Made by a program: the position numbers and the translations under genes | In this document: piece by piece, positions 1 to 64,000 of the stretch | Layout: each line of letters starts with the position of its first letter | Numbering within the stretch: the first letter of the stretch is position 1 | Notes under the pieces: generated by a model | Told to the model about the DNA's origin: nothing | The model's database searches: none | The model's input: only the letters and a program-made list of their open reading frames with translations | DNA from: Parasitella parasitica NRRL 2501 | Lineage: Eukaryota; Fungi; Mucoromycota | Assembly: GCA_025201805.1 (NCBI GenBank) | Contig: MU619257.1 | Coordinates: 164,276-228,275 of the forward strand | Length of the DNA stretch: 64,000 nt | Direction: 5' to 3'

Positions 1-537
1 TTCATAGGCTATGGGCTAGAAATAGGTACAAGCTTATACGAAGCAGTAGATGCTCAGTCATCACCTTCGGTATTTGATGTCTGCAAGGGCCAAACGCCGT
101 CATGGCTTTACATATGTCTGTTTCCCTTGATGGCAATCAGCATGTCAATCAATCTAGGCGCAACTATAAGACAATGGCCTTCGATGGTGTGTAGTTCTGC
201 TATCGGCTTTGGCGTGTCTGTACTATCAAGTAAATTCATTACCAATCTACAGATTGTGGGCACCATTAGTGCATTCTCGGTTGGTTTATTTGGTAATTTT
301 TACTTTAAACTGACAGGTGATCTAGCCTTGGTGCCGCTTTCATGCGGCATCGCATCTCTGGTGCCTGGAAGTATTGGTATCCAAGGGGCCTATTTCTTAA
401 TTCGACAAGATGACAAAGGAATATCTTTTGCGACACAAATGGTAGTGGCTTCATTAGGTATCGCCGTTGGCTTATTTGCTGCTACATTGGCTGTATCAGC
501 AAGAGAGCGCAAAAGAGCTGCTTATTTGTCATATTAA
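1..537 (+). CDS. ThrE/Prm10-like (threonine/serine exporter family) membrane protein, 3' part; gene starts upstream of window
   Basis: Frame 1 is open from base 1 (FIGYGLEIG...) to TAA at 535-537. Multiple hydrophobic helices and an 'LVPGSIG' motif typical of the ThrE_2/Prm10 C-terminal half. Confidence 0.7.
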   Translation, partial: FIGYGLEIGTSLYEAVDAQSSPSVFDVCKGQTPSWLYICLFPLMAISMSINLGATIRQWPSMVCSSAIGFGVSVLSSKFITNLQIVGTISAFSVGLFGNFYFKLTGDLALVPLSCGIASLVPGSIGIQGAYFLIRQDDKGISFATQMVVASLGIAVGLFAATLAVSARERKRAAYLSY

Positions 538-600
538 GTTATTTATTTACAAGTGTGAAAATCGATAAAAGGGGTAAAATTGTCTAATTTTTGTGTATTA

Positions 601-2116
601 TTATTGTTGCTCGTCTGCCATTCTCTTCTTTTTCTTTCTAATATGTGTTTTTGCTCCGAATTGTTTATCGTGCAGTTGCTGATGCATGTTAGAATCAAAA
701 TATCAGAATGCCTTTAAAATAAAAACTTACCATGCTAGCCTCACGTTTAGCAGCAGTAACTTCAGATAGCTCTTCTAAAACTTCGCCTTCATTCACTTCA
801 TACTTTTCCATCTTTTTATCTACGCCATTCGGTCAGGGACAAATAATTGTTGGTGTAGTTACATTAACTTACTGATATGCTCCTCAATATTCTGCACAAG
901 TTGGATGTCCTTTTCAGCTACGATTGAAATGGCCTTACCGCCTCTACCAGCACGAGCGGTACGACCCACACGATGGATATAATCTGTTGGATCACGAGGA
1001 ATGTCGTAATTCAACACACACTCCACTGAAGGAATATCCAAACCACGAGAACCCACATCTGTAGAAATCAAAATCTTGATGACTTCTGCCCTGAATTTAC
1101 CAAGTGAATTCAAACGCTGTTGTTGTGACATTTCAGAATGAAGTGCTGTACAACGAATCCCCAACTCCTTCAACATGACTGTCATCAGCTCAGCAGTTGA
1201 GCATCTGCCACAGAATATAATGATTGATTTATCCTTTAAATCATCCGTACGTAAAAGATGTGCCAGATAAACCATTCTGACCTGAGATGGGACTAGCACG
1301 TAAAACTGATCCAGCGTGTGGACTGTAGATGTGGACATGTCGCAAATATGCACAAAAGGTCGTTTCTTGGGATCTTCCTCTGCATCACGCAACGCTAAAA
1401 TTGATTCGGTCATTGTAGCTGTGAACAGTAACGTCTGTCTTTGCTTGGGTAACAGCGGTAAGATCACCTCCAGTTCAGGTACAAACGTAGATGTGAACAT
1501 ACGATCTGCTTCATCCATGACCAAAAATTTACAGCGTCTTAAATCCACGGCTCCGGAACTACTTCTTATATGATCGCGAAGACGACCAGGTGTAGCTATA
1601 ATAATATGAGGTCGCTTTGCAAGCTCCAATGCCTGTGCCATCATGTCTACCCGCAATTATGTCAATTATCGCATTGAGGCCCAAATTTTAAGCCAACTTA
1701 CCCATGCCTCCCACAACAACACACTCCTTGACGCCCATGCCTTTTCCAAGCGCTCTAAATTGCTCGGCAATCTGGAATGCGAGTTCTCTGGTAGGTGTCA
1801 AGACCAGAGCGAACACACCATAAGGGTCTTCTGATAGTTTTTGCAAGATGGGAAGAGCAAATGCAGCGGTTTTACCTGAACCTGTCTTGGCACCGCCAAT
1901 GACATCTTTTCCAGCTAAAATGGGAGGTATACAAGCTCTTTGGATCTCGGTAGGTTCCTTGATAGACATGGCTTTCAGTGAATCACTAAGCCATTCCTCA
2001 ATGCCAATGTCCGTAAAGCTGCTTCCTTTGGGTGCAATTATTTGAATCTTTTTTTCAGGTCCTTTCTTTTGAGATGCTGCGACTCTGCTTAGTGTTCTAT
2101 TCGGTAATGTTGCCAT
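601..2116 (-). CDS. DBP8: DEAD-box RNA helicase Dbp8/DDX49 (4 exons)
   Basis: Q motif [45 protein letters not shown] (MDEADR), [18 protein letters not shown]. Last exon ends ...[10 protein letters not shown] (TAA 603-601). Confidence 0.92.
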
Positions 2117-2305
2117 TTGTATCAGAGATGGTTGCTAATGTCAACGAAAAAAGAGAGGAAGAAAAAAAAAAAAAAAAGGGTCAGTTGCAATGCAAAAAGG
2201 TCACATCCCTTCATGGTCACACGCCTGTCAATGCAAAGTGATCTGCATGTAATCCATTATAGTACAGTAACTTGAGAGATTGGCACACATAATGCAATTT
2301 ATTCT

Positions 2306-4262
2306 TTAAAGGTAGTTATGCATCCATTCATTTTCATTGTTAATAGAGGAGACTGTTGAAGAACTCTCTGTCCTTTGTGGCGCTATTTGTGCAGCCCTTT
2401 TTTGCTCTTCCTGTACGGTTGTTTTTACTCGTGTCGCAACATCATTAAACATTCGAATACCATTGCCTACGACTCCTTCTCCAAAATTCTTGACGTTTTT
2501 CCCTATTTCAAGGACTTTTGTAAAGTCAAATAGCTCCTCGTCTTCCTGATGAACTTTTTCTTCTTCTTCTGGTATCAATCTCTTAGAGATTAAATTTCTG
2601 TTGCTTGTTGGTGAGGACGATGGCTCTTGCATAGGTTCAGCTAGCGCCGAGAATAGAGAAGAAGGTGAGAATGGGGTTGGCAATAAGGATGATTGTGCAT
2701 TTGAAGACGTGGAGGCATCCGTTGCCATGCTACTACCGCCAATTTGATTCATAAATCTAGCGAGCGTTGGGACTGCATCCATAAATGAGCTGGTTCTTCT
2801 ATGCAGTATAGGAAGGGGCTTTTGAGTGGAGGTTTTGCTGGTGGTACTATTCAACATGTGTGAGCGAATGATGAAATAAAACAGTGTATATTATACAAAC
2901 CTGCCTGATTTCGCTTCTTCCATTTTTTTCAACATCTTTTCAGCACCGACTTCTCCCTCTTCCTCATCTCCTTCATCATCAGAGTCAATGCTCATGATAA
3001 TGTTCTTTTTGATAAATGCCAATTTCTCAGTGAAATCATCCAATCTGTCTCCCAAAATAGACTGAGCGATAGAAGTTCGTTTATCATCTGTAACAGCTGC
3101 CAGAGGTTTTGCCTTAATCTTCTGCTCTTGAGGATCGCTATTCAATGTGCTCAAAGGATTACCCTCTCGTAACTGAACGTGATCTATTTCACTCGTTTCT
3201 GCGCTAGTTTCTGTCGCATTGAATGAAGATGTTCTCTTTCCTTGTTCCTTTTGCCTTTTCAAAGCTAAATAATCCTCTTCTGTCATTGAGAATCGTGAAA
3301 CTCGACTATCTTCCGGGATTTTCTGTGCAGACATGAGTGGCTCTTCTCCATACATAGACTTTTCAAATGAGGATTTTTTGTATATCAGCGCAGATGGCAT
3401 TTCGCTGGATATTTCTGATAATGGAGGCATATGCAATATTTCTTCTTCGATCTGTGGAATTTCTTCTCCTTGTTCTTTGCTGTCTTTTGATATGGTAATA
3501 TTGTTGGTATTCTTGTTATGATCATTTAGTACAGGATTTTTCTGCGTAATTAAAGCATCCTCTGATAAATCAGATTTGGTATCATCATCTTTGTTATTAC
3601 CATCATTTTCATCCCCGTATTCCTCATTGTTACTGACATAACATCCATCTGCTATAGATTTGGTGCTATCCTCGACATCTTCATTATCTCTATAAGGTTC
3701 TGTCCAGTCGGGTTCGTTTCCATACCTTGTAAAGGAAGATCGAGTAAAATTTGCTAGCTCTTCTTCTCCAGAAACCTACGTTGCAAATATTAGGCCCCCC
3801 ACAATGAAAGAATTTTTTCGTCTCTTTTAATTAGCTTACTTTTGGTGTAAAGCTGTCTATTCGATGTTCTTCTGTTGCAAATATTTGCCTGTTGCTGGGA
3901 ACACTCTGGTTTCCTTTATTCGACGAGACGCTAGCAAAAGGGTTTCGAGATAATGATGCCTGGGATCCCCCTTCTGTTTGCAAAAATACACTTGGCAAGT
4001 TATCATTTCGATCATCCTCGTTGTGTGTGTGGAACAAAGATGAAGAAAAATTCGGCTGGCTGTAATCCTCATCATTACTGTCATTGTCTGAATCACCTGG
4101 CAATCGAATTTCACCTCCACCTTTACCGAGGCTGATATGGCTACAGCAAGGAATAGACCATTTTGAGGAGTTTCTTGCAAAGACAGACTGGCTTTGAGAG
4201 GCACTAACCTCGTCTTGGTCTGTTGACAAGTGGATACTGGATTTTGGTTGAAACAAAGACAT
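2306..4262 (-). CDS. Hypothetical acidic, low-complexity protein (about 3 exons)
   Basis: Consecutive minus-strand ORFs (3831-4463, 2891-3436, 2306-2857) linkable by GT-AG introns near 3780-3839 and 2850-2900. ATG at 4262 (MSLFQPKSSIHL). No recognisable domain. Confidence 0.6.
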
Positions 4263-5027
4263 TCTGCAGGTGAATATGAAAAGTAAAGAGCAAAGAGAAA
4301 AAAATGGAAAGTTACATATATACTGCTGTAACGTATCACAAAATCGCTTGTGTGGTACAATGAAATTAAAAAAAGAAATATACTGAAGTGATAAAAGGCG
4401 CTTGAGCGTTAAGGGAGAATTGATTGACGGAATCTGCATTATCATATAACAGCAATATGTCATCTTTTATAATGTACACTTGAGTTTTGGTGTAATATAA
4501 TGGCGACATGTCGATTCTCTGTATTTGCCCGCACAGCTTTAAACCAACCATCTACAGTGCCCAAGGAAGCGACTGAGAATGTTCCAGGCTTGCATAAATC
4601 CGCCGCTTAGTTTCGTTTTTGGAATACGTCTGACGAAATGTGACATAACGTTGGTTGCTGAGCACTGGTTTGCTTCACAATTTCCAGTCTTGAGTATACA
4701 TGCAAAACTAATTTCATCGTACAGCACCTTTGACATACATAATGCTTATGGTATCGTTGATACTATGAGCATATCTTTAAGAACATAGCAAATAGATCAT
4801 ATAGTCGCTTTGCTGATCAAGTACTGAATTACATCTGAAGGTCAAAATGCATTGTCATGTATTTGAAACTGAGAGAATCGAATCACAGTAAACTTTGGTC
4901 ATATGTTAAAATCTGTCATAGTATGATTTTTACTATTGAAAAGTTTAATTACAAAAAGGATGGAAATTTAAAGTAACAATGTGGTGTATGTGATAAAAAG
5001 AGATATAGTGTACAAAGAAAGAAGCAT

Positions 5028-5764
5028 TTAAGCAGAAGCAGCGTCTATATTATACCAAGGAAAAAATCAATATAATTACTTTCTCCCACACATTTTCAAC
5101 AACTTACATCCAATGACACCACAAGCCAGACGGTCACCAGAATTGCCAGTTGTTTTGGATAGAGGAGAGTTACCTAAACCAAGATCATCCTCACCAGCGT
5201 GGAGTACAATACCTCGACTGCATGAAAAATTAATAACGAATGTCGTATTGAATATCTGTATATCAGAGCTTACCCAATAACAGAGAAAGGACCATTCAAA
5301 TGAACAGTGCTAATGGTAAGATTGAGTGTAGCAGTGCCATCAGCAGTAGCTACAATGTTACCAAAATCACCAGCATGTCTTTCATCACCCTCAGTAGAGC
5401 CGTGAGTATGATTAAAGGGATTATAATGAGGGCCAAGCGAAGTACAACCTGATTACAATGAGTTAATGTACTGATAAAATAGACAATGGGCATAATTACC
5501 ATTGGAAAGGTCACCAAGTTCATGAATGTGAAGACCATGTTTACCTTCAGCTAAACCAGTAAAATTGGCAAAAATTTGGGTTGGGTCTTGAAGACCAGTT
5601 TGAGTGAAGATAACAGAACCAGCGATACCAGGATCAGTGATACCAGTAAGGATTGCAATGGCCTTAATAGTCTCGTGTTGCATAAGTTGAGAAGGCTTAC
5701 AGGCAACAGAAGATAGGGCAGTTGCAATCAGAGCAGTGGCAAAGGATGCAATAGAAAATTTCAT
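5028..5764 (-). CDS. Secreted Cu/Zn superoxide dismutase (4 exons)
   Basis: Signal peptide [22 protein letters not shown]. Spliced protein has [54 protein letters not shown] and ends YAASA* (TAA 5030-5028). Confidence 0.93.
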
Positions 5765-6352
5765 TTTGTATCAAGAATTGTGTGATAATGAAAAGGAAAC
5801 GAGAAAAAAAAGGAATTGTGCGCATCCAAGCTTTATTTATGAATGCATTTTATTGTTGCTTTTGTTTTGGTTTGATAGGTTTAAATTGACTCCCAAAATA
5901 GCAACGCAATGAACTAAATCTGTTTCGTATAAAAGAAACCTTTTAGGCACAACAAAGCTTTTAATCTGATAACAAAAACAAGAATTATTTTGTGGAGTTT
6001 TATTAGAATTTAAGACCGAAGATTCCATCTGATGAAGAAAATGGCTACAATTTACTATGATGTTAAGGCAAAAGGAGAATTTAATAAATAGCGGTAGTAT
6101 GGCTTGAATATAATTGAAATTATTTTCAAAATGAATCACACCTACTATACGTTAATAGGCACAAAGAAAGATACTAATTGATGAGGACAAATCTAATAAT
6201 AAAACAATAGAGCTTAGATAATATTTGCTTAGATCGTTGGCTGAGTAAATTTCTTGTGAAAGAAAAACCTTCCCAAAAGACAAGGCTGAGTAAAGAGTAT
6301 ATAGAAGAAATAAATATAGATGTTTAGAAACAGAGAAAAGATACTAGCACTT

Positions 6353-7080
6353 TTACACGAGCAACCAATTCACCATAGAGGCACCAGGATCTTGGGGAGT
6401 AGGAGGAGGGACTTGTTCATGAAATAAGTGATCCATTTCATGGATTCTTGGTTTTTTAACAGGTAGATGCTTTCGTAAATAGGATAGTGGATCTTCAATT
6501 GATAAAGGCATTTGTAGTCGACTGTGCATATGGAGACATTCAATAGCATGTTTACGTGTAAAGTTTTCTAGCGAATGATAGATGCAGGGACGAGGAATAC
6601 CACCAGGCAACCAACTAAGACGCCAACCGAGGATTTGACTACGTTCAATATTTGTCATCAGCAAGAAAAGAATTGGGTCTATAATCATTTCAGGGGTGCA
6701 AGCAGATATCTATTTGGAATTTGTTCCAGCGCAGAGGGTTTCATAGCTATCTTCGAGAACCTTTCGTTTGAGTTGTTTGAAGGCGCGTTGACCAAGGTAT
6801 CTGCAATCGGGGCACATTCTTTCCAGAGAGGGTTTTAAGTACCAATTAGACTAGTCGATGTTTTGATATGTGGGAATAGTATCCTCAGCAGTGTACTATA
6901 TCATCCGGCAAATCAAGGGAGCAAATTACGTACTTGGTCCGGAGGCTCCTAGACCTATCTGTCATTGATAATTGTTGTACCAGATGTAACATGACTTTAG
7001 TGGAAGATTTATGAGAACCACCGCAAATGCGCCGAATGCATTCATTTTGACAAGCTTCAAGTTTCTTAAAGTGAGTGGTT
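6353..7080 (-). mobile_element. Degenerate 5'-truncated non-LTR (LINE-like) retrotransposon, C-terminal ORF remnant
   Basis: Minus-strand fragments THFKKLEACQNECIRRICGGSHKSSTKVMLHL and ERSQILGWRLSWLPGGIPRPCIYH...RKHAIECLHMHSRL resemble post-RT and C-terminal Cys/His regions of Mucorales LINE ORFs. Broken by frameshifts and stops. Confidence 0.7.
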
Positions 7081-7549
7081 TGCAGTCTTTTCCTTTCATT
7101 TTCAGACTTTTATTATGCTTATTCGATACTCTAAGATTATTTCTTGGATGTAGTGAATAAATAAATTATAATTTGAAAATAAAAGACAAGAGATTCTGCC
7201 AAGGTTGTTATTTATTCAGAGCATATATATACAATCTTTGAACGAGTGATATGAATTTATTGTTCATTCAAGACATTTATATTTCGTATCGTAAGATTTA
7301 TGGTCGTCAATGGAGAATTAAACTTGGTCTAGACTGTTTGACCCAAAGTTGCCATTACGTACATTGGCTTTTGCGAAAATCACTTGTACCAAAAAGAGAA
7401 GCGAGTCCACCACTTGATAATTTCTGTGGCTATGTCAAAGCCTGCCAGTATTGCCAAACCTAACTTTTGCATACAATTTTATTAGTCAAACATTAGGCAA
7501 CATTATAAATAAAGAAAAAAAAGTAGTTCGCAATAAAGTGGGATGATAA

Positions 7550-7877
7550 TGCAGAAACTGACCCAAGACGAGAGCATTGCACTCGAACGTAAGGATTCAG
7601 TACACCTTCAGGAGTAGCGATGCTATCCTAAAGGCCTCTTGCAAAAAAGTCCATTGTAGGTGCAAAAACTGACCCAAGACGAGAGCATTACACTCGAACG
7701 TAAGGATACAGTACACCCTCAAGAGTAGCGATGCTATCCTAAGGGCCTTATGCAAAGACAGTCTATTGTTGCCGATCACTACTGTAGGTGCAGAAACTGA
7801 CCCAAGACGAGAGCATTACACTCGAACGTAAGGATTCAGTACACCTTCAGGAGTAGCGATGCTATCCAAAAGGCCTC
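7550..7877. repeat. Three near-identical ~89-bp direct repeats separated by 22- and 39-bp linkers
   Basis: Unit TGCAGAAACTGACCCAAGACGAGAGCATTRCACTCGAACGTAAGGAT...GATGCTATCC..AGGCCTC starts at 7550, 7661 and 7789. Confidence 0.95.
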
Positions 7878-8762
7878 ACACACCATCAATTTAGGAAAAT
7901 TAAATGAGAGGATACTTATCTTATATAAAAAAGACCATTTTTAAAAAAAAGTAGTGAAAGTGAAAAAATATGGATGATGTTAGTCATAAAATGAGCATGC
8001 TTTGCTAAATGAAACGCGGTTTTGCAAGCACGTTATTTCTTTCAACTAGATGGTATACTGTCTGTATTACTATGGTTATTTATAAAGGACAAAAAGGTAA
8101 TATATCTTTTGGTATTATTTCTTTTCACATAAGGGTTTCAACTCCAACTTTTATAATTTAAAATCTTGGCATCAGATCTATGTTTTTAAGTCTTAAAGTT
8201 AACCTAATATCATAGAAATATCACAATTTATAACGGAATGCGTTAAGCCAACGTTGATTGGGTTTTTGCGAAGATATAAAGACTTATTGGCTTGCTGGCA
8301 TGAAGAGAAAATTGACGACGTAGAATTTCGCAAGTTATGGACTGAAAGATTTAATTCGATGTACGAAACCATGGCTCACTGCTCATAAGTGGGGTCCTCT
8401 AATCCAATCATAACCTCTAGTTTACAGGTTATTGGGTTTAAATGTGGTTTTAAGCCAATAAAATTGAGCAATTAATTCTAAACGACCAATGAAAATGCTC
8501 AAAACGAGGTTACTGGGTTTCAAATAGTTCAATTAATATCCTATCTCCTGGATCACAAAATACAACATCAATCGTCAATTGTGATGCGCTGTCCCAAAAC
8601 CCATGAAGCGAGGGGCACACAAAGTGTATAAAATAAGCGTTGGTTTGGTTTATTGCTGTCTCACTTGGAAAGATTCAAAATATACAAATTTTGGATACAA
8701 CGCATAAATTTATAAATTTACGAAAGCTTTACTTTGGACAACATCTTTAAAATCTCTTTACA

Positions 8763-11700
8763 ATGACAAAATCTACAGGCAAAGGTCGTGGCCGTCTTGC
8801 AGGCTCTAAAAATAAACCAAAAAAAGATGCATCGCAAAAAAGAATGGATGCATTCACTCAAAAAAAGTCAACTCAAGAAGAAATTTACTCTGGAAACTCC
8901 AATTCTACCAACTTTTCAAGTATTAGTGAATCTACGTTTTCTCCAGAGGTAGGTGAACATTGCGTAGACAATCAAAAAGTGTCAAACCTCTCATACATTC
9001 CAATAAAGAAAAATTCAACTGCAAGTAATGCAGACTTCTTGCCCTCAAGAAGCCAAGAAGAAAATGGCGCCTTTGAACCTCTGGACTACGAGGAAAGTGA
9101 TGATAACCAAGAGGACGATGATGATCTTTACATTGATCGTGACTCTATTGAAAGAGAAGAAGAAGAATTTATTGCAATTGTTGAAGGTAGTCCTGTTGAT
9201 GAATTGACTAAAACAATTCTTGAAAGACTTGGAAGATCTGCCAACCGTGGCGAACCTCCATCAGAATATACAGTTGGCAGGACCTTCTGGGTGTCCAGTA
9301 CATGTCCAAGTTTTGCTCTGCAAGGGAATCAAGCACCGAAACCCAAGGATCTATATACACCTAGAATGTTTTTACGGTTTCCACAATATTTGACGGGCAA
9401 TGGAAAAAAGCTACTTTGTAGTGTACCTAAATGCAACGGACATCTCAATGTGAAAGGCTTTACACCTAAAGCTCGTCGAGTGATTGACATTAAAGAGTAA
9501 TTATATTTATGCTATGCTAGCTATAATATTAACGCATTAATTGTATTTACACTGTATTTTCTAGCTCTTTTTACATGCTGACATCTCGTTTCGTTTGCTC
9601 CAAATCTGCCCAGCATAACTTTACTGGTTATGACAATAATCTCATTCGCCAGTTGCCTCTTCGAGTGCAAAATGATTTTCCGGCTCTGCTTACATTGAAG
9701 TCTGGTCTATCTTCCTCTTTAGTCGATTTAATACGTCCATTGATGCAAAACTCTGTTGGTCCTGGAAGAATACATAAGATTCTAAGAGGACTCCATCGCC
9801 TACGATATGAAAATCTTCAATTTCAATATCTCGATGCTGCCCTTGAGTACAAAAACTCGTCTTCTGGCTTAATAACATATAAGGCAGCTGATTTTTCAGA
9901 ATTTGAAGATTCAAAGGGATACTCTGGCCGTGTGCCTTCAGCTGTGTATATTGGTTATGTGTATACTTCGTATATGGAAAATCTGAAGGCAAAAATTGAT
10001 TCAGAAATGATGAAGCTTGGCGGTGTTGTGTTAAAAGGAGATCACACCTTCAAAATTATTAAAAAAATAGCAAAACTCAAAGGTGTCTCCATATTCACGG
10101 CTCTTTACACCGTTTGTAACGAATTTGAGGAGATTCGTATGATGGTTCTTGCCCCAACAAAGTCCATACTGCATTTGGAAGAACGCTTTCTAGAGATGAT
10201 GAAGACTTATTTGAAAAACGAGGAAGAAAAACCTCGTATTTTCTACACTGATAATGTCGTGGCTGATCAGCCAAGTCTGGAACGATGGATTCCATCATTG
10301 AAAGAAAACGTCCAGCATACCAACGAGGAGCTTGAAGTCAATTCAGGCCTTCCAGCTTATACACTTCCTGATGATGTCTCCATTATATACCTGCAATCTG
10401 CTGTACAAATTAATACAATGGCCTCAAGATTAATTGATTGCTTGCATGCAGATATCAGTGGTCGCATTATACCGATACACGTAGGCTTTGATTGCGAGTG
10501 GACAACAAAGTATATCAACAAAGCTTCGTTTAGGCAGAAAATATCATTGATACAAATTGCATTCAAAAAATCTGTATACCTATTTCATCTTGGTAATACC
10601 CATCAAATGCCTGGTCAACTGAAGCTCTTGATTGAAGATATCAATGTCATTAAAGTGGGACGTTGTGTCAAACAAGATTTGCAGAAACTTGAAGCTGATT
10701 ACCATGTTGACAAAGCTTCATATCACCCAAAAGCTTTTCTTGATCTGGGAAGTAGATATATGGAAATGGGCCATACAGACTCATTAAAGCAATGGTCACT
10801 TCAGAAACTTTGCGATGATGTCTTGGGTAAATACCTAGCTAAGCCCAGTAGCGTACGCTGTGGCGATTGGCAGGCTACTGTTCTAGATGCAGATCAAAGG
10901 AAGTATGCTGCTATTGATGCCTACGTTGCTCTGGATTTGTTCGAAAAATTGAAGACTCTGAAAATATTAAACCGCCCAGTAAACCAAAAATCGAATGTTG
11001 ATACTATTGTCAACGTGTACGCCACACCAAAGACTTGCCGTGGGAAACAGCTAGCGGTTGGAAAAATTGTAGAGTCTCCTGATGACAATATAAACTGTAA
11101 AAACTGTGTAGCAGTTCAAGTATCAAAGGTCTTTAGGTCTGATTCATATGCTCCAGTGTGCCATCATGAGAACAGAATCTCTAGTAGATTGAAAAAAACG
11201 TTTACTGCAATGAATGTGGAAGAAAACACCACAACTATACGTCTCAGCCAAAGGTGCTTGAAGACTACTAAACTGAAAGTTGAAAACATCTCATTATTGA
11301 AAAGCACAACCTCTCCAACTCTTGTGTTAAAAGACCCGTTCCATTTGATGGACTCAATACCTATCTCTGAAAAACATGGTGCTCACAAAATTTTTATGTC
11401 TCGGTTTAGTGATGCCCTGTTTGTTCCAAGTATTGAAGACAAGAAAAAAGTAGGAGACGCTTTAAAACTTCAGAACACAACATATGAAATCGTTTCGAAG
11501 GAGAGCCCTGTTTGGATTGCAAAGAGGGTACGCAGAATCATCCCTAGACCAAACGATTTGTTGCCAGTTATTGAAAAACTGTTTAAAGAGTTTGAAGGCA
11601 CTGAGTGTGCAAAGACCGGGCTACCGCTTTTTGACAAAGCGTGTAAGGCACAGGCTGTCAAGGTCCTCAATGCTATTAGCAGAGGCCATGTATCCGATCC

Positions 11701-12678
11701 TGTTGGCATTCCATTATACCACATTCGATACGTTGATGGGTTGGGGTTGCCCGTGTATAGGTGTATTCGTGGCACAAACAGTTTGGAAGGAGGCGTACAT
11801 ACAAACATCATTAGAAAATTTTCAATGTATAACGCTTCTCCAAGGCTTGCTGATTGTCTGCTGACTGATTATCGTCTTAGACATAATACCGATGTGAGTA
11901 ACATATATTTTGATGCATGTTCTATTTTAATGAATTGTAAAATTATTAATCAATAGGTTGGATCTCTTAATCGTTATAATGTGGTTCACAAGACCCATTA
12001 TAACCCCTGGCTGGTCCAGGGAATTAATCATTTAAAAAGTGAGCTAGGTATGACTGTAAAAGGCTCATACTATGACCCTGATAGTAATAGTATACATTTC
12101 TTTCCTGTTGGAGAGACTTTTGGTATCTGCCCTGTCCCTGATTTTACCAAGCATCATTTGGAAATGATCTCACAAGATTCTGACGCAGACTCTATACCAT
12201 TTATATCTCTACAACGATTCAAGATGTTTTACAGATATGTGCACTATCGATGGTATCTGTTCGTAGACTGAAAATGTCTACGTATCAATATCTAGCGTAC
12301 ATGCAAAATACCCAATACCCGGTTTTACCCATTCATACCAAAAATGAACAAGACAAGTTCTGGACACTATACACTCAACTAAAATCAGTAAATAATAGAG
12401 CAAAACCTGATTTTGTAAAAATGGCAAAGGAATGGTGTCGAAGCACAAACATCCAAAACCAAGCACTTCCTGATGGCAAAATACCAGTTGACTTTTATAA
12501 GATTCCCGAGTTACTCGAATCTTTCTTCAACAAATCACAAAATAATGATATCTATGTCAACACCACCAAAATATCGAAAAATGCAACCAAGCTGGCTGCC
12601 ACAAAAAATGCTGTCAATCCTGAAAAGCAAAACCGTCAAAAATGTAAATTCTTCAACAATGCTGAGATACCAAATTAA
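8763..12678 (+). mobile_element. Large DNA-transposon gene: DUF6729-like N-terminus, DDE transposase of the C/DxxH type, and an inserted DEDDy 3'-5' exonuclease; probable frameshift near 12230-12270
   Basis: Exons 8763-9496, 9565-11893, 11957-~12250 (introns 9497-9564 and 11894-11956, both GT-AG), then a shifted frame to 12678. Motifs: RRVIDIKDSFYML, GDHTFK, FYTDN, KDPFHLM, RGTNSLEGGVH, YLAYMQNTQYPVLPIHT. Exonuclease motifs VGFDCEW, QDLQKL, YAAIDAY. Confidence 0.75.
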
Positions 12679-12922
12679 CTTTTTAGTGTATATGGTTATA
12701 ATATCTTAGAATAAATACACTATAATCAGCAAATAAACTGTGCGCACCTGGATGAATTAAAAGTTGTGTAATGACTATACATAGATCAGATCAAAATAAA
12801 TTTTACAGCTACAAATCCTTTTAAGTGTATATATTAAGATAATAAGACCATTATATCATAATAGCTCTCGAAAGCTGGTTACATATGATGCATTTGCCTA
12901 CCATAATCGATAGTTCAAATTA

Positions 12923-14571
12923 CACTATTTCCCAAAATGATTGGGACACTTTTTGAAAACGCAAGAGACGAAATTAAAAAACAGATGAGACAGTTCTCGA
13001 ATTTGATTGGCACAAAAATAAAAGTTAGCTCGAGACACTTGAGGAAAATGAATGAGACAAATTACGAGTTTCGAGTATCCCATACTACAAAGGTTGTTTA
13101 TTCAAGCATACCTTGAACTTGTTAAAAGAATAACGGACAAATCCTTCAAGATCGTTATAAAAAACACTATTGCATGCATCAGCTATTCTGCTAGTGAGAT
13201 TCTCGCTTGCCAATAGCTTTTCTCTTTTCAGCTTGCTTTTTACGACATGCCAAAATTGTTCGATGGGGTTTAGCTCTGGAGAGTATGGAGGAAGATATAC
13301 ACACCTATAGCCTCGCTGAACGATATATCTTTCAATGTCGTCGGCTGTATGAATAGGCGCGTTATCCATTATGATATAGAAGCCTTTGAACCTCTCATCC
13401 TTGTCCAGAACGTCTAGTGTCTTAGCTACAAAATTCAAAAAATGTCCTGTTACCGTACCCCCAGATCCTACTTTGCCAGAGGCTCCACCTATCTTTCTCT
13501 TCTTGTTAGAGACGCCGGGTATTCTTACTTGAACATTGATGACACCCCAAACACTTACTGCGCCAAAAATAGTTGTGGTTTTGGCCCTCGTTGAGAGAAC
13601 AACTACCTCAGCGCGGGTACCTTTCTCAGACCAAGCCATTGTTCGCTTAAGGTTGACATGGAAAGCAGATTCATCAAGAAAGACGCAATTCGACATGTAG
13701 TCCATATCTGTTTGCTCCCATCTCTTCACCCATTCGTAGCGTCTTGAAATGCTTTCAGGGGAGTTTCTTTCCTTCGAGTGGAAATGGGCTTTCTTGAAGG
13801 ACAAGGCACAGTCATTGACCATATATCGGTGGACAGACGACTTGCTAACCTTTAAGCCAAGAAAAACTTCGATTAGACTTTCCATGGCCTGGTTTATAGT
13901 CGCAGATGGGTTATCCACAAATTCTTTCTTCAAGTGGTCCTTTTGGTCATCGTTGAGGAGTTTTGATCGGCCAATTTTCTTCTTCTCATCAGCTGAACCA
14001 GTAGTGTTTTCGCCAACACCGCTTCTGTTTTTGATTTTGTCTTGGTCCTCTTTATACCATCGATATGCAGTAGACCGAGGTATGTTGGCAGCTTTAGCAG
14101 CTTTACCGGCAGTCATATCATCATTATATACAAAGCTGAAGAACCTAGCCTTATCTTGTTCAGTATAAACATTATGTGTATGAATAGACGTCTTCTTATG
14201 TCCAACATTCTTCATCTCAACGTCGCGAGCAAGTTTCCCCTTTTCAGCAGATTTTCCGTCGATATAGGTACGGTAGTTTGTGATGTCCCCTAGTGGATAG
14301 TTCATATCGTCTACTTCCATGTTAACAGGCTCGTTTCCACATTCGTCTACTGGAGGATTTACACCATCCTCTTGATAGAATTTGTAGGTAGTCATTTTGA
14401 TTGTGAAGATGAAAATTCTCTGACTTTGTCTCGTGTCCCATTCATATTCCTCAAGTGTCTCGAGCTAACTTTTATTTTTATGCAAATCAAATTCGAGAAT
14501 TGTTCCATCTGTTTTTTTAATTTTGTCTCTTGCGTTTTCAAAAAGTGTCCCAACTATTTTGGTAAATAGTG
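12923..14571 (-). mobile_element. Tc1/mariner (IS630-like) DNA transposon, 1649 bp, ~137-bp TIRs, TA target duplication
   Basis: Left TIR 12923-13059 (CACTATTTCCCAAAATGATTGGGACAC...) is the imperfect reverse complement of 14434-14571. TA at 12921-12922 and 14572-14573. Confidence 0.95.
13085..14395 (-). CDS. DD34E transposase, 436 aa, uninterrupted
   Basis: HTH region (AAKAANIPRSTAYRW), FLDES, IMDNAPIH, YLPPYSPELNPIE. 34 residues between the second D and the E. Confidence 0.95.
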   Translation of the reverse strand: MTTYKFYQEDGVNPPVDECGNEPVNMEVDDMNYPLGDITNYRTYIDGKSAEKGKLARDVEMKNVGHKKTSIHTHNVYTEQDKARFFSFVYNDDMTAGKAAKAANIPRSTAYRWYKEDQDKIKNRSGVGENTTGSADEKKKIGRSKLLNDDQKDHLKKEFVDNPSATINQAMESLIEVFLGLKVSKSSVHRYMVNDCALSFKKAHFHSKERNSPESISRRYEWVKRWEQTDMDYMSNCVFLDESAFHVNLKRTMAWSEKGTRAEVVVLSTRAKTTTIFGAVSVWGVINVQVRIPGVSNKKRKIGGASGKVGSGGTVTGHFLNFVAKTLDVLDKDERFKGFYIIMDNAPIHTADDIERYIVQRGYRCVYLPPYSPELNPIEQFWHVVKSKLKREKLLASENLTSRIADACNSVFYNDLEGFVRYSFNKFKVCLNKQPL

Positions 14572-15345
14572 TATATCGTAAGTTGACAGGAAAACAAATA
14601 CGCATGTTTCAAATTATAATACTGCTGGTAAGTTGTGAAATGAGTTGGTTTTTTTTATGAAGCAATTTTTTCTCCTAAGTTCGAATTGCCGAGACGAAAT
14701 GTTTGTACAAAGGATATTCGTATTTGATTTAAGTAGTTGTTCCTAAGGGTTTACTGTGTTTCTGTGATCTGTTCTTCAATTGGAATAGGCAACAATTAAT
14801 AAAAGCAAATTACGAAAGAAAAGCTCTATGTTTATTTGAAGATCAACGTCTACTTTTAATGTCTCAGGTACCGAGTTCTTGGACAGACTACATCTTGTGT
14901 ATCTTCTCTTATCACGTGCTTCCTTTCTTGGTAATCTAAGAATAAGTAATTTACGGCACTAATCAAAATTTGATACTCTGCGGTGCGGGTTTTGTGAAAT
15001 TGGTAGCGATGTTTTGGAAAGATCTTGCAGTAAACAGGTCAATGCCGAGACTAATTAGACTGTTTTTCTGTTGTTTAAGTGTATATTATGTCGAATAACT
15101 AGGATATGGTATGGTATCTCAGCGATAGAATAGCAAATAATTATATATGACAGTATTTTAAACGTAAGAAAGTTCGATTTATTTCAAATATGAAGCATAA
15201 TTCCATATATATGTCTAAAATGAGACGTTCCCAGAATTCAACATCAGGTTCAGGAACGTAGCTTCAATTGGCTCAGACTCTGATCACGTGCGGGTGATCA
15301 ATTAGCACCACCAAAAACAATTTACATCTGTAAAAAATTAAGACA

Positions 15346-15427
15346 GTCGCTTTGTCCGAGTGGTTAAGGAGTGTGATTAGAAATCACATATGCTCTGCAT
15401 GCGCAGGTTCAAATCCTGCAGGCGACG
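15346..15427 (+). tRNA. tRNA-Ser, anticodon AGA
   Basis: Acceptor stem GTCGCTT/AGGCGAC, D arm with TGG, anticodon arm TGTGA-TTAGAAA-TCACA, long variable arm, T arm GCAGG-TTCAAAT-CCTGC, discriminator G. A T-run follows at about 15434. Confidence 0.96.
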
Positions 15428-15714
15428 ATATTATTTTTAAAAATAAGAATGTGGTGCATGTAGCACATAAAAGAAAAATTCGTTCCACTCGCGGAATATC
15501 AGAGTGGGCATAGTTCTGTCACGCTGCACCCTATTTTTTCTTCTAAGATAAAATTATCAACCTGTCAACTGCCAATCCATTGTCTTTATCACTATTCAAA
15601 ACCAATAACTTCCAATTTAATCTAGGTTCAATGCCTGATTTATCAAAAATGTGAAATACATTCACTATGATGATCTGCATTCCACTTCTAGATTCATCCA
15701 GTTACCTTAAATTG

Positions 15715-16140
15715 ATATAGACTACATATGCGCACAGATAATAAGATGTGCAATACAGATTTATACTATATAAGATATAAGCTAGAGATGGCACCATTAG
15801 GATGGATGACGCTATAGACTGATACTTATATCTCGACACGAGCCTTAGACATTTACTAGATTTAGTATATGCTACGAGCTTATGCTATATAAGATCTATG
15901 CTTCAGATGCGTATTCCCAGTTTCTAGATACGCACTACAAGACATATACTTATATCCATGATACTAACTACAGATACATCACGTACTACAGACTTGTACA
16001 ATATGTGCAATGCTATAGATATGCTTATGACATGCTATAGACATGCTACATATACCAATATATGCTAAGATGAATACCAAGTGATATACACTCAGACATG
16101 TACTATTAATAAAGACTGGATAAGACTATACAAGGAATGA
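15715..16140. repeat. Degenerate minisatellite-like region (CTATAGACATG-like 11-13-bp units)
   Basis: Recurrent ctatagacatg / ctacagatac / ctatagatatg variants, for example 16012-16052. No ORF. Confidence 0.55.
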
Positions 16141-16171
16141 TATACGCTTATGGATAGAAGATTGATCAGGG

Positions 16172-16398
16172 TGTTGTGCCAGTGTCAAAGGGCGCAGCGT
16201 AATGTCATGTAAAATATGATTCGTATAAAGTAATAAGACTTTTCTGAATAAAACCAGATACAAAACTGAAGACTTTTATTGAAATAAGATATGATCTCTA
16301 TTTATACTAAAATATATCCTAATCAATGTTTATCCACATAACATCTGATGTTTGACAAGAAGTGTCAAACCTTATTAAATTACAGCATTTCCAGGACA
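16172..16398 (-). mobile_element. Solo-LTR-like unit A1 (227 bp)
   Basis: TG...CA ends. Minus strand carries TATAAATAG followed by AATAAA. Hairpin GTTTGACA-agaag-TGTCAAAC. Near-identical copy at 50617-50845. Confidence 0.7.
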
Positions 16399-16399
16399 G

Positions 16400-16617
16400 T
16401 GTTGTGCCAGGTCTTGAAATTGAGCACAGCAGGTAATTGTATATGATATGAAGAATATAAGAAAGTGATAAAGACTTAATTTACCAGATACAAAACTATT
16501 GATTTATTGATTGACAAGAAGCTGTCTATTTATATTAGAATAAATCTATCTGAATCAATCTATAAAATACAATCAGGTCATGTTTGACATTTAATTGTCA
16601 AACAAGATTATAACACA
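16400..16617 (-). mobile_element. Solo-LTR-like unit A2 (218 bp), diverged relative of A1
   Basis: Starts TGTTGTGCCAG like A1, shares ACCAGATACAAAACT, minus-strand TATAAATAG...AATAAA and hairpin TGTTTGACA-tttaat-TGTCAAACA. Ends ...AACACA. Confidence 0.65.
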
Positions 16618-16618
16618 G

Positions 16619-16878
16619 TAGTAGTCAGAGCAAAACCTATTTCTATATTTAATCAGCTAATCGTTATGAATGTGGATCATTCATCGATAAGTTGAGCTTC
16701 GCAATTGAATAAGTAGAACCCAAATAGATGGTTTCTTATACAAGACATTCTATTGAATACTTCTATTTACTAGATAGAATAATCAATGCCATTTAACCTT
16801 AGATCCGATCAGGAACGGTTGCCATGACAACTGAGTTGAGATAGTGGCAACCATGGTATTCTATGGATACAACAGACA
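16619..16878 (-). mobile_element. Third LTR-like unit B (260 bp), more distant
   Basis: Lies between A2 and the conserved flank, ends ...CAGACA. Minus-strand TAAATAGAAG...CAATAGAA and a GGTTGCCA...TGGCAACC hairpin sit at positions equivalent to those in A1 and A2. Confidence 0.45.
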
Positions 16879-17490
16879 GACCTATCTTTCTATTTTACAT
16901 TAAAGAGAAGATTGGGTAGGATGTCGGGAAGACATCCCGCGATCTGATCTAGATTAAGCAGTGAATGGACCGGCTGAAAAAAAGAAACTGTTTTGAAAAG
17001 GTCCGAAAACCACTGTATTATAAGATTCGCTGATGACTACATGAAGGATATTGTTGTGCGGTGGCGTGTGCCATGTAGTCTCATTGCCACCATATATTAG
17101 TTAGACGCAAAACACTCCCTCTCACTATCAAGTATTATATAATTTATATCTTATCCAAACAAATAAACAATAGTCTTTATCCCATTAACCATTAGTTTTG
17201 GTAACCTTGGTTATATCTCTGTTGTGTGTTATACAGTCGTTATTGAACAATCGCTTAGTTTAAATCCAATATCAGGTAAATATCGGTCCACGCAACAGTA
17301 TAATGAAGGAGGCAGTACAAAACGAATTAAATGATATACATTAGATGGGTGCTATTGCATCCATATAATACGTCAATCAATACTATGCGTAGAGGATATA
17401 GGAACATGATTTCAAAAAAAAAAAAAAAAAAGTATAATATCAGACACAGAAATGACTTTATTGATAAGAAAATGCCATATTTTATACTAG
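16879..17490. repeat. Dispersed non-coding repeat, copy 1 (homologous to 50846-51370)
   Basis: Shared blocks GACCTAT..CTATTTTACATTAAAGAGAAGATTGGGTAGGATGTC..GACATCCCGCGATCTGATCT, CGCTGAT.GACTAC, TATGCG.AGAG and ATCAGACACA..AATGACTTTATTGATAAGAAAAT occur in the same order at both loci. Confidence 0.85.
17052..17297 (+). mobile_element. Solo LTR (246 bp) inserted in the dispersed repeat
   Basis: TGTTG...CAACA inverted termini, TATATAA at about 17136, AATAAA at about 17162. Absent from the homologous copy at 51.1 kb. Flanks ATAT/GTAT form an imperfect 4-bp TSD. Confidence 0.7.
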
Positions 17491-17560
17491 ACGGGCTGGC
17501 CACCCTGCCCACTCTGGTGATTTTTGCACCTTCGCTACGCTGCGGTAAAAATCGACCCTC
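17487..17560 (-). mobile_element. Helitron-like 3' terminus
   Basis: Minus strand ends ...GGGCAGGGTGGCCAGCCCGT-CTAG|T, with GC-rich hairpins just upstream (GATTTTT..ACC..GGT..AAAAATC). No 5' TC end or Rep/Hel ORF identified. Confidence 0.45.
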
Positions 17561-19138
17561 ATTTACACTCCTGATCGAATCCAAGGATGAATATCACTGG
17601 TTATTTTATAAAAAATAGAAGCAATCATGGAATTTCTTGCATATAAGTGTTATATCTGTAGAATAACCATGTTTACCATATTATTTCAATTCATTTGTCA
17701 TTGCAAACGTTCCTAATCGAATCCAAGGTTATATGTCACCACATGTTCTATTATATAGTAAATAGTAATAATTAATAGAACGTCTTGTATAAGAAAGTAT
17801 CTATTTAGGTTCTACTTGTTTTATTTTGCGAAGCTAAACTTATCGATGAATGATTCACATTCATATTAATTGGCTGATAGGATAGGTCTTGTTTGGAAAT
17901 TGTACTGCTTTTAAAGGGGTAATACCGTTGATTATAAGATGTAGAAGCACAGTTCAGAGCAGAAGAAATTGTACAGTAATTCAACATATGAAAGCTTAAG
18001 TTACAACTAATTCTAAGGATGCCCCATAAATACCACAACTTTAGTAATTTGTATATGATATTATTTCACACAACTTCAGTTCGTATCCATCGGCATTCGG
18101 TTCCACAGAGCCTAGTAGAAGATAAACAAATGTAGGCGTTGGTGGCTCCTTTTAGAAAGCTTCCAGACCATGCAGTCTCTGTTTCTTGATAAAATTATCC
18201 ATTAATACAATAAAAGCAGTTTTAAAGAGCAAAAAAGAATGTCAATATCAGTTTGTTAACTACCCTTGACCAAGTAATAGCCAAGTGTAAACAAGTATAC
18301 TATCGCAAGAAAATGGAATGTGTAGCGACGGGATTAGCTTCCAAATTCAACAAAACTGAGCGGAACGCCACTCAATAGTCTTTTAAATACCATTAATAAG
18401 CAATTGGTAATGGTATTCTTTCGGTCAAATTCTGCTCATCTTCCAGACGTTGTAAAGATAGTTGGCCCGCTTTATGCGGTTGTTTTGCTTGAAATTGAAT
18501 TGACGTAACGGTAAAACAGACTGAGTAATGCAGTGCTGTGTACGCTGATAGTTTATGATGACCAACTAATATAGCGCTTATACAATGGATTTTCAAAAAC
18601 TATGTTTGCTGCCTTTTATGAGCCGTCCAAAACAGAGCTACCCAGTTTTCCTGTCATAAGTGTTATAAAAAAGAAATCAGACATGAACACACATCCAGCT
18701 ATGCAAGAAGTTTTTGGCGGTTGAAATAGAATCAGATACGAAAAGAAGTAAAAAAAAAAACTTTCATTAATCGAAAGGTTTGATTAGTGTAAGTCATCAT
18801 AGATGTTCAGGAACCATTTGAGAGGCGTTGCCCCGATGGGCAGTCAATTTGACAATGTCTACTCGTAATCCTATAAATCAAAGCACGGAAACGGAAGGGT
18901 TAGGCTATTACTAAGAGATAATACTGTTTCTGTGTGAAATTTGCCATCAGAGACATTTGTAATTTTGGCAAAAGGGTTCGATAACATTTCTTTAAAAAAA
19001 GTTAGTCAGTGTACAATCTTAGACTCTTGATGTTTACGATGCTGAGAATTGTATCGGGTTAATTCGTACATTTGTGGGACAAATAAATTTGCACAATTGC
19101 TAATCTTTTGTATATTTCTTTTCTTTTCTTTTCTTTTC

Positions 19139-20585
19139 ATGATGATTTATACCGAAAACCCTGTCATTGTTGTAGGCGCTGGTGTAATTGGCCTTTCTGT
19201 TGCATTGCAGCTGAAGCTAAAGGGATACAAAAAGGTTACCATCGTAGCTAAATATATTCCAGGTGATCTTTGTATTGAATACACATCACCGTATGCAGGT
19301 AAATATGCACATGTAAAAAGACAATTTAGGCTGTTTATATTAAAACTTACCACATTTAGGTGCCCATTGGAGATCCATGGCGCCGGGTAGTAACAAATTG
19401 CTGCAAAGTATGTGTTGGCTGTGCCATTGAATTGCTAATTCGATCTAACTGAAGTATCAAGAGTTCGATGCTGTAACATATGATAGGTTTATGAATCTCG
19501 CTCATTCCTCAGATAATCCTGGCATTATGATTCTACCCAGCTATGACTATTACGATGATGCTTCGTCTCCTGATATCACTGATCCATGGTTTAAAGACGT
19601 AGTTCGAGATGTAGGTTTTATACATAAAATGTTACGTCTGAAAGTCTTATTGATTGTTGCTCTACAAGTTTGAATTTTTGACGGAGAAGGATGGCTTGCC
19701 GCATGGAGCACAATTAGGGCACAAATACACGACTGGTAACTTGAAATAAATAATTGTTATCAAAAGCTAATGTTGATGTTAGTGCTTATCAACACACCTG
19801 TCTACATTACATGGCTTGCTTCTAAATTCAAGGCTTTAGGAGGAGAAATTGTTCAACGCAATCTCGGCCATATTGATGAAGTTTTCGGCCTACAAGAGGA
19901 TCCCAATGTAATTAACTGCACTGGATTGGGCGCTCGATATATAGGCGGTGTCAATGACGAAGCCGTATTCCCTACTAGAGGACAAACGATTGTTGTCAAA
20001 GCAACGCATATTAAAAAAACCATTACACACTTAGGTCAGTGGTTTGGAACTCAGTATCTTATTAGTAGGCGACTTTTGTCCTAAATAGTAAATTTGTATA
20101 GGGACACAAGGCATCAATTATGTGATCCCAAGATCTGATGGAACGGTTATTCTGGGCGGAACTGCCAATAAACATGATTTGTAAGCTTTTCTTGGAACTT
20201 GGTATACACAGAACAGCTAATTCAATGATAGCAATCCATTTCCGGAGGCACAAGCCAGCAAGACCATCTTGGAAAAGACACTTGCACTATGTCCTGAATT
20301 GAAGGATCAACCATTAGATATTGTAAAATACAACGTTGGCTTGCGTCCGTCCAGAATTGGTGGTGTACGTATTGAAAATGAGTTGCTCAGTAAGTATATT
20401 TCCTTTGACGGGGATGCAATATTGTACTAATCAGCCTAGCTTCGAGAAACAAAAAACAGACTATCCAAGTAACGCATGGCTATGGCCATGGAGGTTTTGG
20501 TGTCCAATCCAGCTGGGGCTGTGCCGAGTACATTGTCCAAGTCATGCAGGATGGGCTCACCGAATCGAAGGCAGCTCGTCTCTAG
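19139..20585 (+). CDS. DAO1: D-amino-acid oxidase (multi-exon), peroxisomal
   Basis: VIVVGAGVIGLS FAD motif, YTSPYAGAHW, VINCTGLGA, FPTRGQT, YVIPR, VGLRPSR, HGYGHGGFGVQSSWGCA. C-terminal ARL* is a PTS1. Confidence 0.92.
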
Positions 20586-20861
20586 CTATGGCGACTATTT
20601 TGAACACTTGCTATCAGCACACGGTAAATCTATCGTTTTAAACAAATATGTAATATGCCAGTTGTACAATACAAAACTCGGATGGTGCATTTTACTATTA
20701 AAAGGATGATGCTCTTTTTTTGTTTATCGTATTTACATATTTTCAAATGGGTTGCTATTATTGTACTTTAGGCAGGGCCATTGCCAAGGGTGCAATGTAT
20801 TGTGGAATGATTCGAAGCACACCAGAGAAATGTTGTTTCAATTACACATAGTTGCTATTTG

Positions 20862-21158
20862 CTAGCTGGTACAAACGATGGTATCTCCTAATGGCTTCTC
20901 AATTACTTGAATTTGTGAGTGTACTTGAAGTGAAGCTGTATGGAGAGTATTGTAAATGCTCGTTAGATGCACTGCAAATTGGGCTTTTGACAAATACGTT
21001 CTCCCACATTCCGCACAATACGTAATCTTATCTTTGGTGTCTATTTGTGGACTTTTCGTGCCCTCATTGCTATGACTTGAAGATGGTAGTCTTGTCACAT
21101 CAAGAAAAGACAGCACTTTTTTCCTCATGCCACGCTTGGTCTTAGTTTTTGCCTTCAT
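20862..21158 (-). CDS. Possible small zinc-finger-like protein
   Basis: ATG-initiated 98-aa ORF with YCAECGRTYLSKAQFAVHL (C2H2-like, second His not evident). Confidence 0.35.
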   Translation of the reverse strand: MKAKTKTKRGMRKKVLSFLDVTRLPSSSHSNEGTKSPQIDTKDKITYCAECGRTYLSKAQFAVHLTSIYNTLHTASLQVHSQIQVIEKPLGDTIVCTS

Positions 21159-21419
21159 TTTTGCATTCTACTGAGAGAAAAATGAACAAAGCTTTGACAG
21201 ATATGCTTGTCTTTACAACCTTGTTGCAAGCCATTTTGACACGGAGTGTAACAACACACTGAAATTTATAATATATTAGACACAAGCATTATGAAATCCA
21301 TAGATTAGAGATAACAGCAATTGAAAATAATACACATAATTGATAAATCGATACCATTATTAAGATGATAATTTCGAAATTTGTATTGGGATGTTGGTAT
21401 AGAAAAAAGAAAGGTATAG

Positions 21420-23601
21420 TTATGCTCTATGAATAATGCATCGTTTAACCGGATCAGTAGGTTCTGCCGAATTCCATTGAGTGATAGTTGAAAAAGATAC
21501 AAATGCCATACTATAGAAAGAGTTATTTTTGTTAGTATGCTTTGAACTGTTCGGTAAAGGAATCGCATTACCATATTATGCCAAACAAAATCAGCGCAAA
21601 ATTAGCGATGCGTCGAGTTGGAGGCAGCTCCAAAGCTTTCAAGTGGAATAAAGGGGGGAAAACAAAGCACAGTGGGATGCAAAACAAGGCGCCAACCAAA
21701 GACACAAACTTGTCCAGTTTATCCTTTGAGCCCACAATGCCGATGCCTGCACATAAAAATACAACGAAAACTCGAAACACATTCTTTTGCCACTTGACAA
21801 TGGCATTGTTCTTTCCTGATTTGGTAGTGAATAGCCCGTTCTCCATGATGCGAATAGCAGGAAATAGCTGCAGCGGTATCGACAGGCAGATGGCCAGCGA
21901 ATAGAGCGTCTGGATAGATGACACCATGGGATCTTTGCTGGGTAAATTTAGCAAAATGATGGTCTGCACATTCTCGCCAAATGTCATGTAGGATAAAGCG
22001 CCCATTGTGATAAACAAGCAAGTGATCACAGTAAGCGCTCTTGTTAGCACTCGAGGGAACTTTTTGGGATCCCTCATGGATTCAGTGATGGGAATAACTA
22101 AGAAAAAAAAAAAGGTTAGCAAGGCAGTCATCTCCTTGCATGGCCCACTAACCTAGTCCAATGCCTTCAAACGTAAATGCTGCAGTACCAAGGAATAATG
22201 GATAGTGCAGTGGATTCCACATTTCCACCTGAACCATACCAATCGTAAACAGCTCTTTTATATCATAGTAGACCAAATAGATCAGCCCAATCACGATAAA
22301 GACGTCTGCAATCAGTGCAAAAACTGATAGTCTCTGGATCTTTCTGATCATGGCCAGCGGAATGAAAGCAAAGCTTTGCGCCAGTATCAAAAGATGCATA
22401 GGAATCGTAACTCGACATTTCGAAAAGGTAAGGACCAATGACTGCAAATTTTCTGCAACAAAGATCATGTAAGCACATACGAATCCAATCTGTGACAATG
22501 TGATGGCGACAAGCACAGCAACCCGCATACGAGACCCATATAACACACCTCCCATGTCCCCAAAGCTGGCCGGAACAACCAGGCGAGTTTGCACAAGCAA
22601 CAGAAATGACCACAACGAAATCAACGCCCATGCAATGATGGCAAAGGTGGAGAAAACAAGGCCTCCATTGTAGAATCTGAATGGAAACAGGTCAGACTAC
22701 ACGCCATGCCAAGCCATGTGGAAATTACTTACGCTTTAGGCAAAAACATAATACCTGTCGTGACAAATGACTTTAGCAATAGAAACATGGCCTTGCCAGG
22801 TGTTGCTTTTCCTTGCAAAGTCTGTCCTGGACGTGATCTCGACAGCAGTGGCATCGTCTCTCGAGCTTGCAATTGCTTGTATTGTATGGGAACTAGCGGT
22901 TTTTTCGAGTTTGCTGAGGTGGGCAATGGCAAACCTTGAGTCGTATCGGATGCACCGTAAGAATACGATGCATTATTTAAAGGTGGGCGGTAGGCCATGA
23001 TGCCACCCTCAGGAATGCTGTCTTCTTCACTGCTTGCATCGTCTTCGCTCGAGTGGTAGGAATCAGACGAGGAATTAGACGAAGATGATTCTGCATCGCT
23101 CAGATTTTCACCGCCAAAATGGCCATACAAGCACAGAAACTCGACAAAACTGGATGTAACAAAATTAGGCGGCTTCTTTCCTTGTTGCGCTGCTTTGCTT
23201 AAAACGTAGTGGCGCCTGAACCCACCCGGCTGCTTTAACGATTGCAATGATACGTCGATCGTTGGCTCACGGTGAGCAGGTAACGATACACTTTGAGTTC
23301 GATTTCTCTTTTGTTGCTTGTCCTCTACTTGAGCTGTCCATTTGTAAATTTCGTCCAGAATAGATCCGCCAGGTAAGAGATGGTGTGTGTTGTACGTTGG
23401 CTGCTTCTTCTCATCCTGCTGCTGCTTAAGTTTTTGCTCTTTTTTATGTTGCTTCTGCTGTTTGCGCTGTTTGCGTTGTTTACTTGAAGGATACGGCGGT
23501 ATCAGAGAAGACGAGGATGATGCAGGGTGGTAAACAAGGTGGCGTTTCACTACTTTGGCTACTTGTTCGACAGGCAAGTCAATGGTTACTGAGCGTTCCA
23601 T
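21420..23601 (-). CDS. AVT3: Vacuolar amino-acid transporter, Avt3/Avt4 family (Aa_trans), 4 or more exons
   Basis: PGGFRRHYV, FVEFLCLYGHFGGE, LLKSFVTTGIMFLPKAF, GTAAFTFEGIGL, IPLQLFPAIRIME, LDKFVSLVG. Last exon ends ...RCIIHRA* at 21420. An upstream exon cannot be excluded. Confidence 0.9.
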
Positions 23602-25371
23602 CTGCTAGATTTGTTTCAATGCCAAATTGTCTGTTGAATGTGTCGTCAAAAGAAAAAAAGAAGAATTTGCGAAAAAAAAAAAAGAGGAAAAAAAAAATCA
23701 AAGGCTCACATTCTCATCAAACGTCTCTTACCACTATCACCCTACTGCTACTATCTCCCCAATACACACACCTCTGCTTACTACTCTCACCCATGGTACA
23801 AATGACTTGTGACGGCCTGTGCTTTTGAAATCTTGCAAATCGCTGCTTTCATGCCATATCGTGATCTCTTACATATCTCTATTAATCAATTGCGTTCATT
23901 CTACTTTCCTGCTGTCATAACTTCAAGTTGGAATCATCATGACATTACTGTTTTGTAAGATTTGTGTGTGTGGTAATCTTCCATTTTCGCAGTGGCGAGT
24001 TTTGAGCGACGACGACGATTTGGTGGATGAAAGTCCGACTCTTTTTTTTTTTTTTTTGGATCTTGGAGGTCGGTTAGTGAAGCAATTTGATCCTTTTCTT
24101 CGCATTTATGTAGATTATTCAATAAATTGTATATAAAACAGACAATACTCAATAATTGAAAATAGTACAGAATTGCATTGCTCATAAATTGGTATAGCTC
24201 TTAAAAAAATAGCTCACCAAAAATTTTGCATAACATTGAATAAAAGCAAAGCATTATTATTAGCCAAAAGTCACAATACATACTATGTAATATGCAAATA
24301 AGCGTTTTGAAGCAGTGCAGAAACGTTATATGCTCATTTTGTTTCAGTAACTATCTTAATGAAAAGTTTTATTTTTTGACTGAAAAATCCGAAAAACTAA
24401 ATTTTGGCGATTTTGATGCATAGTTGTAAGGCTTGGAGGATCAATTTTGCGAGATTTTCAATTTTTGAGATACTGTGATAGGAAGTAGGCACAGAGTAAG
24501 AGTGGTTGTTTGGTGCAAATACGAGCTCTTAAAACTGCATAAAACGGCCAAAATCAAGCTTTGAAAATCATACACTTTTGGATGTTTTAGGTACATGTAT
24601 CAATATCCACTATACAAAAAGACTCTATACCAAAGTTTTTGTCTGCTTGGATACATTGCTACGTCTATCAAGCATATTCTGTAACACATTGCTTGGGCCA
24701 ATTTTATGAAAATGGGCTTGTTTGAGTCGACTGAATTTGGTTACTCCACCTTCGAAAAAAAAAAACAGCAGCCAAATGAAAAGTTGTACATAAATTTGGC
24801 AGCGTGTTTGAAAGTAAAAAATATAGATAAAACCTCATTACCATTCAGTATTGAAAAACTGCATTTATACTTGATTAAATGCACGGAATAAAGTATTAAA
24901 AATACTTTTGAAGTATGGACATTCTGTAAATTTTGTCTGCTGATTACCATGACAATATTGGTTCACCGACTTTAAATCGAATTATCAACAAGATAAAGCA
25001 AATATGCTAAAGGACCACACATAAAATTGAACTGTGTTTTAGGGTTTGCATAAAACAGAAGATCGACTATTATAGGATACTGTTTTTTCCTGCCATGTAA
25101 AAAATTGCAGAAAATCTGAGTAAGCCTACGTACAAACACGAAAGACGTTGATCTAAAACCGATATTTTTATTACGCCAATGAACTGAACATCCGTCAGCT
25201 CTAGTTTCCTTGTGTGAAACGATGAGGCAATCTCAGTGACTTGCAGCAACCATTTGGTAATGGATATATTGCAAATGGGTTACTTTGCATGTTACAAAGT
25301 TGTTGCAAACGAATTAGAACTACGAACTGCTTTCTCCCTTTTTTTATTTATTTTATTGAAGCATTTCAGTT

Positions 25372-26371
25372 ATGGAAGACGAAGAAGGTACGGGTTTGCT
25401 TGTATGATGACGAGTCATAGATAATTAGAACGTATTCCAGAGATCTGTAGAGTCTGCCGCTCGGAAGGCACCGTCGACCAGCCTCTATTTCATCCTTGTA
25501 AATGTGCAGGAAGTATTCGTTACGTTCACCAGGACTGGTAAGCAGCCTTCTATTATTAAAAGCAGTTGCATGATAGTAAAGATGAACAACATTAGTTTGA
25601 TCGAATGGTTAACGCACAGTCGAAAAAAGTACGTCAAATACGCAGCCCAAACATATTCATGTACTAAATCGGATCCGTAGATATTGCGAACTGTGCGAGC
25701 ATCCCTTTACATTTACACCAGGTAAAAAGATTGATTTTTAGACCGAGTGATGGCAATGAATTGACGAAAATCATCTAGTTTATCGACAAGACATGCCAGA
25801 TGTGTTACCTCCCAAGCTATTTGTACGGCAATTGAAGAAAAAGCTCGCGTTTGCCATCACAACGACATTACGAGCAATCTTGGTCTCTTGTATTTGGCTG
25901 ATACTACTGCCGTATTTCACTATTTGGATTTGGAGGCTATACTTTTCAATGGGCACTAATTTATCAAAGCATCTCTCACGATTGCAGCGGCTGAGACCAA
26001 GGATTGGATTCTCTAACACTGTGCGGGAAGAGATGTTGAATTTCGACTATAGCTTACTCAACAGAACCAGCACAAGTTGGCTGCAGGATTACAGATCCCG
26101 ATTTTCGCTGCAGTAAGAAGATTACAAACTGTACAAGAGTTCATTATGTAACTAACAAGCCCTTTCAGAACATTTTTATCAGATTGCTTCGAAGGCCAAA
26201 TCATAACCTGCGTTGTCGTGGTGATTTTTGTCGCTGTGTTTTTACTGAGGGAATGGATTGTGCAGAATATACCAATGGAAGCCCCCATCATTGGAGATGA
26301 CGATGCAGTAGAAATGGCCATTGACGACGACGAAGGGGAGCCTCTGCCTCGCCAACATCATCATCACAATC

Positions 26372-26458
<87 letters not shown>

Positions 26459-29400
26459 CTGCTGACAACTTGTTTGACAACCATTGGGATCATCATCAAC
26501 AGGAGCCTCTGGATTTCGATCAGAGACCTCCCTCACCTGTCGCTACCACCTGGTTCGATAATGGTGAATCCAGTTCAGCAAATCTCATATTTTCCAACAA
26601 CGAGATCTACAACAGACCCTCCCGTGCAACGTCCATGCCTCCATCGTTCTCATCTACAAGCTCTTTTCATGACTATGACGAAGAGCACCAGAGCAATGAG
26701 GGAAAGCCATTAGAAAACCGTAGATCAGCAAGCATGGAGCCATTTATCGACACCACGCCTTCAGACTATCTTAACAATAATGGCCACGACGAGTCATCTG
26801 GCTTTGCTCGAGGACATCCACCTAATGCACCGAGACTGAGACATGCTGAGGCTCCAACTTTTATCAGACCTGTGCTTGAAGTATTAGAAGAAGAGGAGGA
26901 CCAACAACGACAAGCGCCACACGCAGCAGCACCCATCAGAGCACAGCCAATACTACCACCCCCACCCCCACCCCAGCCAATGATGAATGATGCAGATGAC
27001 GATGACGATAATGTCGAAGAATTCGAAGGTGTCCTAGAAGCTATCGGCATGCAAGGCAGTCTATGGTCATTGCTGCAAAACTGTGCTTTGATGGGGTTGC
27101 TGATCGCGCTCAGTCTTGGCGCTGCTGTTTGGATCCCATACTTGATAGGCATGCTATTCATTATGACAGAGATCCTGGATGTAATCCGTATACCATTAAA
27201 GCTGACACGACTGATAACAGATCCTGTCGTAGACTTTTTATTCTTTGTTTGCACCGACTATATTGCACCATGGCTTGCGGACGCCTATACTCAACATTTG
27301 CGCCCTTATTGGATTGCATTCTCCACTTGGCACATATCACAAAAGATATTCATTGCGTTCACGTACATTCTGGGCCGTGCTCTCTCACTCGCTGATCCCC
27401 TAAGCTCTAACACTCCAGCCTCCTTGATATCATCATCTTTTGAAAATATACCCACATCACCATCAGCAGTAGCTTCCGACTCCACCTCGACATTTATCAC
27501 ATCGATGGCTAAATTTATTAATCAGACAGAACCCATGCTGGAATCGGCTATTCACCGGTATCAGCTGCTTGCCACAGGTCAGACTGCTATGGACCGTTTC
27601 GCTTGCATTTTCGTGGGCTATATTATCATAGCCTTAGCCAGTTGTTGGTACCTTTCGCGATCCCCCAACAACAGCAACAGCAACAGCAACATGGCTGCCT
27701 TGGGTCGCACAGCGCAAGAGGCTATTCGCCATCAAGGAATTATCTTCAAGGTGGGCATGTTCATCAGCATCGAGCTTGCTATGTTTCCTATTGTTTGCGG
27801 TTTCCTGCTTGATTTATCAACAATGCCCTTATTTAAATCGGCTTCGTTCATGGGTAGATTCATGTATCTAAAATCAAATCCTGTGCCGTCTGTATTCCTG
27901 CATTGGTTCCTAGGCACTGGCTTCATGTTCTTGTTCGCGGTCTTGGTGACATTATGTCGTGATGTAGTGCGTCCAGGCGTAATGTGGTTTATTAGAGACC
28001 CCAACGATCCGCAGTTCCATCCCATTCGAGAAATAGTTGAAAGACCCGTTTTCTTTCAACTGAAGAAGATTGGAGCCAGTGCTCTGATCTATCTTACGGT
28101 GATAATAGTGGGCATTGGCGGCCTAGTTCATTTCCTCAACACAGTGGCCGGACACATCTTACCGCTGAGGTGGAATCTATCGTAAGTGTCTTTTTTTTTT
28201 TTTCACATAATCCCATAATCGTTTGAATTTATCGAGTTAATGTTTGTTTAACACATTTAGTAGAGTTCCTTTATCAGTAGTTCCAGTGGATTTAATTGTA
28301 ATTCACGTTGGTATTCCTGCTATTGTCAACTATTTCAAGCCAAAGCAGATTATCAAGCAGGTGTTTGTCAAATGGATTACCATGACATGCCGTCATTTGA
28401 GATTATCGTCATTTGTGTTTGGCGGTAGAAAGGCAGACGAGGAAGGGACCTTGGTATATCACAACTGGGTGGCATGGCTGAAGCGCACAAAACCTACGCA
28501 CTATCCTGCGGATGGTGCCATCGATGACATTATAGAGAGCCAAGTATCTTATTTGTGGGAGGGCCAATTACTGCGTGTTCCTCGACATGATAGCGTACCT
28601 ATTATCGAACGTCGTCGTATGCTTGTGCCTGTTGATAACTTTACCCTTGAACCTCTGGATGAAACTGAAAGACGATTGGGACATCCTGCTGCCAGCGCAC
28701 CTGGTGGTGACGAAGTAAACACTGTCATTGTCTACAGCCCTCCTCATTTCAAAGAAAGACTGCTAGTTTTTGTGGGCTTTATGTGGTTGTCTATGAGCAT
28801 ATTTTTCTGCGCCATCACCGTATTGCCTGTTCTCCTAGGTCGCTACATCTTTGAGCACAAACTGCATCTTGATACCGAGGTACATGACATTTATTCGTTC
28901 GTTTTAGGTGGCTGTATCCTGCTGTTCATGGGTATATTGATTCAGCAATGCTACAAATCTGTCAAGGATATCAGCGCACAATCCACATGGTCTGACTTGA
29001 CGCTGTCAGTATGGGACCATGTCAAGCAATGGACTTTATGGCTTTCTCGATGGTCTTTCTTTGTATTATCGTTTGGTGTTCTCGTACCAATGTCGCTTGG
29101 AATCATGATCGAGTTATATCTTGTTCTGCCGTTTGTTCAGATTACTCCAGATGCACCTTCGATCGAAATATTGCCCATGTGGGCTGCTGGCTTTGTGTGC
29201 CAAGTGATACTCCATGGATTTATACAAGTTGTTCCCAATAATAAGTTGAAGGAGATTCTTGAAGATGTAAGTATCAGTATTTTAACTCACAACGTGCCCG
29301 CTTATCCAGCTCCTTCGTGTAATAGGTATTCCAAGGGGGTATCAATGAAATGAAGGTTGAATCATGTTGCACAAGGCTACTGGGCCCATTACTGTTTGTC

Positions 29401-29709
29401 ACCTTGAATGCTAGCTGTCTCCCATTCTTGCCAGCTTACATCAATATGAAGATTCTCGACATGAGTCGCAAGTATTTCAAACCATGCTTATACACATCAA
29501 GTCTGACTAATATGTTGTTTTCTGTAATAGTTGAGCAAAACGCTGAATTGTCAATGAAGATGCTTCAAATGGCTTATCCCATTGCTCTTATTGGCATTGG
29601 AGGCTATTATCTCGGCAAATTTGGTAGAAGGATTAGAACTAGGTTGGTTCAAAACATTAGAGAAGACAACTATTTGATAGGCAGAACACTGCATAACCTG
29701 GATCAATAA
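25372..29709 (+). CDS. SSM4: ERAD E3 ubiquitin ligase Doa10/Ssm4 (MARCH6), multi-exon
   Basis: Spliced N-terminal [15 protein letters not shown]...[23 protein letters not shown]...YCELC. TD-domain [14 protein letters not shown], many TM helices, C-terminal [14 protein letters not shown]. Confidence 0.93.
26371..26457 (+). repeat. (CAA)20(CAG)9 polyglutamine microsatellite in Doa10
   Basis: Read directly from the sequence. Confidence 0.95.
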
Positions 29710-29806
29710 GCATTTCACTCACATACGCTCAATGCCAACATTTACAACATGACATTATATACCTCTTCATTGTAAAATAAAAATAAAACAAAAAGGCTTC
29801 ATCTGT

Positions 29807-32228
29807 TTATTTAAAATGCAATTCTTTACGCAGGCAAGATAATTCATCAACTGAAAGCTGACCAGGAGCAGCAGCTACAGCCATGGTTGGGTGTGTTGCA
29901 GGGCTCAGAAACTTGTTGGCAACTCTTGAAAACCTGCCATCAGCGCCCATATTGATCAAAATAATCTCCTTGTTCTTTTCAGGATCAATTTGGCGTCTAA
30001 ATTCTTCTAGCTTGATATTATCGTAAAAGCTTTTCGCAAACCCGACCAGTTTGATAACCCCTTGGTGCTTGTAAACCTCAAATAGGCGTCGTGCTTGCTC
30101 ATGTATTCTTTTCATCGCATCATCAGACCAAGAAAGTGCGTGCTTGGGGTCATGGAAAGAGAAAATAATCTTTGTGTTATCGTACAGCTGGTTCAATTCC
30201 ATGATTGCTTGCTGTTTATTTTCAGGCAATGTGCATGATTCCATGTCAATGTAGTCGCACCCCCACCGATGGCCCCATCGAAGAAGGGTTTCGTAAAGAT
30301 CCACTTGGGTAGAATCAAATTTTCCAGCTTGAGGCTGTGTACGAACAGTGTATATGATAGGCAGGTGCGTCAATTGTCGAAGATGAGCAAGCTGTGTACC
30401 AACATTGGCAACCCAACCATCCATGTCATCTTGAGGGGGCAAATGATCCACTCTGAATTCAATAGCATCGGTACCTTCAAGCCATTGCTTCATCAGTTCA
30501 GGCAAAACACACTGGTAAGATGATATTGTTGGTGTTATGAACGTAGTCTGCAAGCTACCGAGAGGACTGATATGGCGAGAATGAGCAAGCATGGTAATGT
30601 TGATAAAGTGTAGTGCATTACGAACAAATTGAAGATCGGCTTTTTCCAGAGGCAAGACTACATACTCGTACCATATATCGTTGCCAGTAAAAATCTTTGT
30701 TGAACCTGCCTGCCCAGTAAAATTGATTTTGATCTGTTTGTCTGCATTGTTGCCAGAAAGCTTCAATCGATGTTCGCTCTGAGCGGCGATTTCAACGCCA
30801 AAATTTTTGAACAATGTTGAAAGAGCCCTGAGATGTGACAATAGATTGTGTGAATCGATAACAATATCAAGAGCAAACGTGTTCATAAAGTTGTCTTCTC
30901 GGAACATGCTGTTTGCTTTAGCTGTACTAGTGCTATCAAAAGACGACGGAATGTATTTTTGAAGAACATGTTTGATAGCAGCATCAGGTACATTTGAAGG
31001 CTTGTTTTCCAGATTCGAGCCAATATCTTTCAATAGCACAATTCTCTTTTGAACACCTTTATTCTTCTTATCCACCTTCATAGTGTCCATAATTCGAGCT
31101 AATTCCAGTCTTCTTTGAGAGTCTTGATCAAACTTGACAGGTAACTCATACAATTGCAAACATTGCGTAAGTCGGGCAACCACGCCGGAATCGCAGTAGC
31201 CAAGATAATGCGAAAGTTCTGCTTCGTGTATCAAACCAAGGGAAACGCATTCACCATGAAGCCATTCAGGAGATAAATGGGCCTCATAAGCGTGTCCAAA
31301 GGAATGTCCAAAATTCAACAAACCACGAACGCCATCCTCTCTCTTGTCTCTAGTGACAATATCCGCTTTGAAAGCAGCACAGGCACATACTACATTAATT
31401 AACATTGCTTTATCGGCATCTATATGGATATATACATGTATATAAATGACAAATCAATGGCTTAAATAGTATACATAGATAGGTACCTAGAACCTTTTGG
31501 TCGCTGAAACCAAGTACTGATTCAATTTGAGCTTTTCCATTTTCAAGCTTAAGGAAGTCGGATTCACTCGAAATAGCAAATGTCTGTAGAAAGTATTAGG
31601 TAATCAACTTATGCCTGACAACAATTACTATGCGTACCTTTATTATTTCAGCCATACCATTGGCAACTTCTCTTTTGGGAAGCGTCTCCAGCACAGAAAG
31701 ATTCATGTATATGCGCTTCGGCTGCCAAAAACTGCCAATCAAGTTTTTACCATGGGCTGTGTCAATAGCTGTTTTGCCGCCAATGCTAGAATCAACCATA
31801 GCTAGCAATGTAGTGGGTATCTGAACAAACGGTACACCACGCATAAATGTTGCTGCAACAAAGCCAACAAGATCTCCTACTACACCGCCACCTAGTGCAA
31901 TAAGACAAGTGTCTCGCGTGCATTTTTCATTTAATAAAAAGTCCTCGATAGATGCTTTTGCATTGCGAGACTTGGATTGTTCACCACAGGGCAGAATGCG
32001 AGTCAGAAGCCTTTGATTTGGCTTCAATTGTAGCTGAATCAGTTGGAATAATTCGCTCAGGTAAAGTGGTGCTAGCTGGGTGTCAGTAATGATCACGTAA
32101 TTAGATACGTTATTAATGCTTTCAACCAAATCTAACGCTATATGACTCATCAAGTTATAACCAATTTGAATAACATGTGGCACATTCAACAAAGAAATTG
32201 TTGTAACATTGGATATATCATAAACCAT
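29807..32228 (-). CDS. Bifunctional 3-dehydroquinate synthase / type I 3-dehydroquinate dehydratase (AROM-derived; lacks EPSP synthase, shikimate kinase and shikimate dehydrogenase), 766 aa
   Basis: Exons 32228-31638, 31583-31487, 31419-29807. DHQS motifs [50 protein letters not shown]. DHQase I motifs [35 protein letters not shown], then stop. Confidence 0.9.
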
Positions 32229-33678
32229 CGTAGGAGATTATAATGTATAAATGGAAAAGAAAGTTCTTATAATCTTAATGTATTATGCTAGGACAATTTA
32301 TATTATATGCTTCAAATATTGTTGTTTGTTAAACTCGTAATAAGCCGGCATGGTGCTCATTCAAGCAGTAAAATACATCTTTCTTTCAAGAAATAGAGCC
32401 GCTTTTAAATATTCCACATACAGAATGTCTGCTTTTTTTGGTGTTTTACTTATGCTGTTAGTGATAATGTTGCCAGTGCCAACAATAACTTTCCTGTTGG
32501 AGGCATTGGCTTATTCACATGGCATAAAGCCTGATCTTATTTTTGGTATGGGCAGCAAAAACTCGTCAAATAGGCAGAACCAGAATATAGCAAGAGCAAG
32601 TTGCATCCTGATGAAAGGCGAGGAATTATATTAAGTTCTCTTCCAAAATATCTGCTCTTTCTTTACTTGGGACTTGCAGGCATTTTTTCAATGGATCTGA
32701 TTTTATTGAGCAAACTTGAATCTTGTTGAAGCTGTTTGGTTTGAAGCTGCTGTCCACTTTAACGTCTAAATTAGTTAAATCAGGAAAATGAACCATTTGG
32801 TGTTCATATGAGGCAGCTAATTGATAAAAATTTTGACAGTGTCGAAGAGAGAACTGAAAACAATATTTCTGTTTTTACTTGTATTATATCTTTTGAGACG
32901 ATTTGTTTCCATTAAAGTCAAAGGTATCCATTTTAGTAGAGTCTTTTTTTTTTAATTCTCTGCAAGCAAAATAAAGAGAACAGGGACAGTGCCTCGATGG
33001 GTTAAAGCGACCAGAATACTAGGCATGGTCAAGGGTTAAAGACAGATTGTAGACCTACTGCAACCCATTGCACGCAACTGAAAAGGAAGCCTACCGACTC
33101 AAATAATGCTGTTCTACCCTGATGTTTTAGCGATAATCAAGCAAACAGAGATCATCATGATTGAGACTTCTAATTAACACTGGATACATAGTAGTTACGT
33201 CTGTCGTTATGAGTGCTTGTACCTGTCATTAAGAAGGCTAAACAGGTTCCCAAAATATGACAAGTTGATAGTTTTTATTCTGATGTCTCGCTCTCTGCAC
33301 TGTCAAGAGCACTTTATCAAAACAACGCAGCTTGATCCTTAACAAGCCATTCGACAAAGATGAGATTGTTCATTACGACCTGTTCAGTAAGGCCGACTCA
33401 AGTTTGTCTTTTTGGAGTGAGTATTTGATAATCCAGACAGCTCTCGGCTCAAGTAGGATATATTGCATGCGCACCTTTTAACTGCTCAGAGATGGCTTGT
33501 ATAAGCTTTTACCTTTCAAATGCAAAAAGCAGATTCGAATCGTCCATCTGCAAGTCTTTTTAATTGTCAGACATTAATTGTTTGTTATGATTATCTCACT
33601 AAACAACAATAGCCTCTTTTCTCCTTTCTTTTCTTTTCTTTTTCTTTGTATATTCTGATCAAAGAGTTTGATGCAAGT

Positions 33679-35891
33679 ATGAACCAAGAGTTGACGCGTC
33701 GGTACCCACAACCGGTGCCGGTTTCAGCGGCTACAGCTCTTCATTATCGACAGTACAAAAATAATACAAGCGTAGCGTCATCGCTAGGTTCTATTCCAGA
33801 CCCTATCGAGTTACTGAACATTAAAGCAGACTTGGAGGCGTTGTTGCCTTTATCTGAAAGAAGGGCTCGAAACCTTCAGAGAGATCTCTCTAATATAAAG
33901 AAAAATGTTCGGGTGCGAGACTTGAGTAAGTAGAGCAATTGGATTAATGGTGCCTGTGCTAACCCAACAGAAAACAGCCCAAGACGAACAAAAACAACTG
34001 GATCAACAACTGCAGTACCAAAAGAAACAACAGCAAGCACAAAAGCAGTTGATGCAAATACAACAGCAAACACTGCAGCAAACACAACAAAGCCATCAAG
34101 ACCATCCCAAGAAATCAGGCAAGAGCACCAGTCCTGCTATCTTGGAAAAACTGCAAATCAAGCAAGAAACCACAAGTATTTAGTATTGTTGCTTTATTAT
34201 TTGCATTTCAAGTTCTATATTTATTTATGCTATTTTTATGATTTTTCTCTCTCCTCTTTTCCTCCCATTTTTTCCTGTAGATGAATCGTCAGATATGCTA
34301 CACTCAATCACACAAAATAAGAACCAACTCGAAAGGCAGCTGTACAGTAGTCAAATATACCAAAGCAATATATGCTGAATGCTCAAAGACTCACATAAAT
34401 GTGTAATAACAGTGCATTGGAAGCTCTACGACGGAAAAGAAGACGAGAAGATGATGTCGGTCTATCCAAAAGTAAAAGAAGCAAGATGTACATTTCTCAA
34501 ACGTTGTTTTTACTGAATTGATATTGTAGATGCTTCGTCTCGGAGTGAATCGCCTCACCAAATAGTTAAACTAAAGAGATTAGACGATACACCTCCTAAT
34601 ACAGTAACACGAAGCCTATCACCGCCTTCATTTTCCACGACACCAACTGCGAAATCACATACAAAAGCAGCACAGGTACTCTAACCAGAATAGCAAGCAC
34701 CGTCCAGCTAACGTTTATGTTTATGCTTTAGCAGCATACAAAAAAAAAGAAATCGACAGATGCCAATAGAAATCACAATAGCACGCAGCAGAAAGCACAT
34801 AATCGATCCAGTACACCCGACACGGATTTCGTCCGAGTAAAATCCAAAGACCAAGTACCCATTCTGACCTTTTGGACAGCTGTAGATCCACATTTTCGAC
34901 CTCTAGCAGAAGAAGATCGATCCTTTTTACTGGCCAAAGATGATGATGAAAAGTTCTATTCGATACCACCCTTGGGCAGGCATTACACAGACGTTTGGTC
35001 AGAGGACGATATACCCGCTATGAGTCGATCACATTCACCTATGAGTTCTAGTTCGAGACAAGACTCACACGATCATGTAAAATACCTATCACACCCTTTG
35101 ACTGACGACCATCTGTTTAAGGCTGATATTAGCTGTGGGAAATTGACGGAGCGATTACTGAGCAGCTTGGTAGCAGATGATGGGATTGTAATTCATGAGG
35201 AAGACGATGACCAGGACGATATTTTGTCAACCGAGCTATTTGCTCCTACTAAAGATTACAATTACAGTCGATCAATAGAGGAAATGTTGTCGAAACCCCC
35301 AGATGACATTGCAGTTTTTGAGGAGAGATTAAAGGACGAGTTGCGATATGCTGGATTATTTGGTGAAGATGATGTGAGTTGGGGAAACTATCATGCAAAT
35401 GGGTTGTTTAACAAGCCATCTATAGGTTGACTGGGACACCAGAGAAGATGACGAAATATGTGCAGAGTTAAGACTGGCAAGCAAAGAGCTGAAGGATCAA
35501 TACGCCATGAACGAATACCGAAAAAAACGGCTATTGAGTGTAGTTGATAATCAGCTGCAATATGAGCAGTATAGACATGTGTTGGATAACCTAGACGTTC
35601 AAGTAGAGCAATGCTATTTAAAGCGATTTGTAAGTTGCAAAGCAACCCATTCTTACGCAGCAATCTAACATGACATATATGCAGAGAACGCAAAAATCGA
35701 AAAAAAGAAAGACACCAGCTTCGTCAAAATCTGCTCTATCAGAACACGCAGTCCATGCAATGACCAAGAGAAAAGCCTGGATTAATGCTTTGGAGGGAAT
35801 CTTTAATGACAAAAACCTTGTTATGCCCACAGTTTCGATATTCGAAGAGGAGGTGTTTACAAACGATAATAACCATAAGCAAATCCAATAA
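33679..35891 (+). CDS. NGG1: SAGA/ADA histone acetyltransferase subunit Ada3/Ngg1, multi-exon
   Basis: FWTAVDPHFRPL, IPPLGRHYTDVWSEDD, CGKLTERLLSSL, FEERLKDELRYAGL, REDDEICAELR, LDNLDVQVEQCYLKR. Confidence 0.85.
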
Positions 35892-37012
35892 ATGTAAATC
35901 ACAGCTTGAGCACCCAATAACTCACGCTGCTAGCCATTGAAGGGCTTTTGCTCTACAAAATCATTGAGACAATTGTTGCTTTCATGGATAGCGCCCGCCG
36001 TAAACGTCTCTTAGTTTCATGCAATACATTTCCAGTTTCTGAGATCCTCCCTGAAAATCATAGTCTCTCTGGCACCAAACTCTGTTTTTTTTTTTTCTAT
36101 CCACACTTTGATTTAAACGGTCGTGATACCGTATTTTAAAGGACAAGCACATTGACTTGTAAATTCCCCACCACAAAAACCAGCAGCTATCATAATAGTT
36201 TCCTTGTCGATCAAAATACCTCGCTTGAAATTGAGAAAATCCCCTGTATGAATTGACATTCTCGAAATACAGAATCAGATGTTGATACCTTTGATACTCC
36301 ACACTTCCCCACATGAAAGATACCTAGAATAGCAATACCTGCACGCTTTCTTTCGTAGAGCTGAAACCTTTGCTGTCCATTTATGTTTCATTCAATGACT
36401 ACCCGTCTAGAAAGAGTGCAAAAGGTAGTAACTAAAATATGTGTACGTCTTGCTTTGTATTTGCGAATGTCAAATCAGCAGCAGGTTCGTTTAACCTCTT
36501 CCGCCCGAATTAAGGAAGACAGGAGGCAAAAGAAGAAGAAGAAGAAGAAAAAAAGAAAACCTCGTGAAGCAAGCATACTTGCGAAATCCTCCTGAGATTG
36601 GTATAGTAAAGGAAGAACGGGATTGGCGACTTTTGATTACATATTGATACAAGACCGGTCGTTTGCTACAAGCAATGTTTACATGTGAATATGAATGACG
36701 TATCGATAACGAATGCTGCGCAACAAAAGACATATCCCTTAATAGAAGAACATTGCAATTTAAGGAAGAGAGGCAACCATTATTATTGGGTAATTCCAAC
36801 CAGACATTGTACATTAAGCAGTTTTCTCCCTTTATGAATGTAGATGAAACCCGGAAACCTCGGATGAAATTCTCGTTTGTTTACACCCACTTTGATTGTC
36901 ACATTATCATATCCACACACGGCCCGTGTTTCATTTTAAAGGAGTAGCAGTAGGTATTGGAAAGGTGATTTACACAAACCGAAAAAGGACAATGATTCAT
37001 TTGTAGAACTAT

Positions 37013-37020
37013 TATAAAAG
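37013..37020 (+). promoter_or_regulatory. TATA box of the Tyr-rich gene
   Basis: TATAAAAG about 60 bp upstream of the ATG at 37078. Confidence 0.5.
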
Positions 37021-37077
37021 GCTCTTGTTTGGGCTTTTACTCTTATATCATTTTTTCTCTTTGGCTGTTAAGGCATT

Positions 37078-37493
37078 ATGGGTAACATGAATAGCGCTGA
37101 TGATCCATACGGTTATGGGTATGGTTACAATGGATATAATGTTTACAATAACGAGGTAAGCCCCATTCTTATCAAAGCTATGGTGCTTGCCACTCAATTT
37201 GTTTTAAGCTGGAAAGATATTACAGAAGGTACTATCCTCAATACAACTCCTATTATACACCGCAGCCGTATGCTCAACCAAATTATTATGGATACCAACA
37301 GCAATTAATCCCCAACATGACTGCAGGCTATGCGTCCTCACCCTATGCTGCTACGTACGGCAGTTACGGCATGCCAGGATACAGCTACAACTCACCCATC
37401 TACTCCTCAATGTACAACAGTGCGCCTGTCTATGGTCAAACGTATAACAACGGGTATTACCCAGCAAACTATCTGCAAAGAACTTATTTGTAA
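37078..37493 (+). CDS. 120-aa Tyr/Gly/Asn-rich low-complexity protein (2 exons)
   Basis: Exons 37078-37155 and 37209-37493, intron GTAAG...TTTAAG. MGNMNSADDPYGYGYGYNGY...RYYRRYYPQYNSYY...YLQRTYL*. Confidence 0.7.
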
Positions 37494-38771
37494 CAAGACT
37501 ATTACATCTTGGGCAAAGTATACGATAAGGGAGCTGTGATAACCCTTAAAAGCGCACGCTTCTGTAAATAATTCAATAAAGTGATATTTATATATACACC
37601 TCAACTTTCTTCAGCTGCTATAGTGTATTTCTTTTGCAATACAACTCGTCTTCCGCCTTATTGATTGCGGTTGTGGCACTTGATTTGTTGCTGATACCGC
37701 TGAGACATGGAGGGTAACATAGGTCCATCAGGATGAAGTATGCGCGATTTTCGCGGAGGATTAGATTAGTATCAATGAGGGCATGTATTTCAGAATAAAT
37801 AACAATACAAGTAAAAAGTATGCATTCGACAAATCGAATCTGCCTGCGCTGATTCACTTTTTGTGGTAAAACCAAATGCATCAAGTGCGTATTTGGCTTC
37901 AATAAGCACTTCTATCAGCTTGACGTATATCTCTATGCTTGCGGCTGATGATCCATGAGCTTTTGCTGTCGACGATATTGCTTTTGCAAAGCTTTCGAAA
38001 TATTGCCTCAATTTCAGCACTCCTGTAAATCGTGCATGATACTATACTCACTTTTTTTGGGCCTCTCTTTCGTCGATCATCTTCCTCTTTGTTCGTTCAT
38101 TTTTAATGTAGGATCATACCGTTTCAATAATGGTGCTGTCGAGCAGTAGGTTGTCTTCTTTCCTCAATGGCTCTACCTTATAATTCAAATATCTGAGGTC
38201 AAATTAGCTTCAATTCTCTCTACTATCAGATCCTTCCAAGCCCTCTCCTAGCATTGTGAAATGCTAGTAAAATATATCAGTAGGGCCCCTCCAATTTTCT
38301 GTAAATTTGCCGAAAAGAGCCGAGTACATAGAGTAACTCTCAATCAATCAATCGACCATGGAAATTTTGTGGTCAAGAACAATTATAGATATGAGCCAAA
38401 TGATAAACCATTAACAGAATGCATTTGGCCAGCTTTTCTTTTGCTCGCTCATTCAATGCGAGCCCTGATCAGTTTGAATAAAACCAAAAGCAACGGCATG
38501 GTCAGGGAGACTTGTTGTAAGGTGTTTCCTAATGTTTATCAAACATGGCCTTCAGATTATAATAGCTCTGTTGAAGGACATGACGTACTGGGACACAAAT
38601 CGGTTAATCAATTACAACTGACGTTGTCTGCAATATGAAGGAAAATACACTTTTCTCATTAATTAAGCTTAAACACAACTGCTAATTTCTTGGTAAGTAA
38701 TGCACATTGGCATTTTGACTCGACAGTTCAATAACCCAGCTTCTTTCAACAGAGAGCCTTAGAATTTGAAT

Positions 38772-39500
38772 ATGCCCGTAAGTTATAATATGGATATTAC
38801 TAAAAAGCGAGCAGCCTGACTTGAATATGCACTATTCGTCTCTTTTTCTTTTGTCGCTAGGCTTATCATTCACAATATAACGAAGGCGACTATCAATCTG
38901 TTGGTAATATGTTTTTATTACCTATCAAGACTAAATTCAGAGGAAATGCACCTTTTGGTGAGTTTATGTAAATCTCCAGTCGAGCTTGAGCATGCGCGTT
39001 AACACGATACGTAGCTGACCCCAACAGCGAAGACATTATCGACGAAGCCCTAGATTTATTCCGTGCCAACTGTCTTTTCCGTAATTTCGAGATCAAAGGG
39101 AATGCCGATCGTGTGCTTATCTATCTGATTTTATTCATCTCACAATGTCTGGGCTCAATCAACAAGTTAACACCTCAAGGCGAGGCATTCAAGACTTTGA
39201 ATACTTTGGCCGTGTCCAACTTTTCCATTCCTAGTGATCCAGCATTTCCCTTGAATGCTATGTATCAAGCACCTACCGATAAATTCCAGGCTGGTAAGGA
39301 TTGTACTTTTTTATTGAAAAAGAGAGAGTGCGTTGGTGTATTAATCGAAAAGAATTGTAATAGAACAAATGAAGCAATACATGCAGCAACTTCGTCAAGA
39401 GCTTGTGATTAGATTGGTTGAGAGGATTTATCTTGATGGACACCCGAGTAAATGGTGGATGTGTTTTTCAAAGAGAAAATTCATGAATCTTAGTCTTTAA
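38772..39500 (+). CDS. ARC18: Arp2/3 complex subunit ARPC3/Arc18 (p21), 4 exons including a 6-nt first exon
   Basis: MP|AYHSQ..., [58 protein letters not shown]. Confidence 0.95.
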
Positions 39501-39545
39501 ATGCAATAAAAAGCCGAGTAGTGGGGTAGATGCATACAAGAGATG

Positions 39546-40254
39546 CTATTTTTTGTGCTGTTGCCCACTCATATCGATACCTCGTTTTGCCCAAAATGAT
39601 TTACCATAAGTAACCAACTGACAGAGATAAGTCTTTTATGCTTTGGACAGATTTTTCCTTGAAACTTACCAATTCGTCTCCTTTTTTTATTTTGCGATTT
39701 CCATTAACAAAAATGCCTACTTTGATATGCTTTGTCTTTTCATCCATGTAATTCATAAAACAAACGTTGGGCTCGGGTCCACAGCCACGGAAATCGTTGC
39801 AGAACCTTGCTTCATTTCCACACCGGCCAGCATCGATAGACAAGTCTGTGCCATATCGTAGCACATAATCCGACGTAGCTTCGTAGCCATCCTTGTATTC
39901 TACCACGCCTAAATAATCCAGAATCAATTGCTTGGGATGTAATGTCTGCGCTGCGACAAGTCCATAGGCGCCATAGCAAGGATGGTTCTTGTCAGTTATC
40001 TTTTTAATCTTGATATTGCGTTTCTGTTCCTTTGGCCCCGGAAAAGTCCCAATCAGGTTGACATGTTCGTTCATAAAGTTAATTGTTCGTCTTAGGTCCT
40101 CCACCTTAGGGTTTGTTGGTTGGTATAATTCTTTTAATTCTGGAGGGACGCTGGGGGCCCAGAAGAGCTTGTCAATGAATTTCGTCTCTGGTGTCCAACC
40201 GGATGGCGATGGCACAGTTTTAACATTCCGTAAATATGCTAAATGATTGCTCAT
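39546..40254 (-). CDS. Small SET-domain methyltransferase (2 exons)
   Basis: YGLVA, LDYLG, IDAGRCGNEARFCNDFRG, IKKGDEL|LVTYGKSFW. ATG at 40254 (MSNHLAYL). Confidence 0.85.
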
Positions 40255-40792
40255 CAGGAAATGATCAAGCAGAAGAGAAAAAAAAAACTTCTTCAACAAG
40301 GTCCTACTTGACAGAAGCGGAGTCAAAGTAGCTTTTGATCTACTGTAGCTATTGTTGAGATTCATGTACCTGTATTCTTTTGTAACAAAGGCACTCTCTT
40401 TGTAGTAGGCATATTTTATTGTCTTGGGGAACGCATTTGAAATATGCACGCATTCTGGCTGTTTGACTAAGGAGATTAGTTTCAGCAGAATGAGAATCTT
40501 TGTTAGGATAAATCATATCATATCATTTTTTTCTTCTGTGTTCAGCAAGGGGGAGTGTTGCCTTCAAAAGTCCTATATCATTTCATATGCTACTTTGGAT
40601 ATTCCATGCAAACAATATTAACACACGATGTTATGCCAATGATAATCTTAAACATAAATATCTACATATATCAGCCACTATTAGATGAAAACTTGCTGCT
40701 GATTTTTATTGAAAAAAGAAAAAGGTACATTTGATATATGTAGTTTACAAAAAAAAAAAAAAAAAAAAAAAAACGTATGTTTGCGATTAGGA

Positions 40793-42522
40793 TTACTTGA
40801 TTTCTTCTGTGAGGATACCAAATCCAGAGTCATTTAGTACAATTTCGGAGGAATCAACTGTGCAATGTATAAACATACAAGTCATTAGTAAACACGCATA
40901 CGAAATAAGGAGAATCATACGTAATACATACAATCACTAGACAGATTCTCTTGATAATTAGACACTGTAGATTTACTTGAGAATGAAATAGCATCGTCAG
41001 CATCCTGTTGTTGTTCTTGGCGAGCGTATTTTTTGTGATACTTTTTGTTTGTTGCCCATTGCTGTTTTTGCTCTTGAAACATGCAATGTATGAGCGTCTT
41101 CAGTTGAGTGTTGTGTACATTTAGCCAATGAACACTTGACTTGAGCCAGTCCATAGATTGAGCCTGCTTGTTTATGAACCGTTTTGCCTCATGCAATTCC
41201 GTTAACAACTGATTCAGCTCTTTTATATGCTTTTGTTCCACTGCTTCGGTCTTCCTTCTTAAATGGGGGATTACTGCTGTGTCCATATAGCTCCTGTAGT
41301 CGTTGAATCTCTGGTCCAGATGTCTAATTGTCGACGCCTTTTCTTGTAGAGCGCGGTCTCTTTCGCCAATTTCCTCATCTTTTAGTATTGATCGAGATTC
41401 CAGCTGCTGTATTTGGTCTTGCTGTGCGTGCGATCGAGTCGTTAAATCATGATTTACTTGTTTCAGACCGGCTGTTTCCATAATCTGGACCTCGAGCTGT
41501 TGCTCAAGTGAGAAAATGGATTGGGTCATGCAGGTTGCTTTATGCTTTAATTCAGTCATTTGCATATCCTGCTGTGTTGCATTGCTTTGGGATTCCGCAA
41601 GCTGAGCCGTCAAGGAATGTACTTGTGCCTCAAGCAATGTGCGCACCTGTTGACTTGATTGCTGTGCCTCTTGCAAGTCGCACACGCTTTGTTTGTGAGC
41701 ACCAATTTCTAGGCGCAGGGCCTCTTTTTCTTGAAGCTGCTTGGTATGTTCTAATTGCGCATTTTGTAGCGTTTCTTCTAATTGCTCAATCTTTTTCTGC
41801 AATTGAGCAGCTTTTGTTGATTTCTCTTGACGTTGAATCTAAAGGGGGCATACGATTTAGAAGCCTGTTCAGGCACATGTTGTTTTAAAAGAAAATACTT
41901 GCGGTCTTTTGAAGCATGGCATTTTTGGATCTTAGATCTGCTAATTCTAAATCCCTGTCCAGCAGCAGTGCCTTTGTCTCGTTCTTCTCAGTTTCCAATG
42001 TTTGTATTGTAAAATCCATTTTTCTGGTTTTTGTCTGTAGGGTCTCGATCTCCTTTTGCATTGCATATCTGTACTTTTCGAAAGGGTTCATCGTCTCTGT
42101 AGGACTAATTGATGATTTCCTAGGTGGCGAAGAGCGAGGGCCGTTTTCATCTGATGTCCTGTTTGAGCTTGTTGTAGATGAAATAGATATACTCGTGGTG
42201 GTTGATTCATTGTTAACAGCATAAAAATCGCTTGACATAAATGGATCTACCAAGCGCAAATGTTACGAGCAAAGCAAATGCATTATTTTGTCTGTGAATT
42301 ACCGTGATGACCTTCAGAAAATCGATTTGTTTGGGTCAGAAATCCGTATCGTTTATGCTTGGCAGAGTCTTCGACCGACACTTGATATTCACCAGGACCT
42401 GGAATATAGTCTTTGCCAGCTGAAAAGTAAACAGGAGGAGGAAACAAAACGAGTTCAGTGATACAAGATGCATCCGCCATTTTAATACTACCTTCTGGAA
42501 ATCGCTTTGACTTTGCAAACAT
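40793..42522 (-). CDS. Coiled-coil protein with an HMMR/RHAMM-like N-terminus (KRF...PGPGEY), multi-exon
   Basis: Spliced start MFAKSKRFPEAGKDYIPGPGEYQV...GFLTQTNRF, then long heptad-rich Q/E/L segments (41885-42259, 40915-41802). Last exon ends ...ILTEEIK*. Confidence 0.65.
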
Positions 42523-42867
42523 GTATCGGCTTATATATACCACAAATGCTCAACACAAATAGGAGGAGGGGTAAAGTGAAATTTTAAAGAAAGAGAAAAG
42601 AAAAAGATGTGTTTATCCATTGAAATGTCTGTTGTAAATTCCTCCCTTTTGAGCAATGACACAATAATAAATAAAAACTCCCTTCATACACATAATGCTA
42701 GTTCGGGCTCTCCAAGCAACATTTTATCATTCATACCCACACCACTACTACCACTACTATGCCAAAATGTGTGTGTCTAGACCAAAGCCCATTTTATTCC
42801 ATCGTTGGTTTTGAATGTATGGTGAATAACACAAGCGAGTGTATAAAAATTACATGTATATTGGATG

Positions 42868-42907
42868 NNNNNNNNNNNNNNNNNNNNNNNNNNNNNNNNN
42901 NNNNNNN
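42868..42907. other. Assembly gap (40 N)
   Basis: Run of N. Confidence 1.
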
Positions 42908-42939
42908 AATAGGAGCGTTGTATTTACATATATGTCTTT

Positions 42940-43215
42940 TTAGAACAATTTTTTGGCTTGTTCGAGAGCAAAAGGAGCTATTTTGAATACAATGTAAGTA
43001 TCTCCGTGTATTGTATAATAATAAAAACTCGTTTTCTTGGACTTTACCAGCACGAATAGCTAAAACCACGAGGGCAAAATTAGACACAGTAGCTACTGTA
43101 CGTTGACGAAGCATAAGCTTTTGCTCGGGAGTAAGTTGAGGTTGCTATCAAAATTTTGTTAATTGGTCAATAATTAAGAACCAAAGACTGTTGCAAATAG
43201 GCTTACTTGAGGCAT
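42940..43215 (-). CDS. TOM5: Mitochondrial import receptor subunit Tom5, 47 aa, 3 exons
   Basis: Spliced MPQ|QPQLTPEQKLMLRQRTVATVSNFALVVLAIRA|APFALEQAKKLF*. Matches the Tom5 pattern (PE-rich N-terminus, NF..., tail anchor with Pro, basic end). Canonical GT-AG introns. Confidence 0.8.
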
Positions 43216-43412
43216 GAACATTTTTGCAGTGTATTAGTGTTGAAGAAGAGAGAAAGAAAGAGAAAACTTTGAGCCTACCCCTCCACCTGCCCCCCCCCCC
43301 GGTTGGCCAGTAATTCACTGTGAAGAAGGGTTCTCAACTGTTGATGTATGTGACTTAAATAACAATGATGTACATGTACGCAATGCAAGGGAATTGTAAT
43401 GATAAAATTAAT

Positions 43413-45501
43413 TTATTGAACTTTAAATGTGTGAGGTCTGCCGTATAAGGCTCGGTCTACACCACCAGGCGAACCGTACACTGTCAATGGGATTTGACAA
43501 TCAAATGTGCTGACTTCGATGTCCTGCAAACACTGATGATGAATGTGCTTTTCATCATTAATGATAGGTATAAAAGGTGGTTGGTTGTCAATGCTTGTGA
43601 TAAATTCAAATTTCAAAAAGTATTGTAATGACACTAAATTAGCAAGGAGATTTCAGTAAAGGTCATCGATTCAAATGATCTCATTCTAATATACCTCCTG
43701 TCGTCTGGAATTCAGGTGACACAGTTGCAGGTATTGGCAATGAGAACGATAATCGTCTGTTATCAAGACAGAACGAGTGAAAGTCTGAATGTGTCTTTCG
43801 TGAAACTCGTGATATATGCTGTGGTGTCCTCAAAGAGATGGTGTCTTCAACAGATTCGCAGCTTTCTAGGAAAATTGAGATCTGCCACATGTCAGCAGCA
43901 CATTGTTGTCATTTCCATGTGTTTCAATTACCTTGTATGTTGACAGAATAGCCTCACTAAAGTCTAGCACTCCAAGAACAGGCTCGCCTAGTCGATGGGC
44001 AGTTTTGATTAAATGCAGCTTCGCAACTCGCTGATTATGTTTACAAATGTCAAACATTGCTACAGTTACACAAAAGGTAAGCAACTGTCGTCTCATTATT
44101 GTCGACTCGTCTGTACCTTTTCTACTGCGATGTGTGAGTCTAGATACAACTTGAGAGCATGATCTATCCACTAGTTGCTCATCCACACTTCTGTCCTCGT
44201 AAGCATCACTCTCGCGTCTTGTAATCTCATGGATTGTGTTATTTTTACTGCAATTTTCAAACAATTCATTGACGTAGTCAAAAAATGCCTTTCTCTCTTC
44301 TAAATGCTGTTTAGGCTTTTTTGCAGTCTTTTTGGTTGGGTCTCCCTCTGCTTTTGTCGCATTATATTCGTGCACAACTGCCACATCTTTATATTGAACC
44401 ACTGGGTTCATTAAATCGTAAACCGGTCTTGATCCGTCTTCTGATACGTGATTCAGCACTCGAAAACGAATCTGCACAACTTGACCTTGTGTTGGTAAGC
44501 CAGGTTTCGCTGCCGCTGCATTGATGGGCGCTCTTTGTGCACCGACGACGAGATAATAATTAAATCGTATAGCTTTTCCTCTATGCGATGGAGGAATGTC
44601 ATTAGGTAATTGTATTTTATATGTATCTATAGGTAAATATCAAATTAGTATCTACCACATCTGTCGATTTTCATGCATTTACACTTTTTTGTTTCTCCCG
44701 GTGCTAAATCTAAATCAACAAATAAAATAGAAGGTGGCGTAGAGAATACTGGTAATGTGCGTGTATCTATCTGATAATTCAGTGAAACAATTTAGATGCC
44801 AAAACAAATATTTCGCTACCCAACATAGAATCTGATTTTGCTACCATTAGGCCTCCACCTCCACCAAGCCCACCCTGAGGATTATACATTGTATGGTGCT
44901 TTAAGGGTCCAAACTCACTCAGGTTAATCAAGCTAGGATCCGCCACAAAACTGCCTACAACTTGCGCAAATCCACATAATAGATGCTCTGATACAGTTTT
45001 TTTTAACGGTGAAGACGAATACCTTCTCGCATTGGGCTGAAAAGAAGAACGGAAAGAAGCAGTGGAATCCATGCTACTTCTTGGGCTTGGATGTAGAAAC
45101 GTGTCTATGCTCGAACGAGGCGTTGGAGAATCAAGTTCAACAGGGATGCCTTTTTCTTCGTCATGATCAAATAAAAGCGGATGAGGAGGGTCTTTACGAG
45201 TTGCTGTGGCGTTGGCAGTTGTTGTTATCGTCGTTGTGGCAGGCGCTGTTCTAGTTAAAAAGGCCAAGGTAGAAGAAGCCAATGAAGATATCGTACGTGG
45301 TTGAGGAGCAGGGCGCGTTTGTTGTTGTGATGCATTTGAAAATGGAATTGGAGTCGAGTTGGATGATGTTACTAGCTTGTTTGCAGATGATATGATGGGA
45401 TTTGTAAAGGAGATTGTGCAGGATAATGTTTCTCCAGCGTAAAAGACGGCGCCTTGGGAAAATGTGGTTGTAACTACAGAACACAGACAGTCAGTATTCA
45501 T
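43413..45501 (-). CDS. RGP1: Rgp1 (Ric1-Rgp1 GEF subunit), multi-exon
   Basis: VFYAGETLSCTISFTN, LLCGFAQVVG, PVFSTPPSILFVDL, LPNDIPPSHRG, LGEPVLGVLDF, FQTTG, LQYFLKFEFIT. Confidence 0.9.
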
Positions 45502-46550
45502 TATTCGTCAATTTGGATTTAATGAAAACCTTGCATCAATTTTTACCCAACACACTCATCGTCTATTATGGAAAGGGATTATAATACAAAGAGGAAACAA
45601 AAGCGAGGATTCTTTTTTCTACTTGTCGTGCCAAACAAATACTATAGGATTCTAAACCACGCACCTCTGATTCTTAATGCAAACATGATAAAGTGATTGT
45701 ATATGTGTTACAGATTCATTTTAATACAGCATTTATATCTTGTACTGCCATTTTTTTTTTTACAAGAGATGGTTGAAAATTGTGGCAAATGTGGTTTGTT
45801 TATTGTTGCTTGACGGAGCACTTTATCAAAAATGCATAAAAACTGTAGTGCCCCTCACTGTATTTCTTGCAGTTTACACTAATTCAAGCACTTGATTTCA
45901 AATGGTGGTGCAATATAGAGTCCGTACAAGATGTCTTGAAATACAACTTACAGAAGCTTCCCGCTCACTTGATTTTAGAAGCCCAAAATAGTTATTTGGT
46001 CTTATCTTTTGAAATACTGCGCTACCTTGAAGGATATCCTAAGCTCAACTATATGTATACATCTTTATAATTTATTTTAACACAACAACGCTTTTTTCAT
46101 GAACATTCATTATTTTTTCGACAAGTTGCTCCCCAAACTCGCAAACCACGTTTTTTTTTCCGTAAAGAAAGCTAAAAGTGTCAATAAAACAATCAAATGC
46201 GATTTTGACTTTATCGTCTAGGTGCACATTTTGCTTGATTTAAAGTTTGGAATGTAAATGATTTACGATTTTTTGAGCCATTAATTTGATATAATTTTCA
46301 TTATAAAGAATTTCACAAGTTATGAATTACCTATTGGTGTTATCGATACAACATCTGAACCGAAAAGACAGACCCCATTTTAGTCTTTCACTTAGAGAAA
46401 TAAAAGGAGAGATACTTTTTTCATAGCAGGGTTGCTTTTGAACCACGTTTCTGTTGTGCAGTTTATAGAGCACAAGAAAGAGTCGTTTTATATGTATACA
46501 AACAATGAAATGCAAGACGTTGCAAACTGATATTATTTATTAATTTGGGG

Positions 46551-46877
46551 TTATATATTATTGCTATAATGAGTATGATGATGCTGTGATGAAGATGTAG
46601 AAGGTAAAAACATTTTAAGTTTTTGTTGTTGATGGTGGCTATGATATTGTTGTTGGGTTTGATGTTGCTGCAGCTTCAATTGTTTCTGTTCATCACACTC
46701 TAGGAAGAAAAGCTGTTGTTGTTGCTGCTGCTGCTGGTAGCGGTGATGTGGTTGAAGGCTGTATTGGTGTGGAGGAACTGCAGGTGCCACAATAGAAGAA
46801 TTATTCATACACCTTGATGATCTCTTTTGTAAATCTTGAATAGAAGATGCTGAGGGCGATCTTGTGTGCAGCAACTG

Positions 46878-46947
<70 letters not shown>

Positions 46948-48938
46948 AATCCAACCTGGCGTAATGATTTCTGCAAATCTGCTAAACTCATATCTTCTTC
47001 TCCTTCATCTTCATCATCATTATCATTAACAGTGTTGTCCTTGTATTTCTCTAATTCTTTCTTTGTTGCTGTCAGTGACAAGAATTGTAGTGGAGATAAA
47101 GCATTCATCTTTTGCGTATCAAATAGATACTGTTGCTGCTGCTGGTACTGCTGGTACTGCTGCTGGTATTGTTGTTGCATTAATATGTTATCATCAGTAA
47201 GTGGCATAGAAGCTCTTCTAGTTATGATAGTTGGCCTTTTTACAATATTGTTATTATCCTGATTTGGACCTGAGAATTGCCCTGTTTTGCCTCCTAACTC
47301 TTTTTGGTCTTGTTCAATTTGTGCTCGCTGTTGTTGGCTCTGTTGTTGCTGCTGCTGTTGCTGCTGGTGGTGCTGGTTATAGTGCTTTTCATCTATTTTT
47401 AACTGTGCGTTTTCGAGGTAATGTTCATCTCCTTCATCTTTACATCCACTGCGGCTACCCCCAGAAACCGCGGCAGCAGCCATCGAGTCGTCTCCTTGAT
47501 TTACTTGAATTAGCTTTTTACCTCGAACAGACGTATGGTATTTCAAAATGTTGTTGTCTTGATTGATTGGATTCCGCTGGTGCTGATGATGCTCATAAGG
47601 ACATATTTCATCATCGCAAACAGTAACAACATCTTGGAAAAAGTTCATGTGCTGAATGATTTCGGGAGAAGTAGAAGAATTCACTTGACTATTGGTAGTG
47701 TAGTAGTTGTTATTGTTGTAATGAAAGCTGCTGTTCAGCGGTGCTTGTTGGTATAGGTCTACAGTTGATAGTTTTTGTATCATTGGCTTTCTTTTACTTG
47801 AAGTGCTGACTGTTCTATTTAGTGTGGGCGGATACTTATTACTGCTATTATTCATCCAATTGCGAACCTCGTCTGATCTTTTTTTCCTCAACGTAGGGCT
47901 AGGTCTTCCTTCCAAGGGCAACTCCTGATGTTGGTTGGAAGATGATGCAGCAACAGGTGCAATGCTGTTCGTTTTGTTACGTCTTAGTGAGCGTGAGTTG
48001 GTTGATCTCTTGGAGTTGCCTCTTCTTTTCATTGATTTGGGCCGGTTGCTCACGCTTGTCATGTCTGTGAATATGCTCATGGTATCGTCATCCGGTATAG
48101 GCTCAATAGGTGGAGGAGAAGATACTTTAATACATGGATCACTTGCCATAAGTTCTGCTAATGATTTTCTCCATTCCTCAATCACTCTTATTTTTTCATC
48201 TGAAAGAGCGGGTGGTTTTGCAAACTGCTGAATTGAATGTACAAGAGGTGTATTATCATCCACGGCGGCTTGTACAGCAGCTTGTTGCTGTTGTGCGTGC
48301 TGCGCCTGCGCCTGCGCCTGTACTTGTGCTACTTGATGTGCTGCTGCTGCTGCTGCTGCTGCTGCATTGGAGAGCGTTGGATAATAAAACTGCTGTTGAT
48401 GAAGTTGCTGTTGAACTTTATTCTTCACAGCCTGTGTGAATTTCCACATCTTGGTCAATACAAACAGCCATCGCTCTAGATCTTTTTGCTTTTGAGCTTT
48501 CAGGATGAAATGCTTATGGTCAAAGGTTCGTATAGAAAAGCATTTCGAAGTGGGTTGTTGCAATGCATTCTTTTTGGCTCTTTTTAGAACTGAAATTGCA
48601 GAAATATTGGCTACGTCTATCGTCCATTCAGGCAGCTGATAGTATTTTAGTTCGGTCGTGCTGGTTGATTCAACTAGTCTCTTGCTTTTGTCTTTGGGAG
48701 TAGCAAGTAAGGGCGATGTAAAAGAGTAGTTGGATTCCATGGATTGCAGCGGCTTGCTATGGTTTGGAGGTAGTTTGATTTTACGTGTTGATAGACAAGT
48801 GAAATTGGATCCATCAAATCTAAACAGCCTCCACAGCCATTGCTTTTTCTCTGTCCTGATAGAAAGATGGCCCTCGAAAATAGGCGTTGAGGTTACTGGC
48901 ACTTCTTCATCTCGGTTTGACGAGGGTACAAAGGGCAT
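46551..48938 (-). CDS. PH-domain protein with a long Q-rich disordered C-terminus
   Basis: FEGHLSIR...WLWRLFRFDGSNF...CFSIRTFDHKHFILKAQKQKDLERWLFVL. Likely ATG at 48938 (MPFVPSS). Confidence 0.8.
46879..46946 (-). repeat. (CAA)n(CAG)n polyglutamine microsatellite in the PH protein
   Basis: Forward strand reads (CTG)n then (TTG)n. Confidence 0.9.
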
Positions 48939-50616
48939 TTCTGAAATAGATAAAGAAAGGAAGGAGGGAAAAAGAAAGAAAGAGAGATTGAGGGGGGGGG
49001 GGGAAAGAAGAAGAAACAAGAGAAAGAGAAAAGAGGAGCACATTCGATTTAGCACCTGTTCGTCATTGTAACACAAATCCAAGCACCACATTTAATTAAA
49101 ACATACCTTTTCTTTGCTCTCATCATCGAACATTTTAAAATCTTTCTTTCAGCCATTGCAAATCGGTAAAAGTAGGTTTAGCTATCTGGTATTTTGCCAT
49201 GCCAAGGAGGTCAGACGTTAGATCCATCAGACCATTATTCTACGGTAGATTCAGGAGTAAATTAATGTGTTGCCGTCGATACTTTATGTTAATATATAAA
49301 TAGCATTTCACAAATGAGCAACTGTATCACTATTCCATCAATGTTGTAATTTGTCCAAAATATAATTTGATTTTACTCTTTTCGTTCCAATCCGCCAATC
49401 TTCTTCTTGAACCACTTTCAGGTCATAACACATACATGTCGACAAGCTTTCTTTCTTTCAACATCACTATATACACTGGACCTTCTCTCATGTAGAGTCG
49501 GAATATGGATTTTATCATTATCGCAGGTGCAACAGGTCCGAGGGAAGTTGGTACAGCAATGTGCATGAAACTTGAGTATGTTGTAGAATAATAGAATTTG
49601 GGGAACAATCAACCAAACGTCTTGCTGACGTGGAGAATAAATAGCCTTTTGTAGCATATTTGTACAGTACATTGTAAATTTACGGAAGAGCCTTGTCAGT
49701 GTTCGAAAAAACAGCATTATCAAGTCTAAAAGTGTAGGTGTCGAAGAAGCTGAAGAGGAGATTACGAAACCAGGAATACCGTCAATACCAAAACAATATG
49801 TATCACAGGAGACTTAAGAAAGAATTCACAATATTGATCTCTTAAGTCAGAAATGAAACAGTAACTGAGGATGAGTATCTGGCGAAAGCTTGCTCAAAAG
49901 TTCTACCTGTTGAGCGCAAGTTTGACATGGCTTTGTAAGGCTTTAAGAAGGTAGTCGATGAGATACAGAAAGATAATTCCTTTTCAATCAAGAAAACTAA
50001 ACCTAAACATAATCTTCTTCAAGAACCGCAGGGTTCAAACAAATTACCCAAATAAATGGCATTCAGGCAAACTCTCGATTATATACGAAGCAAAAATTTG
50101 AATTACTTGATGCCACAGATAAATTTACCGAAAGTAATGGCCACATAAGAAAACAAGGTTCCCTATCAGGTAAATTCGGAAAGATAGAATTGTAGCGGAT
50201 TCTCATTGTTAATCTTTTTTTTTTTTTGCAAGAAAATGTATACTTTACAGCATTAAATGCCTGACTACTTTCACGTACGCCAAAAAACGTTTTTCTCCTC
50301 GTGTAGCAAATATTATCGCTTAAGACACTATAAAATGCATTGATTTGTAAATATCACACTTGTAATCACCCAAAGTAATTGTTTTCACAAAGTTAATAGA
50401 AGGTTTTCTCTTACTATTCAATCTGTAGTGCTCAAAATCGCACTATAAAACGATTTTCCATAAATCTTGGTTACTACCTCATGCATTTCTAGCAAAAAGA
50501 TTGAGAAAAAAAAAATCACAACATCAAAGATTTTACCATGCTTTACATTAATCGGAAATATTTTATTTTCTCATAAACGTGAAAAACGTGAAAAACGTGA
50601 AAATATGTAGTGAGAT

Positions 50617-50845
50617 TGTTGTGCCTGTGCCAACAGGCGCAGCGAAATGTTATGTAAATGTTATATAAAAGAAGTAATAAAGACTTTTCTGAATAAAACC
50701 AGATACAAAACTGAAGACTTTTATTGATATAAGATAGGATCTCTATTTATACTAAAATATATCCCAATCAATGTTTATCCACATAACATCTGATGTTTGA
50801 CAAGAAGTGTCAAACCTTATAATAAATCACAGCATTTCCAGGACA
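50617..50845 (-). mobile_element. Solo-LTR-like unit, second copy of A1
   Basis: Long exact matches to 16172-16398 (AAGACTTTTCTGAATAAAACCAGATACAAAACTGAAGACTTTTATTGA...ACAGCATTTCCAGGACA). Confidence 0.75.
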
Positions 50846-51370
50846 GACCTATTCTTCTATTTTACATTAAAGAGAAGATTGGGTAGGATGTCTTCTCGAC
50901 ATCCCGCGATCTGATCTTGATGTGTTTTTTGAATAAGCCTGGAACCTTGCAAGAGGTCCAATTACAGCTTGTAGCTTATTCCTTATTTTTAAAAGAATTA
51001 CCAACAATTAATAACATGATCCGTGCATTATGACTATGTTAGATATTACATATGTAGCCTTTACATGGAAACAACAGAGATAATTAAAATTTGCAATATA
51101 TAAGCGCTGATAGACTACGATAAAGAGCAAATCAAAGCCTGTCTTATGCGCCATAAGAACAGGCATGCTCATCGCTATATGAGCATAACTTGCTTTCTAC
51201 TGGGCGATGTCTCTATCAAAAGTTATCTGCAAAAACAGTTTTGGTTATGCGCAGAGCTGAGGATATATAAATATAATCTGCTCAAAAAATGTATAGACTT
51301 TTTAAAAATAAAATCAGACACAAAAAACTAATGACTTTATTGATAAGAAAATATCATCTTTTCATACAAG
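50846..51370. repeat. Dispersed non-coding repeat, copy 2 (homologous to 16879-17490)
   Basis: Same ordered conserved blocks as copy 1. Confidence 0.85.
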
Positions 51371-51539
51371 AATATATCTATTGTAACACTATTTGTCATC
51401 ATGGTTAAACATAGAACTTGGTATGCTATATATTGTTGATCAATAGCTTATTCCTTGTCATTGTTTACAAAGAATTACCAATCTAATAATTGCTTAATCG
51501 CATGCCTTTCTGGCACAACACAACACGGTGGCTATACGG

Positions 51540-51790
51540 TATTACAAAAGAAGCCTTACATCTTCAGTTGATGGATGTCTCTAAAAAACAACAGGATTCT
51601 ACATTGTCATGGATAATCCACAAACTCAAAAAGATAACGCAGAAACATTGATCTTTTCCCCCACTTGCCTGACCTGAATTTGACTGAGAATTTTAGTCCA
51701 CAATTAAAGAAAAGTAAGTTCTTCAGTTGACCTGATAATTTAATGTGTGAGTAGCCGAGACATCCGCTAGTAATTTCTAAAAGTAATCAG
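51540..51790 (+). pseudogene. Decayed Tc1/mariner transposase fragment
   Basis: GFYIVMDNP at 51594 and LPDLNLTENF at about 51665 correspond to the IMDNA and SPELNPIE motifs. Frameshifted. Confidence 0.6.
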
Positions 51791-52257
51791 TTTCACTTGG
51801 CCCTTAAATAACCGACATTTCTTTTTCTAAAATTGCCAATGCACGGTAACATTAATACTGAGAACTATACTACATGATAAAGTGCCAAACAAATCCAAAT
51901 TACTGTAAAAAAAAAAAAAAATCAGGCATCGGATATTGGAATGTATCGTATGGTGAAGGGTCAGATTTTTGGCTCATAATGCCTTGTAAAGAGGATTCCA
52001 AGAGCCTGAAAAATTAAAATTTCAAAAAATATATAATACAATTAAAAGATTAGAGCTTTTCAAAGTATATTTAATCGTCGCAAAAAGTGAAGAATGCAGC
52101 GAAATTGAAGTATCAAGTTTCCCAACCTCACTCAATTTGCATGAAAATGTTTTCTCTAGCCCCATTTGCCTAGTCACGAGCGCAGAGATAACATTTTTGA
52201 CACAACCAGGGTTGATGAGATATTGATTTGTAGCTTTTCTCAAGCAAAAACAACAGA

Positions 52258-52674
52258 ATGGGTGGACCTCGTTTAGAAGTAGTCAAGGTATTTCAAGATA
52301 ATAGTCTACTTGTTTTTGTATAGTAATGCACTTTTTAGTTTGGATTTTATGTATTCTTCCCTGTAGGTGTCATGCTTTATTTTGGTGGACCAGAATTCTA
52401 TGATAGTTATGTAAAAGGGATCAAATTCTGGCCTGATATCAACACCACCTATGTAAGACGAAGATAATATACTCAACCCCCCCCCCCCCCCCCCCCCCCC
52501 CTCCCTCTCTCTCACACACACAGAATTAATTTATATTATTCATATCAGAAACCTCCAACTACTTCAGAAGAAGTGAAAAGTGCTTTGGACAAAATGAAAT
52601 CCGACCGAGAAGATCGCTGGCGAAAGGCACTGGAAGAGAAAAAAAAGAATGAATCGTCCTCATCGACAGAGTAA
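52258..52674 (+). CDS. PET100: Cytochrome c oxidase assembly factor Pet100, 89 aa, 3 exons
   Basis: Exons 52258-52287, 52339-52452, 52549-52674 give MGGPRLEVVKFGFYVFFPVGVMLYFGGPEFY...FWP...PPTTSEEVKSALDKMK. Confidence 0.9.
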
Positions 52675-52720
52675 CACTTTGTATACAATTTTTTATTCAA
52701 ATAAATCAAACAGTATGGTA

Positions 52721-55633
52721 TTACCGTTCAAGCCATAATTTGTTTTTAGACCTCATTAAACGAAAAGCCCCAATGGGAATACGCTGCCATCGACTCAAGT
52801 CTCTTGAATATGTGTCTTCGATTTCAGGTGAAGGCGACTTTGATGACGATCTTGTATATAACTGCGATGTATCTACCAAATCGTCCATTGAAACAGCTGC
52901 TTCCTGATCATCCAGACTGTTGTCAATGTTCATGTCTTCCAATTCACTGACAATGGCTGCAGGTGATGCAGGTGACGCAGGCGTTGAAAACGACGAGGCT
53001 GCCATTGATTGAAGATGACGTTGATTTGCACTTGATCCTAATGAATTGGATCGAGATGATCTTCTCTTTTTGTCACTTTCGAGTCCATGCACCGCTTTTC
53101 TTTTATTGCTGTTGGTCAGATTTTGTATTAATGCTTCCTGAATTTGTTGCTCTAGTGTCGACGTTGAAACTGAAATTGCAGAAAGAGAAGAACCGCTGCC
53201 AGAGGGTTTGGGTAGAATTTGTCTAGATGAATAAATAGGTTTTGCTATGGAGGGCGATGTTGTGGATGTATTATTATGGTTATGAGTAATTGGTGGTGTA
53301 TTAGATTTGGATTGTAGTTTTTCTTGTTTACTTGGTTCTGCTGATTCTTCCGCAATTCTAGTTGATCCTACTCCTTGGAGAATTTCTAGGATTTGATCTT
53401 GCAATTTGGGATCATTTGAAAGTGAAAGCGCTAATTGCGTTGGTAAACTAATAGGTGATTCTTCATCCAGTGCACTGGGTGTTGGTGGTTCTTCCTGCTG
53501 TTTATTCTCCACCTCGTCTATAGGTTCAAGTACCAGTGATAAATCATCAGAAGCAAGCGCTGATAATGCTCGTAAAGCCTCAGACGTTGAAAAATCTTGC
53601 GACCCTCGCATTCGCCGCGCTGCTGATACAGCACTACTGGGAAGGGAGGGCCTTCTTTGGAGAATATCGTTATGTTGTAATGAAGTCTCGGCTGATAAAG
53701 CGCTTAATGCGCTTGTTAATTCAAAAGCTGATAACTGATAGTCTTCTCCTATCACGGGTGTATTGGCACTAGTTGTGATGTCTCCATGCGTATCGCTACT
53801 ATTGTTGTCTCCTACATGCACCAACGCTTGCATAAATGCAGCGGCAATGGTATTGTCTATGTTGCCCTGACTATCCAGCAGTGAGAACAGTGGGTTTGTC
53901 TTGTCGTCATCCACAGAATACATACTAGCTATGTCTTCTTCGCTAGGTGCAGCTGTAGTATAGTCAAATTCTTCTTCCTCCTCCTCTTCAGATGATGATG
54001 ACCAATGACTATTATTGCGAGCATAATATATATGACGCATGTCTTCTTCGTCTTCTTGATCCAGCTCGTCGTATTCATCCTCAACAAACATGCCTCCTTG
54101 ATCATCTAGAATATCGCTATCAACATCGTCTGCTGCTGCTGCTGCTGCTTCTTCCTCTTCTTCTTCGCTGTCTAGCGTCAGTTCGTTGATGATCTTTTGA
54201 GTTTCAACATTTTCGATGTCTTCATCGTCACCGGAATCAAAGTGAATGCTAGATGCATACGGCGACGAACCAACATTGATATCACTGCCGCTCTGATATT
54301 CGTCAGATTCGTCGTCGTCTGTGAAAAACTCTTCGCTGACCAAGAGTGAATTGTCTGATTCGTTTGACGAATGCTCCGAGAGCGGCGACATGGTTTCTAA
54401 TAAACCATCCAAATCATCGAAATCATCTACAATCAACTCTTCGTCTGAGCCCTCCACTTCACTCGCTTCTTCCTCGTCACTTGCTGGATACTTGACAGCC
54501 ATTTTCTTGCCCATGCCCTTTTTCGTGGAAGAGAAAGGAGCCGCTCTTTGATGACTAACATGGGCCATTACCGTTTTGCTTTTGCCTCTTCTGACAGGCG
54601 GCGTGCATTTCTTAGGCACTGTTCTCTTCTTGGGTACTTTCGATTTCGTTTTCTTGGTATCGAGGCCGATCCTTTCTACAACAGCGTCATCGTCAGAGTG
54701 GCTATCTTGGCTGTCGCTTATGCTAATATCACTGTCATCATCGCTATCGTCATTTTTGCTGCGTACTGTCCATGCGTTGTACTTTTTTGCCTTTTTGCTT
54801 GGAATTGCTTTGCTGGATTTCTTGGGCACAGGGATATCTATAGAGAACAGCATCAGTATTTTCATACTAGTGAAATTATTTATTCAACTCACAGATTTTG
54901 GTCTGTATTTTATTCTGTATTGGCTGCTGCTTTTGTTGTGGAGGCGATGTAGGCGGAGGAGGAGGAGGAGGAGTGGGGAGATTGGAAGCTGCAGTAACAT
55001 CTTGAATATTGCATGTACAATCGCCATCACATAAAACACAAATGTCGTCCAGCTCTTCGTCCTCGTCATCCTGGATCGATGGCTTTGTGTTGACAGGTGT
55101 AGGCTGAGGCGGTGTAGGCGGCGGTCGTGCTGCTACAGACAAGACAACAACTGCTTTCTTGTTCTTTGACGGAGGTGGGGGTGGTATTGATGTTTTTCCT
55201 GCGCTGACTGGTTTTCTTTTACTTGAGCAAGACGAACAAGCGTAATGATAGCTGACAGAATTTGGCTTCAATCCTACACAAGCTCCATGGAACCATTCTA
55301 TGAAAAAAAAAAAAAAAAAGGTTAGTTGACCTGTACTGCTTGGCAATTGCCCACAGATCAATGACGGTTACCTTTGCAGTCTTCGCATTCAATCATGAAC
55401 TCCTTGCCATCGTACCCTTTGCGACAGATGCAGTATTTATGGGTGTCTTTTTTAGCTGCTTTCCTCTTCTTTTTCGGTTTCGCTTTGGGCTTATTAGCAG
55501 ACTTTTTTATGTTACGGCGGCCCTTTGCTTCTGGTAAGTCTGAATCTGACGACAAAGACGAAGCGTCTGAAAGTTGCAATGAAAGATCTGAATCAGACTG
55601 TAATTTGTCAACCTGTACTGATGCTTTACTCAT
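52721..55633 (-). CDS. PHD-finger protein with long acidic region (3 exons)
   Basis: Spliced PHD: YCICRKGYDGKEFMIECEDCK|EWFHGACVGL...YACSSC. Also CVLCDGDCTC, D/E-rich tracts and C-terminal RWQRIPIGAFR. Confidence 0.85.
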
Positions 55634-56704
55634 ATATTTTTTTCTGGTATATTAGATAGGAAAACTGTATTTCCAAGCGTTGATTCTTCAATAAATAGAT
55701 GCAATGTAAAGAATAAACGACAATGTCTATGTGTTTTATGATAAAGCTAAAGAAAGCTGAAACTTTCAAGAAAATATTTTGCGGCACTAAATGGTGAACA
55801 TTTTACCTGACTGTCAAAAGATGTCTCAATCCACTCGCCTCAGATCAGTTTTGATAACATTGGGCGTCTTTAATTAATTGGACATTGCCAGGTGCTTCAT
55901 CAAATCAAGCTATTTGAATCGAATGGAGCCTGTGCTGCAACGTTGTCTCTCACGTATACATACTTTATTAGCATGTCTGTTTTTCCAAATGTGTTGTTGT
56001 AAGCGACTATTGATTATTGTACGTAATCTTTCCAAGACATAAAGTGCGTATTATATGTATATATATATTATATATTTCAAACAAGCTCCTGCTACTTTTT
56101 TTTGGAGTGAATTCGAATACAAGCAGCAATATCTGTTGTTCTACAAAGCCTAATTATTCCTCGATTGTGAGAAATTATAAACGAAATGCTAATATTGTGC
56201 ATTGTATCCTAGAATTTAGTTCTGGGAAACAAGGGTTTTAAGAAACCCTCCTGGTGTAAAATATCCAAGTACAACACCATACTTAACACAACACTTGAAG
56301 CTGTATTTCGCCCTGGCTAGTGGGATGGCGGTATGCAAGGTAGGTAATAAATATATCCTCTGTATGTAGACATCAGAAGAGAGATCCCGCAGAATGTGCA
56401 TAATTCAAAGATCACGTAGATTAGTATACCTTTTGACAGACCATTTACTCTTGTACACAAACATCGTGTGTATAATGCTCTGAAAACCAGTATTTCATTT
56501 TATACAAACTTGCGGCATACATGGTTACTCTTTATCGAGATTCACGTAAATATATATTTATTCAACGTTCAAGTAGTTGCACAACAAAAGGAACGTTTCG
56601 AAAACAAGAAATGAAAAAGTGATTTGGGTAATGTAAAACTGAGATGAAAGCAATAATTCAAGTGAGGGTATAATAGAGGCGTTAGTACAGGTGGTTTTTG
56701 TTTG

Positions 56705-58657
56705 TCAAGCGCTGAACGTTTGGGGGATAGTTGCATTATTTATCATTGTCATGAATTGATCTAAAGCCAAGAAAAAGATCAGTATGCTAACCTGAGACGT
56801 GAACGTAGAAACAAGCCTACCTAGCGGTAAATCACTATCTAGCAAGTCCAGTTGTCCATGGTCCAGTCGTGGGATTGATGATGCACTTTGATCCAGCATT
56901 TTGTCATCATCTTCCTCAATGGCAAACATTTCTATGCATTGCTCTTGTTGGTAGATATCGTCTAGATGCTGCTGATCGTCTTTATGCAAGAACTCTTCAT
57001 CGACGACTTGCTGAACTTGCTCGGCTTGCTCCTGTGTTGCAGGTTCAGGAAAATAGTCTGCATATCGCTCACGCTCAATGTACATTTGCTTTCTCTGCGC
57101 CATCAAATCAATCATCTTTTTCCCAAGCGTTACCATAATTTCGGCAGTATTGTCCATACGCTTGTGCTTATGATTGGGACACAGGAACCAATACTTTTTG
57201 AAAAAGTTTGGAGGCACAAACCACGAGTCAGTGTTACCCAACTCACCACCAAGAAAGACTGAGCTTTCTGCTAAATAGCCAAACAGCTCATTGGCATCAT
57301 AAAAGTCTTGAAACAGAATCATATGGTCTCTTAAAGCAGCTCCAGGAACAACATCGATACGCGTATCATGTCGAATCATTCGTTGCAGTTCAGCTATCAC
57401 ATACATTTAAAGTGTGAGTGAATTTCCAAAGCTTTTTTTTTTTTTTTTTTTCGAATGCGTGTTGTAAGACTTACTCGGTGTGAATAACGCCTTTGCGTTT
57501 GAATCCAAGTTTTTCACTGCTCTCATCTGCTGAATGGCATCCACTGGCGTCATTGGTGGAAAGATCTTCTTATCATTGCTATTAGAATGGGACCAAGAAG
57601 AGGAACTGTCGTCTGCACCCGCGGTATCGACAAATTCAGTAACAGAACGAATAAGTCCAGTTTTAGCGTCAATCATAAGCTCGTCTTCTTGTTGCACAGG
57701 CGATTGCTGTTTAATATTGTTTGGTCTAGGACTAGGTGTGTTACTCTGATGTTCACTACTGGGAAAGTTGCTAGTCGATGGTGCATGATGTGTCGTACAA
57801 GGCTGCTGATGATGAACACCAACTAAATCTGTATTGAGCAACTGCTGGAAAAACGGTGTTTCCAAATGACTAGCCAGCTGGGGAGCAATAGCAGACAGTG
57901 TGTCGTTGTCGAACTCATTGTCACCAGTGATGTGATAGCTGGTTGCATGGCTAGCATTGTCAAAATCAGAGGCATATGAGAAAGCCCCAGGACTTGCAGC
58001 AGTGCTAGAAGAGGACGATGACAAAGGGCTGTGGGGAAATCCATCTTGTTCGACCAAATAGGAGCTGGAAGCAGCAGGAGACGAACACGACAATATAGAC
58101 GATGGAGGCAAGTCTTTGTCGTTCATTGCGCTGCTTTCATTTTGCAGTGATTGCTGCAGCAATGATGCGTGCTGATCAATGCTAATAATGTTCATCTTGC
58201 TGTCCAAAAACACTTCCAGTTGCTGAGGCACACCTTTGGTTTTTGAGAAAGTCAATTCATCAGAGCCAATTTCGTCTGTTGCACCTGTATCCCAGAATTT
58301 TGGAACCTGCACCTGATTCGCAACACACGCCATCTTCAATGTCAAAGCGTAGCCTTTCAAATAGTTTGCTTCAAATTGTAGCTCTTCCACTCGTCGTTTC
58401 AAACGACGCAGCTCCCTCAGCGCTTGGTCGCGAGCAAAGATGCACTGCATGACCGTAGACTCGGCCTCTCTCATTTCCCTCCGTTTTCTTTCACGGAATG
58501 CTCGCTGAGCAGCTCTGTTTTGAGCTTTTCTTTGAGCAGGAGATGGTGGATTGGGCTTTCTTCCAGGCTTCTTGCGGGGTCTTATGGGCCGACCATTCTC
58601 ATCCAAATTTCCCAGTTCAAATTCAGGGTCAAAATGTTCGAATGATAAATCTGACAT
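56705..58657 (-). CDS. AP-1/Yap-type bZIP transcription factor with DUF3425-like C-terminal domain
   Basis: RKKPGRKPNPPSPAQRKAQNRAAQRAFRERK plus leucine zipper. RHDTRIDVVPGAALRDHMIL...DSWFVPPNFFKKYWFL. Confidence 0.88.
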
Positions 58658-59129
58658 GATATGCGCGCAAAGAATGGTTTTAATTAATTAAATTTTAAGG
58701 GGGGAGGGAGGGAGGGAGATCAAAGGGAATTTAGAGCAAAGAAGAAGAAGCAAAAGATTAAAACAAAGAGTAGAAATACAAAGGGGGAAGGGATTATACA
58801 ATATATCTGTCCCTTTATATATGTATAAAATGCAAAAAAAAAAAAATGATGGGGGATCCTAATGTCCAGAGCTAGTTTCCCACTGCTAAAGTCCAAGAAA
58901 TAGTATGCGGTATAGCGCCAATATTATAGTTGAATGAATGTCGATCTAAATCATTCTCTGACATGTGGGCAACCCCACGTCTCTCTCTATTAAATCACAT
59001 GTAACACACTTGAAGTGGGTGATACGTAATGAAAGTGAAGATACTATCCATTTCCTCTTTTGGTCATATCAAAAAAAAATCAATATTATCCCCTGTGTGT
59101 CTGTGAGTGCACATAACATTGGATTCAGA

Positions 59130-59138
59130 TATATAAAG
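59130..59138 (+). promoter_or_regulatory. TATA box of the secreted Cys-rich gene
   Basis: TATATAAAG about 60 bp upstream of the ATG at 59198. Confidence 0.55.
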
Positions 59139-59197
59139 AGGCACAAATTCTTGGGAGCATTATCTGTTTCTCTTGTTCATCACACAACAACAGCACT

Positions 59198-59916
59198 ATG
59201 AAAGTCTCGTCTGCAATCGTTTTATGTCTCGGTTTCCTTGTAGCTTCTTGCTCTGCCGCCTGCAACTGCAAGCCCACGGATCAAGCCTGCTTGGACAAAT
59301 GTGGTAAATAAAATGACACATAAATTATGGTTATATTTGGAAATTCATTTCGATTCATTTGTAACAATAGTCATTGCCGCAAATAGCTGTATTGTGAAAT
59401 GTGAAAATCAGGGCAATTCATGTCAGGAAGCGTGTATTACTTCAAATTGGTAAAAGCTGGAGATATCTTGGTTTTTACCAAATGGAATACTTACGACTCT
59501 TTTAGGCCCTCTGCCATGCCAAAGGCTCATAAGGACGTATTGGCCCCCAGTTCTGACGCCGCCGCTACCGGCACAGCCTCTAGCATATCCGGCACTATGT
59601 CAGCTACTGCGTCCATCTCAGGTAAGGTTTATTGTTTTACTTGAGGTCTTTTGGCTAATTCATATACGCACATATTATTACTATAGCCTCTGTATCGACC
59701 TATCCTAGCACTCTCAGCGGTGGTTCAACCGTCATGATTACATCTACCATGTCTTCTAAACCAAGCAGCAGTCTGGCAGGAGGAAGGAGCACTGGGTCTA
59801 CTGTCCCCAAAAACAACATTGATAACACAAATGCAAGTGCATCCAACAAACAAGCCATCTTTGGCTGGTCTTTTGCTATTGCCGGCGTCGCAGGTGTAGC
59901 CTCTTGGATGGTTTAA
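59198..59916 (+). CDS. Small secreted Cys-rich, Ser/Thr-rich, probably GPI-anchored cell-surface protein (4 exons)
   Basis: Signal peptide MKVSSAIVLCLGFLVASCSA, 8-Cys domain CNC-x6-C-x3-C-x6-C-x3-C-x6-C-x3-C, S/T stalk, NASAS followed by a hydrophobic C-terminus (IFGWSFAIAGVAGVASWMV*). Confidence 0.8.
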
Positions 59917-60568
59917 GACGAGCCGAAAAGAAGCAAAAAGAAGCAAAAAAAAAAAAAAACCACCTGCAAAAATAGTTCATCCGATTTTCATCACTTTGCA
60001 TTTATCATTACATACACTTTTTTCTATATGGGAAATGTCTCATAAGCGAGAAAACTGGCCCCTTTTTCTTCATTTTTATCAATAAAAAAACCGTACCTTC
60101 ACTCTCTCACTCGTATTCAGCACTAGTTGCGAGGCTCGTGTTTAGGGAAATCGATCTACGTGGTTGGCAAAGGAACCAGATGGAGGGCATATGGTACAAT
60201 TCACTTGAGAATTTGCGGGGAAATAGTCTACTCTCGTGTAACTCTGATTGTGATTTGCGCTATAGGCCAACCAGTGAGCCATGGCTGCAACATTGTAGAT
60301 GGACGAGTGTGTATGCCTACAGACATGCAGCAAATAACAGACGCTGCATCTAATTGAAGTTCCATTAGCATTGGACAACACGACACAGATTGGACAAATA
60401 GAACCCCATATTTTTAAGCTTTTTGCATTATTATAAAGATCCTTCACGTGTGATTCGATCAACTTGGCAACCCGTGTTCCCCTTTTTCTCTCTTTCTTTT
60501 AGCTTTTTTTTTTGTTTTTCTCACTCGCTTTTATTGCCCCTGTACTAAAGCAAAAAAAAAAAAAAAAG

Positions 60569-60649
60569 ATGGATCTTTTTGGACGCCAAGTAACGGATGA
60601 TTTCCCGCATTTCTCAGAATCAAACAAGGGCAAATGGTATCACAATCAT

Positions 60650-60680
<31 letters not shown>

Positions 60681-61997
60681 TCCATCTTCAACAGGGTGCT
60701 TACAACGCTAATTCACTAGGCGCTATTTATGTCAGCAATATACCATTGATGGCGCACTCATCACAACAGCAGCAAACACCCCAGCCGCAATTGGATGAAC
60801 ATGGCCAGCCTATCAAGGTCAGAAAAAAGCCAGGCAGAAAGCCAAATCCAGCATCTCCAGCTCTGAGAAAGGCACAGAACCGAGCTGCCCAGAGAGCATT
60901 CCGTGAGCGGAAAGAAAGGCATTTAAAGGACCTGGAGGGCACAATACGGCAGATGAGAGAACAACGAAATAGCGCTGTGAAAGAGCTGAATCAGACCAAA
61001 AGTAAAATGGACGCATACCGTGCAGAGAACTGGTATTTAAAAGGCGTCGTTCTTACATTGCAGTTTGTTTGTCTTCATCACAACATTCATATACCGACTC
61101 ATTCACCCTACTTGACCGAGGAAGCATTGAGCGAGATGGCAAAGACAACTCCTCATGCGATCGAAGCTTATGTAAACGCCTATACCAGAAACAACATCAA
61201 TCTAAAGCCAACGATGGCTGCGCATTTTGCCAACTCATCTACCAATCAAGTGGACTCGCCAGAACAGCCGAAATACGACGATGCGGATGAGGACAACCAA
61301 GACGACGCGGATATGCTGGATGAAAACAGCCAAGATGAGCAGGGCGACGATTACAATGAGCAGACAGGACCTGAATCTGCCACAGATTATCGAAGGGGCT
61401 CCAGCCTATCAGAGGATGCGCCTTATCATGTCAAGTTGGAAGACAAAGAAGACGATGAAACCACGTTACAGTGGCTCAAACAGCACAAGGAAAAAGCGAA
61501 ATTAAAAGACCAAGCCGAAAAGGACACGGAAGAGGCTGCTTTGAACAAAGACAACACAGCAGGACTAGAGGACAATGGCAAGCAGCCCAACCCATCGAGT
61601 ATTAGCGCCATTCAGCGCATTCGGCTGCAGCTGCGAGTACAATCAACCATTTCCAACATTGGCAAATCTGCTGCACGCTTACAGCCCACTATTTTGCAGC
61701 TAGCTATACCTCACGACCCTCGGATAGACTTGATCCCAACGCCTCACATGAGGGACCGAATGATCATTTTTCGAGATCAAATGGACTACGACCGTTGCTT
61801 TGCCATGTTACTGACCGGGGCACTCTACCACGGTGGCGATCCGACCATGAGCGCAAGTTGGGAGCTGCCCGCTGAATTCTTTTCAGAGTTTTGGTATTTA
61901 GCCATAAATTACGATATCAATCGCACCAACACATGGAGACGCTCGAAAGGGATGCCAGAGATAGTCCCTACTACTAATAATAATACTACTACTACTG

Positions 61998-62030
<33 letters not shown>

Positions 62031-62540
62031 GCGCCACAGCTTCAACAGACAACCTTGAATCGCAGCAAAATTGGAATGAAACAGCACCACCACAGCCACC
62101 AACCGCCATTTTCATACAGCAGCAGCAGCAGCAGCGGCAAGATGCACAAACATCACCCCTGCCCAGCAGCAGCGACTCTGTATGGACAGATGATGTGTTT
62201 GCTCAAATGACAGCTGGCATGCCTACTCTTCAGCCCTTGGATTCTAATCATTTGTCAAGTGGATTTGATTTTGGGTCACCACCAGCCAACATGTTTGATG
62301 GGTTCCTTTTACATCGCACTAATGCTGCTTTGTCACCAAATGGTTTCCCTGACGATACAACATCGCATCCCATGTTTGAACAGCTTATGGGCGCGCTTCC
62401 AGATGCAAGACATGAAACATCCCCAAGCATAAGTAAGCTTTTTGTATGTCTGTGCTCCATTTACAGCTTATTAAATCCTTTAATACATAGGTACAATGAT
62501 GGATCTCATGCACTCATTATCAACGGATATGAACTCGTAA
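60569..62540 (+). CDS. Second AP-1/Yap-type bZIP factor with DUF3425-like domain (2 exons)
   Basis: RKKPGRKPNPASPALRKAQNRAAQRAFRERK and IPHDPRIDLIPTPHMRDRMI...SWELPAEFF. Intron 62433-62490, then STMMDLMHSLSTDMNS* at 62540. Confidence 0.88.
61969..62030 (+). repeat. (ACT)n/(AAT)n microsatellite encoding poly-Thr/Asn
   Basis: Read directly from the sequence. Confidence 0.9.
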
Positions 62541-62542
62541 AA

Positions 62543-62792
62543 NNNNNNNNNNNNNNNNNNNNNNNNNNNNNNNNNNNNNNNNNNNNNNNNNNNNNNNNNN
62601 NNNNNNNNNNNNNNNNNNNNNNNNNNNNNNNNNNNNNNNNNNNNNNNNNNNNNNNNNNNNNNNNNNNNNNNNNNNNNNNNNNNNNNNNNNNNNNNNNNNN
62701 NNNNNNNNNNNNNNNNNNNNNNNNNNNNNNNNNNNNNNNNNNNNNNNNNNNNNNNNNNNNNNNNNNNNNNNNNNNNNNNNNNNNNNNNNNNN
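62543..62792. other. Assembly gap (250 N)
   Basis: Run of N. Confidence 1.
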
Positions 62793-64000
62793 AAGTTTGG
62801 AACAAGTACGAATAAACTTTTTAGACTGAAAGTGCTAATTTTCAGACAAACACATTCAAGTGTACAACTTGTTTATTCAAGCAGAAGAACGGCCGTTGTT
62901 GGGAGTCATAGAACGGAAGATCTAGTCGGTTGGTTATTATGGCCACACAAAAGTCAACACTGCTGCCAAGTCTGTTTCATCGTCTACGAGAGGGAGCCAT
63001 CATTTTGGGGTCCTTGCATATGGTGAAAAGAGGTTATTCAATTAGCTGTTTGGAGCATTCTAGTGATCCATAACTCTCTAAAAAATTCTCAGCGATTATT
63101 ATAGCAGCCTCTAACCAATCAGTTCATAAATAAAACTTTTTCATAAAACAGAAACAAGCTGATATTGGCATCAATTTACAATAGTTGTTTTGCATTCATT
63201 AATTTATCCAAAAGGTCTAAACCCAGCAATGGGGTTCAAGGCATTCGTTTTTGCTACCAAATTTTTCAACAGCATCTTCGTTGGTGGCTGTTTCATTGTC
63301 GTCTTAAACATGGACCAGATATGCCATTCCATAACTTTCTATTCTTGACAGCATCACATTTCCCAAGCAAGTTTGCAATTGACGTTTGTTTTCTTCACAG
63401 CCTCAAAGAAGGGTTTATCAGCTTTTGCCGAATAAAAGAAAAATATCACTTTCAATTCTTGACCGATTAGATGTTGTAAAGCAAAGTTCGTTCGTTTGTT
63501 CTTTCTTTCTTTTTTTTTTCTTAACAGCTGAATATTGCAAACTTTTCTAATGTTACAGTGCATTCCTTGTGCCACTTTTATTTGATCTGACAGGCGTTTT
63601 TGTGGACTTGGTAAAGGAACTCGAGAAACCAAATATGGATTTCAATCACAGGACCAGCTCAGTTCAGTCCTTGATTGAAAATAACGTTAGAAAGAAATAC
63701 AGATTCTAAATGTGTCTTTTCCGTAATTAACCAACATTAGGGCTCCCTATGTACAGTGGCGTCTCCTACTTTTATTAACCTTGCAGATATGTCCTGGCTT
63801 CCCTTTGTTTCAGGTTTGCTCAACACCAGTTTTGCACAAGTCCCAAGTACACATCATCATGAAATCATTCAGGTATAGAGGACACACATAAGCTACATGG
63901 GATGCAGCTCCACGCCAACTTTATTGTGAATCTGCACTTGACATATGACCATCCATGGCAGTAACCGGCTCTTGAATTTGTTTTCTGCATTTATTACTAG

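What the first reader, a model, noticed from the sequence alone, without database searches (positions are those of the whole stretch)
8763..12678. Transposase with a complete DEDDy 3'-5' exonuclease nested inside its catalytic core
Seen: candidate transposase residues D (GDHTFK, ~10040), D (YTDN, ~10250), DxxH (KDPFH, ~11335) and E (TNSLEG, ~11785). Between the second D and the DxxH lies a ~200-aa WRN/RNase D-like exonuclease with ExoI (FDCEW), ExoII (QDL) and ExoIII (YAAID) motifs intact (~10360-10960). There is also an AT-hook-like N-terminus (GRGRLAGSKNK) and a Cys/His DUF6729-like region. Established: hAT, MULE, P, Kolobok and ISL3 transposases carry an insertion domain after the second D and share C/DxxH. 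Inference: a poorly classified transposon lineage has captured an exonuclease at the insertion position. It could trim transposon or target ends, or degrade small RNAs in a host group with strong RNAi. Such genes are easily mis-annotated as Werner-type exonucleases.
Basis: partly seen in the sequence, partly recalled or inferred. Interest (0 to 1): 0.78.

Follow-up and report, generated by a model that had tools for sequence, protein, structure and literature searches.

The report
Exonuclease-carrying Dada transposon, damaged copy
This is a frameshifted copy of a repeated fungal jumping gene, most likely of the known Dada family, whose cutting enzyme has a Werner-like exonuclease nested inside it; that layout was published in 2013, and the extra domain likely trims DNA ends during a jump.

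Summary
The gene has three exons (8763-12678). Its D, D, DxxH and E residues fold like the IS256-family transposase ISCth4 (model pLDDT 89; Z 16.4). A complete WRN-like DEDDy exonuclease (Z 27.2) lies between the second D and DxxH.

This layout is already described. Kojima and Jurka 2013 report it for Dada transposons of Laccaria and Ectocarpus. A homolog of the window protein matches the printed Dada-1_LB exonuclease at 120 of 161 positions (counted by eye). Of 117 homologs with both transposase halves, 108 carry the exonuclease, and the two domains give congruent trees.

Contig depth in four DNA runs suggests a family of roughly 4-15 copies, and intron 1 is spliced in an RNA-like run. The window copy is damaged: it has a 2-base frameshift near 12202 and a Tc1-type insertion over its right end.

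Dada's hallmark, insertion into a small-RNA gene, was not shown; there is only a six-base hint (a tRNA A-box motif) in two runs. Verdict: new member of a known kind, low interest. The exonuclease's role is untested.

The parts
8387..12922 (+). Body of the repeated element as preserved in the window (left edge approximate; right end overwritten by a Tc1-type insertion)
   Evidence: Contig depth step in X3, X1, X4, X6. A single-copy X6 contig ends at 8416, which places the edge near 8387 if unitigs overlap by 30 bases (inference). All 5 holder runs laid leave the window sequence at 12922.
8763..9496 (+). Exon 1: basic N-terminus, acidic tract, first half of the Cys/His finger (DUF6729)
   Evidence: matches the N-terminus of homolog P0004.
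9497..9564 (+). Intron 1, GT..AG, 68 nt
   Evidence: Only in-frame GT..AG pair in the range scanned. The joint 9496-9565 is seen in a contig of RNA-like run X7.
9303..9877 (+). DUF6729 region with N-terminal finger C219-x4-C224-x31-C256-x5-H262
   Evidence: Pfam; residue positions. Dada-U6_DR has C-x4-C-x34-C-x2-C.
9565..11893 (+). Exon 2: whole catalytic core and exonuclease
10040..10042 (+). First catalytic Asp (D404, GDHTFK) on strand 1
   Evidence: 94/95 conserved. Context matches the start of the published Dada RNase H profile, consensus iLkkDstkkvskkl (compared by eye).
10250..10252 (+). Second catalytic Asp (D474, YTDN) after strand 4
   Evidence: 104/106 conserved. 70 residues after D1, against 68 in Dada-U6_DR.
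10346..10963 (+). WRN-like DEDDy 3'-5' exonuclease (ExoI D 10490 and E 10496, ExoII D 10676, ExoIII YxxxD 10904-10918)
11006..11266 (+). Small predicted all-beta domain between the exonuclease and DxxH; fold not identified
   Evidence: Five strands in the model. No Pfam hit and no meaningful PDB sequence hit. Not folded alone.
11333..11344 (+). DxxH signature (DPFH) right after strand 5, followed by the helical insertion domain to about 11776
11786..11788 (+). Catalytic Glu (E986, TNSLEG) at the start of the last core helix
   Evidence: 89/94 conserved; helix 738-752 in the model.
11894..11956 (+). Predicted intron 2, GT..AG, 63 nt
   Evidence: Homologs P0003, P0005 and P0019 skip the same 21 codons. 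Not seen as a joint in X7.
11957..12678 (+). Exon 3, broken by a 2-base frameshift near 12202; the tail EKQNRQKC resembles only the last part of the C-terminal zinc finger of homologs
   Evidence: Frame change against P0003. Contigs of 5 of 5 holder runs laid lack the two bases. Full finger found in 36 of 254 held proteins.
12923..14571 (-). Tc1/mariner-type transposon (long terminal inverted repeats, TA on both sides, DDE_3 ORF) sitting on the element's right end; not part of the Dada element

Best explanation
The stretch is a frameshifted copy of a multicopy DNA transposon, most likely of the Dada superfamily, whose DDE transposase holds a complete WRN-like exonuclease that likely trims 3' DNA ends during transposition. 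Shown here: gene structure, both sets of catalytic residues and their conservation, raised contig depth, splicing of intron 1 and the damage. Predicted: the two folds. Inferred from established knowledge of C/DxxH transposases (hAT, MULE, IS256): the N-terminal Cys/His region binds the element ends, and D404, D474 and E986 cut and join DNA. Inferred and untested: the exonuclease works in cis on 3' ends exposed at the cut sites, most plausibly flank or target ends rather than the 3'-OH needed for strand transfer. I put Dada membership at about 0.93, end-trimming at about 0.6, and tRNA targeting by this family at about 0.3. The window copy could at most make a protein cut short after about 1125 residues, so it would probably depend on other copies.
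For: Published identical architecture in Dada-1_LB, Dada-2_LB and Dada-1_ES (PMC3706591). Homologs P0048 and P0132 carry the Dada-1_LB ExoI motif. P0132 matches the printed Dada-1_LB exonuclease row at 120 of 161 positions (by eye). P0048 aligns to the window protein over both halves (29% over 475 aa, E 3e-57; 36% over 191 aa, E 3e-31). The D1 context matches the published Dada profile. The exonuclease-less homolog P0029 matches an Atlas cluster, commonest phylum Chordata and 90% DUF6729, at TM 0.85 over 259 residues, and MULE/IS256-type clusters at TM 0.53-0.56. Model and fold search. The exonuclease lies between the DDE halves in 108 of 117 homologs with both halves. Exonuclease and DDE distances correlate (rho 0.52; 0 of 999 permutations reach it), and 17 of 21 strongly supported exonuclease splits recur in the DDE tree with none in conflict (88 of 107 rows), consistent with one old capture. 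WRN is the closest solved exonuclease by profile (E 6e-47, against EXD2 3e-31 and Mut-7 5e-19) and by structure (Z 27 against 19). Depth over the element is about 14 times the flank in X3, 10-15 times in X4 and X6, and 4-7 times in X1. Single-copy contigs of X11 and X13 run 6.6 kb to the right of 5783 without it, which suggests absence at this site in a sister lineage.
Against: No tRNA, snRNA or 5S fragment lies at the left edge, and no target-site duplication could be defined. The nearest tRNA (Ser, 15346) is intact and 2.4 kb away. None of 5 related metagenome loci holds a tRNA or a credible RNA-family hit, though they may not reach the termini. The fourth ligand of the N-terminal finger is His, not Cys, and the C-terminal finger is incomplete in this copy. 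No protein named Dada was retrieved and the published profile was not run; the link rests on motifs and by-eye comparison. The 108/117 count is biased because the query contained the exonuclease, and it includes near-duplicate cluster members. At support 0.9, 5 of 32 exonuclease splits conflict with the DDE tree. Summed contig depth is not a true copy number. No clean empty site was seen in the 4 DNA holder runs laid. Nuclease activity and substrate were not tested.
Confidence: 0.85

Rival explanations
1. Same element, but the exonuclease acts on RNA, trimming small RNAs or silencing intermediates to blunt host RNAi.
For: DEDDy relatives such as Nibbler/Mut-7 and RNase D act on RNA and score Z 16-19. 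A contig of RNA-like run X7 shows a joint at 12678-12748 that reads GT..AG on the minus strand, hinting at antisense RNA. Strong RNAi in Mucorales is recalled knowledge.
Against: WRN is clearly closer than any RNA exonuclease. The domain is buried inside the transposase core, which suits action at the DNA ends. It is kept across Mucoromycota, Basidiomycota, a chytrid and a brown alga, so it is not specific to one host silencing system.
Confidence: 0.12
2. A separate exonuclease-bearing fungal lineage, related to Dada but without small-RNA target specificity, so best treated as its own subgroup.
For: No small-RNA gene at the left edge. Two unrelated continuations follow the shared 17 letters at the right end. 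The Laccaria and Ectocarpus families are named without a target in the 2013 table.
Against: Kojima and Jurka already class such elements as Dada. One continuation (X1, X7) contains the reverse complement of the A-box target TAGCTC used by several Dada families. One-ended insertions with non-target flanks are described for Dada. This reading changes the label, not the known architecture.
Confidence: 0.3
3. A domesticated or ordinary host gene (Werner-like exonuclease) rather than a mobile element.
For: Databases name many homologs '3'-5' exonuclease'. The gene has introns and is transcribed. A domesticated Dada exists in carps.
Against: High and variable depth across runs, near-identical variants, frameshifts in some copies, intact DDE residues, and apparent absence from the matching site in X11 and X13.
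Confidence: 0.03

Closest known systems
Dada-1_LB and Dada-2_LB (Laccaria bicolor), Dada-1_ES (Ectocarpus siliculosus); Kojima and Jurka 2013, PMC3706591
   Same: DDE transposase with DxxH; DEDDy exonuclease with all four acidic residues between the second D and DxxH; introns; N-terminal Cys finger; very similar exonuclease motifs.
   Different: Host is a Mucoraceae fungus (closest named proteins are from Parasitella parasitica, 94-96% identity). Fourth N-terminal ligand is His. This copy is frameshifted and has lost its right end.
Target-specific animal and Perkinsus Dada families (Dada-U6, -U1, -tY, -tK, -tI); PMC3706591, PMC8869645
   Same: D1-D2 spacing (70 against 68 residues); DxxH; no terminal inverted repeat found; one right-end continuation holds the reverse complement of their A-box target TAGCTC.
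   Different: No exonuclease is reported for them. Their insertion into a small-RNA gene with a 6-7 bp duplication is shown; here it is not.
KolobokD (PMC9587614, passages seen)
   Same: C/DxxH-class transposon carrying a DnaQ-like 3'-5' exonuclease proposed to act on transposition intermediates.
   Different: Its exonuclease is DEDDh (TREX/ERI1-like), not DEDDy/WRN-like; Kolobok makes TTAA duplications; different superfamily.
ISCth4 transposase (IS256 family; PDB 6XG8, 6XGX)
   Same: Best solved match to the DDE part of the model (Z 16.4-16.8, rmsd 3.4-3.8, 265-278 residues).
   Different: Bacterial, 8-9% identity, no nested exonuclease.
WRN exonuclease domain (PDB 2E6L, 2FBT)
   Same: Fold and all DEDDy residues (Z 27.2, rmsd 1.5, 34% identity).
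   Different: Here it is inside a transposase, and no helicase domain was found in the gene.

Membership tests
Dada superfamily | DDE triad with DxxH after the second D | tested here: met
Dada superfamily | Sequence kinship to named Dada transposases | tested here: met
   Indirect: motif hits; 120/161 by-eye identity of P0132 to the Dada-1_LB exonuclease row; whole-core alignment to P0048; match to the first 33 positions of the published profile by eye. The profile itself was not run, and Dataset S1 was not readable.
Dada (Laccaria/Ectocarpus type) | DEDDy exonuclease between the second D and DxxH with four acidic residues | tested here: met
Dada superfamily | N-terminal CCCC zinc finger | tested here: inconclusive
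   Three Cys at matching spacing, His in fourth place. 33 of 46 homologs fitting my pattern, of 254 held, end in Cys.
Dada superfamily | C-terminal CCHC zinc finger | tested here: inconclusive
   The window has only a tail resembling the last part. 36 of 254 held proteins, many of them partial, have a CxxC..CxGxxxRxxC version.
Dada superfamily | Introns in the transposase gene | tested here: met
   Intron 1 joint in X7; intron 2 predicted from homologs.
Dada superfamily | No terminal inverted repeats; short sub-terminal inverted repeats | tested here: inconclusive
   No repeat linking the two edges among the 25 longest of 105 inverted pairs shown, but the true right end is missing from the window. 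A 13-of-14 inverted match links 8698-8711 to the right-end junction of other copies (by eye).
Dada superfamily | Insertion into a multicopy small-RNA gene with a 6-7 bp target-site duplication | tested here: inconclusive
   Nothing at the left edge. GAGCTA occurs 24 letters past 12922 in X1 and X7 but not in the 30 letters shown for X3, X4 and X6. The tool prints only 30 letters.
Dada superfamily | Several near-identical copies per genome | tested here: met
   Depth step in 4 of 4 DNA holder runs laid; main X3 contig differs from the window at 24 of 1914 letters. Depth is a proxy.
KolobokD | DEDDh (TREX/ERI1-like) exonuclease | tested here: not met
   ExoIII is YxxxD, 102/104 Tyr; closest structure is WRN.
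hAT / MULE / IS256 | Family Pfam domains and terminal inverted repeats | tested here: inconclusive
   No such Pfam hit in the window protein; one sub-threshold MULE hit in P0048 (E 0.08); fold shared with IS256; termini not fully seen.
Host WRN / EXD2 / Mut-7 genes | Single-copy gene without a DDE core | tested here: not met
   Raised depth and conserved DDE residues.

The most novel reading that the evidence does not exclude
This is a recently amplifying, transcribed exonuclease-bearing Dada family of a Mucorales fungus that inserts at the tRNA A-box (TAGCTC). It would be a fungal Dada with a defined target, which neither Dada paper read here gives. It also appears to make a spliced antisense RNA from its right end. 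A young family with intact DDE and DEDDy sites would be a workable system to test whether the nested exonuclease shapes Dada's odd junctions (replaced target bases, one-ended insertions).
Probability: 0.27. Interest if true: 0.45.

Novelty: new member of a known kind. Interest (0 to 1): 0.2.

Why it matters
The architecture is already in print, and Dada is already reported, by implication, from Mucoromycotina (PMC5751038, section 20). What this adds is modest. The exonuclease-bearing form is a large, old fungal lineage (408 representatives at E 1e-30 or better), routinely annotated as a plain 3'-5' exonuclease or DUF6729 protein. DUF6729 appears to be the Dada N-terminal finger region; a search for the term found no paper. 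The model places the exonuclease as a second insertion ahead of the usual insertion domain. My searches found no test of the exonuclease's role beyond the 2013 proposal, so a young family is a usable substrate for that question.

Tried and rejected
No whole genome is held for this window, so copies could not be collected directly. A single-sequence fold gave pLDDT 32 and was discarded. Foldseek was filled by exonucleases and listed no transposase among the rows shown; the wide VIA search found one.

Rfam and ARAGORN found only the intact tRNA-Ser near the element, so the idea that this copy splits a tRNA was rejected for the left edge. Five metagenome loci gave no tRNA and only three sub-threshold Rfam matches.

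Searches meant to fetch animal Dada proteins (103 hits; every organism name shown is fungal) and host WRN-like outgroups (6 hits) did not deliver them, so the origin of the exonuclease was not tested by a rooted tree. The beta domain at 11006-11266 had no Pfam or PDB sequence match and was not folded alone.

Run X10 shows almost only C>T and G>A differences (96 and 107), looks bisulfite-converted, and was not used. No holder was on record as RNA; X7 is a guess that showed one spliced joint. Substitutions listed in the read tables split 9 silent to 13 replacement (22 sites, main variant) and 6 to 7 (13 sites, minor variant). The tables are truncated and the window copy is decayed, so I draw nothing on selection from them.

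Earlier scan findings: none. Literature searches: Dada + Mucorales 1 paper, DEDDy + transposase 1 paper, DUF6729 none.
Full report
Observation. The interval 8763-12678 is a three-exon gene in an intron-rich fungal sequence. The only in-frame GT..AG pair in the range scanned for intron 1 is 9497-9564, and a contig of the RNA-like run X7 shows exactly that joint. Intron 2 (11894-11956) is predicted because homologs P0003, P0005 and P0019 skip the same 21 codons. Pfam finds the 3'-5' exonuclease (E 1e-18) and DUF6729 in two pieces. In alignment A1 (window plus 106 of 167 held proteins, chosen for length and coverage) the ten DDE, DxxH and DEDDy residues are each kept in 90-99% of rows that have a residue there.

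Structure. A model from an 80-row alignment reached pLDDT 89 and pTM 0.71. It shows strands 1-3 with D404, a helix, strand 4 with D474, then the exonuclease (model 261-466), a small beta domain (481-567), strand 5 with DxxH, a helical insertion and the helix with E986. Reading this as an RNase H core uses recalled hAT/IS256 topology. The wide structural search gave WRN exonuclease first (Z 27.2, rmsd 1.5, 185 aligned) and ISCth4 transposase across residues 49-776 (Z 16.4, rmsd 3.4, 265 aligned) (Z 16.8 for a second entry). The exonuclease is therefore a second insertion in front of the usual insertion domain, not a replacement of it.

Family. The representative search found 4517 proteins at E 0.001 or better and 408 at 1e-30 or better. 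Named hits come from Mucorales, many Basidiomycota and a chytrid, often labelled 3'-5' exonuclease. The closest named ones are Parasitella parasitica proteins at 94-96% identity. Of 167 proteins held, 117 had both DDE halves in order and 108 of these had the exonuclease between them; the query favours such hits and near-duplicates are included. Some Apophysomyces proteins lack it. For 88 of 107 rows with both parts, exonuclease and DDE distances correlate (rho 0.52, 0 of 999 permutations). Of 21 exonuclease splits with support 0.95, 17 recur in the DDE tree and none conflicts; at 0.9, 5 of 32 conflict. That fits one old capture followed by joint inheritance, but no host outgroup was available.

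Comparison with what is known. Kojima and Jurka 2013 (PMC3706591; parts 1-3 of 4 read, plus Fig. S1 text; figures and Dataset S1 not readable) state that Dada transposons of Laccaria and Ectocarpus encode a DEDDy exonuclease between the second D and DxxH, and suggest it processes cleaved 3' ends. Two homologs carry the Dada-1_LB ExoI motif and two the Dada-2_LB one. P0132 matches the Dada-1_LB row at 120 of 161 positions by eye, and P0048 aligns with the window protein over both halves. The window's VLKGDHTFKIIKKI fits the start of the published Dada profile (PMC5751038; passages, section 20 and supplement parts 19-20 seen). That paper counts 1,023 Dada elements in four fungal phyla and does not list Dada among the superfamilies missing from Mucoromycotina. 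The exonuclease-less core of P0029 matches a DUF6729 cluster, commonest phylum Chordata, at TM 0.85; the window's DxxH-E part also hits a Chordata cluster by features (0.95). KolobokD carries a different, DEDDh exonuclease (PMC9587614, passages).

Mobility and state of this copy. Seven of 16 listed runs hold the stretch; five holders were laid. Depth over 8400-12900 is about 580-810 against 42 in flanks in X3, 390-630 against 41 in X4, 490-810 against 44 in X6, and 770-1120 against 195 in X1. A minor variant at depth 117 suggests X1's single-copy level may be lower. This points to roughly 4-15 copies with variation between runs, though summed contig depth is only a proxy. In X11 and X13, which differ from the window by about 15% at a neighbouring gene, single-copy contigs run 6.6 kb to the right of 5783 without the element, while related sequence lies on other, deeper contigs. 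The window copy has two extra bases near 12202 relative to all five holders; I cannot tell mutation from assembly error. The main contigs of X4 and X6 lack two bases at 9892, so other copies are damaged too. A Tc1-type element (12923-14571, TA on both sides) covers the right end.

Termini and target. The left edge is near 8387 by inference from a single-copy X6 contig ending at 8416; no small-RNA gene lies there. At the right, all five holders continue past 12922 with the same 17 letters and then split. X1 and X7 reach GAGCTA after 24 letters, the reverse complement of the A-box target TAGCTC of several Dada families (PMC8869645; parts 1-3 of 5 and supplement passages). X3, X4 and X6 continue differently. 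The 38 loose letters in X1 would fit 24 element bases plus tRNA nucleotides 13 to 1 and one more, but only 30 letters are printed. The hexamer occurs 19 times on the window's two strands, so one occurrence is a hint only.

Mechanism and rivals. The best reading is cut-and-paste transposition by the DDE core, with the nested WRN-like domain trimming 3' DNA ends in cis; this step is inferred and matches the 2013 proposal. WRN ranks above EXD2 and Mut-7 by profile and structure, which weighs against an RNA role, although a minus-strand spliced joint at 12679-12747 in X7 hints at antisense RNA. A host-gene reading is refuted by depth and intact DDE residues.

Verdict. The feature is real and well supported, but its architecture is published. 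New member of a known kind; interest 0.2. The remaining upside is a young fungal family in which target choice and exonuclease function could be tested. The unread Dada Dataset S1 and figures could sharpen the membership and terminus comparisons.

Noticed in passing
window 12923-14571: Tc1/mariner-type element with about 140-bp terminal inverted repeats, TA on both sides and an open 459-aa DDE_3 frame on the minus strand; three DNA runs carry a version lacking 37 bases at 13469-13505.
   Followed up: partly
window 12679-12747: A contig of RNA-like run X7 skips this stretch, which reads GT..AG on the minus strand: a possible spliced antisense transcript over the 3' end of the transposase gene. 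The tool marks the letters between as not known.
   Followed up: partly
window 12618-12626: Length arithmetic on X7 contig 26 leaves about 240 letters unplaced near here, and the protein tail looks like the end of a zinc finger; the window copy may have lost a linker and most of the C-terminal finger. Inference only.
   Followed up: partly
window 14574-15345: Two diverged units of about 360 bp in tandem just upstream of tRNA-Ser (15346-15427); the second is at high depth, and other loci join 14968 almost directly to the tRNA. Possibly small elements that insert upstream of tRNA genes.
   Followed up: partly
window 7530-7879: Three copies of a 111-nt unit (81-85% to the first), no Rfam match; part of it is matched by several contigs in diverged runs X11 and X13.
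   Followed up: no
window 6353-6709 (minus): Short frame with WLPGGIPRPC that recalls the end of a non-LTR retrotransposon protein (from memory); no Pfam hit.
   Followed up: no
window 15650-17900 and 50617-50921: Very high-depth repeats with nested inverted repeats, probably MITE-like elements; one part recurs at 50617-50921 at 90% identity.
   Followed up: no
window 8203-8388: A 61-codon open frame ends exactly at the inferred left edge of the element, as if the insertion cut an older coding stretch.
   Followed up: no
P0029, P0179, P0025, P0168: Apophysomyces homologs in which D2 is followed by the DxxH position within about 15-35 residues, with no exonuclease: loss of the domain or gene-model artefact.
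   Followed up: partly
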